Of a stretch of DNA of 64,000 nt, positions 1-64,000 are shown piece after piece. Every line of letters starts with the position of its first letter. The first letter of the stretch is position 1. The notes beneath the pieces are model-generated. The model worked only from the letters and a program-made list of their open reading frames with translations. It was not told the DNA's origin and searched no databases. Origin of the DNA: Raillietiella orientalis (Eukaryota). The DNA lies in contig JAYWIR010000005.1 of NCBI GenBank assembly GCA_036172245.1, positions 2,976,001 to 3,040,000 of the forward strand. The letters run 5' to 3'. A program made the position numbers and the translations under genes.

Positions 1-1501
1 ACCCACAGCTAACCAGAATGCAGGGAATCTTATAGGTGGTAGCTGCTCCTGGTTAAAACACAGGCGTTGAAACAAGAAAGTACCGTGTAGAAAGCCCTAT
101 AAATACTGTTTTTAGCAACGTTTTCCTCGGAAAACATCCGAACATCCTGAGAGCGAACAAGACGACGTGCTTTAGGATCACACTCTTTGCAAGCCACCCT
201 TTACATCCCTTAGACCTTGAAAGTGAACTAGAGGTTGGAACACATTTGACAAGTGTCCATGTTCACAGGCAAGCGGTTCTTTAGATAATGGTGTCGTTCC
301 AGGAGCACAATCATAAAAAAAAATACGTCAAAAGTATTTATCACTTTAAGAGATCTTTTTAAATCAATTTACAAGAGTAAATGTATCCAAAGTTAATTTT
401 TAAAAAGAACCTGAAAAAAGAATTTAGATGAAACAAAAGGAGCAGACAAATTAGAGACACCGTTGCTTATTTGACAGAGGAAAACAACCAAGAAACCCTA
501 ATTAAGGTAATCCAATCTCAATTCGAGAGAAATCCCAGAAATGATCCATGATGCTGCTTATATTTCGCTGCTGATGCTAAGGAGCATCTGATATCTTTTC
601 GCCATTTCCACATGACCACAGGGTATGAATTTTCCAAGGAACGGCGTCACATCATTGAATCGAGCATTCGAGTGGTATTAGTGAATTCCGAGGTTAGTTT
701 TCAAATGACAAGTAGAAGGATCGTCTGAGCTGGAAGGGATTCTGAGGAGACCTGCAAGTCTAACCTCTTGCTGAGGTTTCTAATCTCCTTCTTATTCCTT
801 ATTGAAATGTTGGAGTGCTCTCGACATCTACACCTCCGCTTTGGGAACCGCAGATCACTACGGCCTCACTGCAAAAGCCTTGGTTGCTGTTTAGGAATTC
901 TACGATCAGGTCCACCAGGATCTTAATTTAAGATCTAATAAATTTTCCTGTCTGTGTTTGATGTAGTGGATAAAAAAAGCTCTATAAGGATAGCTAGATA
1001 AGGAGGCTTCTGGATTTGCTTTCTGCATAATCAAGCCCGTGAACGCGACTGGCATCCCTCGTATCCGAGCCATCGTTTCCTTCCTCTTCCTCTTCGGATT
1101 TTCCTTTTGGGTTCCGGTCTTACGTTGCTCAATTCTTCCATTACTTCCTTTTTAAAGCATTTTCTGAGTTGGATGCCCGGCAAATGCCGTTGCCATTAGT
1201 AAAAGAAGCATCATCATGATCGTTATTTTTAAAGCATCGGCTGCTTTCGTCACGCACTATGCTATTGTTGGATTTATGCAACAATGCCTTTTTATAGAAG
1301 AGGCATTGTTGCACACCGCAAGCCTCCAGCGTGCTCATCCGGAAGATTCACATCACTTCTTGAAAATCATGCCCAAGATCGACATTCTGATATTTGAGTG
1401 ATTCCGTCAAAGCACAGGATCTCTGTCGTAGCCAAGTACTAGGATGAGCGCCATGATGTGCAAAGAGGAGCGGAATTCGTCAACCCCCGTGGGAGACTTA
1501 C

Positions 1502-1920
1502 CCTCTCTGGTGGCTTTCCATTCTCGGTTTGCTGGGCATGCTGCCTCTGAGAAGCAGTTCGGTGAATTTCCATGCTCCCGTTTACCAAATCCCTAGTGAT
1601 GTGACTTGTCTCCTGAAAGGTGGTTTTGTGCAGAGTAACTGACGAAGAAGTATCCACTCTGCGTTCTGGCATGCTCCTCTCTGTCCAGACGATGGGAGCA
1701 TCGCACCTGTGTTGGCATGATCGCAGCAGAGATACTCACGACAAGATATCAGTGCAGAGGACACAGCCCTGCCCACTTCGTTCTCAGCTATTGCAGATAT
1801 GCGACCTCCGTGCTGTTGCCGGACATTCGGAATGTAGAGCGAATAGTTTGGTGGGATGGCAGAAATTTGTATATCCCTGTCGCTTCCGTAAACAGCAATA
1901 TCGTTTAGTGTCCAGATGAC
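1502..1920 (-). CDS. Exons 30-31, second half of Ig 6 and Ser/Thr-rich linker
   Basis: Exons 1740-1920 (VIWTLND...GGRISAIAENEVGRA) and 1502-1680 (QRSMPERR...GKPPER), ending in a strong AGG|gtaagt donor. Confidence 0.75.
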
Positions 1921-4900
1921 CTAGGATGGGGAAAGAGCAAAGAAAAGCGATTAGGGGAGTACTCTCTTTCGTGGGAGCACGAAAGGCACACAGAGTGCCA
2001 GCATCTCTGCGAATCGGTGCTCCAGTACATGCGTAACAGACCGAGAAAACCGGTGGGGACAGCCTGGAAATGGAAAGAACGTTCTGCTGCGCTTTTCTAT
2101 TAGGGAGGATGTCAAGTCCTTTAGTCATAGGAACTTTGCTTTGGAAGAAGAGTTCACACGTGCGGTGATGGTACAATCGCATCGCTGAGCATGCGCAGAT
2201 GGACAGTGACTACGCTCTGATTACGCAAAGAGAACTCTTTCGGCTGTTTTCCAGGGTCTGCTTACAGACAGTTTGGGATCTGAAACACGTGGCAGCCATG
2301 GAAGAGGATCAGCCCCAGTGCTCCGGGAGAGTTGGGAACACAAAGAAAGATACGGATTGTTGACTGCAAGCTGATTGAAATAGCCACATGGGAGCGCATT
2401 TCGAATTCTCAAGGACAAACATCCATTTTCGGAGTCATCTGCATGTAAATGGGATGGAGATGGGAAGGTCTTGGGCTTTGCTATGGGTATGATGCAGTTC
2501 TCTGGATTCTGCACCCGCAACGTTGGTAAGGAGGATGGAGCAGCAGGCATTTCGAGTCACTCTTCTGTGGCAGAGAGAGATTTCGTAGATCGAGATGAAG
2601 GAAGGCGGAGTGACGCTTCAAGATTTCTGGAGTTCGCTCGGAGATCTGGGAAAACCAACTCGACTCGAGGGGCAAAAATTCTTTCCCACGGGGTTCCGCC
2701 CTCATCTTGCGGAATCAAACAGAAACACCAAGGGTGCGACCCGGGGCCGTACGTTGATGAGCGGAAAGCTCTCTCGGAGCTCCTCCCTTGGTATCCGCCG
2801 TCTCCGAAAAGCATGTCATTTCGAATCGCGGGGCGAAAGGTTCCAATCTCGAGCAAGAAGCGGTGACCCTGCTACGGATGCTGTAGGCGAACCTGGACCT
2901 CTGTCTGGATCCATTGTCTATGAGCAGCCTCCCTCCAGAACGTGCACTCGAGCAGAAGACGCACGCAGAGCCGGCGCGTCCTGTTCGATAGGAACAGGGA
3001 TCCGCGGAGAAAGTAAGCGTGGATGCGATGGACCCTTCGCGAGCGTCACTCAGTCGAAGTGCTAGATGAAACGGAAGGAATGGATATACGATCAACCTTC
3101 AAGAGCGTGTCGGAGTGGTCGTGCTGTTCGGATCCGCGGAGAAACCTTTGAAACCGAAGGCACGAACTCCCGAAATGAAGAAACGCCTGAGAGGAAGCAG
3201 TCCGAAGAACGGATGGAATTGTTTCAACACGCGGGAGGGGTGACCGATCTTAGGCAAAGAAGCTTCTCGCCGGGATTTACCGTTGGTTCTGGGGCTCCGC
3301 TGACGGAACATTGCAAATGCACGGGTTCGTTTTCGTGCACGACTACGTCCTTAAGCAGTCGTGAAAACCTGGGCGGCTGGCGTCTTATGTCCGACTCGCT
3401 CTCCTTGTGGGACACGGCTCGAAGGAGGCAGGAACATTTGGCATCCCCTGCGGGGTTCCTGGCCAGAACCGTGTACTTTCCTACGTCTTCACTCTGTACG
3501 TTCCTTATCACAAGTGTTAGCAGTCCTGATGGATCCTTATGAATCTGGGGAGAGAGAAAATATTGCTACTATTTTTTTTTTCTTAAAAACAAAGACGTAA
3601 GCAATCCGCAAAATATCATCCATGATACGTTCTGGCTGCCCTGCGCTCCAGGAAAATATCCCAGTAAATGAAGACGGGATTTATAATGAGAGGTACAGGC
3701 ATAGTGCTTGAAATGCTCGTTGATGTTGTGTTTATCCGAAGGAAGACATTCTCGCTTCCAGTACCAGCTGAATGGAACGATGCATTTTTCATTCTTAGCT
3801 GCCTGCTGAATGGACGTGAAGTGTTTTGGAAGGAACTTGAGGAGGCACACCGTAGGCGAGACCACAATTAAAGTGCATTCTTGATCTCACTCGAAGTGGT
3901 AGCGAATGACGAGGACGGACTCCACTGTGTCCAAATAATTTCGAGTGATCCAAACGAACTGCTCTTCCACTCCGTTCCATGACGTACACCGGCACGCCGT
4001 ACCACTCCCCCGGTTCCATTTTCACGTTATAGCCAGGGAGGAATGCTTATTTATTTTAATAACCATGTCCAGAGGAGGTTCGAGGACTCGTCAGCTTTCG
4101 AATTCATAAATTCCTTCATCAGATGCTTTTGCCGCAAACGCGTCACTCCGCCAGCATCCCGGATTCGTATTCACTTCTTCCGTCGTCGAATAGGGGATCA
4201 ATATCTCCTATTTGGCATTACGGCAGCATTTGTAATTAGATAATTCCTTTTTCCAAATATTCTGCACCACTCTGTTCGGTTCGGTTTCCTAGACAACAGT
4301 TATCCCATGGAACAATCCAGTGCATTCATAGAAGGGAAGACTCGTGGTAGGGTTCTTATCCGTACAGTACAGCAAATTCAGTGAGCATTCATTTCCTCAT
4401 CCTCTCAACGTGGTGCAGAGTTCACAAATCGATGACCTCCGGAGATGATTTTGCAGGCGAGAAGAAAATCAAACAGCAGAGAGCATTAAGCCTGAATTTT
4501 TGCTGTTGGTATTTTTTTTGGCATTCTTTTATGATGTTTTTTTTTTTTTTTTTTTTGCACGAAAACACGCAACTGCCCTTACACGCAACCGTCGATGTTT
4601 GCATAAACATGGGACCACAGCAAGACTTTCAGGTTAGGTACATCCGTCTCCACTGATGCTGCAGTGGCCACGTCGTGCGCTATACATGCAATTCATAGAT
4701 CTGTTTATCCAGTTCGTGGCAGAACCATTTGTGCGGAGCGGCATCGGCTTGGGGTCCAATAGCAATATCGGTCGAAGGACAGTTCGGAGAGTTGCTGAGA
4801 GCGCAATAACCCGCCCTGTCAACGACTCGACCGGATGAGCATTTTCGATGGGTGTTGAATTGCACGCAAAATTCAGAAATTTCGGACAGGATTTGGCATA

Positions 4901-7900
4901 TGAAGAGATCTTTCTCTCGTCAAGTGCAGAGTCATTTTCGAAATGAGAATGCTTTGGAACTCCCAATCAGTGATCCCACGTGGACAGTTCCAAGAGAAAG
5001 GCATGAGAAGAAAGATCGTATTCCAACATCAGACTCCTTCCTCAAGATGGATGTGTGTGGCAGAAAGAGCCATGAAAGGGTAAAACCAGAACGTTCGCCT
5101 TTTGCTGATCTTTTGGTATCCATTGGATGAGGCGACGTGGAGTCCAAGGACTTACTCCAGATTTTAGTTGCACCTATAGCAAGTGATACGATCCATCCAC
5201 GTGGATTATTACATCTACGGGGTGGGATCTGCAGATTTCTGAATTCAGTTTGTGTTCGTTCATTTACGATTTGGGGAGGAAGTGTGAGCAGACATCCATG
5301 GTAATCGAAACGAGTCCTTGAAATTACCTTATGGCGACTGGAACACTCCAGCTTAACATCGTTCCTAAACCATTCGTCAACCGGCGTAGGAACCCCTGCT
5401 ACTTGGCACCGTATTACCGCAGAATCGCCTTCGAGAACAGTGACATCTTCAGGGAGATTCGTGAACTTAGGCGGTGCAGTTTTCTGATCCAGTTCTTCGT
5501 GTGCGAGAAACCCTTGCAGAGATCATGATTCCCAATTCCCAACCTACGCTGTACAGTCACGAAGCAGCCGCTACGTGCCTCTCCCGCAGAGTTGAGAGCC
5601 ACGACTTCGTAGAATCCAGCGTCCTCCACAGTCCCCTCGTCTATAACAAGTGAGCATCTATCACCTTGGAAAAGCAACCGCATGTTCGGCGACTCTTGCA
5701 CCGGCTTTCCCTCGTGGTACCAAATCACCTTAATGGGATGTTGTTTCAGTAGAAACCACATGATCCTACCTCTGGCTCCGGCTGTCCGATGATGACACAA
5801 TCAAGTTGTATCCTTTTGCCTTCTTCAGCATGTACATCGTGAAGATTTACCTGCACACGAGGTCTTATCGGTTCCAGATCGCTTACAACCTCAGAATCAG
5901 AGGATTCCACAGGCAAACGACCCTGAAAAACGAGACACGAGATTTTTTTTTTCTTTTCTATCCACCAACAAAATCAATGCCACAAATACATCGACCATCT
6001 CGTACGTTGCATACGCATCCACAGCAGTGTTCTAAACACAAGTACGTGTTGTCACTTGCTCATTCGGCACAAAAGCTGCCTGATGCAGAGACTCATCATG
6101 TGTGGTTTTAATGACGATCCCTTTTTTATCCTACTTTGACACGCATAAAGGGCTAAGCAGGAAGTGCTCCGTGGCTAAGCAAACTAGAAGTGCCAGAACA
6201 CATCTCATTCATTTATCATTTCTTGCTTCTGTTGATTGGTGGTCATTATGCTTCCATTCAGTGAGCTCTCCGGGGAAGAAAAGAAAAAATCGCAACGAAT
6301 ATTCCCTCTTCATCGCAAGTTTGAATTTTGGGAGAATTCTTTCCGTTGGCTGCCATATTCCAGAGAATCGCGATAATGTAAAAGCGTGAGAAATGCAGTG
6401 CAAAAGATGCAAGGACTCGGTTGAGCGGGCTAGAAGAAGCGCTCGTATTTTCAATGTCCTCCCAATTCCTCAAGTGGCTGGCTGGATTCTAAGAGCCGAT
6501 CATAATGACATCGTCCGTGGGAGCGGTAGGCTCCACTGAAAAGCATCCATACCGTTTGCGTAATGCCCCGACAAGGGTGGTTGGTGTCCTCACAAGCAAA
6601 AAGCAATTAACGTTCAGTCTGCATTTGACGGAATTGTACTGCACGCCACGTTTCTTGAAGAGGGAGGTTTTGTATTGAAAAAAAAAAAAAAAAAAAGGAA
6701 CCGAAAAGCGGATAACCTCGGTGCAGCTAAGAGATTTACGTGCGAGAGCAGCGTGAAAGCAAACCATCATTTTTTTGATGACTGCAACAAGCATGGATCA
6801 ATCGCTGACATGATCTTTCATGGATCTTCCACAGCATTGCATCTTTTTCCATCCGCTTCTTTCGGATCTTTTCCTCTTTTTTTTTTTTTTTTCTGAGAGA
6901 AATTCTCCATAATCCCCGCGCATCTTCCTCGTCGCAGGCTAGCAGCCTTGCCCAAATATGGCTGTGGGGCTACAGCTGTTCAGGTGCTCTCTGAGAGAAG
7001 CTTTGCTTTTCTCCTCTTTTCAGAACTCTCGCTGATAACACCAGTAGGCAAAATCCGTGCCTTTTCTTAACAGTGTTCGGAGAAATACACGTATTCTCTT
7101 TTCGACACCGTTCCTCCATAACGTTGGTCTCCCACTACTGAGATATATTACCCATCATTTTCTAAAGCTTTACTTATCGTGATGATATGCAACGCCGCAT
7201 GGTGGAACACTTTCGAAGGCAGATTTTGACATTTCCTCAAATGCCACTCTGGTTTCTACCACCATCAATAATTACTGACTGTGGCATAATTATTCTTACT
7301 CTACTACATATCGTTTTTCAGGCTTGTGTAAGAATGCTGCATAAAAGTGATGGGATATTGCGAACGTCCATGTAGACTATTCCGGAAATGAACAACCCAT
7401 ACAGGGCGGTCACGTGAGGTTTTGCGCTAATAAGTAAAGGCTTAAGGAAATTATCGTGGAAACTCATTTTCAAAATGACTTTTAGCTATGGACAAATAGC
7501 GGGCGCCCATTACAGTGATTCAGTGTCGTTGTGTGTGAATCCAGTGACACTTTCCATGGTTTTCGGCTGCACGTTTACGAATAATGGACACGAGCTTTCA
7601 CAAAGACAGGATGCTAAACTTGACACAGGATCAAAGGAATCAAAGGCAGGGTCAAAAAGTGGCATAAATCGAAAGGAAAAGGCAGGTTCTGAGGTAAAGA
7701 CGACTAAGACATGAAACCATCCTGTGAAGAATGTCGCAGAACGACATAAGAGAAACACGAAAGCCTGCGGCGATTGGTTTGTTGATGCTGTTTGACCTTT
7801 TGGTTTCCACGGCCGTCTTTCATCCTAAACACATTCTTTGCTTTCCAAAAAGGTCACCTATCCTCAACTTGCTGTTGGTACGAAGGCTCCACAGAGTTGT

Positions 7901-10900
7901 ACGAACCGGAAACTTTCAAAATCAGTGATGGTCACTGAACAAACAAAATGCAAAATTTCAAATAACTTTGGAGTTTTTTGTCGCATTCTAAAGATCAAGT
8001 CAGATTCTATGGTATATATTCACGATTACTATTGCATGGTGTAAGACGAAAAGGACCATCGCTTTTTGCCAATGAAGAGTAGAATATTCCTTACTTCCAT
8101 TGATTGGATTTCATCACACACGTAATTAAAGGACGAGAATGAAGCGGAATGAATCCCTCTACAGATTCTTACCGGAGATGCATAGTGCCAGCAACCACGG
8201 AAATCAGTGGCACTTGAAAGCACTTGTCTTTTTTGCCAGGTACACCCAACTGATGCATTCCATCAGTGTTTGTGAGACGATTCTCCACTCAGCTATCCCA
8301 GTTGACTGTTTACATTTTAATCCGGGAAGATTGTAAAAAAAGAAAAAAAGGCTCATGATTTACCCGGGCAGCAGAGGTGATTCCAAAAAAGAAATCAGTT
8401 CTTTTGGCAAAGAGTATTTCATGTAAGGAAAATGAATCGTAAGAAGCATCACTTAAACGCTTATAGTTGATGAAAATCCTAAAATGTTAAGAACTCGAAA
8501 CATAGCTGCATTATGGCTTTAGTCCTCGACAAGTGTGACACCTCTGATCCACAGCTTCTTGTTCCGTATGATGTAATGGATGACATAAGTCAAAGGAAGG
8601 ATAGGAACTTCACAGGGTTGGGCATGACTTTTGCGTATTACTGCGCAGGGTTTCGTAGAAGGCAACCCCAACTTCCGGTAAGATCAAATCGAAAATGAAT
8701 CGGAATGAATTCCAAGTTTATTTTTTCCAAATAAACTTGGAATTGGGACCGTGAATCCATGTGCGACTTGTGCGGAATCGACTGGTGAAAACTGATCCTT
8801 ACCTTTACACATACGTTAGAAGAGCAGTATACTTCCCCGGCGCTGTTCTTAGCTACGACGGTGTATGTACCTGCATACTTTGCAAATGCTTCTAGTACAC
8901 TCAAAGTAGCTTTCTTTCCGTCAAACTGCGTCTGCAGCAATGAATGTCAGGAAAGTCCAGCAAAGACCGATAACATACCTTCAAATCCCTTCCTTCTTTT
9001 AGGGGCTTTCCATTGTGAAGCCAAAATATTTCTGGAGTTGGATTGCCATCTACAATGCACTCCAAACGAAACTTCTGTCCGGATCTGGCCATCACATTGC
9101 ATAAGGGCTGAACAAAAGAAGGCAGCACAAATGGAGTCTTCGCTGTTCCACATTGGAAAGTTTCTTAACAGTATCGTAGTATTTCAACTTACGCAAGACA
9201 ACAACATTAGAGGAACTCTGTGCAACGCCCATCATGTTGCACGCCTTTGCCACATAGTAGCCTTGATCTTCTAGGGATATTCTGTCGAATTTCAGGGAAC
9301 AGAGACCATTATTGTACATTATATTGAAGTAGGGCAGGTGATCAATGCATTTAGCATTTTTGAACCACTGCACCACGGGCAGAGGGTTCCCGCTAACCAA
9401 CCCATTTATCTGACACTCCTCTCCTTCCGTGACACAGATGGACTGGAGAGATTTAACGAATTCCGGAGCGACCATTTCCTCGTGAGGATGAGTTTCTATG
9501 TAGAAGAATCAGGAACCCAAATATGAAATGAAAGCAATGCCGACCTTTCACTTGTAAAACAGAGTTCGTCTCTGCAACTCCGGCTATATTGGTAGCTCTG
9601 CAAGTGAACATCCCGGAGTCATCAGGAAATGTCTCCTCGATGGTGAGCTGGCATAAACCATCTTGAAAGGATCGGAGGTAATCGGTATTGTTTTGGATGA
9701 GGACACCATCTTTCCACCATGTTATGGCAGGAAGGGGATCTCCTGATACCCTGGACGAAAAGGGACATAAGAGGGATGCACAACAGATCTGTTAAAAGGA
9801 ATCTTATGGGAGAGAATCAGAGAAAAGAAGCTGCAGCCGTGAAACTGAAGGGATGCTCAGAATCATTGCAATGATCTCACCGGCACTGAAGAGTAATCTT
9901 CATCCCCTCGTCAACATTGGAATCGTGAAGAGGTTGGATGAATTTCGGTGCCTGCAACTTATTTCTCTCCTCATAGGTTTCGTAAATGGAGTCGACCTTC
10001 TCAAGAATTTTCGTTTCTTCAACTCGTAATAATTTCAAGTCATCTTCTGCATTTCTTTCTGAGGTGCCCGAGGGGAAGATCGCTGCCTGAACACCAATTT
10101 CCGATTCAGGCTGCTGAACCGATGCAGCTGCATCGTGCATCAGAGGCTTTTGGGTCTGCGTGAACGCTTCGGAATCTCTTTCCTTGGCTAATACGTCCGT
10201 TTCTCTGGAGTCCGGCTTGACCGTTTGAGTGGAGACTTCTTCTTCTTGGAGATGAGTACTCATCCCAGTTTCGTAAGTTCTGGGGCGGAGTGTTTGTGTG
10301 TGGGCCTCGCTCTCAGAGAAGCAGGTGGATACTTCCATCTCTTGGTGCAGGGGACGCGCGGTTTGCGTGACGGCTTCCTGTTCTTTCACTGCCACAGTCA
10401 CCTCGTTTTCTCTCGTTTGAGGCTTCCAAGTTTCCGTGGAAACAGTGACTTGCCTCAGTAGACTGGAAGTTTGGGTTTGCATGTGTTCGGAGGCCGCTTC
10501 TTGTAAGGTCTGGGAACAGATATCGCTGGTAGAGGTCGCGGCGTACGCGTGGACATCGATCAGTTTCGGTCTGATCGTTTGCGTCTGCACTTCGCATTCG
10601 TTCGCGACCGTGCTCGTCTCTTCCTCTTGAGAGATGGGTCTCGATGTCTGCGTGTGAACGTCCACCTCAAGGCTTCCTGCCAGCATCTCCTGTTCTTGAA
10701 CTTCCGGTTTCGCTGTCTGGCTGGAAGATTCTGATTCCATCGTCTTCGCCGTGACCTCACGCTCGAGCTGTATGGGGATCAGCGTTTGCACGAAAGCCTC
10801 GGAGGACTGAGACTGCGCTGCCACTTCCCTGTCCTGGAGAACAGGCTTGGATGTCTGAACGGAGATGCTGTGCTCGTCGACGAACGCAGTTCCGATGGAA

Positions 10901-13900
10901 GCTTCGAATTTCGGGACCTTCTTTAACGGCTCTTCGGCAACCAATCCCGCTGTCTGAGTTTGTATTTCATGAACAGGGATCGAAACTGAGGTTTCCACGT
11001 CGGAAGAAACGGTCTTCATCGTCTGAGTGAAGACATTTTGGTCTGGGACATCTGTGCTTAAGCCCGCCTCTGCATGCTGAAGAATTGCTGTCTGCTGATC
11101 AGAATCCTGTTTGGAGGTGGCCTCCATAAACGTCTCAGCATCGCGTAACCGCAACTGAAAGGCAAATGAAATTTTTTCTTTCACTCCAGCGTTCTCGATT
11201 CCAGGAGCACCGGCGATCGCTCCACGTCAAAACAGAGACATGAGATGGAGCGAACGTTGATAAGGAAAGGACATCCATTACCTTGGCAGCCATCTCCGCT
11301 GCTTTGGCCAGTTCTTGCTGTTCACGTAGCAGCCTTGTGTGCTCTTCAGCGGCCCGTCGAGACTCCTCGGCAGCGGCCGCTGCGCTCATAATCGCTTCCA
11401 TCTCAGATTTGGCTTTCTCCAGAGCTTGTTCGATTTCCAGTTGCTCCTGGTGGGAAGATCATACGAAAATATTCCTCTTTGTAGGTCTCACCTTCGCTTT
11501 CATTTCTGTGGCAGCCTCCGCTTTCTTCCTCACCTCTTCTGCCGCTAGTGCCGCTGCACGGGCGGCGGCGACTTCTGTTTTCATGCTGTTAAGACTCTCT
11601 TCGACTTCGATTTGTTCCTAATGAATCATCTGGATTCCAATCTTCCCTGTACGTACGACTCACTTTCTCTTTTTTGGAGATGTCAGCTTCAGCGACCTTC
11701 CTAGCCTCTTCGGCTTCCTCTGCCAAAGTTCTAGCCGTGGCTGCATCCTTCCTGGCGGAATTCAAAAGCAGCTCCGCTTCTCGTTTTTCCTTAAAATGAA
11801 AATCCAGCATCAGTGTGCAAACTTGAAAACGGAAAGATCCATGATATCGATTCAGGGGGAAAGACAAATCCCACTGTCAGATTTAGAATTATGAACAATA
11901 ACTTCAAGAAAAAGAATTCTTCATTACTCCTGTGCTCCTCAAAGTTATTACCTAAAGACCATCATAAAAAATTCAAAGCTTCTCAAATGGAAGATGAAAG
12001 AAGCATGGGAAAGAAAATAGCAGAATGAGCATGCGTGTTTGCTTAGCATTTGGACCAAAAAGCAACCAATCAATGAGAAGATGGGAGTTCTTTTTAGAAC
12101 TACATTGATGGGATGAGGAGTTATCTGTAATGGAGGCAATTGCAGCATTCCGGCTGCAAAGAAGTTTAGATGACTGAGATGCACAACTTTAGTGCATGTG
12201 GCAGGTGAGGACCAACTGAAAAGGCTCAGCGAAGGACACTTGATCCCAAAGAAACAAGGGCGATTTCGGTTGCAGCAAGAAGCGAGTACAGAAGTGGAGA
12301 TGTACCAGAAAAGCAGCAGCAAACAGACCCTACTCTCTAATCAGGAAATGATCATATGAGACCAGAAATTAATAGGGCATCAAAGGCAGCCAGGATGCCT
12401 GGAGTCTGAGGCTACTAGGGTGCCCACATCACATCGGAAATGAACCTGAAATTTGTCTTCTGAAGCTGACCGCGCCAACGCACTTAGCATTCGTGATTCC
12501 AAAAGAATCTTTTCACCTTTTCCAGCCTGTCTCTCTCTTCTTGCAATGACTGCATGTTTGTAATTAACGACAAGAGCTCCTGGTGCATCGTGTGAAAAGA
12601 TTCGATCATTTCCTTGTTTTGCTGCCTTATTCCCTGAACCTCGTGGACCTTGTTGGTTCCAGCTGGACATCACCGTTGCTCAGATCTGCTCGCATTCAGA
12701 ATGTGCTTACCATTTCTGAGTTGCTCCGAAAGTGCTTCAATGGCCGCCAACCTCTGATTTTGTGCTTCGTTCCCTTCACTAATAAAGTTATTGAGTTCTT
12801 GCAGAAGTTCTTTGGCCTCTGAAGTGGTTTTGCATGTGGGGGACCTTCTTGCTACTTTGATCAGCATTTTGCTTCCCTCACGTAACCAGTGCTCCGCCTG
12901 TTCGATGTCTTTTATCGAACACTGTAAAGTCCTCTTACTTTATTTAGCTGTTCAAAGAAGTCAACAGAGGTGTTGGCGAAATCTCTGGATTCCTTAATTT
13001 GCTTTTCCAAGGAGGAGTATTTGTTATTTAGTTCTGCCACCTGTTTCTGGACAGGAGAATGAGAGTCATCTTGTCCGGTCGGCAATCTCTGAACTCTGCT
13101 TGTCAGCTGTTGAATTGATGCCCCCGCATTCTGCAAACAAAGAGCTGAGGGTTAATTTAGGATGATAGATTTTTAAAGAACAGAAGGACAGCATTTCTCT
13201 TGGAATGGATGCAGGATTTCCCAGAAATGCCCCAAATTACCGAAAGTTTGCTATCGAGACTATCGATAGCTGTGGAAACAGCGCGGGACGTTGCCAAAGA
13301 ATCTCCATATTGAGTGCGGATGTTGAAGAGATGGTTGGAAATATCTTGTAGGGTCTTTCCAAGTTCTTTGGACTGCAAGTCAAGTTCTGAGACTTGAAGC
13401 CTATCTTTGATGCATCTTTCCAAGGATTCAGTTTCTTTCATCCAGCTTTGGTGTGTTTCATTCCATAATCTTTGCATCTTGTTGATGTCCTGCTGCGCCG
13501 CTTGAGGAGGTTCCTTTGAACAAGATACTCAGCATAGCGAAAAAAAGTGCGAAGCATTGATCTCATGATGTTTTTAACGTGAACGTTGCCCAAGGAAAAT
13601 TTAGCTTTTAAATGGAGTCGATGAAGAAAATTTCAGACCTGCTGTTTCAGTTTCCTAATGATGTTTTCCAGCTTCTCTTGCTCTTTCGAGAAGTGTCTCT
13701 TCCAGTTTGTTTTCTCACTTTCATTCATTTTCAGAACGGATTCTGACACCACGGAGCTCTCAGATACTTCGAGGGATCTTTCCTTTATTTTTCTCACAAT
13801 TTCCTTCATCTGAAACACGCATTTTTTTAAACCATCTTCGCGGGAAGCTTCTTACCTCGCTGATGCTTCTAACACCATTCTGAAGGCTCTCGGATACATC

Positions 13901-16900
13901 CTTATAATTGAGTATTTGCATTTGAAAATCTTCTAGGCACGATGCAACTTCGTTGATGTGCTCCTTGCATCTGTCCTCCATGTAGCCTTTGGAATCTACA
14001 GATCGCATGGGAGATAATGACCTAAGAATCCAAGCGATTTTTTTTTCTAAATGCTACCTTTTTCCAGCAACTGTTTCGCATTCCTCAAATGAGACTGAAA
14101 CTCAGAAACCAGCTGGCTGGAGGCACTGGTGATGCTTTGCAGCAATTGGTTTAGCTCTCTCAGAATCGAGTCGCTTTCCTCCGATTTTATTTGTTTTGTT
14201 AGGGGGTACATTCCATCTTTCATCTCTCCTTCTTTTCTTCTCAGCTAGAAAACAAATACGGAAGGATACAACGGGCCGGTTTCGATCTGCTGCTTCTTTC
14301 GAAATCGAACCGTAAGCACTCTCAGATGGCGGTTCCATGGGAAAAAATCTCCTGGATACAATCATTTTGGTACTCGTTATTGTAACCCTATAATTCTGTC
14401 GGCCTGTTGCGAAGCAAACTGATGTATTCCGAACATTCCGTCGCATGAGGGTCGCATCCCCAAATCATTTCCGATAACTCTAAGGAAATTCTCGTTGCTC
14501 ATGTGAACACCAACTCAACTACTATGGATAAAAGCTGTAAGAAGATGACTGGAATGCAGTGGTTAAAAATGAGGAATCGCAACGGTTTCGTCGTCTTTTT
14601 TTGTAAAGTAAATTCAACATTGGCAATAAAGATGAAAAGTGTTCTTTTAGGCATGACTGTTCTGTCCAAAAAACTGAAGTCCAAACTGACTTTTTTGCTG
14701 AGACAGATTCTTCGCATCCCTGGTTGTATCAGAAAATGCCGAAGGAAAAATCTTTGACAGCAGAATGAGCAAAAGTTCTCTATGACTTATCACGAAAGAG
14801 ATTCTGGGAAGCTTTCTTTCAGCTTTTCCATTTGACTCCTTTTCGTCCAATATCACTTCACGAGAAAGAAGTGGGCACAACGGGAACACTCCTTAAATAG
14901 AAGCAAAGAAGTGGATCTTCTGAATAAACAAGGAAATTCAATTCCTCGTATCAGAAAATTCGAACCCATCCAGTTTTAAGCATCTTACACTAGTCTTCCG
15001 GAGAGCACCGGAGACCGATTCTTCTGGAGCAAGCGTTCTGGCTGAAGAACCCCATCTCGACTTTATTTCATTGGATGATTTCAGTATCGCCACCAAAACC
15101 ACTGCTTCTTAAATCTCCAAAGCAGACTGTTTTAACACATGACGATGCTTTCCTATGAGCTGCTACAGCTCTAAGAGTGCACGGACCCAGAATTAGCTTG
15201 TGCAAGCCAATCCGAGTTTGCTTGTTTCCATTTTTTTTTTTTTCTCTGCTGCAGCATCAAAGAGTTGAGACCAAGGAAAGAATAGATACGTCCGCTTGCT
15301 TGAAGCATCTGTCGAATACCGAAGAAAAACTTGTAAGTTCCAAACTGCACATCTGTGGCTTCTCACGAAATGAAATCGAAAGGCTAAATGAGATTCCAGC
15401 TGAGAATTTCGATTCGCCCTTATTTACAAAAGAGAATTTCATCGCACAGCAATTGATGAGAACTGAACGCCATCCGTAGCAGAAAAGGCATTGCCACCAT
15501 TTTCAAGAATTCCTGCAAATATCACTGGGATTGTTTTCTTTTAGAAGGTCACGGAAAGTTTTGCTGCTATCGAGGAGGGTTGGGTTCACTTTCTAGAAAG
15601 CCTTGCTCCTTCCTTGAGTCTTTCATGCTGCTGAAATCTGCTCTGAGGCGCAAGAGGTGCCATTTCTTGTCGAATACAGATCTTGCGTCAAAGGTGCCAT
15701 CACGTGGTGCTCCAGAAAACTGATATCGGGATAATTTGCGCTGCTGAGGAATAAACGTCAGCAAAGCACATCGAAATTGTGCTGATAAGAAGATTCCGCA
15801 CGGAATATCCGTGGAAATGCAATCACAGCATCCTGAAATCACTGCCCTGCCTACCGGGAAGCCCTTGTTATTCACTCGTTCGTCAGCTACCGCGGAGGCC
15901 ACGATGGCTCTGCGAGCGGATTGGAATCTTGAGGCGAACATGTAAGAAAAGGTGAATCCAAGAGCAATGTTAGGTGAGTTAGACGTCAATATTCAAGTGT
16001 CACTTAATGACGATTAAAGACTTGCATGAGGCTCCCCCAAGGCAAGTTTTCTGGGACTTGAAACGATCGTACTTGCAGCAGAAAAGGACTTCCACATGAT
16101 CCGAACAAGGAAGAAATAGACAAACTGTTAAGGAATCGTACAAAATATTGCGACCAATCTACGGATGGAGCTATCGTTACCGAGAAACCAGGCACTTGAG
16201 AGCTGCAGACATTTGCCTTTCGAAAGAAATGCTTTGTTCGTAAACTGTTATGCACCCGCAGAGATTCACATGGTGGCATCTGAAAGACCCGAAGACTACG
16301 CGCTGTCATAGCTGACTTTGATCTGAGAAAAAAACCACATCGCGAGTTCCGGACAGTCAATACCGAACGATTGATCCATAAGAACAGACTTGCAGTTTGA
16401 TTCGCTGAGACTTTTTCCATTTTACCCTAAAGAAGAGATTGGTGGGCCTTCCCGTGTGGTCATAAAGGACTCGTCGGAAAGTTGACTTTTTCGTTCAGGC
16501 ATTGCGTTAGAAGACTTACCTCTTCCCATTCTGATAGCAGTCTTTTCCATTGGGTTTGCACTTCCTTCTTTTGCTGCTTCTCTCGATCGATTGCGGCTTG
16601 CCTCTCCTTTAAGTCCATCTTATAAGCGATCCTATCTTCGATAATTGATTTAACTCGTCTCCGGCAATCTTTCACCTCCAAATAGGGATCTACCTCCTTC
16701 GATAGCTCTGGGATGTTATTTACCTTTCTTACGATCTGTTTCCTACCTTTTCGCTTTCTGCAAAGAAATTGTGCGCTGCACTTTCCAGGTGCGCAAAGCT
16801 GTTTTCCATTCTCTGCCATTCCCTGCTCAACTCATCCTCCCCAAGTGTGACGTCGGCATCTGTCAAGTGAGCTTGCATTCGCTTGACTTTTTCGTCGTAC

Positions 16901-19900
16901 TCGTTCAGGACGTGGAAGAAATCGGCGTAGCACGTGGACATCTGGATCCTCGCTTGCAAGGCTGCTTCCAGTGCCCTCAGATGCTGCGTCAGTTCTTGTA
17001 TCCTTGACCGCAGTTCCTCCTGCTCCTCCTGGGCCTCCATGTCCACCGAGGACAGCGCATGCCCGAAATTCGTAATCGTAGCCTCTTTCGTCTGAATGGA
17101 CGTAGGACTTTCAGTTGTGGTGCTTCTTCGTACCTTCAGTTCGTTTTCCATCTGCTTGTGCAGGTTCGTGAACTCCAAGACCTCCTTCAGCGTTTTTCCC
17201 ATGTCCTTGTATTGGTGAAGAAATTCGTCGCCGATGCGGACCATCCACCTTTCTTCCTCGGACAGATCGGAGATCAGCTGCTGGACTTGCTTCCTCTGCC
17301 TCGTTGCTTCCTCTTTGTGCACAAAGCACATGTTCTTGATCTCGTTGTAACGCCTCTTCAGCGTGGCCAGGTTTTGGCGTATGCCCTGCTCGCAAGACAT
17401 CGGTACCTGAGTTGCGAGGGATGATATCTCTCATCTTACTTCCAATCCTGATGGTTCCAGAGAGTTGAGTAATTCCTGACCTTGCTCGATCACAGGGAGA
17501 ACGGAAAGATCACAGGCTTGCTCCATCTGTTGGTGCAGCTTACTTAGCTGCTGGACCGATAAGTTGCTTTCCTTCAGTTGTACTTCCATATGGTCCATTT
17601 TGGAAGATGCCTGAAAATGAACTAAAATGGCAGTAGAAGGAATTTTCCTACCATTCTGGAATTCGTGTAGTAATTGATAGCTGTTAGAAGGTGTTTCCGT
17701 CGAGACTCCACTTCTCTAGAGAGATCATCGATCTGCTCAAGCACTCTCATGACTCTTCTGCATGATCCATCTTCAGTGAAGGGAGTCTTCTGGCGGAACT
17801 CTTCTGCAGTTTTCAAAATAGAACGTGCTTTCTTGGAAACATCCTTAAACGAGGGCAACTGATTAGAAATCAAAGAACTGAGAGAATGCATCTTTGTCTC
17901 GAAGAATGAAATTGTAATCTCATGGAAGTGGGAGATGCGTACGAGAGCGCAAACTCGTCATAGCATTTCTTAGCAAAGCTCTTCACCGATACAGGTCGCC
18001 GAAAGAGAGAGACTTTTCTGGGTGAATCTCAACAGCTCGTATTCTTATAAATTTTGTAGGTTGAGTGTGCCACTCCAAAAAGCCTCTTTAAAAAAAAGTG
18101 AAGTTTTGTCGTTGCTCTTTAAATTGGATATGAAAAGCCGTTTTACCAAAGAGTTTCCATTCGCGATACGCGTTAAGAAGGTGATTAATGGTTAGCGATT
18201 CTTGAAGAGCCAAGAGTTCCTTCCAAGATGAAAGCGCTTGCTTTGTGAGCGTTCATTGATAAAAGAAGGGAATTTATTGAGAAAGAGAAAAATTTGCCGA
18301 TTTGCATGTGACTTACTTCGATTTCAATCTCGGACTTGCCGAGATCGTGAAGGATGTTTTCTGCATCTTCCTTGGAAACTCCATAGTTGAACTTCTTAAG
18401 GAATTCGTTTCCTTTGGTAGCAACCCAGTTTTCTATCCCTTCAATGTCTTGGTGAAGCCGATAGAGGGCAGCAGCGTGCTCAAGGAAACTTTTCCTGCGC
18501 ATCCACATTCGTTCCAAAGACTTACGCCTATCGTGGATTTCCTCAAGCCATGACTGCACCAAACTGCACGCTGGAAGATACTCTTAGCTTGTTGCTTCAA
18601 ACTGGTCTCCTTACCTTTCTCTACAGAAGGTAGAAGATTCTGTGGCCGCGAATCTACGGTCCCTAATTTCTTCAGCTTGTCAAGTTTCGTCAGCAGCCCT
18701 TGACCCTCTTGAAGTGCACGCAGCAGAATTACTAGTACCTTCCTCTTCAGATCATTGATTCGACCCAGGGCTTCATTGATCATCTCCATGTCCGAAGGCA
18801 AGGATTCTCTTTGCAGCTCCTTCTGAGCGACCCTCATCAAATCATCGAATTGCTGTTTTTCTCTAAAAGTATTGCAAGAGAGATTATGGGTTACTCAACC
18901 ACATAGCAATTGAAAAATGTTTCCTTCCAGATTCATCTGATTGATTTTTGTGTTTTTGTTTACAATTACCAATCTTTAATTGTTCTTGTTATCTGTTTTT
19001 GCTAGAGAGCGATGACGGATGGTTACCATGGTAATGTCCTATTTCCGTTTTCGATCTTCTCAATAAAAACGTACAAGTTCCGTTTCCAGAATAATAGGTA
19101 CAACTTGGAGACTCTGAGGAAGTCGTCTTGGTGGTCTGTGGCTTATTTTCTCCGTTTTCGAGATGGTTGCAGCACTCTTCTGGGTCTCCATATGCTGGAT
19201 GGGGTTCTTGCCTTCTCTCTTCATCCGACGATCCTCCGTGAGTGCATGAGTCTCTTGGCTTGCCATTCCTTGCTTTGGGGAGTGTCCTGCAAGCATCTCT
19301 GGATTGTTCGCTTCCCATCTTGAATCCGCCCTCTGCGCAAAAGTCCTGTCCGATCTCTGAACCGGTTCGGGCATGACCCCCCTGGTTCCCGGATTTGGTT
19401 GAATCCTGACAGAACGTCTTTCGAGATTTCACGCGAATACGAGTTTCGTTAGGAAGGTGGTGCTCGGATCTCGAGAGATCTTCGTCAGACGCTTTCACTC
19501 TAATCACCTCGTTGACGTGGTCGTCCTTCCCTCGGGGGCAAAATCTTCCTCATGCTCAGAATCGCCTGACTTGGGGATACTCGATGCCACTTGAGGAGAT
19601 TCGAGATGCTCTCGTGGTGGTGCGAACCAAACGATCATCAAAAGGCTCATAACGCTTTCTGCCCATTCTTTGTTATTTGGAAACCAACAGCCCATAGTAG
19701 AGGATTCCAGCTACCGAGAGGCCCACGCTCCCATTCTAATGAATGGTTGTGTCCATATCGATGAAATGTACAGTTAGGGTGTGTTCATCACCGCAGCACA
19801 TCGAATCACAAAGGAACCACTTTAGCCGCCGCTGCATAATATGTGAAGCTTTCCATAACATTTTCCTCCCAAGTAAAATTGCCATTCCAAAAGGTATTGC

Positions 19901-22900
19901 TCGTAGGAACAAGAAGCGATTTCTTCCTGGGCCACTTGAATGAGAAAGCAAAAATCGCCATCCTAGATCTGGGTGTACGGATCAACTTCCAGAGCTGCTT
20001 CCTGTCATCTGTGACAGGATCTGTGACACGGCATTGGATCTTCAATCTGTGTGCTTAACTTTCCTTGACAGGGATGACGTTCTTCCAGAGCTGCAAACAC
20101 CGAGCGGTTGTAGGGGTATCGGAAACTCCTGGAGAATATCAATGTCGTTCGCAGTTTCTAAATTTGCATTGTGGTTGTCGTGAAAGAGGCATTTTCATGA
20201 TGTGAATGTGAATCCCATACAACTATAAGAAGCACAGATTTGCGACCAAGAAAAAGGATAACCTACTCCACAATAATGGGGAATCGTCAACCTCTTTAAA
20301 TGAAAGTCTAAACCCTCTAAAAAACGGTTGCACTTCATCATAGACTCTTTTATCAAATGATAGTATTCATCCAAGGATCTTTATGTGAAAGAAAAGAACC
20401 TGCGGACCTATTTTGATATTGGGCTTCTTCTTAGACTTGAGGAGCACTTGAAACAACACGACTTGCGGTCGTGTGTTTACCACATGTCTCTATTCAAATA
20501 TTCGTGTTGGATTGTGAAGCAAACCGCGCAGCTCCGCATTATCTGTGGTTTTCCGATACTCTCAGAGGCTGTTGATGCGGCAGCTCTTGTTTTCGAAAAC
20601 TTCCTTCTTTATCTGATCATTTTTAATTTCCCTGTGCTTCACTTCTTTATATCCCATCATGGCCACGTAGCGTGCCTCGTTGGATGCAGTGCACTTTGAA
20701 AACCCGGCTCCTCTGCAAGTGCCTTGGGCTCTGAGAAATGCTCCATCTCTCCCGATCGGCACCACCGCCAAGTTCACTGTACTGTTCGCAGATATCCTCT
20801 CGAGCTGCTCTTCCTAAGAGGAATTTGCATTTGTTTCCTCTCCTGGAAAATCCACTGAACTGATGCATTCTCCTTCCCTTTTTTTTTCCTACCACGCTGC
20901 TGCCTATTTTCAGCGAGAGGTGCTGCTCTTTCGAGGGTGTTGATCATTGCCTGGAGTTTTCCCAATGCTTCATGAACCTTCTGCTTTGAAAATCCCCTCG
21001 GTCTAAGTCGCCGCACTAGAAAACTCCACAACTCCACAGCTGCTTCCACAACCGTGTTTTCGGAAGCATTGCCAAGCCTTGTCGATTGAAGTGGTTCTTT
21101 CCGAAATTTATGACCTCTCAGCATCAATGCACTGCGGCAGTAAAATCTGCATATCGTGATATAAACGAAATCGAACCGTGCCAACAGCAATGCCGACGGA
21201 CGTCGCCTATCACGCGCCGTGTGGAAGAACTCACTTTACAAAACGTGAGCGAGCATAAATCTTCTCCTGGAGTGAAAGTGCTTTTGTCAAGTGCCCAGAT
21301 TGTTTTTCGTCCATCTCTCGCACGGATCCAGAGCGATGCTCTCCGGCGAAAATTCAATCGCCCCTCTCGAACGAGATCGTTCTTTCTTTCGGGCTGCCGA
21401 CAGTTCCGTGCGCCCCTATCTGACCCACAATTCCTTCCATTAAAAAGACAGCGCGTTGATTTGAATCGGAGTGCTCGACCTGCTTGGCCTACATGAAACT
21501 GTGAGCGAATTTCTCACAGCCGCTTTGCAGCTTCAGCTGCTTTTACTTTCAATTGCTCAGATGAGGTTACCATGGCAGAGGCGCTCCCCTGTTGAGAGTG
21601 CACAATTTCCAGCATTACGATTGCTTATGTGGTAGACGAAAGCTTGTCTTAGCATCCCCTTTATATACACTTGTACTTGCTGGCTGTGAAATTGTGTAAT
21701 GTCAGAGTCCTTTGAAAAGGAATTCCTAAAGTAATTGATTTAGGACTTCGGACAACTTGAAGGACCCAACTGGAATGAATATTTCAAGTAGCCTAAATTC
21801 GTAAATCGAGGAAACACCCTTGGCAGAATTCTTTCGGATTTGGTCCGAAAACCTTCGCAGCTTTTCCTCCTCCACCCACTTCGATTGAGGTACATTGTAT
21901 TCCGAGGTACTTTTACACTGCAGACTTCACGTTTTCGAGATGGGTAGTTACCCAGGAAAAGAATCAGACTTAAGACAAGTGGAAACGCATCAGGTTGTTT
22001 CCCACGTATTCAGCACTATTGGAGATCCTCATGAAACTGGGATAAGCAGAGAAACAGAATAAATTAGGGAAACAGATGTGACTTCCCCCGCCTTGGAAAC
22101 AAAGTGGTAAGTTCCGTTGTTTTCCGGCCAACTCCAGAAAATGCTCATTACTTACGTCCTCCGGTAATCATTGCCTCTTCCCCCCCCTCTAAACCAGTTC
22201 TTCAGGTAGCCAATGAAAATTATGGTGGAACGAATCGACTCGACTTGAAAAGAATTAATTGGAATAGACTCAGCTTCCTGGGAACAGATTGTGCGTACTG
22301 GCGAGTTCTACCCTGCATATGGTCCAGCTTGCCTAAGTGTGCCATGTAGAAGACCCATATTCTATGGCTAAAGTTACTAGAGGAACCCACATTCCATTCT
22401 AGAAAAACAGAGTGCGTGTCGCTTGGATCCCACTAGAAACCACTCCAAACGTCAAGTCGCATCCTGTGAAAAATCTGCTAAAACTTATCTTTAAAAAATG
22501 ATTTCTGTTGAAAGAAATGCAATGCTTTCGTGACGTATTGAAATCCTGAAGACACCATCAAGACTTTTCCAGGAGTAATATGGAAAAAAGAGCGAAGGAT
22601 TCCGGATAGCCAATGATGCAAATTTGTTGATTACAGATAAAACAGAGATGAGAAAAAGGTTCTGTTTTTAAAGACGTGGAATCTTAAATAAAACCAATTA
22701 AAAAAAAAACGCACGAATGGAGACTTCACATGTTGATACCTATCTATAAAGAAGAACACTTTTTTTTTTAAAGAAAAAATGCATTGCTTCAAACTGTCAA
22801 CCCTTTTAAACTGTACTATAAACTTAAGAATACAATTTCTGAACACTAGTAACTATACTATTAGCTTGTATACTTTTATACAGAAGGGAGCCTATTAAAA

Positions 22901-25900
22901 TACATAGTCACACCAAATACTCGTTCCTTATTAATTCACAGATAGAGTTCCTGAGCAGAAAGACATTTTAAGTGATTCTTAAAGATTGGAAATTTGTGCT
23001 TTTTTATGAGCACAGTATGTCATTAATTGTGACTGCACTCTTGTGAGCTGCAAGACGAGACAAGGACGGTACTCACTCACCATCCCTCGTCTCTTGTTCT
23101 CCGTTTTCGAAATGCCTTTTCACGAACTTTGACCACCTCAGTCGGGAGGAATTTCCAAAAGCGCAAAATCATCGAGCCATATGAACTCATGAAACTTATC
23201 GAATCATCTGTAATTCATCTGCATCCCGGAACAATAATGTGCTCTGTTGGCAATTTTCTGGAAGAAAGCATGAGCCATCTTCAAGATGATCCGAAACTCT
23301 CATCCATGACGAGCTTGTTGGATATTCTAGTTGGTAACACTCCAAGTCACAGTACAGTACAAGTTTGTATAACTGAGGGAATACGTTCCGTGCTATACAA
23401 CTCTGCGCTGTGCCATCCCTATGGGTTGTACATGTGATTGTATTGATAAAAGATACAAAATGTTCCCTAAACTTTATGGCATTAGAATATTTACTGTGTC
23501 ACTTTAAAATGGAAGGACAAAAATTGGAAACGTTTCTGATTTAGGTAAAATTAGGAAAAAAAAATCTCTTGGAGTTTTCTAGAGTTTTATCAAATGGAAC
23601 AATCCTACAGCTTCGTGTCTGTCTTCAGCAACGAGAACATCTCCATCTTCTCGTTGTTGGAAGATGTATCAAAAATTTGGGTGGAATGGAATTTGGCCCA
23701 CTCACCTCCGCATCGTGCTCTTTTAAACAGCAGACGCTGTGCTCCGCGAAATCGAAACCCATCCGAAGCGTTGTTAGGAGACGACGGACCCCTGTCCTCA
23801 CTTTTTCGTCTGACCGCACAGGTGGTCCACCGCATTCAAAATTTGCAGGGAAAACCGCTCGAACGGAGAAGCGGGTGTTCGACTTCTCTCCGGTCGCGCA
23901 ACACGCAGCACACATCTACGTGTGGCGTACGCAAGAAATAAAGGATTCGGTTACAGAAATGACCATTCGACCTCGCACTTGACGCGTTTCGCATTTTTCG
24001 TATTTCCTCGTTTCTTCAACGCTTGGGATCGTATGTTTCGTTCCTTTGCCCGTTCCGTGACGCAACCACACAGAGCACGTGTGTGGCGCACCGCGTCGGA
24101 AACACCAAGTCTTCCGCTGCCAGCAGTTGGCAGTCACTCCCATCACAGCGGACGGAGGAAGATCATTGAGGGCTCTAGAAGGCGTGCCAACCAACTCCGA
24201 GGGGAATTCGTCCGAAGACTGAGCTCTCGAGTTGGTGCCCTCGCCGATCGGCTGGAAGGCAATCCCGCTGTAGCATTAACCCTGTCCTTCAGGCGATGCA
24301 TGTGGAATCTGTGAGACATTGACGTTGAAAAATTAACTGCGAGATCTTTCCCGCAGCACCGATCATTAACTATGGGATTGCAGGAACGACTTCAGAAAGT
24401 ATCCGGGAGTTCGCCCCACCTTGCTCGTGAAGTGCCTCCAGAGGAAATTCGACTCCTGTGGAAACTCCTCTGCGAACCCGAGGGAGATATCCTGCAGGAG
24501 TCGACCTAGAGGTTCCAGATAGCCGTGTTGCCTCTTGTTGCAGCACTGTTCGCCCTCAGGGTAAACAATGGCAGCAGCCAACAGGCATGGTGGGGGGTGC
24601 CCTGCAGCAAGGCAGGAGTTGAGAAACTCCTGGGCGGATGCAAGACGAGCGAGTTAGTGAACGCTACCACTCATTCCTGGGCGAAGGGGCTCCTCCGGTG
24701 GATGACCCGCTTGGTGTGCCCTTCGAAGGACTCACGGTCTCTTCCCTGAATCCGGACACCTCCGTGTTCCCGCTCCGTTGGAAACGGAAGGTCGCGCAGT
24801 TTCTGCACTGGGGGCTCCGCAAGTGCAACCAGCTCAGGCACCTGGTTCCGCGACTGTTTGAAATGAGGGGCGATAGAATCGTTCCCGCATCTTCTGTTGG
24901 ACTGGGGGACTTATGGCGGAGACCGGCCTCGGCGCTCCGCAACCCGGAAGACACCAAGAACTTGCTGCGACTGCCCTCTTTCACGTAAGGCAGGCTGACG
25001 GCAGTCGCCGCGATTGCAACGATCTCTTGTGCCTCCGTGCCATCGTCTCAGCCTGCTCCTTGGTGGAGCCTCGTTCTTAGCAAAGGGAGGCAACCAGCAT
25101 GGGAGCTGATCGAGACGGTTGCAAGATGGCCTCACCTGCCATAAGAATTCATGAGACAGATCGCCTCCATATAGAACCAAGGAAGGATTTATGCCGAGGA
25201 CGTCCTACTCTCCTGTATTTTTCTATTGAGTTTTTGTCTTCTTCCTCCGTTCCCTACTTTTCTAGAAGCCAGCCTACGTGCTAGGGGTCATCCCCAATTA
25301 ACTTTTCTTGTGGGCATCTTTTGTATTCAGGAGACCTTGTTCCCCTGATTTATCGTTTTTGTATTTTTACATAAACGTTCTGGCGTGACCGGGTACAAAC
25401 CAGAAAGCATTTTAGCAACGAATTTGAAAACAGAAATAATTTAGGGAAAAGTAAATCCTATCTGAAGACTGAGATTTCCATACAGGTGAAATAGTAACCT
25501 CTAGAAAAAAATCGTATACACGGAGGAACATGGCGATGAAGATTTCATGAATTGGAGATGGTTCTGCTGATTTCCTCTACTGAGTCATCCAGGTATTCCA
25601 AGTAACGCGTCCCATAATGGCTTGTGTATTCATTTGAGGACGTGAGTGGTTTTGCAAATCATTTGTCATCAGTAGCGAGGATGAGAAAACGAGAAATCTT
25701 GAAGCAGGGTGCCCATAATATAAGCACAAATTTGGGATCGAAACGAGAAACGCCATTTTACCAGACAGTCCGAAGGCCATCTCGATGTGCATTTTTCAGT
25801 TTAATTAGAGGAAATTAATGCTTGTTTGATTGCTCGTCGGTGTAAAGGGATGTACGCGACCAATGTAAATCTATTAAGTTTTGTTGGAGCTGGTAGCGGT

Positions 25901-28900
25901 AAAAGCAATCACAAAGATGACGAATAGGAGGAACCCAAGCGAAAAAGAACAAAATACCTGAAGAAAGATACATTCTGATCCAGAATAGATTTTCTTAGCT
26001 GGAGATGGTCGTTGAGTTCTTTCCACGCTTTTCCTAAGCTCTCTGCCATGGCAGCATAGACCTCTGCCTTTGGTTTTTGACTTACTATAAGTTGATCAGC
26101 TTCTTGAAGCAACTCTTCTACAGGGACTCGACGTTTCTAAATAAAAAAAAATGCCAAATCAGACTTTCGCAACATCGTACGAGAATGAAATCTCCCGTCA
26201 TCTCTCAAGACATCAAAAAACACCATTAATACAGAATTATCATTCAAAAAAGCACCACATAAGTGCTATATTTGCTTTGTGATCATTTCAGCATTCTTTT
26301 AAAAAGGTCGCTTTTTTCTTTTTTTTATTCATCATTCTAGTCCAAACCGCTAGTACTCGTATGAAATTGGCAGAAACTCCAGTTCTTTTTATATAGGAAC
26401 TGTTCTTGAAGAATCATGAGAGATCAATGTTACTATAGGGAATCATTACGTGATCATGGAAAACTCAACATCCTAATCTTTGTAGGAGAAGCCCCTTTTT
26501 TTTTTTCCGGCCTATTTCCGAAGTAAAAGCTTTTCATTCAGCAGTCAATTCCTCTGCAGTCAATCAGATGAACCCATGATTCAACAGGTGTACAGCCCCC
26601 AGGTACGAAGGAAAATGTTTATGAGACAGATAATGGTACTTTGTTCGGGAGCATTGTTTTCAGGAACGATCTCACCCTTTTCCCGATGATTTTCATGGCC
26701 ACATACATACATGCATGCATATGTGTATCTGAGGAAGTCAGCGCATCTTGATTTTGGCTGCCTTGCAACATCAGAGATGAATCAGGGACTGTCATCTCAG
26801 AAGAAAAGCTTGTACCTGTTAAGAGGGGAAGAATTCTCCTTCGTCCTTCACCTCCTCTTATGCTCCAGGCAGCTTCGTTATCCAAGAAATCAAAGGCAAT
26901 TCGGACCCAACACCCTTTCATTTCCATTGTCCTGTTGTACTGCGTGCTTTGCTAACGTGCATCGCTCATCCTTCGAGCTGAGGTGTACAGAGATTCTGTA
27001 TTTCATTCTCCCAATTTGGCTGCTACTGCGCGACTGCTTTGGTAGGCAAGAAATCAAACGGTAACCTCGTCCGCTATAGCATGCGACCTGAATTTATTGA
27101 CGTACGTGGGTCTTGCACAAGAGACATAAACTGTGACCCGACAAGAACCACTAGTGTTACCGGTTTACGGCGACAGGAAACACGCTGAAGATTCACCGTC
27201 AAGAAAGCATCACGTATCTCGTTGCCGGAATGCAAAATAGTTCAGGAGGCTCCCACAATAGGGAGTGGCCGTTTGCAATGAAAAACTCATGGACCACGCT
27301 TAACCCTTCCATTTCTTGAACCGTCCTAAGCTATATGCGTATAGGCTCGCGTCTCAAGACGTGCCTGAAAGGCATGAGCTCCTCCTTGCTCGCATTAAAG
27401 AGAACAAATGAAGACAACGTTGTTGTTTATGAGAGTTGTGACCCATCCACCCAAGAGAGATCGTCATGTTCCCAGACGAGCAGGCACATTCCATGGAAGG
27501 ATACGAGGAACAGCCTAGACGTGATGGTGCAATGAGATCCGAAGAACGCTTGCATCAACGATTCCCTCCCTTTTATAGAGAATACTACGCAAAGACGCTG
27601 CGGCCAGGCCGTGGTAACGGCCCGTGGAACCAGAGCTCTCAGGAACCGCAACCGAAGGACGTTTCGCTACAGAAGAAGGATTTAACCACGTGACTCTCGC
27701 GCAACGAGCTTGTCTAAGGGAGGATCCTGGGAGATGGAGAGGAAGACGCATCGCTTAACCGCCATGGTTTGTGCTCCCGTGAAGCTCTTGATGGATGTGA
27801 ACATTGCGTGCAATGGTCCCTCTATGAAGTTCGAACCAGCTCAGCGGTCTTCTTGGCGCAGCCTACCGGCCTCGCGTCCGCAATCCCAAAAGATACGCGC
27901 CGAAGCACTTGAAACAAATGGATTGATGCTTAGGCATTCTCCGGGGGGGAGGACAGGAGTGGGGCTACTACTTGGAAAGATTTTCGTTCCTCTTGGCCGA
28001 AACACGGCAAGAACCGGAGTTGTTGGCTCATCACGTAACCTGCTTGATTTTCGAGAAATCATTTTTTTGCGCATGTGATCTACTCAAACTGAACTACCAT
28101 CTCGAAACGAAACTGGGCAATCCATTAGCTTGGTATTCTTCCGTAGGCCGAATGGAAATCCTCAAGAACCACTGATCGGTTGCTCTTAATTTGCTCTCTG
28201 ATCCGATGTGCAATTTCTCAAGCGAGCTTTGGCAGCTGTGGGAAGCGCGCTTCTGCATTAGGTGCATGCGTGTGGGTGGATGGGAGAACCTAAGAAGAAT
28301 TCTTCTATCCGTAGCAAGGGAAGAACTGCTGAATGTCATTGCGATGCGAGGAAAGTGGGAGCACCGTCAACCAGCTTCGCCTCGTGTCCCTCCTACAATC
28401 TCGATAAAGCCTCTGCAATCCTCTAGGGGGTATTCAACTTCAGCAATGTTCACGTTAACAGCGTGCATGCAAATCACTTCAGCCATCACATGCTCCCATC
28501 AGAGGTCACCTCATGTCTTCGCTTGTGTGCTTCGATGGTAGAGAAGCATCAAGAAGGAAATGAACCGTCGTGAAGGGCGATTTGCTCCAGGAGCGCGCGA
28601 ACACGTGCCGCGATTCCCGAAAGGAGATTCAAGACCAGCCGCCACTATCCCGTGGATTGCTACAGAGGCAGGAGCCGGCGAGGAGCACAAAGGCTCATAT
28701 TCCAGGTTTTGAACCTCTTCCAAAGGGAGCGGAAATCGGCTAAATTCCAGAGCTCACCCCACTTCGCTGCATAGAGGGAATTTCCTGCGTTCAGCTCCAG
28801 AATACCGGATGCCACAGGGCCGAGAGCAGTAAGGATGCAGAAGGCTGTGAGTGGGTGACACCGTAGTGACCAGGGTTCTACTCGCATCATGCCAGGAATG

Positions 28901-31900
28901 GCTGACAGAACGTGGCCAGGAGCGCAGAGTGCAATCCGCTCGAATCTCGGCGACGACTTTTGCAGCCGCTGAAGCCAGCCGTAGAAAGAGAGTGAAAAGA
29001 ACCGATGGGACGTTCGTTTCCCTGCATGCTACAAGATGAACCAGGAGATTCTTCTAGAACGACAGTGTAAGAGCAGCAGTCTAGTGGGGCGATTCAGCAG
29101 CAAAGTAGCAATGGTGCAGCAGTCTATCGGAGACAGCTGCTTCTGACCTCCTCAGTGCCAGACGGAGATTTTTTGGCTGAGCAAGTCTCGACTCCGCTTC
29201 GCTCTGAATGGGTTTGCTAGTTGCCACTGCCCGAAGAGAGCACTAGACGTGTTCCATGGAAAGTCTGAGCGGTTTCAAAGTAGACACTCTCTTTCAGGAA
29301 GATCCTTTTCTCGTTGAGGGGGGAATTCAAAAAAGCAGTGTAGCCAAGCGGGGTAACTGAAGCATTCGGCAAAGACGAGGAAAATCAGCAGTGATGAGAG
29401 GGGCCGTGGAGAGTTCCGGGGGATGTAGAGAATCTTTGGTCGATTCTTCCCTTGATCGGCGCGCTCGCGTAGCGCGAGCCTGAAGAACTGCCGGCCTTCC
29501 AAGGTTTGCCCACAGCGCCTCAAACTGGGTTTTCCGTGCTCATCTGCAGGCACCTCTCCCGTTCTCAGAGAATGTCACGTGCTTTTCCTTACATCATCTG
29601 CGACTTCCGGTAGCGAGATTGCAAAAGCGGTCAGTAGCAAGTTCCGCTGCCTAGGGAACCACTTGCATTTCCTCCGTCGTTTTAAACCTCAAGAGTCAGT
29701 AGAGATCTTCTCTACCCTCCACCCTTGCCTTTCCCCCCTCTACAAATACGGGTAGCTTTTTCTCTACCTCTCAGTAGGGATGACGAATGCACGTTGTTTT
29801 CGCACATTCGGATCAAATCGCAAGCATCAGGAACCTCGATTATGGAGGATACCCAACATTTAGATTTCGGAACATCTATTGATGGCTTGCTGAAGGAAAA
29901 CGAGCAGTTCCGAATTCTCTGTTTCATTTTATCGCTTATGCAAAGCAAGAAAAATAATAAAAAATAAACCGATAACGAAAGAAGTGAGAAGTGCTGCTTC
30001 GAAAGCACGATGTCATTCCCTCTGAGGAAGTCTTTTTGTCGGTCCCCATGATGAAATGAACCAATCTTTGTCACAGCCTGACGCCTGAGATCAGTCCAGC
30101 TCCCAAATTACCTGCAATTCGTTCATTACATGTTGATGAGATTCCTGCAGCCTGATGGCTTTTTCGAGTGTATCACCCAGCAACGCCAGCTGTGGCTCGA
30201 GGTCAGTGAATTTCAGCTGGATCCATCCATTGCACTGGAAATGGTAAGCAGAATTACAAACAAGGAACCATCGGGAACAGCAGCAACGCAAACAGCGCGG
30301 CGCAGAGCGCATTCTCGCCTCTTGCGGGAGATGCACAAACCGGGAGAGGAGCTCGAGAGAGCCACGTCCTTTAAGAACATTTCCCATAATTCAAACTGTA
30401 AAGTCGCGCTCGTGACCCCGATCGAGAAGCGACCAACGAAGCAATGGGTTCGGTCCAACTGCTCCTGGTAAGATCCCTCTAGAGCTCTTCCCGTTGAATC
30501 TCATCCCTTAAGTGGGATTTTCTTCTTTTTCGACTGGCATTTCGCCTGTGATTGCAACTGTCTTCTGACCTTCGTCAGTAGTGCTGCCTCCAGGATCAGG
30601 AATTCTGGCCTAACAGCCTCCTCAGTAACGTATACTGTGACACTGCACAGTAGCATTTTTCCTGTGGCCATTCCATAAGCGTCGATCGCGCTTCCTGATC
30701 AGCTGCCAAGGACTTCGGTACCCAGTGTCGGAAGTGATTCACACCGGTTATGAACCGAGGCACGTGTGCCAGCCATCCTGAGATGCAACAGCGCTTTCTC
30801 TTCCTGAGGAAATACACCTGCAAATCATCCTCATCCCAACTTCATTCATTCCATTCGTATCAATCGTTTGTCTCACTTTGGCCATGCGGATGGAGGACTT
30901 TCAGTCGAACAAGACCAACGGATTCCCTTCGCAGACCCAGAAACTCTAGCTGACTGAATAACTTCGGACTGATTTTCAACGGTCTCAAATCGACGACTTA
31001 TCTTTCAAGTGTCTGCCTTATCAGCTGTCGATGGTAGGTTATGCACTTACCATGGGTGTAACGGGAAACTAGGAATCAGGGTCCGATCCTAGAGAACCCG
31101 TGCTCGAGTCTTTTTTGAAGGAAGATCTTCCTTAGACCTGACCAGCGGATCTAAGGAAGATTTTCCTTCAAAAAAGACCACAAGTTTTGTTCGCATCCAC
31201 TTTTTTGCATGCGACGCGACGCAGTGGAAGTTCCTTTTGCTTGCCAACTCATCAGCAGCGTCTCCACAGAGACTGAGAACACAAAAGAGGGAGGAATTCA
31301 CGTCTGCAGACCAAGTGTTTACGCAAAAGGTAAAGAGGACCACGGTTTCGCTTAGCAAATCTTTGTCGATGTGCATTCTTAGGGTACGACTCATTACTGT
31401 CAAGAGGAAAGGATGACAATGGAGCTCAGTTCTCAAGAGCACCGAAGTCCACGATTTTCTTCATCAAAGTCCTTCTTTCTAGCACCTCAACCTCACCTTC
31501 ACTGCTGCGAGAATGCAAGGAGTCCTAAATGAGTCATGCTCAAGCTCGCTCACGACGCTTCTTTTTGAGGTGCGCTCTTTTGACTAGTATGTCGGTGTCT
31601 GAGAGACATTTTTGTCCACCGTTTTATGATAACTGTAAAGATGCGAGGCGGCTTTCATTCAGCAGAGACTACTGGAACTCGTCTTCTGCTGGGTCTCTGT
31701 TGGTCAACGAGAGATATTGGAATGCTAGTTTAGAATTGGAAATACATCTGATCTTCACTTCGATAAGTTTTTTCCTCAAGTTTTCATCTGAGAAAGGGAC
31801 GAATCAAACTTAGTGATGATCAGTCTCACGAAGCTGACCTTCACTTTGCAAACTGACCAATTGTTTATCAGTGACTCCTATAGAATGTTGTCAATACACG

Positions 31901-34900
31901 ACAACGAAAATCGGCGTTTAAGGCAGTGGATTCTTCGCATTGTGGACAAGAAAGACAGCGGTTCGTCTGCTATCTCGTGGACAGAAAGCGAAAAGGTTGC
32001 TGCCGAAGGCATCTATTCATCTTATGTATTGCCCGATTTAGCCATCTGTTGAGGTTCATCACGTTCGGTGGAGTTTCCACTGTGCGATTCCATTAGTCAG
32101 CTAGACGAGCCCTGTGAGACGCCCTGGTCGGGAACGCCAAAGACGTCAATCAGCATCCAATGTGTTCAAAAGATATGTGAAAATCAAAAGAAAATTCTGG
32201 AATCTTCTTGTTTTGCTTCCTCTGAGTTTGCGATGTTTACCACAGAAGCGGAGGGTTCTTTGCCGTTTGCCCGCTGGATGTTTATTACTACCCCAGGAAA
32301 TAAAGTGACCAGCGTGGATAAAACTGAGAACGGAGAAAGGCAACAAGTTTGTCTACATTCGTCGCCAACTACTTCCTCAGCAAAATAATTGTGTGCAAAA
32401 ATCTGCACGTAACTATCTTTGGTACCATCATCCGGCAAAGGAATTGGTGAAAGTGTGTGTCTTGGAAGGAACCCATGATGGTTTAAACGCAATTTGATTT
32501 AAACGGGTAATTTGTGTAAAGGAAGCCCTGCTCAGAAGTCATGTCATTGAAGCAACCTATAGAAGGACCGGGTCGAGACCTAGCAGTCGAGCAGCCTGAT
32601 CTCGTGGCCGTGGTCGAGGGGAGGAGCAAAGAAGTTCCCCAATTGCTGGTCTGAGCATCACAAACATAAGCCATTCTGCAAGAAAGCAGAGAGATTCTGC
32701 TAAATACGGTCACTTCCAAGAATCTGTTTCTCCTTGTCTTATCGAAGAGGACCCTCAAAAAAGTTCAGGAGGTCCTTAATAAACTCTGTGGATATCTGAA
32801 TCATCCTGATGTTCTGTTCTATGGAGGCGTGAGGTTCCCATTGCAATTATGTTACTGAAACATCTTTCAAATTGTTTTCACCATGATCAATAAATCAGTT
32901 TTTGTAAAATAAATAAATTTACACTACTCAGTTCATTAGTTAATGAGACTTTTTCAGCTCAGAATGTGATCAGCAATGCTGTCGCTTGTTTGGACAAAGC
33001 ACACAGAAAAGCCAACGTTGCCAGGAGTTTTTTTCGAAGAGCGTACAAGTGATACAATGAAGAGGAAATAGAGATGAAACCTAAGATGACAAGCATTTGG
33101 AAACAAAATGTCCGCTCAGTTATCTCGCTCTTCAAGGACAATAATCTCTCTCTTGGGCAGATGAAGAAGAAATTCTGTGGCACTGATAGCCATGGAATGT
33201 AGAGGCAATTTTGCCCTCGTTTTTTGTGAGCCTGCTCTATTGCAGCCTAATTATCATCACATTTCCTGAGATGAATATTTCCTGGATAAGCGAATGACGG
33301 AGTATTCCTCTAAATGAGTACGGAAACAGTAACGCAGGCTCCGATGTGTGGTAAATTGCTCAGTCGAGGGCTTAAATTAAATAGAAGGAGTGAGTCAAAT
33401 TCCCTTGTTTCCAGGAATATTCAGTTTTTTGTATATTGTAATATCATGGAAATTTTCGGTTCGCCTTCATCTGTGAGCGGAGATCTATGACTCTCTCGAC
33501 TGAACCTGACTTGGCCTTCTTTATGTCGATGCCGATAGATTTGCTCGAACCGATCTAAAGCATGTGATCAAACCTTCAGATTGTGAGCACAATCTTGCTC
33601 CTCCTTGCCGCCAAGTCTTCCTGATTTCCCCGGATTCTGGTCATCACAGATTATTTTTCATAATTGTTCATCTCCTCAAAACGGGAGTGCTTTTCCATAG
33701 TCGTGCAAATGATAAATACTGAAGTATAGCATCTGGTATATACCTTTGCATCCATAAACTAGCTCACTGCACGAAGGATAGAAAATTTCTTCTATTGGAC
33801 GACATGAACTCTATCAAAGAGCGCCCAAGCGGAGCAACTCGGAACTAAACACAGCTCCTGGAAGTGCTTCCTTTGACAATTCCGTTTTTTAGCGGAATGA
33901 CGAATCCAATAAAGTTCAGTGAATTTCGACAAAGTTCTTCATGAGCAGAAGATGTCGCTAAAGACTTGCCATTTTTTTTTGATACAGAAGTAATTACTTT
34001 GAAGAGCGCCGGTAATTTTAATGTCGTAATTTAATAATTTAAAGTCTAGTAGCGTGTAGCAAATCGTCCGTACTATCTGAGTCCATATTAGATTTTTCTA
34101 CGGGCAAAGATTCAGTTGAATTGAACGAGGAAAAGTTTCCTCCTGGAAACTGTGCTCGTTCTCAGGAGCGTTGGCAGAACGTTCCCGAAAGTGGACGATC
34201 TGCTTCTTTTGAAAAGTTAATTGACCATAATCAGATAGATTCCACTGCGTTCCAAAACAGTGAGAAAAAACTACAAGAGCCCTTGGAAGTTGAAATTTAG
34301 TTGTAAAAGGTTCCCGAAATTTTTTTCCATATTACTTCGCTGAGAAGAAAAGAAGAGATCAAAGGAAGCTACGGAGGAACATTTCAGAGAAATCTAGCAA
34401 CCACGATTACATATTCTCATCGTTTCCCCGCATCCATGCAAATGTGCTCAAATCGAACTCAACAAAATTTTCCAGAATGCGGTCAAAACGCGGTAAAGGA
34501 ATGGTCTCGAAAAAAGGTTATGGAATTCTTGGGCATCTCCAGGAATTCGCATCACTGCAATGCGTTTTCTCGTTTCAGGAGTCCCAAAGAACAAATTCAG
34601 AATTTCGGGGAATACGAGATGGTTGCCTTGTTTCGCAGGTTTCCGTTCCTTTTCTCAAGAGTCAGAAATGCATTGCCTAGTCCTTCATGCAATCCGGTGG
34701 ACAAGAGCATTTCCCAACTCATTTTGGTGGATCGGCTACACATTTAGCGAAGTGGACGGCACAGCCACGGCAAGATCGCATCACATTTCTTCATGTGATG
34801 TCTCCCGCATTTCTTTTTCAAGAGTGCGCTTGATTTTTCGACGCAGATTCATCCCTGGTCAGCTGCTGAAATGCCTGGAAGATGGAACACAGCAGTGACG

Positions 34901-35310
34901 CGCAAGGGATGCGGAAAGTAAATGGAACATCGGGAAAATAAACAAATTATGGTTACTCCAATGAACTCATTGGAAAACCAGGATTTGCTTGCATAGTATT
35001 CGTGAAACACGGAAAGGAAGAAACTTACAGACACCAGTTTGATTGCTTAACTGAACCGAGGGAAAACGAATGAATTAGATCGAAAATTGGTTCATGAGAA
35101 GCTCAACTCGCCATCTATGAGAAGTTGAAGGAATTAAGTTCCTGAGCTTCATTGTCTGCAGTTCTATGTGAGCAACGTGTTTCCAAGTCATTTTTCAACC
35201 TGTGGTATTGGAATTTCGTAATTAATGTCAAAGCTTGGTTATTTAGATCCCAGATTTCATGCAGCCGTAAATTTTAAATGAAATATCCGAGATGATGTTT
35301 TATTCCTTTT

Positions 35311-35348
<38 letters not shown>

Positions 35349-38300
35349 AACAAGTGGAAACAGCGCACGGGGCATCAGATTAGATTTTATTAGAAAACAG
35401 CTAAGACCTGGAGAAAATCTTTTCTCGTTTTGAAGACTTGAGAACTCATTGAGAAGAATTGCAAATTACCTACCCGATAGAGTTTATCTTATATGTTGGT
35501 TTTCTTTGTCTTTTCAGGATCTGGAAAAGTCATGCTGCTGCATGGTAATGAAGCACCAAGTACGAAAAGGTCTACGTTTTCCTTTCGCTACTGAAATTCT
35601 AGCTTTTGCAAAGTTTCAAAAATGGATCAAACTACTGAGATTCGCTTTAGTCTTCAGTGAGAAAATGCGTGATTGAAATAAAAATGGAAAGCGGAATAAG
35701 AGAGGCGGCAACGGAATGGGAAAATAAAAGTTCCCATTCCCAACAGCAAGCTGAGTATTTGACTAATCTTGTGACTCCGACATTTTGAGATTTTCTTTGG
35801 GTTCTTAATGTTTAATTGGTATTATCCTGGGCAACGTATCCGTCTGCTCTCCCAGAACTCTTCCAAAACCATCCCGCTCTCAAGGGATGAACATGAATAA
35901 ATGCTTTTCACCCCTTCCCCGTCGATTCCATTCATTTCTTTAACAGGTCAATGAAAGCGGAAACGCCTTCTCCTGCTGCTGTTATCAAGACTAATCAATG
36001 TTGTTAGCACAAGAAAAAAACTGTTGCTATTTGGGTTCCCCCACAAAAGAAACTGATACCCCCGGCACTACACATGTAACTACGAAGAACGTGTAGCAGA
36101 CGGAAGGCCGTAAGTCAAACTTGCTAATGGCGCAAGTGCAGCCAGCAGAGGAATGCATTAGAAAGACGATGAAGCAAAAGCGCTACCGTCAATACGACTA
36201 ACGTCAAACATTCACTCAGCCCCACTGACCCTGAAATTAAAAACCGGGGAAATCAAAAACAAACAAACAAAAAACAACAATGCCAACAGCAACAATGGCA
36301 AACCGGATCTCGAAAACGTCTAAAAAGTGTTCAGAAGGTTTAGCCTAGATCCGTTTTCTCAACAATGGGAGGAACGTCTCCATTGTTGAGAACGTCACAG
36401 GTGTCTGAGTACATATCCGAAAATCCGAGGGCATTTAGAAGATCGTTCCTTACAAGCTTTGATAGCGTGATGAAAATGGACCACTCATAACGAAAGCAGC
36501 ATTTCGACTGGCTCTGCCAAGTTGGAGCTGCAAACTCTGAGTAACATCTGCAGCATTTCCTTATTTGTGAGCAAGATTTGCAAGAGCACCGAGAACCAAG
36601 TTGGGCCTTCCGGACTTTTTAAACTTTAGGCCCCATAACTTCTCCAATGCCACGAGAAACGCCGAAAGCACCCAAAACTTCCAGGGAATGGCATTGCTGG
36701 CTCAGTCATTTCGATCCAGAAGCTCCTAGGAGAAGATTGAAGGAGAGATTGCGGGAAGCACAATTTGCGTTCTGCCGAGCTTCGAGTTTCATGTCGCCTA
36801 TAGGAAGATCCAAACGCGCGAGATCAAATTTGCAGGAGAAGTGCAGCTCCGCTTGAGGAGTTGACCTCGCTGCATTTTTTTCCTTTTCTTTTCTTGCGTT
36901 GGAATCTATCGTAAACCTTTTATTGTACTTCGCTTGCATCTCCATGGATGCAAGTCGGGGATTCAGCATTCGAAGCCATTGAAAAGCGGGACATGTTATG
37001 ACTAAGAAACGCGGGACCTTTTTCCATTGTAAAAGTAGAATGTTCATGGAAGATAGTTCATTCGGGAAATGGCCTTTAGACGGAAGGTTGATTGCTTCGA
37101 CTTCCGTTTTTCTTGCTTCCGATTCAGGGTATGATCAGATCCTGATTGGTGTCTGGATCTCAAATGTGGCCCCATCCTCCCTGTCCTTGATTTTCGATGA
37201 GTCTGAGTGAGCGAGCATCTTTGATCCCCTAAGGCATTCGAAACCTTGGCACTTCAAAATGGAGACCCCATCTTGTTCTTCGGCCGGAACCTTTGGTGTC
37301 TGTGAAACCTGTCTCTTCGCTACCGCGCTGCTTGTAGTGAAGCGTTTCTTATTTTTAGCTTCATCGACAGTGTGCCTGGTTCCAACATTTTTGTTGTGAT
37401 GAGCTCACGAGGACAACCCACGCGGCGCTTACTCGGTTACTACCATTCGTCTCTCCCCGCGCAGTTGGGAGCGCGGATTTCGCGGAATGGAAGGTCGGAA
37501 GATCTTCGAAGGAACCCAGTGAAATTTGCCATGCTGTCACGGAGGACACCAAATACTTTGGACTCTCCAATCTCACATGAAGAAGCGAATGTTATGAAAA
37601 CTTCCGAACATTTCGTTCTGCACTCATCTTGATTACGCTGACCATTGCCATCGATCTCTAAAATGTGATACAAAATCGGATTTCTCTTGAGGTCTTTTCT
37701 TGAGACGGCATGGAAAACAATGAGCACTGAAAGCGGGTTGATACTTCTTATGGCGGAAGAAGCAGAGCGGAGTTCTGGAAATAATGCAACAGAATGGCAC
37801 GGTGACAGAGGAAACCGAGGTCGCCTTGCTGCCTGGTCACCCAGAGGTGGAATCGAACTGCGAACCCCGTGCGAAACTTCGAAACCTCATTTGAGACTCA
37901 ACTTGTATTTCTTGCGTTCTGGGACTGTCTGGCAGGCTTTGCAGGGTGTTAGCAATTAGCAGCACCTGTAGCACGAAATGCCCTACTGGTATTTGCCTAC
38001 CGATAACCGGTTTGTGATCTTCACTCACGTGGCTATCTTTCGTCTTCAGTCTCAGAAAGCCTGCAAGAAGTTCACGATCTTCCCGCAATTCTCCAGTAAT
38101 CGACTCCCACTAGTGATGGATGATGATTTTTTTTTTTTTTCAAACAAAGAACGCCAATTAAAACCATCTGCTGTCTGCACCCCAATGTCCTCACATATTT
38201 ACAGAAAACGCTTTCGAGGACATTTGTACTTTTTCTCTGGTTTGTCCACTGACAACCTTCTGTTGCACGTGGATACGAAGTGTCTTATATTAAATTAGTG

Positions 38301-41300
38301 TCCTATGTCCTTATCCGCTGAGACAAGAAGTCTCAACATCGAAAATTTTCTATTTTTGAGAAAAATTCTCCTAAGACAAACGTCTTAGGAGAATTTTCAG
38401 CCTTCAGTTCAATTCAGTCGCTTCTTCGTTCAACTCACTACTCAGTGATGCCCGGTGGATCAGGCCGTGACGCACAGGATTCATGCGAATCCTGATTTAC
38501 TTGTTTTCTGACTACAAATCATTCCAGATCAGCGATTCGTAGTGTTCCTTCTGAAATTTTCGACTTGATGTTCTTTTTCCTTGAGAGGAGTTTTCTCTCT
38601 TCAAATCGTTTTTCCCACGACTCCTGCATTAATGATGATAAGAAAATCATTAATACGACATCGAAAGCAGTGGCTTGAGGCTCTAGCGACCGATACAACA
38701 GTGTCATCGTTCGAAATGATCCCGCAAGGTCCCATGCAGTGCGAACCGCCTTCATTGCAGGAGAACGTCCCGCTGCCATGCCGAAAAACTGCAAGATGCC
38801 GAACAGCAAGTCGATGAATCCAGCGGATCCATTCTCAGGAATACTATGCTCCGGGTGCTTCTGCTTACTGGAAAATTTTTCGGGGACCTCGAAAAATCCA
38901 AGTCATCCCCCGATGTTCATCAAGTCAAACTTAATTGTCTTCAGCAGGAATCGATCGGTCCGAACTGCGGTTTGAGTCGCTGTTGGGATGAAGCTGCTTC
39001 TCAAGGAAGAAAGGAACAATGGAACCAAGGGAAAAAGCCAGTTAGCCAGAAATGAAAGCACGAGCTCTCAACTGTGTAATCTCAATCGTCTGCTCTTTGT
39101 AAAGTTGCCACGAAACTCCCCGCCCACAACTCCAAGACCTCAGTGCAGTTGCCAGCCGTTTCTTCGTGAGGAGCAGACCTCTATGGCGCTAAGGATACGC
39201 GGAACCCCATCTCCAGCCGTCATCACCGACGCCATTTTCGTGCACTTGCAAAACAAGGAAATGAAAACTGGTGTGACAATCGCCAGAATAATGGGGACTT
39301 CTCTTGACAGATTCCTTCAAAACCAGCAAATCGATGGATTCCGAAGGCGGGCTGCAGAGTTTCCAGAAAAGAAGACGGATGCACAACTGGAGAGCACAGA
39401 TGCTCATGTTGGTTAGTGGGTTTGCCTCCATCACTGTCTTCACAAAAAAAACGTTCAAACTAAGAGAACACGGCAGAAGTGAAGAGAATATTGCCATTCC
39501 ACTACATGAGGGAACTAGAAGAGGGATCTAACAATTTCATCTTGCGCTGGCACAGAATCACTTGTTAGAATGGCTATCCCATTTTTTGCATAAGGACTCT
39601 AGCGGAAAAGTATGAATCCATTTTTTTTTTCTTTTTCCTTTTTCTGGAGTAATGTTCTTCTTCCGAATACCATCGAGACTGCTTCTCAGTAAGTGGTTCG
39701 GAGATCCCGTTTGACTTCGATCCAGACTGTTTTCCTATTACAACAAATGAAAGGTGGGAAGGGTTCGTTTATGTTCAAAAGGACAAACTAATTTCCCTAA
39801 TTTGAACGTTGCCTTCTTCTTCTTAGAATACAGAACAGGAAGAAGAATCACTTCTTATCCATTTGATGTCTCCATTGTGACTACGTGTTTCCGTTTTCGA
39901 GTCACCGACTGGATTCTTTCCCCCTTATTTGAATGCTCTTAGCTAAACTTCTCGCTCCAGTTATGTTAATGCACGTTAAAGGTCCCCGTGTAAGTTTAGG
40001 GAGATGGGTTCAGTGACAGCTACGGAAAACAAGCAGCTAAAAGGGAACACTTGAAAAGAAGCAATGCGGAGGCTCTTTTTGCAGGTTGTGAAAAATGGTG
40101 CTCGGAAGGGTTAGGTTCCTAATTTAAGCATAGGGGTGAAGGTAATTCGTGAGAGGACCCAGAGAAATACAGGAAGCCTGAAATATGGACACCACTGTAA
40201 TAAAGCGAATTCGTGATTCCTGAGATTTTCTAGAGTCACGAGGCAATCGGAAAACCCAGATGGGCTGTGTAGAAGAAATTCCGAACGCTGCTAGAAAATG
40301 CTCAATGACGGTTACTGAAAGGCAGAATCTCTGAGAAGGCAAGTGGCAGCTTAAAACTCCAGGGGAACTCTTCCAACAGAAAGTAACACAGACGGGAAAC
40401 TCACATCTTCCTATGGACACAATTAGTGGACTCGGTTTGCGAACGTTGAACCGCTCTACTCATGAAAAGTGACCAAGGGAATATGACCACCATATGCTTT
40501 GGAAGACACCCATCCGACTGTCCATTAAGCCACAGAAAACACACGTGAAATGAAAGTCTTCAAATCGAATGTCCTCATCACCACGCACGCATTCTCCAGA
40601 TGAATTATTCCACTCGTGAGATCGCCTGCGGCATACAAAAGCACAATGAATGGACGTTTCTCAAGATAGCATCTCGGGTTTCTTCAGGAGACTTTAGTTC
40701 GGGTATACCGCTGACAGAGAACATGATTCTACCAACAGCCTGCTCCAAATGGAGCCTTGCAGATCTATGGAGTTCAAGTAGCTGAAAGGGCAAGCAAACC
40801 TGAATATAGGAAATCAGATAGGCAGTGCTTGGTTAGGTGATTCCATTTCCTGAACGGAAAAAAAAAAAGAGTGGTTTTTCCTTGATCTGGGGCAGTGGTC
40901 TTGGCACAACGGTCGTTTTCAACGAAGAGCTCACCTGACGAGCTGCACAGACTCCGAAGCAGTTTTTAAAATACCACATGGGATGATTCATGCAATCACA
41001 GAAAGTCAATTGTGGACTAGGAAGTGTGAAATCCTCTTCAATCGTGAGCGGGATGCTCACTTGGCTATGTTTGAACGACTCGCTCTTTCAGCACTTAATC
41101 TCCTATCCGTTGCAGAAATGAGCTCCGCGTTTGGAGTAATAAGTGAGAGTACCGCACCGGAGTCCTTTAAAGTCAGTTGGTCTATGCGAGAAGAAACGTT
41201 TTTCGCAGGTTCGCATGTTGGCAGCGTGAAAATAGTGATGTATACGCCGCATCTGTACACTTATTCGTTGTTGGGCATGCGCGACGAGCGGTTGTTTGGC

Positions 41301-44300
41301 ATCGAATTTCCGATGGATAAAATTGAAATCCACGTTTCTAAGGAAGTGGTGCCTGAGGGCACTGCATTTGCTTTGTTTCGAGCTACTTTCCCAGTACCTC
41401 CCATGAATCACTAGCTGGTTACTGTCCCCAGAATTCCACCTAGCGACCACGTAGTGAATTTATGACAGAAGGAAAACAGCAGGCGGTGGCTTCCCTCCGA
41501 ACTGGAGTCTGCATCGAGGAGCTCACGTTGGGTAGTTAACAACGCAAAGTGTTGCATGGACGCGCTGCAGAGTGCCATCGGGGAAAATGCTCATTACAGT
41601 CAAAAGCACGCCACTCCACGTACAGTGGCATTCCTTTTTTGCTTATGCGAAAAGAAGAGGCACGCGCAACACGCACGGGAATCTCACTTGCAATTTTGGT
41701 TTTCATAAACACGTGTGGCAAAAATAGCACCGTGGCTCTTCAGCAACTATTCCAAGTGTCGACAAGATCCGGAAACAAACCGACGCTCAGCAAAACGCCT
41801 TCCGATCAGACAGATTGTACCAAACCCAGGCACCCAGCAACAGAGAACACAAGCACGTGCTGATGCACGGAAGATGCAGATTCGCATCTGCGTGTACCGG
41901 CATCTGGAGTCCTGGAAATGCTGGGTGATGAGCGTTATTTTGAAGATGGACAATGCACCTTTGCATCCCCGAATCAAACCGATGTGTACTGTCCCTTCCT
42001 GTGTGGAGGCATCTCAGTGCGATCTTCCTGAGTAGCAAGGCAAACACGAATATGCTCGAGGCATTCACTCGGCTCTCCCCATCTATCTACCAAAATTCCT
42101 CCTTGCCAGTTGTGTCTTTTTTATCTGGCTTCTAGCGGGGACCAATCAATTTTTGGAAAGGCATTCATCGGTTTTATCAGCGTCATCTTTCCTAAACACC
42201 CAGGTCCAATCCTACACCGTTCATTTCGATATTTTATTCTCTTGGAATCAGTTCAGTGACTTTAAAAGCCGATATGCAGTATCAGAAGAAATTTATTCCG
42301 GCGGTTTCAAATCGGCTGCGGGTGCCTTTGAAAGAGTCCGTGTTCCGCATGAGAGTTCAAATAAACTGCAAGCAGAGGCTTTCAGGACTAGAGAGCTGTT
42401 TCGTGAACATGGTCCAAAAATGCAGATGCAAGGGATGGAAGGCTCGCAAGATGACTTTTTTTTTGAGCTGGTACAGAAGTAACCCTCGGCTTCCCACGAA
42501 TAGGGAAAGTGCCACAGTGGCTGCAGAAATCTGAAAGCCGATTTCCGATCCGATTTCCAAATGGAAGAGAAACGTCGGCAAACATTCCATTCCGTTCTAA
42601 ATTCTTGTTGCCCCCCCCCCCCCCCCACCGAAAGGAGGAGTTTGCTGGTCGGTCGCTTCCAGACCTTTCGGAAGAATCGATGCCGAAGAGCGGCTCACTT
42701 TCGCTTCATTACAGTGCACGAAACATTCAATTACCGATGTCTTTATGCGAAACCTCGAACTCTGCCTTTCCAGGCGAGCTGGTAAGCACGAAATAAGAGA
42801 CCGCTGATGACTGCTGTCTGCTGAAACCCAAGACCATGCAATGCGTAGCTGGAAGCCTAAGCTGCGAATGCTATGAAAATTATGCACAAGCCCTACATTT
42901 TGGACATTACACTATCCTACTGCATTCAAGAGTGCTGCCTACTTCTACTGTTCTATTTTAACTTCCTTTGATAGAAAGAAAAAACAGGAATCAGAGAAGT
43001 TCCTCTTCCTTGCTTGCAGTCGATCGCAGATAGCCACGTGCCTCTTCCTTTGGAACGAAAGAACCTTTGAACGAGACTTTCATGCTTTTTCCTTTGTTTC
43101 TTGATGATGCCCTGTCACCCACCATCTTGCTTTCCTCTAAGAACGAGAAAGCTCGAGGGCAAACACTGAGCTGTTCCGTAAGACTGAGCAGCTCGAAGCG
43201 GGCGAGTGCAAGATGGGTTGGTGGTGGCTAACCCAGCGACCCTCCTCCCGTTGCTTCGTTTCGCCTCAGCGAAACTCCAGGTAACTCGCAGCTTTGCAAC
43301 CACTGCTTTGAGAACGGCGCATGACTCTCTCGCATTCCATCCCCTGGAGCGTTGTTGGCGTCACATAAATATTTCACATTTGAGATTTCTCTGAGGAGGA
43401 CCGGGACTTCATGATTTAAATAACACGCATGTATCATATCTCATGTTCACGTTACGTCACGTTTCGAATCTGTTAAGAGGCAGGAACGGCTTTGCTTTGG
43501 GGTTTTTCCCCAGACAGCCAAGCAGCTCGGGTGACGCATGAGCAGTCCGTGTTCGGCGTGCTATTTGTTACATTTGGCTCCCTTGCTGCATCCGCACCGA
43601 CATCTCTTTCATCTTGAACATCCAATCGAAGCGACTGCATCCACTCTCGGTGTTCGGTCTCGTTTTCCACCATTTCTCCCTTTGCCACGAGCAGCTCACC
43701 GACTCAAGATGGCCTTTTCCAGGGGTTGCCTCTTAAAAGCCGGCTGTGCTCTTGCGGCACCGCTGTGATCGCTGGGCAACCTGAAGACGTGACGAGGTCT
43801 TCTACCACGTAGTCTCCGGCTCGAAATCAACTTCTGGGCTCTCTGGAGCACCTGGAGGAACAAGCAGCGATCCGGAAGCTGCTGATCCAGTGATGGCGCA
43901 GCGTCTTTTCTGCTCCCACTTTGAAGGAACAGTTTGACTCCCTTGTGTGTTCTGGACCGAAGATTGAAAAAGCTCTTCTGCCCTTCTGCCTGATCATTCA
44001 ACGCGCGTGATGACCAGCATTGCATCTGCGATTCTCTGCCGCCACGGAAAAGACAACGTGGTTTTCAAGGGAGAATCTGCAATGGCAACTTGTCCCAGTA
44101 CAGATCCATCGAAATCCGTGCCACCGGTCAATAGGGAGCGTGCCCACTGCAATAATGCAAGCCGGCAAGGCGACGAAGGGTCACACGCCTTTTCCAATCG
44201 CTGCATATAGACGATGGGGTTTGGCTCGCAGTCTTTTCTCTCTCCCCCCTTTGGCTCCTTCCAGCCGGCCAGTCAACCTGGGCGACGACCATTAGAAGGG

Positions 44301-45454
44301 GGTTCGCATATTCCTTTGCATTCATGAAACTCATCTCCCTGCTGACGGATAAGAAAGAGCACGTCAACACTTTCTGATCTACGAGCTCCCATGGGCCGAT
44401 CCACTGCAAAAGTCCCGTGCGCGCTCCACTGCCTCCCACAGACGGGCAGGACCGAGGTGCCGCAGGCGACTCGGTCCTGTCCGCGTCCGTTCTTTCCCTC
44501 TTCGCTGCTTCCAGCCCGCCAGGCCGCAGTCCGCGCGGGTCGTGGGAAGTGGGTAAGGGGGGGAGTTCCGAAAACAGGAGGAGTGGTCTTTCCCCGGACC
44601 AGTCCCTCCCGCCCGCTCCCAGCGGGAGCGCCACTTCCTTCGGCAGCTTCCCCCTCGTCCGAGTTGGCGGCCCGGCGGCGCGCGCCCGCCTCACCGCTAT
44701 TTTTATCCGGACGCGATTCCCGATTGATCGGGCTACATTCCAGGACGGAAGCGCCAAGTTCCGCATCCACGCCCGGGTTCAACACGCCGCCGCCCGGTGC
44801 CGGCTCGCCCCCGCCAGCGCGCGAAGGGGGGGGTTGCGCACGAGGTCGCTGACGAGGTCCGCCGCACCGCCGGCGCCGAAGCGCGCGTCACTTCCGGGGC
44901 TTTCCGCGCTTCCTCTCCGCGCTACCGGTCTCTCCCCTTTCTGTGTTTCGGGTCTCTCGTCCGAGGGTGTCGAGGGGAGGGTCTGCAGGTCGGATCCCCC
45001 CCTTCCTCCTGCCCCTTCCCCCCATCCTTCCGTTTCCCCTTCGGTGTTACCTCTCAAAGGAAGAGGGAACCCTTCTCCTGCCGCCGCGAGCTCCGTAGGT
45101 GCGCAGCTGGCAGGGAGGAACGATCGAGAGTGCGGCTCCCACGGGCAGGACTGGATGGGAAGAGGGGGGTGGCCGTTCCCGGCTTCGCGAGCGCTCTCCC
45201 GCGGTACGCAAAGAGGGAAGGGGGAAGAGACTTCCCAGGGACGAAGAGGCATGCAAACAGATTTCCGGCTTTGCCTTTTTTTTCTTTTCTTTTTTGTTTA
45301 CCTGCAGCAAGGCGACGACCACAGTCGTGTCCTCGTGCTTGACCGCGATGGTGCTGATGGTGGTCGTGTTGCTCCTCCGTTCCGGGCTGTGCACAATCAA
45401 CGAGTCGACGTCGTCGGACTCGGCCGACGACGACAGCGAATCCACTTGGACCAT
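1502..45454 (-). CDS. zormin: Zormin/CCDC141-like (sallimus/titin-family N-terminal) spectrin-repeat plus I-set Ig muscle protein; multi-exon, probably 3'-partial
   Basis: A hand-assembled chain of 31 GT-AG exons keeps one open frame with consistent phases. The N-terminus (TTTISTIAVKHEDTTVVVALLQ|CNGWIQLKFTDLEPQL...VYAAMAESLGKAW) resembles my recollection of the CCDC141/zormin N-terminus. It is followed by spectrin-like helices, a coiled coil, TQT repeats and six Ig domains. Family call is from memory, not a database search. Confidence 0.8.
3281..3544 (-). CDS. Exon 29, second half of Ig 5 and first half of Ig 6
   Basis: cccag| acceptor, ACG|gtaaat donor; EDVGKYTVLARNPAG...QPPRFSRLLKDV...GAPEPT. 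Confidence 0.88.
5328..5922 (-). CDS. Exons 26-28, I-set Ig domain 4 and first half of 5
   Basis: Exons 5770-5922 (LDCVIIGQPEPE), 5548-5728 (VIWYHEG...DAGFYEVVALNSAG) and 5328-5512 (APPKFTNLPEDV...GVPTPVDEWFRN). Confidence 0.88.
8803..9750 (-). CDS. Exons 22-25, I-set Ig domains 1-3
   Basis: Exons 9545-9750, 9193-9495, 8979-9142 and 8803-8931. I-set hallmarks: P.F..PL, G.P.P...W.K.G, D.G.Y/F...A.N..G. Confidence 0.9.
9881..11154 (-). CDS. Exon 21 (1274 nt): TQT-repeat region plus start of Ig domain 1
   Basis: Covers the longest ORF in the track (9877..11184). tttcag| acceptor, CG|gtgaga donor; ends QAPKFIQPLHDSNVDEGMKITLQCR. Confidence 0.9.
10084..11028 (-). repeat. Coding repeat, 23-aa (69-nt) period, 15 TQT/SQT/VQT-type motifs
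   Basis: Motifs at ORF residues 53, 76, 109, 132, 155, 178, 201, 224, 237, 250, 273, 296, 319, 342 and 365. Spacing is 23 aa except one gap of 33 and two of 13. Confidence 0.9.
11282..11789 (-). CDS. Exons 18-20, Ala/Glu/Lys-rich coiled coil built from 42-aa exon repeats
   Basis: Exons 11664-11789, 11492-11617 and 11282-11446; all phase 0-0 with mutually alignable peptides. Confidence 0.8.
12517..14244 (-). CDS. Exons 11-17, spectrin-like/helical repeats
   Basis: Exons 14058-14244, 13856-13995, 13639-13809, 13241-13513, 12939-13130, 12711-12897 and 12517-12662 (e.g. FFEQLNK|AEHWLREGSKMLIKVARRS). Phases are consistent. Confidence 0.8.
16520..18862 (-). CDS. Exons 4-10, spectrin-like repeats
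   Basis: Exons 18615-18862, 18317-18570, 17652-17858, 17440-17610, 17134-17385, 16747-17091 and about 16520-16696. GT-AG borders and phases are consistent. The acceptors of exons 8 and 10 are the least certain. Confidence 0.8.
24372..25143 (+). pseudogene. GC-rich degraded ORF, possible mobile-element relic in intron 3
   Basis: Protein-like reading runs across in-frame stops and a frameshift; no recognisable domain or termini. Confidence 0.25.
25958..26136 (-). CDS. Exon 3 (KRRVPVEELLQEADQL...VYAAMAESLGKAW...SFFR), spectrin-like repeat
   Basis: tttag| acceptor, AG|gtattt donor, phase 0-2; helical repeat with the characteristic Trp. Confidence 0.85.
30112..30234 (-). CDS. Exon 2 (CNGWIQLKFTDLEPQL...HVMNELQ)
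   Basis: ttccag| acceptor, CAG|gtaatt donor, 123 nt, phase 0-0. Continues the CCDC141-like N-terminus after a 15 kb intron. Confidence 0.85.
31108..31178. repeat. Inverted repeat: 29-bp arms, 1 mismatch, 13-nt spacer
   Basis: gtcttttttgaaggaagatcttccttaga ... tctaaggaagattttccttcaaaaaagac. Confidence 0.9.
35313..35344 (+). repeat. Poly-T tract
   Basis: Homopolymer of roughly 30 T in intron 1. Confidence 0.85.
38362..38397. repeat. Perfect inverted repeat: 16-bp arms, 4-nt loop
   Basis: aaaattctcctaagac aaac gtcttaggagaatttt. Confidence 0.9.
45302..45454 (-). CDS. Coding exon 1 (MVQVDS...TTVVVALLQ), 51 codons
   Basis: ATG at 45454; donor CAG|gtaaac at 45301; phase 0; lies in a GC-rich island. 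An upstream exon or start cannot be excluded. Confidence 0.75.
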
Positions 45455-45685
45455 CGCGCTTTCGCTCTTCAGACACTTTTGGGAACCGAAACCTCCGCGG
45501 GGAGCAGCGGCACCGCCACCATCGCTTTTCTTCCTCCCTTCCTCCCGCCTCGACAGACGGAAGAAGGACGGCGCACTCGGAGCAAGAAAATTCGGTCGGT
45601 GACGTGCTCCCCCCGACACTGGCTGGTTATGACGGGATCTTCCGCGATCCTTTCCGTACCACAATCCAGGTGACTTTACAGGGTC

Positions 45686-45695
45686 CTAAATATAG
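45686..45695. promoter_or_regulatory. MEF2 consensus site CTAAATATAG
   Basis: Exact match to CTA(A/T)4TAG, about 230 nt upstream of the exon 1 ATG of a muscle-type gene. Confidence 0.55.
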
Positions 45696-45902
45696 TGCAG
45701 CGAAGGCGAATTTTCGGGCTTAAGTAGGTGGAGGCGGGAGTATTCTTAGGACGGGATCCTGCCGCACCCGCGTGTGTTCCCTCGCGGAGCAGTGTGGAGC
45801 CTGTGGCGCGCGGTGGTTGGGATCGCAGAGCACGTTTTCCTATCGGGCAGCAGCCAGCGGTCGTTGGAGCCGCGGCAAAAAGCAGCTACGAAAAAAAAGA
45901 GC

Positions 45903-45925
45903 GAGAGAGAGAGAGAGAGAGAGAG
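45903..45925 (+). repeat. (GA)n microsatellite, possible GAGA-factor element
   Basis: Uninterrupted GA dinucleotide run about 450 nt upstream of the ATG. Confidence 0.7.
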
Positions 45926-48900
45926 GGAGAAAGAGGAAAAAACGTGACGTAGCTGCACCTCATTCCTCCTCCTCTACCCTCCCCTTCACCTTCCTTCCGA
46001 ACTCCTTCGCTTTTCGAGCCCATGAGGAATGGTTCGCGGCAGCGGCGGCTTTCTTGCCTCGCTCTCTCGCAGCCGCCTGAGCATGCAAATCTCCTCCTCC
46101 CCCGCGACAGTCCGCTCTCTGCCGATCAGCCGACCAGCGCCCTGGCAGCAAACGCGTTGCCTCGCAATAAATTCGCGGGCGTCCGCCGGTTCCTCGAGGG
46201 AAACAAAGGAATCACAGAGGCAGCAGGAAGGAAGAGGAGGAGGAGGAGGAGGGAAAGCAGTCTGCCTTTCTGTTCAGCATTGCCGCGCCGCCGCCCCTGC
46301 CGACAAGCAGCCTCCCGCATCTATTTCTGCTGGGTTTTCGCTCCGGCAGAGAATGCGCCGCTCCCGCCGCCACCGCCACCATGTGCCCCGCGCTCGCGTG
46401 TGCGTGCGTGCGAGCGTTCAGGCAGCCATCGACCGCCACCCAATCGCAACGAATCGCCAGCTGCGATTTCAGTGCCCGTGGAGCCGAAAGCGAAGTTGCG
46501 CCCACGAAGCACACAAAGAGGAAAGTTCTTGCAGTCCAGAGCGCCTCTGGCCTACGAGGGCGGACAGCCCTGACCAGGAACATGTGTCGAGAAGACTCCC
46601 GACCGATCCCCTGTTTCCTCTTCCTTCCTTCTCTCCTTTTCCCTCTCTTTCTCGCAGCCCGCTCTGCACGGGTGAGAGGGAAAGCGGGCAGGGCGTCGTG
46701 CGCCTCGAAAAAACTGGAGGTCGCCCTTCCAGCAGCGCCGCCGCGTCAGAACGGGACCGCGCTCGGCAAACATCCCGAGGTGCCGGTATCACCTGTTTGC
46801 GGAGACCTATTTGGAGCCGGCCTGCTCCTTGTTAGAAGCGCCCGCTTCACGGAACGCTGAGGGACCTCGCAGGGGAAAGCTGTTTGTTCCTCTACCAAAG
46901 TCCTTCCTTCGCAAACCTTTGCTTATTCTTCGATTTGTGAGAGCGGCAGCGAAAGTGAGATCTAGAGGAGGCGGACGCCTCGAGCTGGAACGCGCCCGAG
47001 TAAGCTGGAGGGCTAGGGCGCCCCAGATTGCCGTTTCTTCCGCGCTGCTCTTGCGAGTGGTCCAGCTCGCAGGGAGCCCACGTCAGTCTCCCGATGTCTG
47101 GGCGCAGCACGTGCGCTGCTTTCCAGCCTTCCACTGAAATTGGCCGCTTCCTGGTTCGCCCGAGCTCTCTCAGACCCGACTCGGTCCATTTCTGCAGCCA
47201 CTCCCCCTCCTACAGCTGCAGAGCGTCGCAGACGGGACCGAAAGGAAAACCGCTCCAAATCGCCCACGGGAAACGACGCCCGAAGAGCTTCTTCGCTTCC
47301 TTCTGGAAACCATAGTCGGTTTACTGAAGTAAAGGAAAGCGCACAGCCATTTTCGGACCACTCCTTCTCGGCTGGCACTCCGAGAACGCCTCCAAGCTGA
47401 TCAAAATAAATTCTTTCTTGCGAGGTGGTGACTGGAGGAAGGGGAGGGGGGACTCCACTGTGGGTGTGCAACCATCCGAGTCATGCTTGGCGAAGTATCG
47501 CAAGGCTGGCTGGAGCAAAACTCTTCCAGGGGTGAAAATTGACTAGTCTTTCAGGACTGTTTTTTCCCCCCAGACACGAACCACAATGTTTTCAACGACA
47601 GGTCGATGCCACTCACAAGGCAAATCCCGACCTGGGATCGGGGAGCGCGTTCCGCACTGCTTGGGGAACTACGCGCTCTGGTCCGCCCGACGACCTGAGA
47701 AACATACTGCCTCTGGAGATGCTGGTTCCACTTGGGATCGGCCTAGCAGAAAGAAGCAGGTCCGCGAACAAAGACATCATCTTCTGGAAATGATTTCTAG
47801 ATCAAGAGCTTGAGTTTCCGGGGTTCCAGAACCAGAGGAGGCGCCGTCTGAGTAAATCAATCGTTCTCCAATTCCGGGAAACGGCAGCTTTTATGGCAGT
47901 TGAGAAAGATTTTCATCCTCTTTATTTCCCCCCATGGTACAGCCGAATAGAGTCCTTCTTTCATAGTATCTTGTGCATTAATATCAATGGCTGAATGAGG
48001 AACAGTTCCCCAGCTGCTTTAATTCTTTCCTTTCCCACGGCCTTTCATTGGAAATAGCTATCAGAGACTGCTGACTATGGAGAAAGAAAAAATTCCAGCC
48101 GTCCCCTGAGGGACAGTGATGCAAGAAATCCGTTCATAACAAAGGTAAAAACCATAGATAAATCGCAACTAGTATTCATTAATGAACAAGGAATAGGGAA
48201 TGAATGATGGGTCAGGTTGAGGTTTCCAACGAGAAGGAGGTGCTGAAGAGAAACCATGCACCACCATGGACGCATAAGAACTAACACTACCCGAAGACTC
48301 TGTAGAGAGCACACTGCTGCTCTTGTGATTTTCGAAGAATCCTCAAAGTAAGCACGCTTTCGAGACGAGTGTCAAACGACCGGTGATTTGGGGGCTCATG
48401 AGACCGCCGCGACGAAGATGGCAGGGTATGGGAACATTGGCAGAAGCGTCCTTCACTGCGCAGGCTCACTGAAGCAGTGTGTTTTTCTCTTTGTGGAGTG
48501 ATGTTTACATTAAACGAGCACGTTTCCGCGAGGAGTTGGTGGATGCGGATATTTCGGATCTTGCGTGCATCGCCTTGGAACCATATGGAACCGAAGGACG
48601 GATCACAAAAGAGCTCCAAGCCCGCGTCAACCTCAGATACCAAGATTGCAGACTTTGCGCCTAAGATAAGGAGACTAAGATAAGTTTCGTTCACGAAGCG
48701 AATGCAAGTATTCACTGTTGGTTTAGGTGGACACGGAATCACAGGAGCACAAGGATCATATCAGTGAACGGATGAAGGGATGACGATTACAAGAAAGGAT
48801 TTGCATTTCCCACCAGCTTGAAAGGAATTATCGGTTTCCCATTCAAAGGACAGAAAGTATGATGCGTGTTCTCAGTGATCAAAAAAAACTGAATCCAATC

Positions 48901-51699
48901 CTTTCACCTGACTGCGATGTCAACTTTTTTTTCATTCGGCTGCATCCCTGGCGTGCAAAGTGGAATAAGAGTGTGTCCACTAACTGCTTCGAGTTCAGGA
49001 TGCTCCTGCAGCAGAATGGAATGAAACCAACAAATCCAAAAGCTTCTTTGATTCGAAATCAGAGGACCAAATCAATGAGAAGTATGTGTGCACATAATCG
49101 AAGCAGGCAACCTGAATAGGATATTCCATTCGAGGTTCAGTGCGAGAGGAGGATCTGTCCGCATCTTTCCAAGGCTATCAAAAAAGGTGATTCCGTCAAT
49201 ACATGAGCTTTCATTCCAGGTCTCCATAAACAGGCTTTGCAATTCTTCAAGGGAATCTCAGTGCCAGAAACGATAGATATAAAATTATATCGATTAAAGT
49301 GGTTCCCACTCAGGCGAAAGAAGAAAAGAAATTCTGGTACTTTAAAATCGACTTTAAAACAGTGCACTTGGAGAACGACCGTGATTCGAGCATTGAGTGT
49401 CGCCTGCTTCGTGATGATATCCGGAGAAGAGCAGGGAACGATGTTTGCGGAAGGTCGGTTATTTCATCCTGGAAGAAGAATCTTCCAGATAAAAGCGTCA
49501 TGGAAACAAAGCTCACGGAGGAGCAGAATGACGCAGAATTCAAGGGTTGGTCTCGATCTGGTTCCGTGCAAACGATTTTCTGTGTTCTTCCCGTCTTGAC
49601 AACACCACCGAGCGCTGCTTAGCAACCGCGGATGCATGCCACTGCTATCTTTTCTTAACGCAACGGGCGCATTACGCACAATCGCTCGAGATCGTGCCCT
49701 CCCCAGTGGAAATGCAACAGAAATTTTGCCATCGTGAAACAGGATCGGGCGTTTGAAAATTCCAAGGAAACCTCGTCACGGAGCACAAGGGCAGTTCAGA
49801 AGTTCAGCAGTCCGCACTTCCATCATTACGTCGATGTCTGCTTGCGATACGGTCCCCAACACACCCACTGTGAACCTTGCCGGAAAAGGCGAGGTCTCCG
49901 AAAGACAAAAGCGGACAAATCAGATCGGCTTAAAACAGATTGCAAGAGTGAACGGGGGAAGCGCGGCTTCCGATGCACGTTTCGTGGAAACTCCTCGACT
50001 CTGAAAATCTGCCCGAATCTACAAGATGAAAGCGTTTCCAAAGAGTACTTGATTGAGAAAGCAGAGTCCGGTGTGAAAGTAGCACGGGAATCTGGGATCT
50101 CATCCGCTGCTCTTTCTAATGCTGGGGACGGCGGCAACTCACTTTCCGCTGATCAGAGTGAGATGATGGATTCTGGGTCACTTCCGAACCAGCTCGAATG
50201 CCACACGAGCAAACCCAAAGACGTGCTTGCCTGACTTGCCAGGCGTTTCGAAGTGTTCACCCCTCCGAGAGACGCTTGCTGCGTGTTCCGACACCAGTGT
50301 AGAGAGCCGATCTCAGTGAGCGATTCCGTGACGGTTCACTTGATAAAAAGGTACGCTCAGATATTCAACACCACCAGATGACCTAGGAAAATGCCACAAA
50401 TGTGTTCAGTGGTCGGGGATCATCACTTGACCCTCAAAAGAGGAACGCCTTTCCCTCGCTTTGTGATGAGATAAAAAAGAACTTTCTCTGCAAACCGTTT
50501 AAGACCAGGATTTCTCTGCAAAATCTTTTTAAAACGTTTCGCTAAAAGGCGCATTCCATGCAAATGCTTTTGTGTTATGAGGATAACGATGATAGTCGCA
50601 CAAGTGAAAGCATTATCTTCCCTATGTTTGCAGCTCAGATGATATGATTTCTTGTAATTGGGTTCTTATCGTTTACTATTCTAGGCGTGCTGTGAATTAC
50701 TGAAGTGAAAAGAGATTTCGTCTAAAGCTGCATGTTTTCATGCTGAAGATGGAAATCATTCTGGGAGTTCATGCTTTTGCGATTTTACGTCCAGCAAGCC
50801 GAGATTGCATTCACGCGTACTACCATTACGTGAACATCGGAATGCATCTGATTACATGGATAACACGGCTGGGATGAGACGAGAAAGAAAGTGAAGATCC
50901 CAGATAAATCTTTCCTGATGGTTAGGTGGACCCAAAGGAAATGGCTAGGCTCGCGAAGCCGTGTTACCAGACCTTTGAGGTCAGTAAACAGGAGAGCGAC
51001 TGGCAGTAGAAACCTCGGGTTGGATCATAATGAGATTCCATTCTGGCCTCCAAGCACACACTTAAGGAGGACAAGGGGCTCGTAGAAGTGGACCTATTTT
51101 TGGCGCGAAGAAACGGAGATTTTTCGTAAGTTGATCAGAAGTTCGTTGGGCATTTGAACTACAGGCAAAAGTTTGGACAGGAACCTCGATACTTTCGAGA
51201 TTATGCTATGTAATGATGTGTACATATGGGGAACTTCGCTAACTTTTTGTGGACGTTAATGCTGAGGCGGCCGGGCCCCGGTATCTTGATGGAGGAACTG
51301 CATGCAGAAAAGCAACAACCGTCGGAACCGCAATGCTTTTGATCCCACGAACAATAATTTGGAAAGGAATGCTGTAACTCAAGGAAGTGTGCTGGACCCA
51401 GAATGCGGAAGCCCACTTTCTTTCAGGTTCGCGGCTGGGGCCTCACTAGATCCCGGGATTCATGAGTAACATGAGAACAGAATGCCAGTTCTTAAATGCA
51501 CACACGACCATCCCCGTCCTAAGTCCGAGACGTGAACTTTCGAAAGCCTGGGTTCGCGAGATGAAATGGACCCGAATCCACTCCAATCCCACTTGCTTGA
51601 TGTCCGCTTTGCCAGCGCGGGAGATAGTCATGCAAGCACGAGAATGGCTCTGTGCGAATTGCAATTCTGAGCCAATTGCTAATTGCAATTTGTCCCGCG

Positions 51700-51767
51700 T
51701 CGGCGGCCGTGTGGCTGCAGTCTTGCACATGTCACCAAGCGGTTGCGGGTTCGAATCACCACGCCGA
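51700..51767 (+). pseudogene. tRNA-like sequence (tRNA pseudogene or tRNA-derived SINE head)
   Basis: Pairing ends tcggcg/cgccga, A-box-like ggcggccgtgtgg and B-box ggttcgaatc at tRNA-like spacing. The anticodon arm pairs poorly. Confidence 0.45.
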
Positions 51768-52057
51768 GAAATAGGAACATCGTAGGTCTCGAGAAACCGC
51801 TCGCAGGATGACGGAGAAGAAAACGAGGAGCGACCCCACAAACCGGGTGGTCCCTCCGGAGAGAATAAGGAAGAGGTTTCCTTCGGGGTTCCCTGCCAAG
51901 CATAAGAGGAACGGACTGCTTCCTCTGGAGTCTTCTCGGATTCATAAAATGGTTTCTCCGAGGCTGCCCTCTAACTTAAAAGAGTTACACGCACCCTCGG
52001 GTGACTTGGGCAGCGTTAAAGAGCTTAGTGAGCCTCCCCTAAATAGGCGAATGGCTC

Positions 52058-52120
52058 TTCAGCATTAATTGCAATTCTGTGCTGTGTTAGAAACAGCACA
52101 GAATTGCAATTAGTGCTGAA
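52058..52120. repeat. Inverted repeat: 28-bp arms, 1 mismatch, 7-nt loop
   Basis: ttcagcattaattgcaattctgtgctgt gttagaa acagcacagaattgcaattagtgctgaa. Confidence 0.9.
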
Positions 52121-52152
52121 AGGCTGGCTGTTGGAAGATGTTCCAACTATTC

Positions 52153-52820
52153 TTAGGTATTCTTATGGACTGTAGTGGCAAAACAGATGAAGAACTGCAT
52201 GACTTCCTCAGTAGAGGAAAGTTGACGGTAAAAATCGGACAGTGGGGAACTCAATTTGCATTCTTTTTTTTGTCTTCCATGTTTTCGAAAGGTTCTTATT
52301 ATCTCTTGCGTCATGATTCGCTGCCATGATGGCCACCCAGCTACTTCGAACAGAAAGGACGATACTCACCATGGTCAGCCGCTTTGGAATTCCGTAGGCT
52401 CTCTCCTCCCAGTCCAGATTGAAATTGAAACCGTAGTCCATGTCCTGAAATAGTTTGTTTTTTTTTTGAATCCTCAGCATGAACACCTTGGAACAAGCAA
52501 TGAAAAGCAGCAAATTCAAGTTCGCTTCCGCATCTGCGCCGCGCCAGAACACGCACTCCACCTCGGAGGAAGTGACGAGCGTCTTGTAGAACTTTCCATG
52601 CAATCAGATCGTGGGAAAGCGAAAGTTGACGGACTCTGAGAAACTTTTCATCTTTTCCTTTTTTTTTTTTCCAGTTGAATGTTTGAAGCATTCTGCTGCG
52701 GCAGCCTTCCGACGTTGCTGCTCCGTGACCTCCGCAACGAGGTTTCCCGACAAATCCGAATTCAGTTCTTCGCTCCTGTGGACCTCCATCATGGGTATCT
52801 TCCTCCTCGGGCGCATGTCT
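52153..52820 (-). CDS. 3' exons of an unidentified spliced gene (hypothetical helical protein); upstream exons probably extend to about 58.1 kb
   Basis: Phase-0 exon chain ...52635 | 52487-52591 | 52370-52444 | 52153-52320 (TAA). Introns are 43, 42 and 49 nt, matching the short-intron size seen in the large gene. Confidence 0.5.
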
Positions 52821-55800
52821 GAAGCAGCGTGAGTTCTTTTTCGAGAGCCCTTCAGGAAAAATTCCAGACGTGGTCACAGGTGGACTTTAGAGATTACGAC
52901 AGGGCGGTGACGTGGCGGCCAATTAGACAACCGATTCTACTCTCGCGTTCCTGTGGACGCCACTGCATCTCTGCTACATCCTCAGTGATTTCGCAGCAGT
53001 TTCCAGGAAGGGAAACTTCGAGCATCTCTGAAGATGGTCCGTCTAAATGCTTCGTTTAACACTTCCCTGAGATCCGCTCCCTCGCGTTTTCGAAAGCTGG
53101 CATCCTTGAGTGGACTGCCCGCATTGAGAGCGGTTCGTGATGGACTCCTGAGCAGCGCGGTGAGGCTCTGTCACCCTAGTGATGGCCACACCAGCTACTT
53201 CGCGAAAACCTGCTCGGAGCAAGAGGAACTCTCTCCGCAGCACAGTCTGTGTGAGGAGAAACATGGGAGAATAGGGCGACGCCATCTTGGAAGAACACAC
53301 GATTACCGCATCCGGCTTTCTTTGGCCGTTCACCTGACTTCCGAGGGAAGAGCGCAAAGGGGCTTCGATTGACCCCAAAGAGAGGAAAAGCACCGTCCAT
53401 TCTCGGCGGTAACCATCAGGGCGCTGCAGCGGTGGAGACGACGGGTAGCTCCTTCGCCCGACGGACGGTTCTGGCTCTCTCCTCTATCCGTCCACGGCAT
53501 GCAGCCACGCTCTCTCGCAGACGCGTGGGGAAGGAGAAAGACGCATCCCGGAGCACGCAAGTGCAGAATGGGAGCTCCCGGACATGTTCCTGTCTGCCGA
53601 ATTGATCGGTTTGAGTTCGGCAGGGCTCTGCCGAGGAGAGGTGGCTGCTGTCCGCCTCGAGACCCCGGCAGACGAGGCCCCCAGTAGTCTCCTCTGCGTC
53701 GTCCCCAGGGACACCGATTTTTCCCGAGAAAGAACGCGGCCTGTTCCACGGCCGAATCTCGAAGCAGCCCTTTCTCGAGACTCTCTCGCTACCGTCTTGA
53801 GAACTGCGCTGGGTCCCTCTAGAGTGACGTTCGCGGGAGCGCGAAGTTGGCAGAGTAGGCCGGGATTGAGCGTTGAGCTCTCAGGCGAGGAATTGCTGAT
53901 GAGTTTCAGCGAGGCCACTGATGAAGGGATTCCGAGTCTCAGCTTCTGACATTTGGGATTTCCCGCCCGCCCTTGGACCTGCTCGACCCTTCCGTCTCAT
54001 CCTCTGCATAAGCCGGTGATGCTGGTGGAAGGCGTAACCGGCGAAGAGGTTTTGCGTGATGCTGATAAACGAATCACGCTTTTGCCTGCGGGAATTCGGA
54101 CCCTGAAGGATTCCCTCCGGAGATCCAAGGTACGGTGCTGAAAGGCGAGGGGGGATGCGATGCTTACGCTGTGGGGGGAGATGCGCGCGTCATTTCGATC
54201 CCCTGCCCCTTCGGTTCCCCCAGCGTATGAACGGTGAATACGGGATGCGAAAGGAAGCTCTGCGCCTTTCTGCTGAGGTGGCTTCCGATTCCACGCGATC
54301 GGAGGTGCGCCCTGTGGGAGGAAAAGGGGTGAGACATTTCCTGCGTCCATCCTCTGAGAGGAGCAGGGGAATCACCGTCGCTCTGACGAAGCAGAACAAG
54401 GAGGGGGGGCGCCCATATGACTGAGATTGGTCCAAGCCTCTCTTTGCTAATCAGCGGGTGGCCCGGGAGTGACCGATATCCGGGCGCTTCCAACTGGAAG
54501 ACGGAAACGAACGGAACCTGACAGCCAGCTCCAGATAATGAGGCCTTTCTTTTTTCCCTTTCGGAGCCATGGAGACGGCCCCCTCCGGGGAAAGGGAAAA
54601 AAGGAAGAAAAAAAAACGGAAAGAGGGAGACGCGACTTGGATCTGAAAGTCCTGCGCAAGACGGCAGTTCCTAAGGAGTCGGAGGACTATCGTTGCCAAG
54701 TCCGCGAGATGAATTGCCCCTTTGAGGCAAGCGGACAGCTCCTCGTGGATTTTCTTGCTTCCTGTTGTCAATAGAAGGAGCTTTCTTACAGATCGTGGAG
54801 CCTCGTTGCCCTCATCGACTCTCGCGAAGGAATGCCGGAGCATCGCACGCCAAGGGAAGAGAGGAGGAGTGGAGATGAAACAGAAACAAAAACAAAAGGA
54901 AACTTCCACGTGGCACAGGGAGAGGAGGAAACGAGATGACCATGCGCGTTCATAGACGTCACTGAGCAGAGTTTCGCGGTTTTCTCCGACTCAATCCGCC
55001 GAAAAAGAGCTGATCCACTGTCCCGAAGGAGGAGGCGAGCTCTGCAGACTCGACAGGCTGGACAGGATCCCGTGCTCTCGCGAAGCGGAGAGAGACGCGC
55101 TCCGCCACCCTTCCAGGGCCAGGAAGTGAAGCCGAGCTCTGGACGTCCGGGAGGCTCAAGGGCCCTCAGACCGGAAGGAGGCACGCGGAGGCAGCAGCAA
55201 AGAGCTGCTTTCCAAGTGCGGGGAGGACAGCACGCAGGAATCAGAGCTCCGTTCCGCACGTGCGTCGGGCCGAAGAGCGAAAGGCTGTTTTTCCAGAACT
55301 CCCCTTTGCTCGTTCTGGTCAGCTCGGCGGACAACTCCTCACCCTCTCCCTCTTCCCACGATTCAGATTGCCTCGTGGGAGAAAGGGTTGACCAATTGTC
55401 TCTGCCCCTAGGCGAACGGGAGTTTAAGGTCTTTTGGCGGATGGCAGCCTTCCCAACCGACCCTGTGAGCGTCCCTCTGCCCGACGCCAGAAAACCGACC
55501 AGCACGCATCCCTCTTTCCGGTGATCGCGGAGCAGGGAACGACGGTCCTGGTCCTGCCAAGGGAGTTTTGCGAGGGTCGCCGTGGGAGCACTCTGGAAGA
55601 GCCCGAAAGATCTTTCGCGCGTTCCCGTCGGTGGAGCTCAAGGGGACACCTCCGAGAAAACTTGTGGTCACAACTCCTAGGGAGCACTGGAGGAAGAGAA
55701 GGGGAAGAGCGGGGAGTGCATCTCCCTCTGAACCAAGAACTAGGAACAAGACTTCCCCGTGCCTCCATGGAGGCAAGGCAGGGAACCAAAGGATCCTCAT

Positions 55801-56621
55801 TCCCTCGAGGGAAGAGAGTAGGGGAGGAGATGCCCTGGGCAGATGAAGCAATCATAGTGATGCGAAGGGAAGAAGCAAGGAGGAGCAGGAGGAGGAGAGG
55901 TTCCCCAAGATCATCCGCGAACCTGAGAGTGCTGCCGCGTGCCGACGTCCGAAATCTCCCCTTTTCCCGCGGAATCGCTGCCTACGGCCCCCCCGGCGAG
56001 CAAACTGACCGTGGGGATGGAGGGACGGGTCACGGGAGGAGGCAGCTGGAGGCTACCTGGCTCCTCACAGGCACCACCGCTTCTTCGAAACCCGCGGAAG
56101 GAGCGGAGGAGGAGCCTTTCCGGAAGGGGGTCCGAACGTGGCTGCCTCATTGCCAGGGTTCCAGGTCTCCAGGGTCACTCTTCTTCTCTCGGGTCAACCC
56201 ACGACCTTGTTTTTTTTCTCCCGGAGGGATCTTCCCTCGGCTGCTGGGACTCTGAGGATGTCTCGTTTCCCTCTGCAGACGGAAGAGGGTCAGGAGAGCT
56301 CCACGGCAGAGCTCGGAGGAACGCCCACAAAAGCTTCCCTTGCCGCCGATCGACTTTTCCTGCTAGGTGGCGTTCGCATCTGTGTCGCCCTGGAGACGAG
56401 ACTCGCGCGCCCGGATTCTGAAGGCCTCGCAGCACTGACGCAGGTCAGGGACGCACATAGGCACCCTCCCTAGAGGGGACGACAGCGGCGCCGTCGCGGG
56501 GGGATCAGAGGAGCGAGCGGAAGGAACAGAACAGGGGGAGGATGCTTACAGCGGCCAATCTGCCTGTCTGACCGCGGTATCTTCGGCGGTCTCACCCTTA
56601 CTGGATGCGCGCAAGACCGAG

Positions 56622-56663
56622 GTGCGCCAAAACACCGACCGGAAGGTCGGTGTTTTGGCGCAC
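56622..56663. repeat. Perfect inverted repeat: 19-bp arms, GGAA loop
   Basis: gtgcgccaaaacaccgacc ggaa ggtcggtgttttggcgcac. Confidence 0.9.
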
Positions 56664-57376
56664 AGTTTCTGACGGAGGCGGAGCCGGCAGGAGAAACCGC
56701 TCTGGGGTGGTGCTGCGTGGGTGCACGACCCCGCGGGAAACCTTCATATGTCAAGGTCGGCGAGGAGCGCCTGTTGCTTCTCACGCACGCAGCTCCGCAC
56801 GTCGCGTCATCTGGATACGCTCGCGTCGACCCGAGCAGCTTCCACCCCTTCTCCACCTCCATCGCAACCCTCGCCACTGATTCTTTACAGAGGTTTCTTC
56901 TGACCCATGTGTGACTAGCATGTTCACGTGTCCTCCCATGCCAACGACAGAAAGGCAGGAGGCCCGGAGGCTGCCACTCGCTGGTTGCCATGAAGGGATG
57001 CGTCTCACAAGGACTGAGATCCTCCCTTCGCCCCAGTCCCGCCGCCCTGGTGAATGGAGCAGGCTGGGCTGTGTAAGGTCCACGGGTTGCAGCATCCTCT
57101 CTTGGAACCCTAGAGCTCCGAGCTGCTCGTTGCAGAAATCATCAGAGTGTCGGAGCTGCTAACTTTTGCCCCACGCACGTCCCTCCGCCGCACTCAACCG
57201 TTGCCGGGCAACGGAGTGCCCCTTCTTCGGCGATCTGTCGCCGCCCCGGAATCCTCTGGATCTCTTCGTGGGTTGCTCTGGCACCCCGCGTGAATGCCTG
57301 CGTGCGGCACACAAGATGTCGCTGCGCCTGCCTCCCACTGAGCACCGAGTGGGTACGCGCCGCCGGCCGGCCATAC

Positions 57377-57520
57377 CTGGTCGGCATCCGTCGTCTTCGG
57401 CAGGCGGTACGCTGCTCGCTCGGTCGATGCTGGCACCTCAGAGTCGCTTCCGATGAGCGAAGAAGCTTCGTCCGAGGACTGAACTCCTCCGAACTTCTCG
57501 CTCGTGTCCTCGCTGGTCTC
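57377..57520 (-). CDS. Candidate internal exon (ETSEDTSEKFGG...KTTDADQ), probably of the 52-58 kb gene
   Basis: Strong ttttctcttttccag| acceptor and CAG|gtatgg donor; 144 nt, open in phase 0. Confidence 0.4.
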
Positions 57521-60500
57521 CTGGAAAAGAGAAAACTGTTGAATCTCCATCGGTTCAGTGCAGGAGCGCCGAGGGTCAGTCCTGCTGCACGTCCCGCAAG
57601 CGGCAGACTGAAGTGTTCTTCGCCGTGCGGCTCACAGATCTGTTTCTGCCTCTCTAAGAGACCCCGGGCACCCCTGCTGTCCCAACCGAGGAAGGTTCGG
57701 CACGGCACGCAGATCCGACAGCGTCCCAGCGACACCTCGACCGACGGCTGCCGGAATCCCTGAGCGAGTAGGCGGCCCCTTCTGAGCGGTCCCAGGGGAT
57801 CGCACGAGGAGGGCGCGGGACTGCTCGCATACGGCACGAGCGCAGCCGCAGAGTTCTTCTCTCAGAGAGGAGGCTACTGCTGAGGGTCTCCAAGCGCCTC
57901 TACCTTGCCGCTCCTCGCCTCCGAACGGAAGACGGAGCTGGTCTGCGCGCGGACGCCGCGGAGCAGCCTCGTAGGTGCTCAGAGCGGCGAGTCGGCGGGG
58001 GACCCTGACTGAGGTCCCGGCCTTGTCCTCCAACGGTTTCGTGCGCATTCGGCCACCAGACCGGATCTGCCTCAGAGAGGAACAGGCAAGCGGTGCGGGA
58101 GTTGCGCGCAACTCGAGCCGCGCACGAGCCCACTCGAAGGCACAACCGGTTGGGGAACCTGGGTATCTCGATTCTCCGGAGCGCTGCGTGTGTGTGCAGG
58201 GAGGGAAGAGGGGGTAGGAGAGAGGATGCGCGGCGTATCCGCAGGAGTAGGTGATTTAGCGGATTCGCCCGGCCTCAGTGAAGGCTGGTGCCTAGCGTCA
58301 TATAGCAAGGAGACCGGCTGGATTTCTGCCCCTATCTTTCTCTTATATTTTTTTTCCCTCTCGGGGTGCCGGTGGTGGTGTGGTGAAGAACTTTGCAGTC
58401 GCTTCGTTCATTCCTGTTCATCCAGCCGCCCGTGCCCCACCCGCGTCCTAGCTACTCGTTGTTATTTTATTCTACTTCATTTCTTTTTTTTTCCTTTCCG
58501 CTCGTGCGCGTCACATCCGCGTGTTTCCGTTTGTACGCTTCGCGACGATCACGAGTTCTGCTCTCCGGGACGCCTCTAGGAGGAACGGTGGGGCCGATTG
58601 GTCTGCGTCTCCAGAATGGAACCAGCAGCAAAGGAGGATTGGTCACGACGAACCCGCGGTTCTCAGGAACGACCCACTGCTCCGGCCTGCTCTCCGTCGG
58701 GAATCGCCTTCCTTCCCCGTGGACTCGCTCGTGAACCAGGAGAGCGAACCTCCGCGCCAGCCTGCTCCGCTTCTCAGCGAAGAGACTTCCGTTCCGAAGC
58801 GCCCTCGGGAACCGCGCGTTTCCGGGTCAGCGCAGCTCTGCGTCCGGACTCAGGTTCGAGCCAGAGATCTCTCAGAGCGGCTCGAGGGTCGTAGTCAGTC
58901 CTCGGACCCTTGGGGATCGAGAAGCAGAGCCCGGGAGCGGGTGGCTACGTTCTACTTCCCCTCGTCACTCCGATGCGTCTTCCAACGCCGCGCGTGCGTG
59001 AAGAGGCAGCCCACGCATCTTCCGCTCAACGCGGAAGATGCGTGGGCAGCCAGTCATGTGAATCCAATTCTCGAGGATGCATGCGGGTGGCTGCTCAGCA
59101 CCGCGCAGAGCATGATGGATTGATTCTGTCCCGAGGACGCGCGTGTCACTCCCAAAAGCGCGGATCCGAACCTCCCCTCCCCCTCCATCTTGCCAAAGAC
59201 GTGCAGGAAGGCACACCCCCAGGAATTGGCCCTCCTTCCTGCATGCGGCTGCCGCTGCAAAACGGACGGGTGACTGGCAAAGAGAGCACACTGTTCACTT
59301 TTGTGTTACGGATCGTCTGGGGAGGAGGAACCTCCTCGTTGCCTGTTATTTATGAGTGATGCTGGTTTCAGCACCGTGCAGCATTGACTTGCTGTTGCGA
59401 ATGCAAGGCCTCGAGAAACAAAAGAAAATGCACAGAGCCGCGTTTGGGTGATTGGACCTCTTTTTCCTACTCAGGCGTGCGGTAGCCGAACCTCTGGGGA
59501 AGAGACTCTGAGGAGTCGGTTTCCTATTTCTCCTTCCAGAAGCGGAGAAAGACTTCTCAAGTGCGAATTCCTCTTACTGCTGCTGCTTTCCTGCTCCCCT
59601 CTGGAAAGTCTCTTCGAGATTTTCCAGCGCGCTATGACATCCGAAGAGCACAAACTTCTCAGGCATGCGTCATGCACCCACGCATGTAGCCGCTGGATAG
59701 AGCATTCCTGACCATGAGGATTAACAAAGCATAACGGCTGCATCCGAAAGGCTGTTCCCGTATCGGCGAGAGAGGATTCCTCGAAAGGAAAAGGGAAGGA
59801 AGAAGGAAAGCAGGCAAATGAAATGGAGAATATGGAACGGCTCAGGAAACCGCTCCATTTGGGTAATAAGCTCTTCTGAGCGTGCCGTGTGCATTAAACC
59901 CTCGACCAGTTCTTTCTTATGTAAATTCAAGTGGTGCCAACTCTGGTCGCAGCGAAGCTCTCTGACGGCACTTTGTTCGAAGGAAAGCAGAAAAAAATGT
60001 CGAACTCTTTTTGGAGGTCACGTGAACCGAGCAGGAAGAGCGAAACTTCAACAAGACTGAAGAGAAAATGGAAAAGAAAGCGAATTCTCCTCCCGAGGTC
60101 CAAGTGGGAGACGCGGTCAGCAGAGAATCTGCAAACCAGAACTGTCTCAATGCACGCACTTGCACTTGCTTTTGCTGCTCCTTATCTTCTTCCTGATGTA
60201 CGATGCTTCTTCCTGTGTCTCGATTTCACATGCACCCGTTTATGCCGTTTTCTCACAGGGTGGTTCGAAAGTCCTGCAGGTTAGGTTAGCAGAGCTTTGC
60301 TGCGCATCGACACCCGTTGAGTTTCATTCATCAGATGCCTGACATTCTTTCTCGTCGTTGCCCGGTACCAACAGGAATGCTATCAGGACACGTTTAAAGG
60401 GATCTGCTTTCAAATGTTCAAAGTGAAGAATTAGCCAGGGCCATGTCATCCAGTTCAAGTTTGGTGTAGCCAGTGCACCAAACGCAATGCAAAGCATGTC

Positions 60501-63500
60501 CAAGTATCCGTGGGAGCTCCATGATGCCATCATGACTGTGCTGTTTCGCTCGCTGCTCTAGCATGGAAGATTCTGGTGTCTTCGGAGAGAATAGAACAGC
60601 GTGAAAAGCGAACTTGGGAAACGATGCCAATTAGGCTGCAGCTGTGAACTGAGCGGTCAGAATGTGAAATGCGAGGGACACATCTGAGTGGGCACTCAGT
60701 TAGCCCAATGAATTTGCCTGCTGGGTATTATTTTGGAAATTTCTGGAACAAGAGCCTCTTTAGCATGACACAGAGTGCAACTGCACGCAGAACTTCTCAA
60801 AAAGTTATGATCTTTCGCTTCTTCTGTTCAGATCACAGATGCACTTCGTAGAGGGCGAGATGGTATTTTTGTGTACGGTCGAAGGTTTTCAGAAAGGTGC
60901 GAAAGAGGAAGGAGTATTTGTTCCTGTTTTCCAGGTAGCGAGTTCCTGCACTTCAGAGATTTGTTCCGATTCGCCTGCGTCAATGTCTTTCTTGCTCTTG
61001 AAGATAGACCTGCACCTCTTCGTTGCAACAGGATCTCAACGTTGTGCTTTCTGAATGGAATGGTAAGGCCAGCTATCATAGCATCTCCTTCACTCTGCTT
61101 TGTAAATCGCAACCCCCCTCCCCAGATGCGGAAACCACGAAGCCGAAAAGCATCTTTGGTGAGGCGTGAGGAGTCGCATGGGAACCTCACACCAGCCTTC
61201 GTCCCCTCCGTGTTTTTCCAGAGGAACAACCACCCCACTTTCTAAATAAGGATAGTAGAAAATCAATAAAAGGTGTGCCGAGACCGAGTCGAAAAAGAGG
61301 CACTCGAAAGAAGTCCGTGGACATACCGGGGAGCTGCGATTGCATGGTTTCTCCTAGCCCTTCTTCAGGTACTTGGAAGGGAACAGCAATCGTATTTCAA
61401 CCAGGTAAATCATGACACGAAAATGCATGGCTTTCTGACTCGTAGGAGAGCGATCGAGACCGAGGCTATTTTCCAGAGAAACCATAGTCCCCGACTATTC
61501 ATGTCATGCTATTCCTTGTGGGTTTCAGGATGTCGTGCATCAAGGATAACCGAATTCGCCCCTATCACGAAGTCAACAGCGGAGGGAAAAGTGCACAAGT
61601 AATCAAAACGCGACAAGGTTCCCAGCAAGTGGTCCCTGAAACGCACCTCTCAAGGGCGAAATTTCATCTCCCTTGAATTTTCATCCTCTTGGTTTCCGTT
61701 AAATCTTTTTTTGCTTTCATCAACATGAGGATGAGGGCAGCACGTTTTGGAACCGCCATTTTTGCCACTCAAGAGCACAGAAACCGACATGTAGCTGAAA
61801 GAGGAAGACCCGAGTGTCTTTGCTTGATAGGTCTACAGCGACTTCGCCACCGGATAGATCAAAGTTCGCAGCCTTGTGCATTCCGGTTGACGGGACTGTG
61901 ACGGATTACCAGCTCTCCGACGGCTCTGACAAATCGCTACACGGTCGAGCTGGATAAATAGCTCTCCAGAAGGTCCAGAGATGAGATTTTTTTTCAGAGA
62001 CAAACGGGAACCGGAGCACGCTCCTGTCTTATAGCTTCCATGTTGGGCCGAGGTCTCGAAAACACGGAAAGAGACCAATCAGATCATTGAAGCGTTCCGA
62101 ACTCGCGTGGTTCTTGCCTGACAAATGCAAAGAAGGCTGGCTGCTGCCACCTGCTGGCAGGCAAACTCACACCATTCGGATGACACATTTCGGGCATAGC
62201 GCTCCAGGGCGGAGAGGTCGGTTCCTTAGGAGGGGGCACGCACGCAAAACCTCCCTCACTGTGTTCTGCCATGCAGCCACCACAGATGTTTGAAAGAGCA
62301 CTTTGCCTCGACTGGACTTTGCAGGATTTAATGGTTTCGAGCACCTACTGTTCCGCCTGCGTTACGTGCAAAACGCGTCCAGAGATAAGCTGCAGGCATT
62401 TTCAAATCGTTCCTCCTCTACCCAAAGCATCGTCAAAGTGACCAATCAGGATCTGCTTTCTTCAGCATCCATGCTGAATTTCAATTTCATGGATTTCTAC
62501 GTAAACTCTCTTCGGGCTTCTTGAGAGCACGGAGGATGCAAATTCGGAACTCTTCCTCGAACCATAATCTCTACAGATTTTCTTAGATTCCGCAGATGAA
62601 GTAAACGACGACTTTTCATTGATAGGCAGAATGAAAGCTGGCATACAAATGACCACTTGGCCTCAGAGGACAATTTGGGGACTAGGGAACCCTCTTCTCT
62701 AAGCGTTGGCTCCTGGAAACTAGTATTCCTACGCGAAGACTCAGCTCTATGACATCCAAGTCCCTGCTTCGAGTTGAATTAGCTTGCTGCGCAAGAAGCA
62801 TCTACATGTAATTTAAAGAGTAGCCATTCTAAGTGCTTGTCAGTTCCGATTATGACTTCATCAGCATCCACACTCCCTGGCGCGCCTCCTCTCCCTTCAA
62901 CGCCTACAACTCTCCCTATACTCCAGCCTGAAATCTGTAAGGTAACTCTTGTGTAATTCCATCTTGCTTGTTTGGATCAGTATGGAGAATCTGATGAATA
63001 CTTCGGCAGCCACTGTAATTCGAGATCTTTCAGTGCATCATGAAAGTGGGTAGAGAAGTTCCCTGTGAGTGCCCTGCAGTTGCCACGGATAGCTTTCTTC
63101 CTTCTACTACCTCTCTGTCTAAAGAACTTGTGACCATTGCAATAGATTGTCATGATTTATTCTGGATCACTTTTGGAGAATCCCAAAGTACGAGACAAGC
63201 AATGAGCTTAGGATGGAGAACAGCAGCAATAAATGAGTGGAGCTGTCGGACCGTGTTGAGCTGCAAAGTTCGGAACAGTTGCTATAGACAGTCGATGAAG
63301 ATGGAGTAACGAAATGTTTTTAGAGGATAGATTTGCCAATCACTGGACTGAACCTCGAATTTTGCTGCTTAAATGGCTGCCTGCAGGCAAATCAAAATCT
63401 CTAAGGCAGCAGCAAACACTGAATGCACTATAGGAACTTGTTTCCCTTGTCAGCTCAACTTTCGTTTCCAAGGCACCAGAAAAAAAAAAAAGAATTGAGT

Positions 63501-64000
63501 TAAGTGAATGGAATGAAAAGAAAAAAGCAAAGCAATCCGTCTTCCTTGAAAAAATTAAAAGTAGAAAAGAAGAGTAAGTTCATCTGAGAGGACTAAGAGT
63601 GTAAGCAGTAAAATAAATGCATCGCTCCAAACGAGTTTCAAAAAGGGCAGTTGTGGAAGTGGTTGGACTAGTAGATGAATCAAATGATGCTGCAATCGAT
63701 ACTCTTTCAATTCAATGCCTTCCTTCCAACTAGCTTTTAAGGTAGAGCAATTTGCGCATTCCATGCCATCCTCTCGCATAAATCTCTCCAACACTGATTT
63801 ATAAATAAGAAAAAAAAAAAAAACATTCCTTTCAAGGTATGACATTTTGACTCGGTTTTAATAATTCTGGGCGCAAACGAGATTAAGATGAGCGTTTTTG
63901 TGAAAAGAGTGACAGTTAGTAGTAAAAAGCTACTTAGAAGGTTGGCTTCAGCAGCGTTCTCAGGTTCCAAGATGAAGTGTCCATAAACTTGCCTTCCTCG

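Follow-up and report, generated by a model that had tools for sequence, protein, structure and literature searches.

The window analyzed here, 64,000 nucleotides of the Raillietiella orientalis contig JAYWIR010000005.1 (positions 2,976,001 to 3,040,000; assembly GCA_036172245.1), carries on its minus strand a gene that is apparently the zormin portion of a sallimus/titin locus (Table 1). This assignment follows from domain order and from kettin-type exons further along, and it agrees with the zormin/titin-like host proposed in the initial annotation. N-terminal spectrin-like repeats are followed by Ig I-set domains, as in Zormin/CCDC141; I-set matches above the Pfam cut-off occur in three exons, and titin Ig domains are the best PDB matches of the second Ig domain. 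Downstream of the host gene on the same strand lie a long run of Ig-plus-linker exons (~C5:2,938,000-2,899,000) and a 1522-aa repeat frame (C5:2,880,566), which by likeness we take to be kettin/sls. The exon of interest is a single open frame (window 11154-9883), P0001, of 424 aa. It is bounded by an AG acceptor and, at 9880, by a GT donor, is entered in phase 0 and left in phase 2, and splices in frame to the next Ig exon at 9750. Inside the exon, CAG occurs in frame at two potential splice positions, 10833 and 10509. Judging by their composition, the three Ala/Glu-rich exons upstream probably form one long helix or coiled coil; the one exon scanned has no Pfam match.

Table 1. Features of the array-bearing gene, in window coordinates (residues refer to P0001).
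Feature	Position	Strand	Basis
N-terminal spectrin-repeat exon of the host gene	25969..26136	-	Pfam Spectrin E=0.00093 (under cut-off); ESM Atlas spectrin clusters 0.95
Spectrin-repeat-like stretch of the host gene	16735..17430	-	Pfam Spectrin E=0.0036, under curated cut-off
Three Ala/Glu-rich exons upstream of the array	11282..11792	-	translations
Exon with array, C-terminal helix, and first strands of first Ig domain (P0001)	9881..11154	-	open frame; AG/GT boundaries
Complete array (residues 16-358), with 16 A sites of QT type and 13 cryptic B sites in a 12+11 register	10081..11109	-
Short N-terminal block: A sites 21, 44, 67; B sites 33, 56	10948..11109	-
Sole long linker (residues 70-82), 13 residues including two prolines	10909..10947	-
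Main block (residues 83-358), 13 A plus 11 B sites, linkers of 3-5 residues	10081..10908	-
Junction with two 13-aa steps (215, 228, 241); full TQT at the expected B-site position	10432..10512	-
Amphipathic helix, residues 368-400, just past the array	9955..10053	-	AlphaFold2 helix, block pLDDT 64-75
First Ig I-set domain, interrupted by a 130-nt intron (9880-9751)	9543..9948	-	Pfam I-set E=2.7e-15 (downstream exon); splice frame
Second Ig I-set domain	9191..9478	-	Pfam I-set E=6.1e-16

P0001 contains a row of QT-type anchors, here termed A sites and numbered by their position 0. Nine are TQT (44, 67, 169, 192, 228, 264, 287, 310, and 333), two VQT (100 and 123), two SQT (146 and 215), one TET (241), and one VQA (356); these are exactly the 15 anchors listed initially, to which a sixteenth, QQT at residue 21 (window 11094), is added 23 aa ahead of the first. 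Successive anchors are spaced by 23, 23, 33, five times 23, 13, 13, and five times 23 residues; the earlier description gives the core as two blocks of five 23-aa units joined by two 13-aa spacers. The 23-aa register is borne out by BLOSUM autocorrelation of P0001, with z of 11.4, 9.8, and 8.2 at lags of 23, 46, and 69 (300 shuffles). TQT occurs 9 times vs. a shuffle mean of 0.56 and a maximum of 6 (20,000 shuffles). QT occurs 17 times vs. a mean of 4.4 and a maximum of 12. Among the 16 A sites, Q at position 0, T at +1, and T/V/S at -1 are each present in 15, and the complete T/V/S-Q-T in 13, the deviants being QQT, TET, and VQA. The flanks have D/E at -4 in 12 sites and V/I/M at -3 in 10. 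K/R(+3) and P(+4), which lie outside the LC8 footprint, are also conserved, and x(K/R)P directly follows 9 of the anchors.

Fourfold-degenerate third positions agree between units at 62 of 226 comparisons (0.274 vs. 0.268 expected). Synonymous sites between units are thus saturated, which indicates that selection keeps the anchors and their spacing. This sustains one half of the initial statement that anchors and spacing were kept while linkers diverged; the other half fails, as the linkers hold conserved columns and a second motif. A recent DNA tandem duplication or an assembly artefact is ruled out by the synonymous saturation and by Tandem Repeats Finder, which returned five rows in the window and none inside the array exon.

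The second motif (B site) is glutamine-less and lies 12 residues past the QT anchor in all 12 regular units; its pattern, picked post hoc, is found in 12/12 units vs. a best-offset null with a mean of 1.5 and a maximum of 5 (20,000). The A-site profile scores z = 4.4 at offset +12 against 5,000 linker shuffles and comparably at +14 (z = 4.8), so that the B register is not unique. All 13 B sites have D/E at -4 and none has Q at 0, several hold 2-4 acids, and three share the P at +4. Counting A and B together, there are 29 eight-residue sites, and 27 of the 28 linkers between them span 3-5 residues; counting A sites alone, most linkers span 15. All 15 prolines of the 343-residue array fall in linkers, with none inside the 232 footprint residues.

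The disorder that the initial annotation expected around the motifs is predicted by two methods. FoldIndex is -0.035 for the array overall and positive only for windows starting at 26-76, and a low-powered single-sequence AlphaFold2 run with shallow input yields coil with pLDDT <50 over nearly all of residues 28-365. Self-folding, e.g., as a beta-solenoid, which had been named as an argument against LC8 docking, is not seen in the models: neither this run nor another low-powered one with a 3-row repeat alignment (pTM 0.11) contains strands. Helices are predicted at both array ends (residues 2-30 and 368-400). The latter has 6 of 11 a/d positions hydrophobic in its best heptad phase and could form a weak coiled coil.

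Sequence searches returned little. No homologue of P0001 was found among 6870 candidates, of a spectrin exon among 2175, or of the Ig exon among 15, all of them proteins of up to ~2000-2120 aa, a range that full-length zormins exceed. A HMMER search of 1.84 billion representatives gave 0 matches, the ESM Atlas held no usable match, an exact look-up gave 0/3, and a metagenome scan gave 6 weak loci, neither of the 2 inspected (L005 and L006) being an orthologue. Since even the well-conserved Ig exon is without matches, the lack of hits is no sign that the array is restricted to one lineage. No Pfam or NCBIfam family matches P0001 above the cut-off, nor does any PDB entry, and within the genome P0001 matches only itself, without paralogous arrays. 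A 4-unit QT register pattern matched only the array exon, but its reversed control also matched 4 times, which makes the search uninformative; a triple-TQT pattern matched once vs. 7 control matches and is likewise without statistical weight. A viral scan for intact LC8 yielded only a 48% fragment.

Taken together, we consider it probable that the segment is a disordered, acidic, multivalent client of the dimeric hub protein LC8 (DYNLL/Ctp), cooperatively dimerized via individually weak sites. A conserved LC8 gene is present in the same genome. LC8 docking, as first suggested for this exon, draws on the QT anchors, the acidic -4 and beta-branched -3 residues, the disorder, the end helices, and the weak support of a complex model; the diverged spacer linkers that went with it do not stand. 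Published LC8 rules specify a QT anchor with a polar residue at -4, a large one at -3, a non-aromatic one at -2, P/D/E favored at +2, and no internal proline; multiple acids in a site are rated unfavorable, and many TQT peptides fail to bind LC8 (PMC6607443, Table 1). When the A sites are scored in this way, the anchors, the polar -4 (15/16), the large V/I/M at -3 (10/16), and the lack of proline inside any motif are favorable, but neither P/D/E at +2 nor K/R at -3 is found in any of the 16, +2 is hydrophobic in 7, -2 is aromatic in 3, and -3 is small in 6. As coded here, 5/16 A sites break no rule and 11/16 break at least one. The individual motifs are therefore mediocre, and binding would have to be cooperative.

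LC8 with TQT peptides is a textbook solved pair, so that a passing complex model may reflect resemblance to known structures. Two copies of residues 158-187 were modeled with four copies of a stand-in LC8 (82/89 identical to the genome's own), giving a score of 0.49 vs. 0.04 for the best of three controls, which the tool, whose calibration excludes peptides and disordered chains, rates as weak support and for which it gives no interface. The runs share at least 57% of contacts, with a partner pLDDT of at least 59. The pass mark is met by 51/78 solved and 2/108 mismatched pairs, and passes at or below 0.60 include only 5/78 solved pairs but all 4 passing mismatches of 180.

Other readings of the array account for part of these data. 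An elastic, acidic, disordered spacer of titin-family type, whose T/S/Q/K/P columns would be stiffness-tuning phosphosites (T-Q or T-x-K/R) without a stable partner, would suit the predicted disorder, the net charge of -31, and a titin-family locus that also contains the 1522-aa repeat frame, and T-Q or S-Q is present at 12/16 A sites and T-x-K/R at 10/16. However, a spring needs no exact register surviving synonymous saturation, nor strand-like hydrophobic alternation or linker-only prolines; T(+1) is better kept (15/16) than the T/S preceding Q (12/16); and the 1522-aa frame has 2 QT and 0 TQT, all of which makes this reading unlikely. Tctex1-type light chains, filamin Ig repeats, and the Z-disc's PDZ or LIM proteins bind by strand addition. 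A tandem beta-zipper for one of these, either as sole partner or in alternation with LC8 at the B sites, would explain why B sites are without Q, why strand-like alternation scores at both +12 and +14, and why K/R(+3) and P(+4) are conserved beyond the LC8 footprint. We regard it as rather improbable, as the QT anchor is the LC8 signature, and the full TQT in B-site place at residue 228, together with P(+4) in three B sites, suggests that A and B are of the same kind. Least likely is that the 12+11 unit forms a fold of its own, a two-stranded beta-roll or solenoid whose core would be Thr/Val/Ala and whose glutamines would line up as a ladder. The exact register would fit, as would the alternation of two strand-like segments and the conserved prolines, which resemble turns. 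Against it, stacking in register would bring 3-4 columns of acidic residues together in a chain of this net charge, only 6 of 343 residues are glycines, the low-powered AlphaFold2 runs are strandless, and the PDB sequence search has no match at E up to 10.

Under the favored LC8 reading, the array would link the helical part of a zormin-type muscle protein to its Ig chain. Each 8-residue site could join a groove of an LC8 dimer as an additional beta-strand, and two zormin chains would be zipped in parallel by such dimers. The QT sites would nucleate assembly, and, as in KANK1, the 3-5-residue linkers would allow cooperative filling of the weak sites in between. The coil, ~12-16 nm long, might thereby turn into a ladder of 16 dimer beads or, with 29 dimers, into a rod of ~18 + 85 nm with a hinge, and the LC8-loaded array would set the distance from the spectrin region to the Ig domains. 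More speculatively, a basophilic kinase acting at T(+1), in the T-x-K/R context of 10/16 A sites, could release LC8. That all 29 sites bind, and that an ancient duplicated unit of QT and cryptic site (12+11) builds a hinged LC8 rod of ~100 nm, is a bolder proposal, which we rate as possible but less likely than not.

By analogy, the array geometry (29 sites, short linkers, and linker prolines) is that of the LC8-stiffened KANK1 and Nup159 rods. In the accessible portion of the KANK1 preprint, linker L2 holds 15 LC8 dimers on ~250 residues, linkers are 3-4 aa, and the glutamine-less anchors TST, IGC, VNT, and VMA are used (bioRxiv 10.1101/2025.07.16.665182). As described there, KANK1 is a cytoskeletal adaptor of similar layout: a long stretch of disorder joins a coiled coil, which is only probable in the present protein, to folded C-terminal domains, the single sites are weak and some of their anchors have no glutamine, linkers are short, and one longer linker serves as a hinge. 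By this analogy, the gap at residues 70-82 is a candidate hinge here. Canonical motifs are almost absent from KANK1, in which no periodic repeat has been described, whereas this array has a strict, duplicated 23-aa unit, alternating QT and cryptic sites, and up to 29 sites; its host is a muscle titin-family protein, and its LC8 binding is predicted. The Dyn2-binding region of Nup159, as excerpted, has five strong sites with 4-5-residue linkers in stacked LC8 complexes (PMC10046861; bioRxiv 10.1101/2025.07.16.665182). It resembles the array in its row of QT anchors and, at the two 13-aa steps, in spacing, but it belongs to a nucleoporin, and the array has 16 mediocre QT sites parted by cryptic ones. 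ASCIZ/ATMIN likewise has many TQT anchors within an acidic disordered region; unlike the array, it is a transcription factor whose 7-11 sites are irregularly spaced and are occupied heterogeneously in the service of LC8 sensing, according to passages of PMC10046861. A probable ASCIZ/ATMIN orthologue lies at G000:C8:4,905,291 in the same genome.

The host gene resembles Drosophila Zormin and human CCDC141 in its spectrin repeats, helical/coiled-coil region, and Ig domains, and in its position directly upstream of kettin/sallimus on the same strand, to the extent covered by the accessible text of PMC12198301, PMC12657953, and PMC7039190. That text has no mention of an LC8 array in Zormin/CCDC141 (LC8, DYNLL, and dynein occur 0 times in that of PMC12657953), and a literature search gave no report linking LC8 with zormin, sallimus, or CCDC141.

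The nuclear pore and, in a recent preprint, KANK1 provide known cases of disordered linkers stiffened by LC8, and the KANK1 authors ask whether further large assemblies rely on this (bioRxiv 10.1101/2025.07.16.665182). An LC8 array in a titin-family protein would bring LC8 into muscle architecture and would offer a testable mechanism for zormin, whose placement is termed poorly characterized in the available part of PMC7039190. With its canonical and cryptic sites in strict alternation, the array would also be a clean natural system in which to ask how cooperativity depends on weak sites and on linker length. If the 29-site rod is true, its valency would be ~2x that reported for KANK1, and LC8 would be a stoichiometric structural subunit and sarcomere length ruler, possibly switched off via T(+1) phosphorylation.

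The QT-anchor array of P0001, the translation of a single exon, is real and under selection. All 15 anchors listed in the initial annotation are present, along with a QQT at residue 21, and these 16 A sites are spaced by 23, 23, 33, five times 23, 13, 13 and five times 23 residues. The autocorrelation of P0001 has maxima at lags 23 (z = 11.4), 46 and 69, and TQT occurs 9 times, against a mean of 0.56 and a maximum of 6 in 20,000 shuffles. The earlier statement that anchors and spacing are kept is borne out, as the 12 regular units agree completely at +1 (amino-acid identity 1.0) and largely at position 0 (the anchor glutamine; 0.83) vs. 0.29 overall, the pairs being non-independent. No DNA-level tandem repeat was found in the array region, and fourfold-degenerate third positions match between pairs of these units in 62 of 226 comparisons (0.274 vs. 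0.268 expected). Because fourfold sites match at expectation and identity is so high at the anchor, the coding sequence argues that the units are old and that selection maintains anchors and register.

The linkers, initially described as diverged, instead contain conserved columns when the 12 regular units are aligned: D/E at +8, V/M/T/L/A at +11 and T/A/V at +13 in all twelve, and S at +12 in six. Judged by residue class, these columns repeat the motif shape, now centred at +12 and without glutamine (acid at -4, hydrophobic at -1, small at +1); the anchors include TST, VST, MST, LST, and VTV (putative B sites). All 12 regular units show the pattern, whereas none of 20,000 null trials exceeded 5, with residue classes picked after inspection. 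Along the linkers, an A-site profile reaches z = 4.4 at +12 and z = 4.8 at +14 relative to 5,000 linker shuffles, and odd offsets score low, which is what a strand-like alternation predicts; +12 is preferred as the centre because the invariant acid then falls at -4. Residue 88 (IGT), 12 residues before A100, is the centre of a thirteenth B site, and a full TQT occupies a B position at residue 228. A and B sites together number 29, and neighbouring sites are 11-13 residues apart except for a single step of 21. Their 8-residue footprints cover 232 residues, separated by linkers of 3 (12 times), 4 (13 times), 5 (twice) and 13 residues (once). None of the 15 prolines in residues 16-358 lies within a footprint; they sit at A+4 (10), B+4 (3) and in the long gap (2).

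The P0001 exon has an AG acceptor (phase 0) and a GT donor at 9880 (phase 2), and its frame runs stop-free across a 130-nt intron into an Ig exon at 9750. The exon shifts phase and supplies an Ig domain with its first strands, so skipping it would disrupt both domain and frame. Two in-frame internal CAG sites (10833 and 10509), of moderate pyrimidine content, could give a shorter array. Very short introns (about 35-50 nt) are common in the host gene (window 5,500-5,800 and 11,280-11,800), so that exons run through them in six-frame translations. Upstream lie spectrin-repeat-like exons (Pfam Spectrin E-values of 0.00093 and 0.0036, neither reaching the cut-off), one of which ESM Atlas places in spectrin clusters at 0.95, and Ala/Glu-rich exons that probably arose by exon duplication and encode a long helix or coiled coil. 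Downstream, three of four scanned Ig-region exons exceed the Pfam cut-off for Ig I-set, and the second Ig domain has its best PDB matches among titin domains. On the same strand, the 100 kb of genome downstream of the window continue with Ig-plus-linker exons in a long series and also carry a repeat frame with 2 QT and 0 TQT, which we take to be of kettin/sallimus type. Similar translated stretches at window ~24,700-25,100 and C5 ~2,949,400-2,950,000 suggest a common repeat or mobile element within introns. According to the available text of two papers (PMC12198301, PMC12657953), zormin/CCDC141 combines spectrin repeats with Ig domains and is located immediately upstream of sls/titin; domain order and synteny, rather than a tree, thus make the host gene very probably zormin. 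Protein homologue, HMMER, ESM Atlas and metagenome searches returned no array orthologue, the homologue search spanning proteins up to about 2000-2120 aa, a range that excludes full-length zormins.

Coordinates of host-gene features and of loci elsewhere in the genome (G000)
Feature	Position	Strand
P0001 exon, single open frame of 424 codons	window 11154-9883	minus
Three consecutive Ala/Glu-rich exons directly before the array, 41-56 codons each, loose repeat pattern	window 11792-11282	minus
1522-aa open frame, several near-identical ~80-aa tandem repeats, sallimus-like part (L033)	G000:C5:2,880,566 downward	minus
LC8 gene, containing an intron	G000:C2:1,396,606-1,396,903	
Zinc-finger-like exon, then irregular QT-anchor cluster (L038)	G000:C8:4,903,791-4,906,906	
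Another member of the Dynein_light family, diverged from LC8 (L003)	G000:C29:1,739,429-1,739,719	

The rules for binding LC8 (DYNLL/Ctp) given in the accessible part of PMC6607443 are a Q anchor, mid-sized residues at -1 and +1, polar at -4 and large at -3; P/D/E is wanted at +2, while an aromatic at -2 and an internal proline are to be absent. In that paper, many TQT peptides fail to bind. The A sites conform to the anchor, -4 and proline rules, but P/D/E at +2 and K/R at -3 occur in no A site; breaks comprise a hydrophobic +2 (7 sites), a small -3 (6) and an aromatic -2 (3), and five of the 16 (67, 100, 169, 228, 356) break no rule as coded here. Given these unfavourable flanks, isolated A sites should bind LC8 weakly.

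As the host LC8 gene is intron-split, an intact relative (L019; 82/89 residues identical) stood in for modelling. The complex modelled comprised four LC8 chains and, in two copies, residues 158-187, which span one A site and one B site. It scored 0.49 (individual runs 0.50, 0.49, 0.40) vs. 0.04 for the best control, with contact agreement of at least 57% and partner pLDDT of at least 59; the interface is not part of the output, so B-site use is not readable from this score. The pass mark is reached by 51/78 solved and 2/108 mismatched pairs; among passes at or below 0.60 are 5/78 solved pairs and, of 180 mismatches, every one of the 4 that pass. The model lends weak support to LC8 binding by this segment, and its pass may reflect likeness to the LC8-TQT complexes already solved. 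According to the text available of PMC12057147, most false positives of AlphaFold are sequences that resemble the motif.

L016-L022 are LC8-like genes that share 77-92% identity with the query exon and lie in contigs of prokaryotic genome assemblies, one contig carrying three copies of identical protein sequence; they are most likely eukaryotic contamination. Within the host genome, L038 is a probable ASCIZ/ATMIN orthologue, and L003 looks like the axonemal DNAL4 type. Titles and abstract openings yielded no literature linking LC8 to zormin, sallimus or CCDC141, most subscription papers being beyond reach, and LC8, DYNLL and dynein have zero occurrences in PMC12657953.

That the array binds LC8 is the favoured reading, and a reasonably probable one. 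A phospho-tuned spring acting without a partner is unlikely, and another strand-adding partner marginally more so. The segment is acidic (net charge -31, FoldIndex -0.035), and AlphaFold2 renders P0001 as coil, with pLDDT <50 over nearly all of 28-365, between helices at 2-30 and 368-400. Self-folding into a beta-roll is improbable; this coil and the lack of array strands with a 3-row repeat alignment count against it, if weakly, both runs being shallow.

LC8 binding by the array would have a precedent in KANK1, for which the available text of a preprint (bioRxiv 10.1101/2025.07.16.665182) reports that isolated peptides did not bind, whereas LC8 dimers, first 7 and then 15, were taken up cooperatively; the anchors are of the TST, IGC, VNT and VMA types, the linkers have 3-4 residues, and the product is a hinged rod of ~53 nm; weak single sites therefore need not preclude binding. 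It gives linkers of 4-5 residues for Nup159. ASCIZ binds heterogeneously with 3-residue and long linkers (PMC10046861, as far as accessible), and short linkers are therefore no guarantee of a uniform rod. Provided that B sites count, the geometry of the zormin array agrees with that of KANK1, and it is a predicted LC8 binder and candidate member of the KANK1/Nup159 type. At 3.5 nm per LC8 dimer, 29 sites would give a calculated rod of ~102 nm (18 + 85) vs. 12-16 nm for the free chain, although a complete rod over all 29 is doubtful. QT sites would nucleate LC8 binding and cryptic sites then fill cooperatively, so that two parallel zormin chains would be zipped together by LC8 dimers over the stretch between the flanking helices, and this zipping would lengthen and stiffen the link from the spectrin region to the Ig domains.
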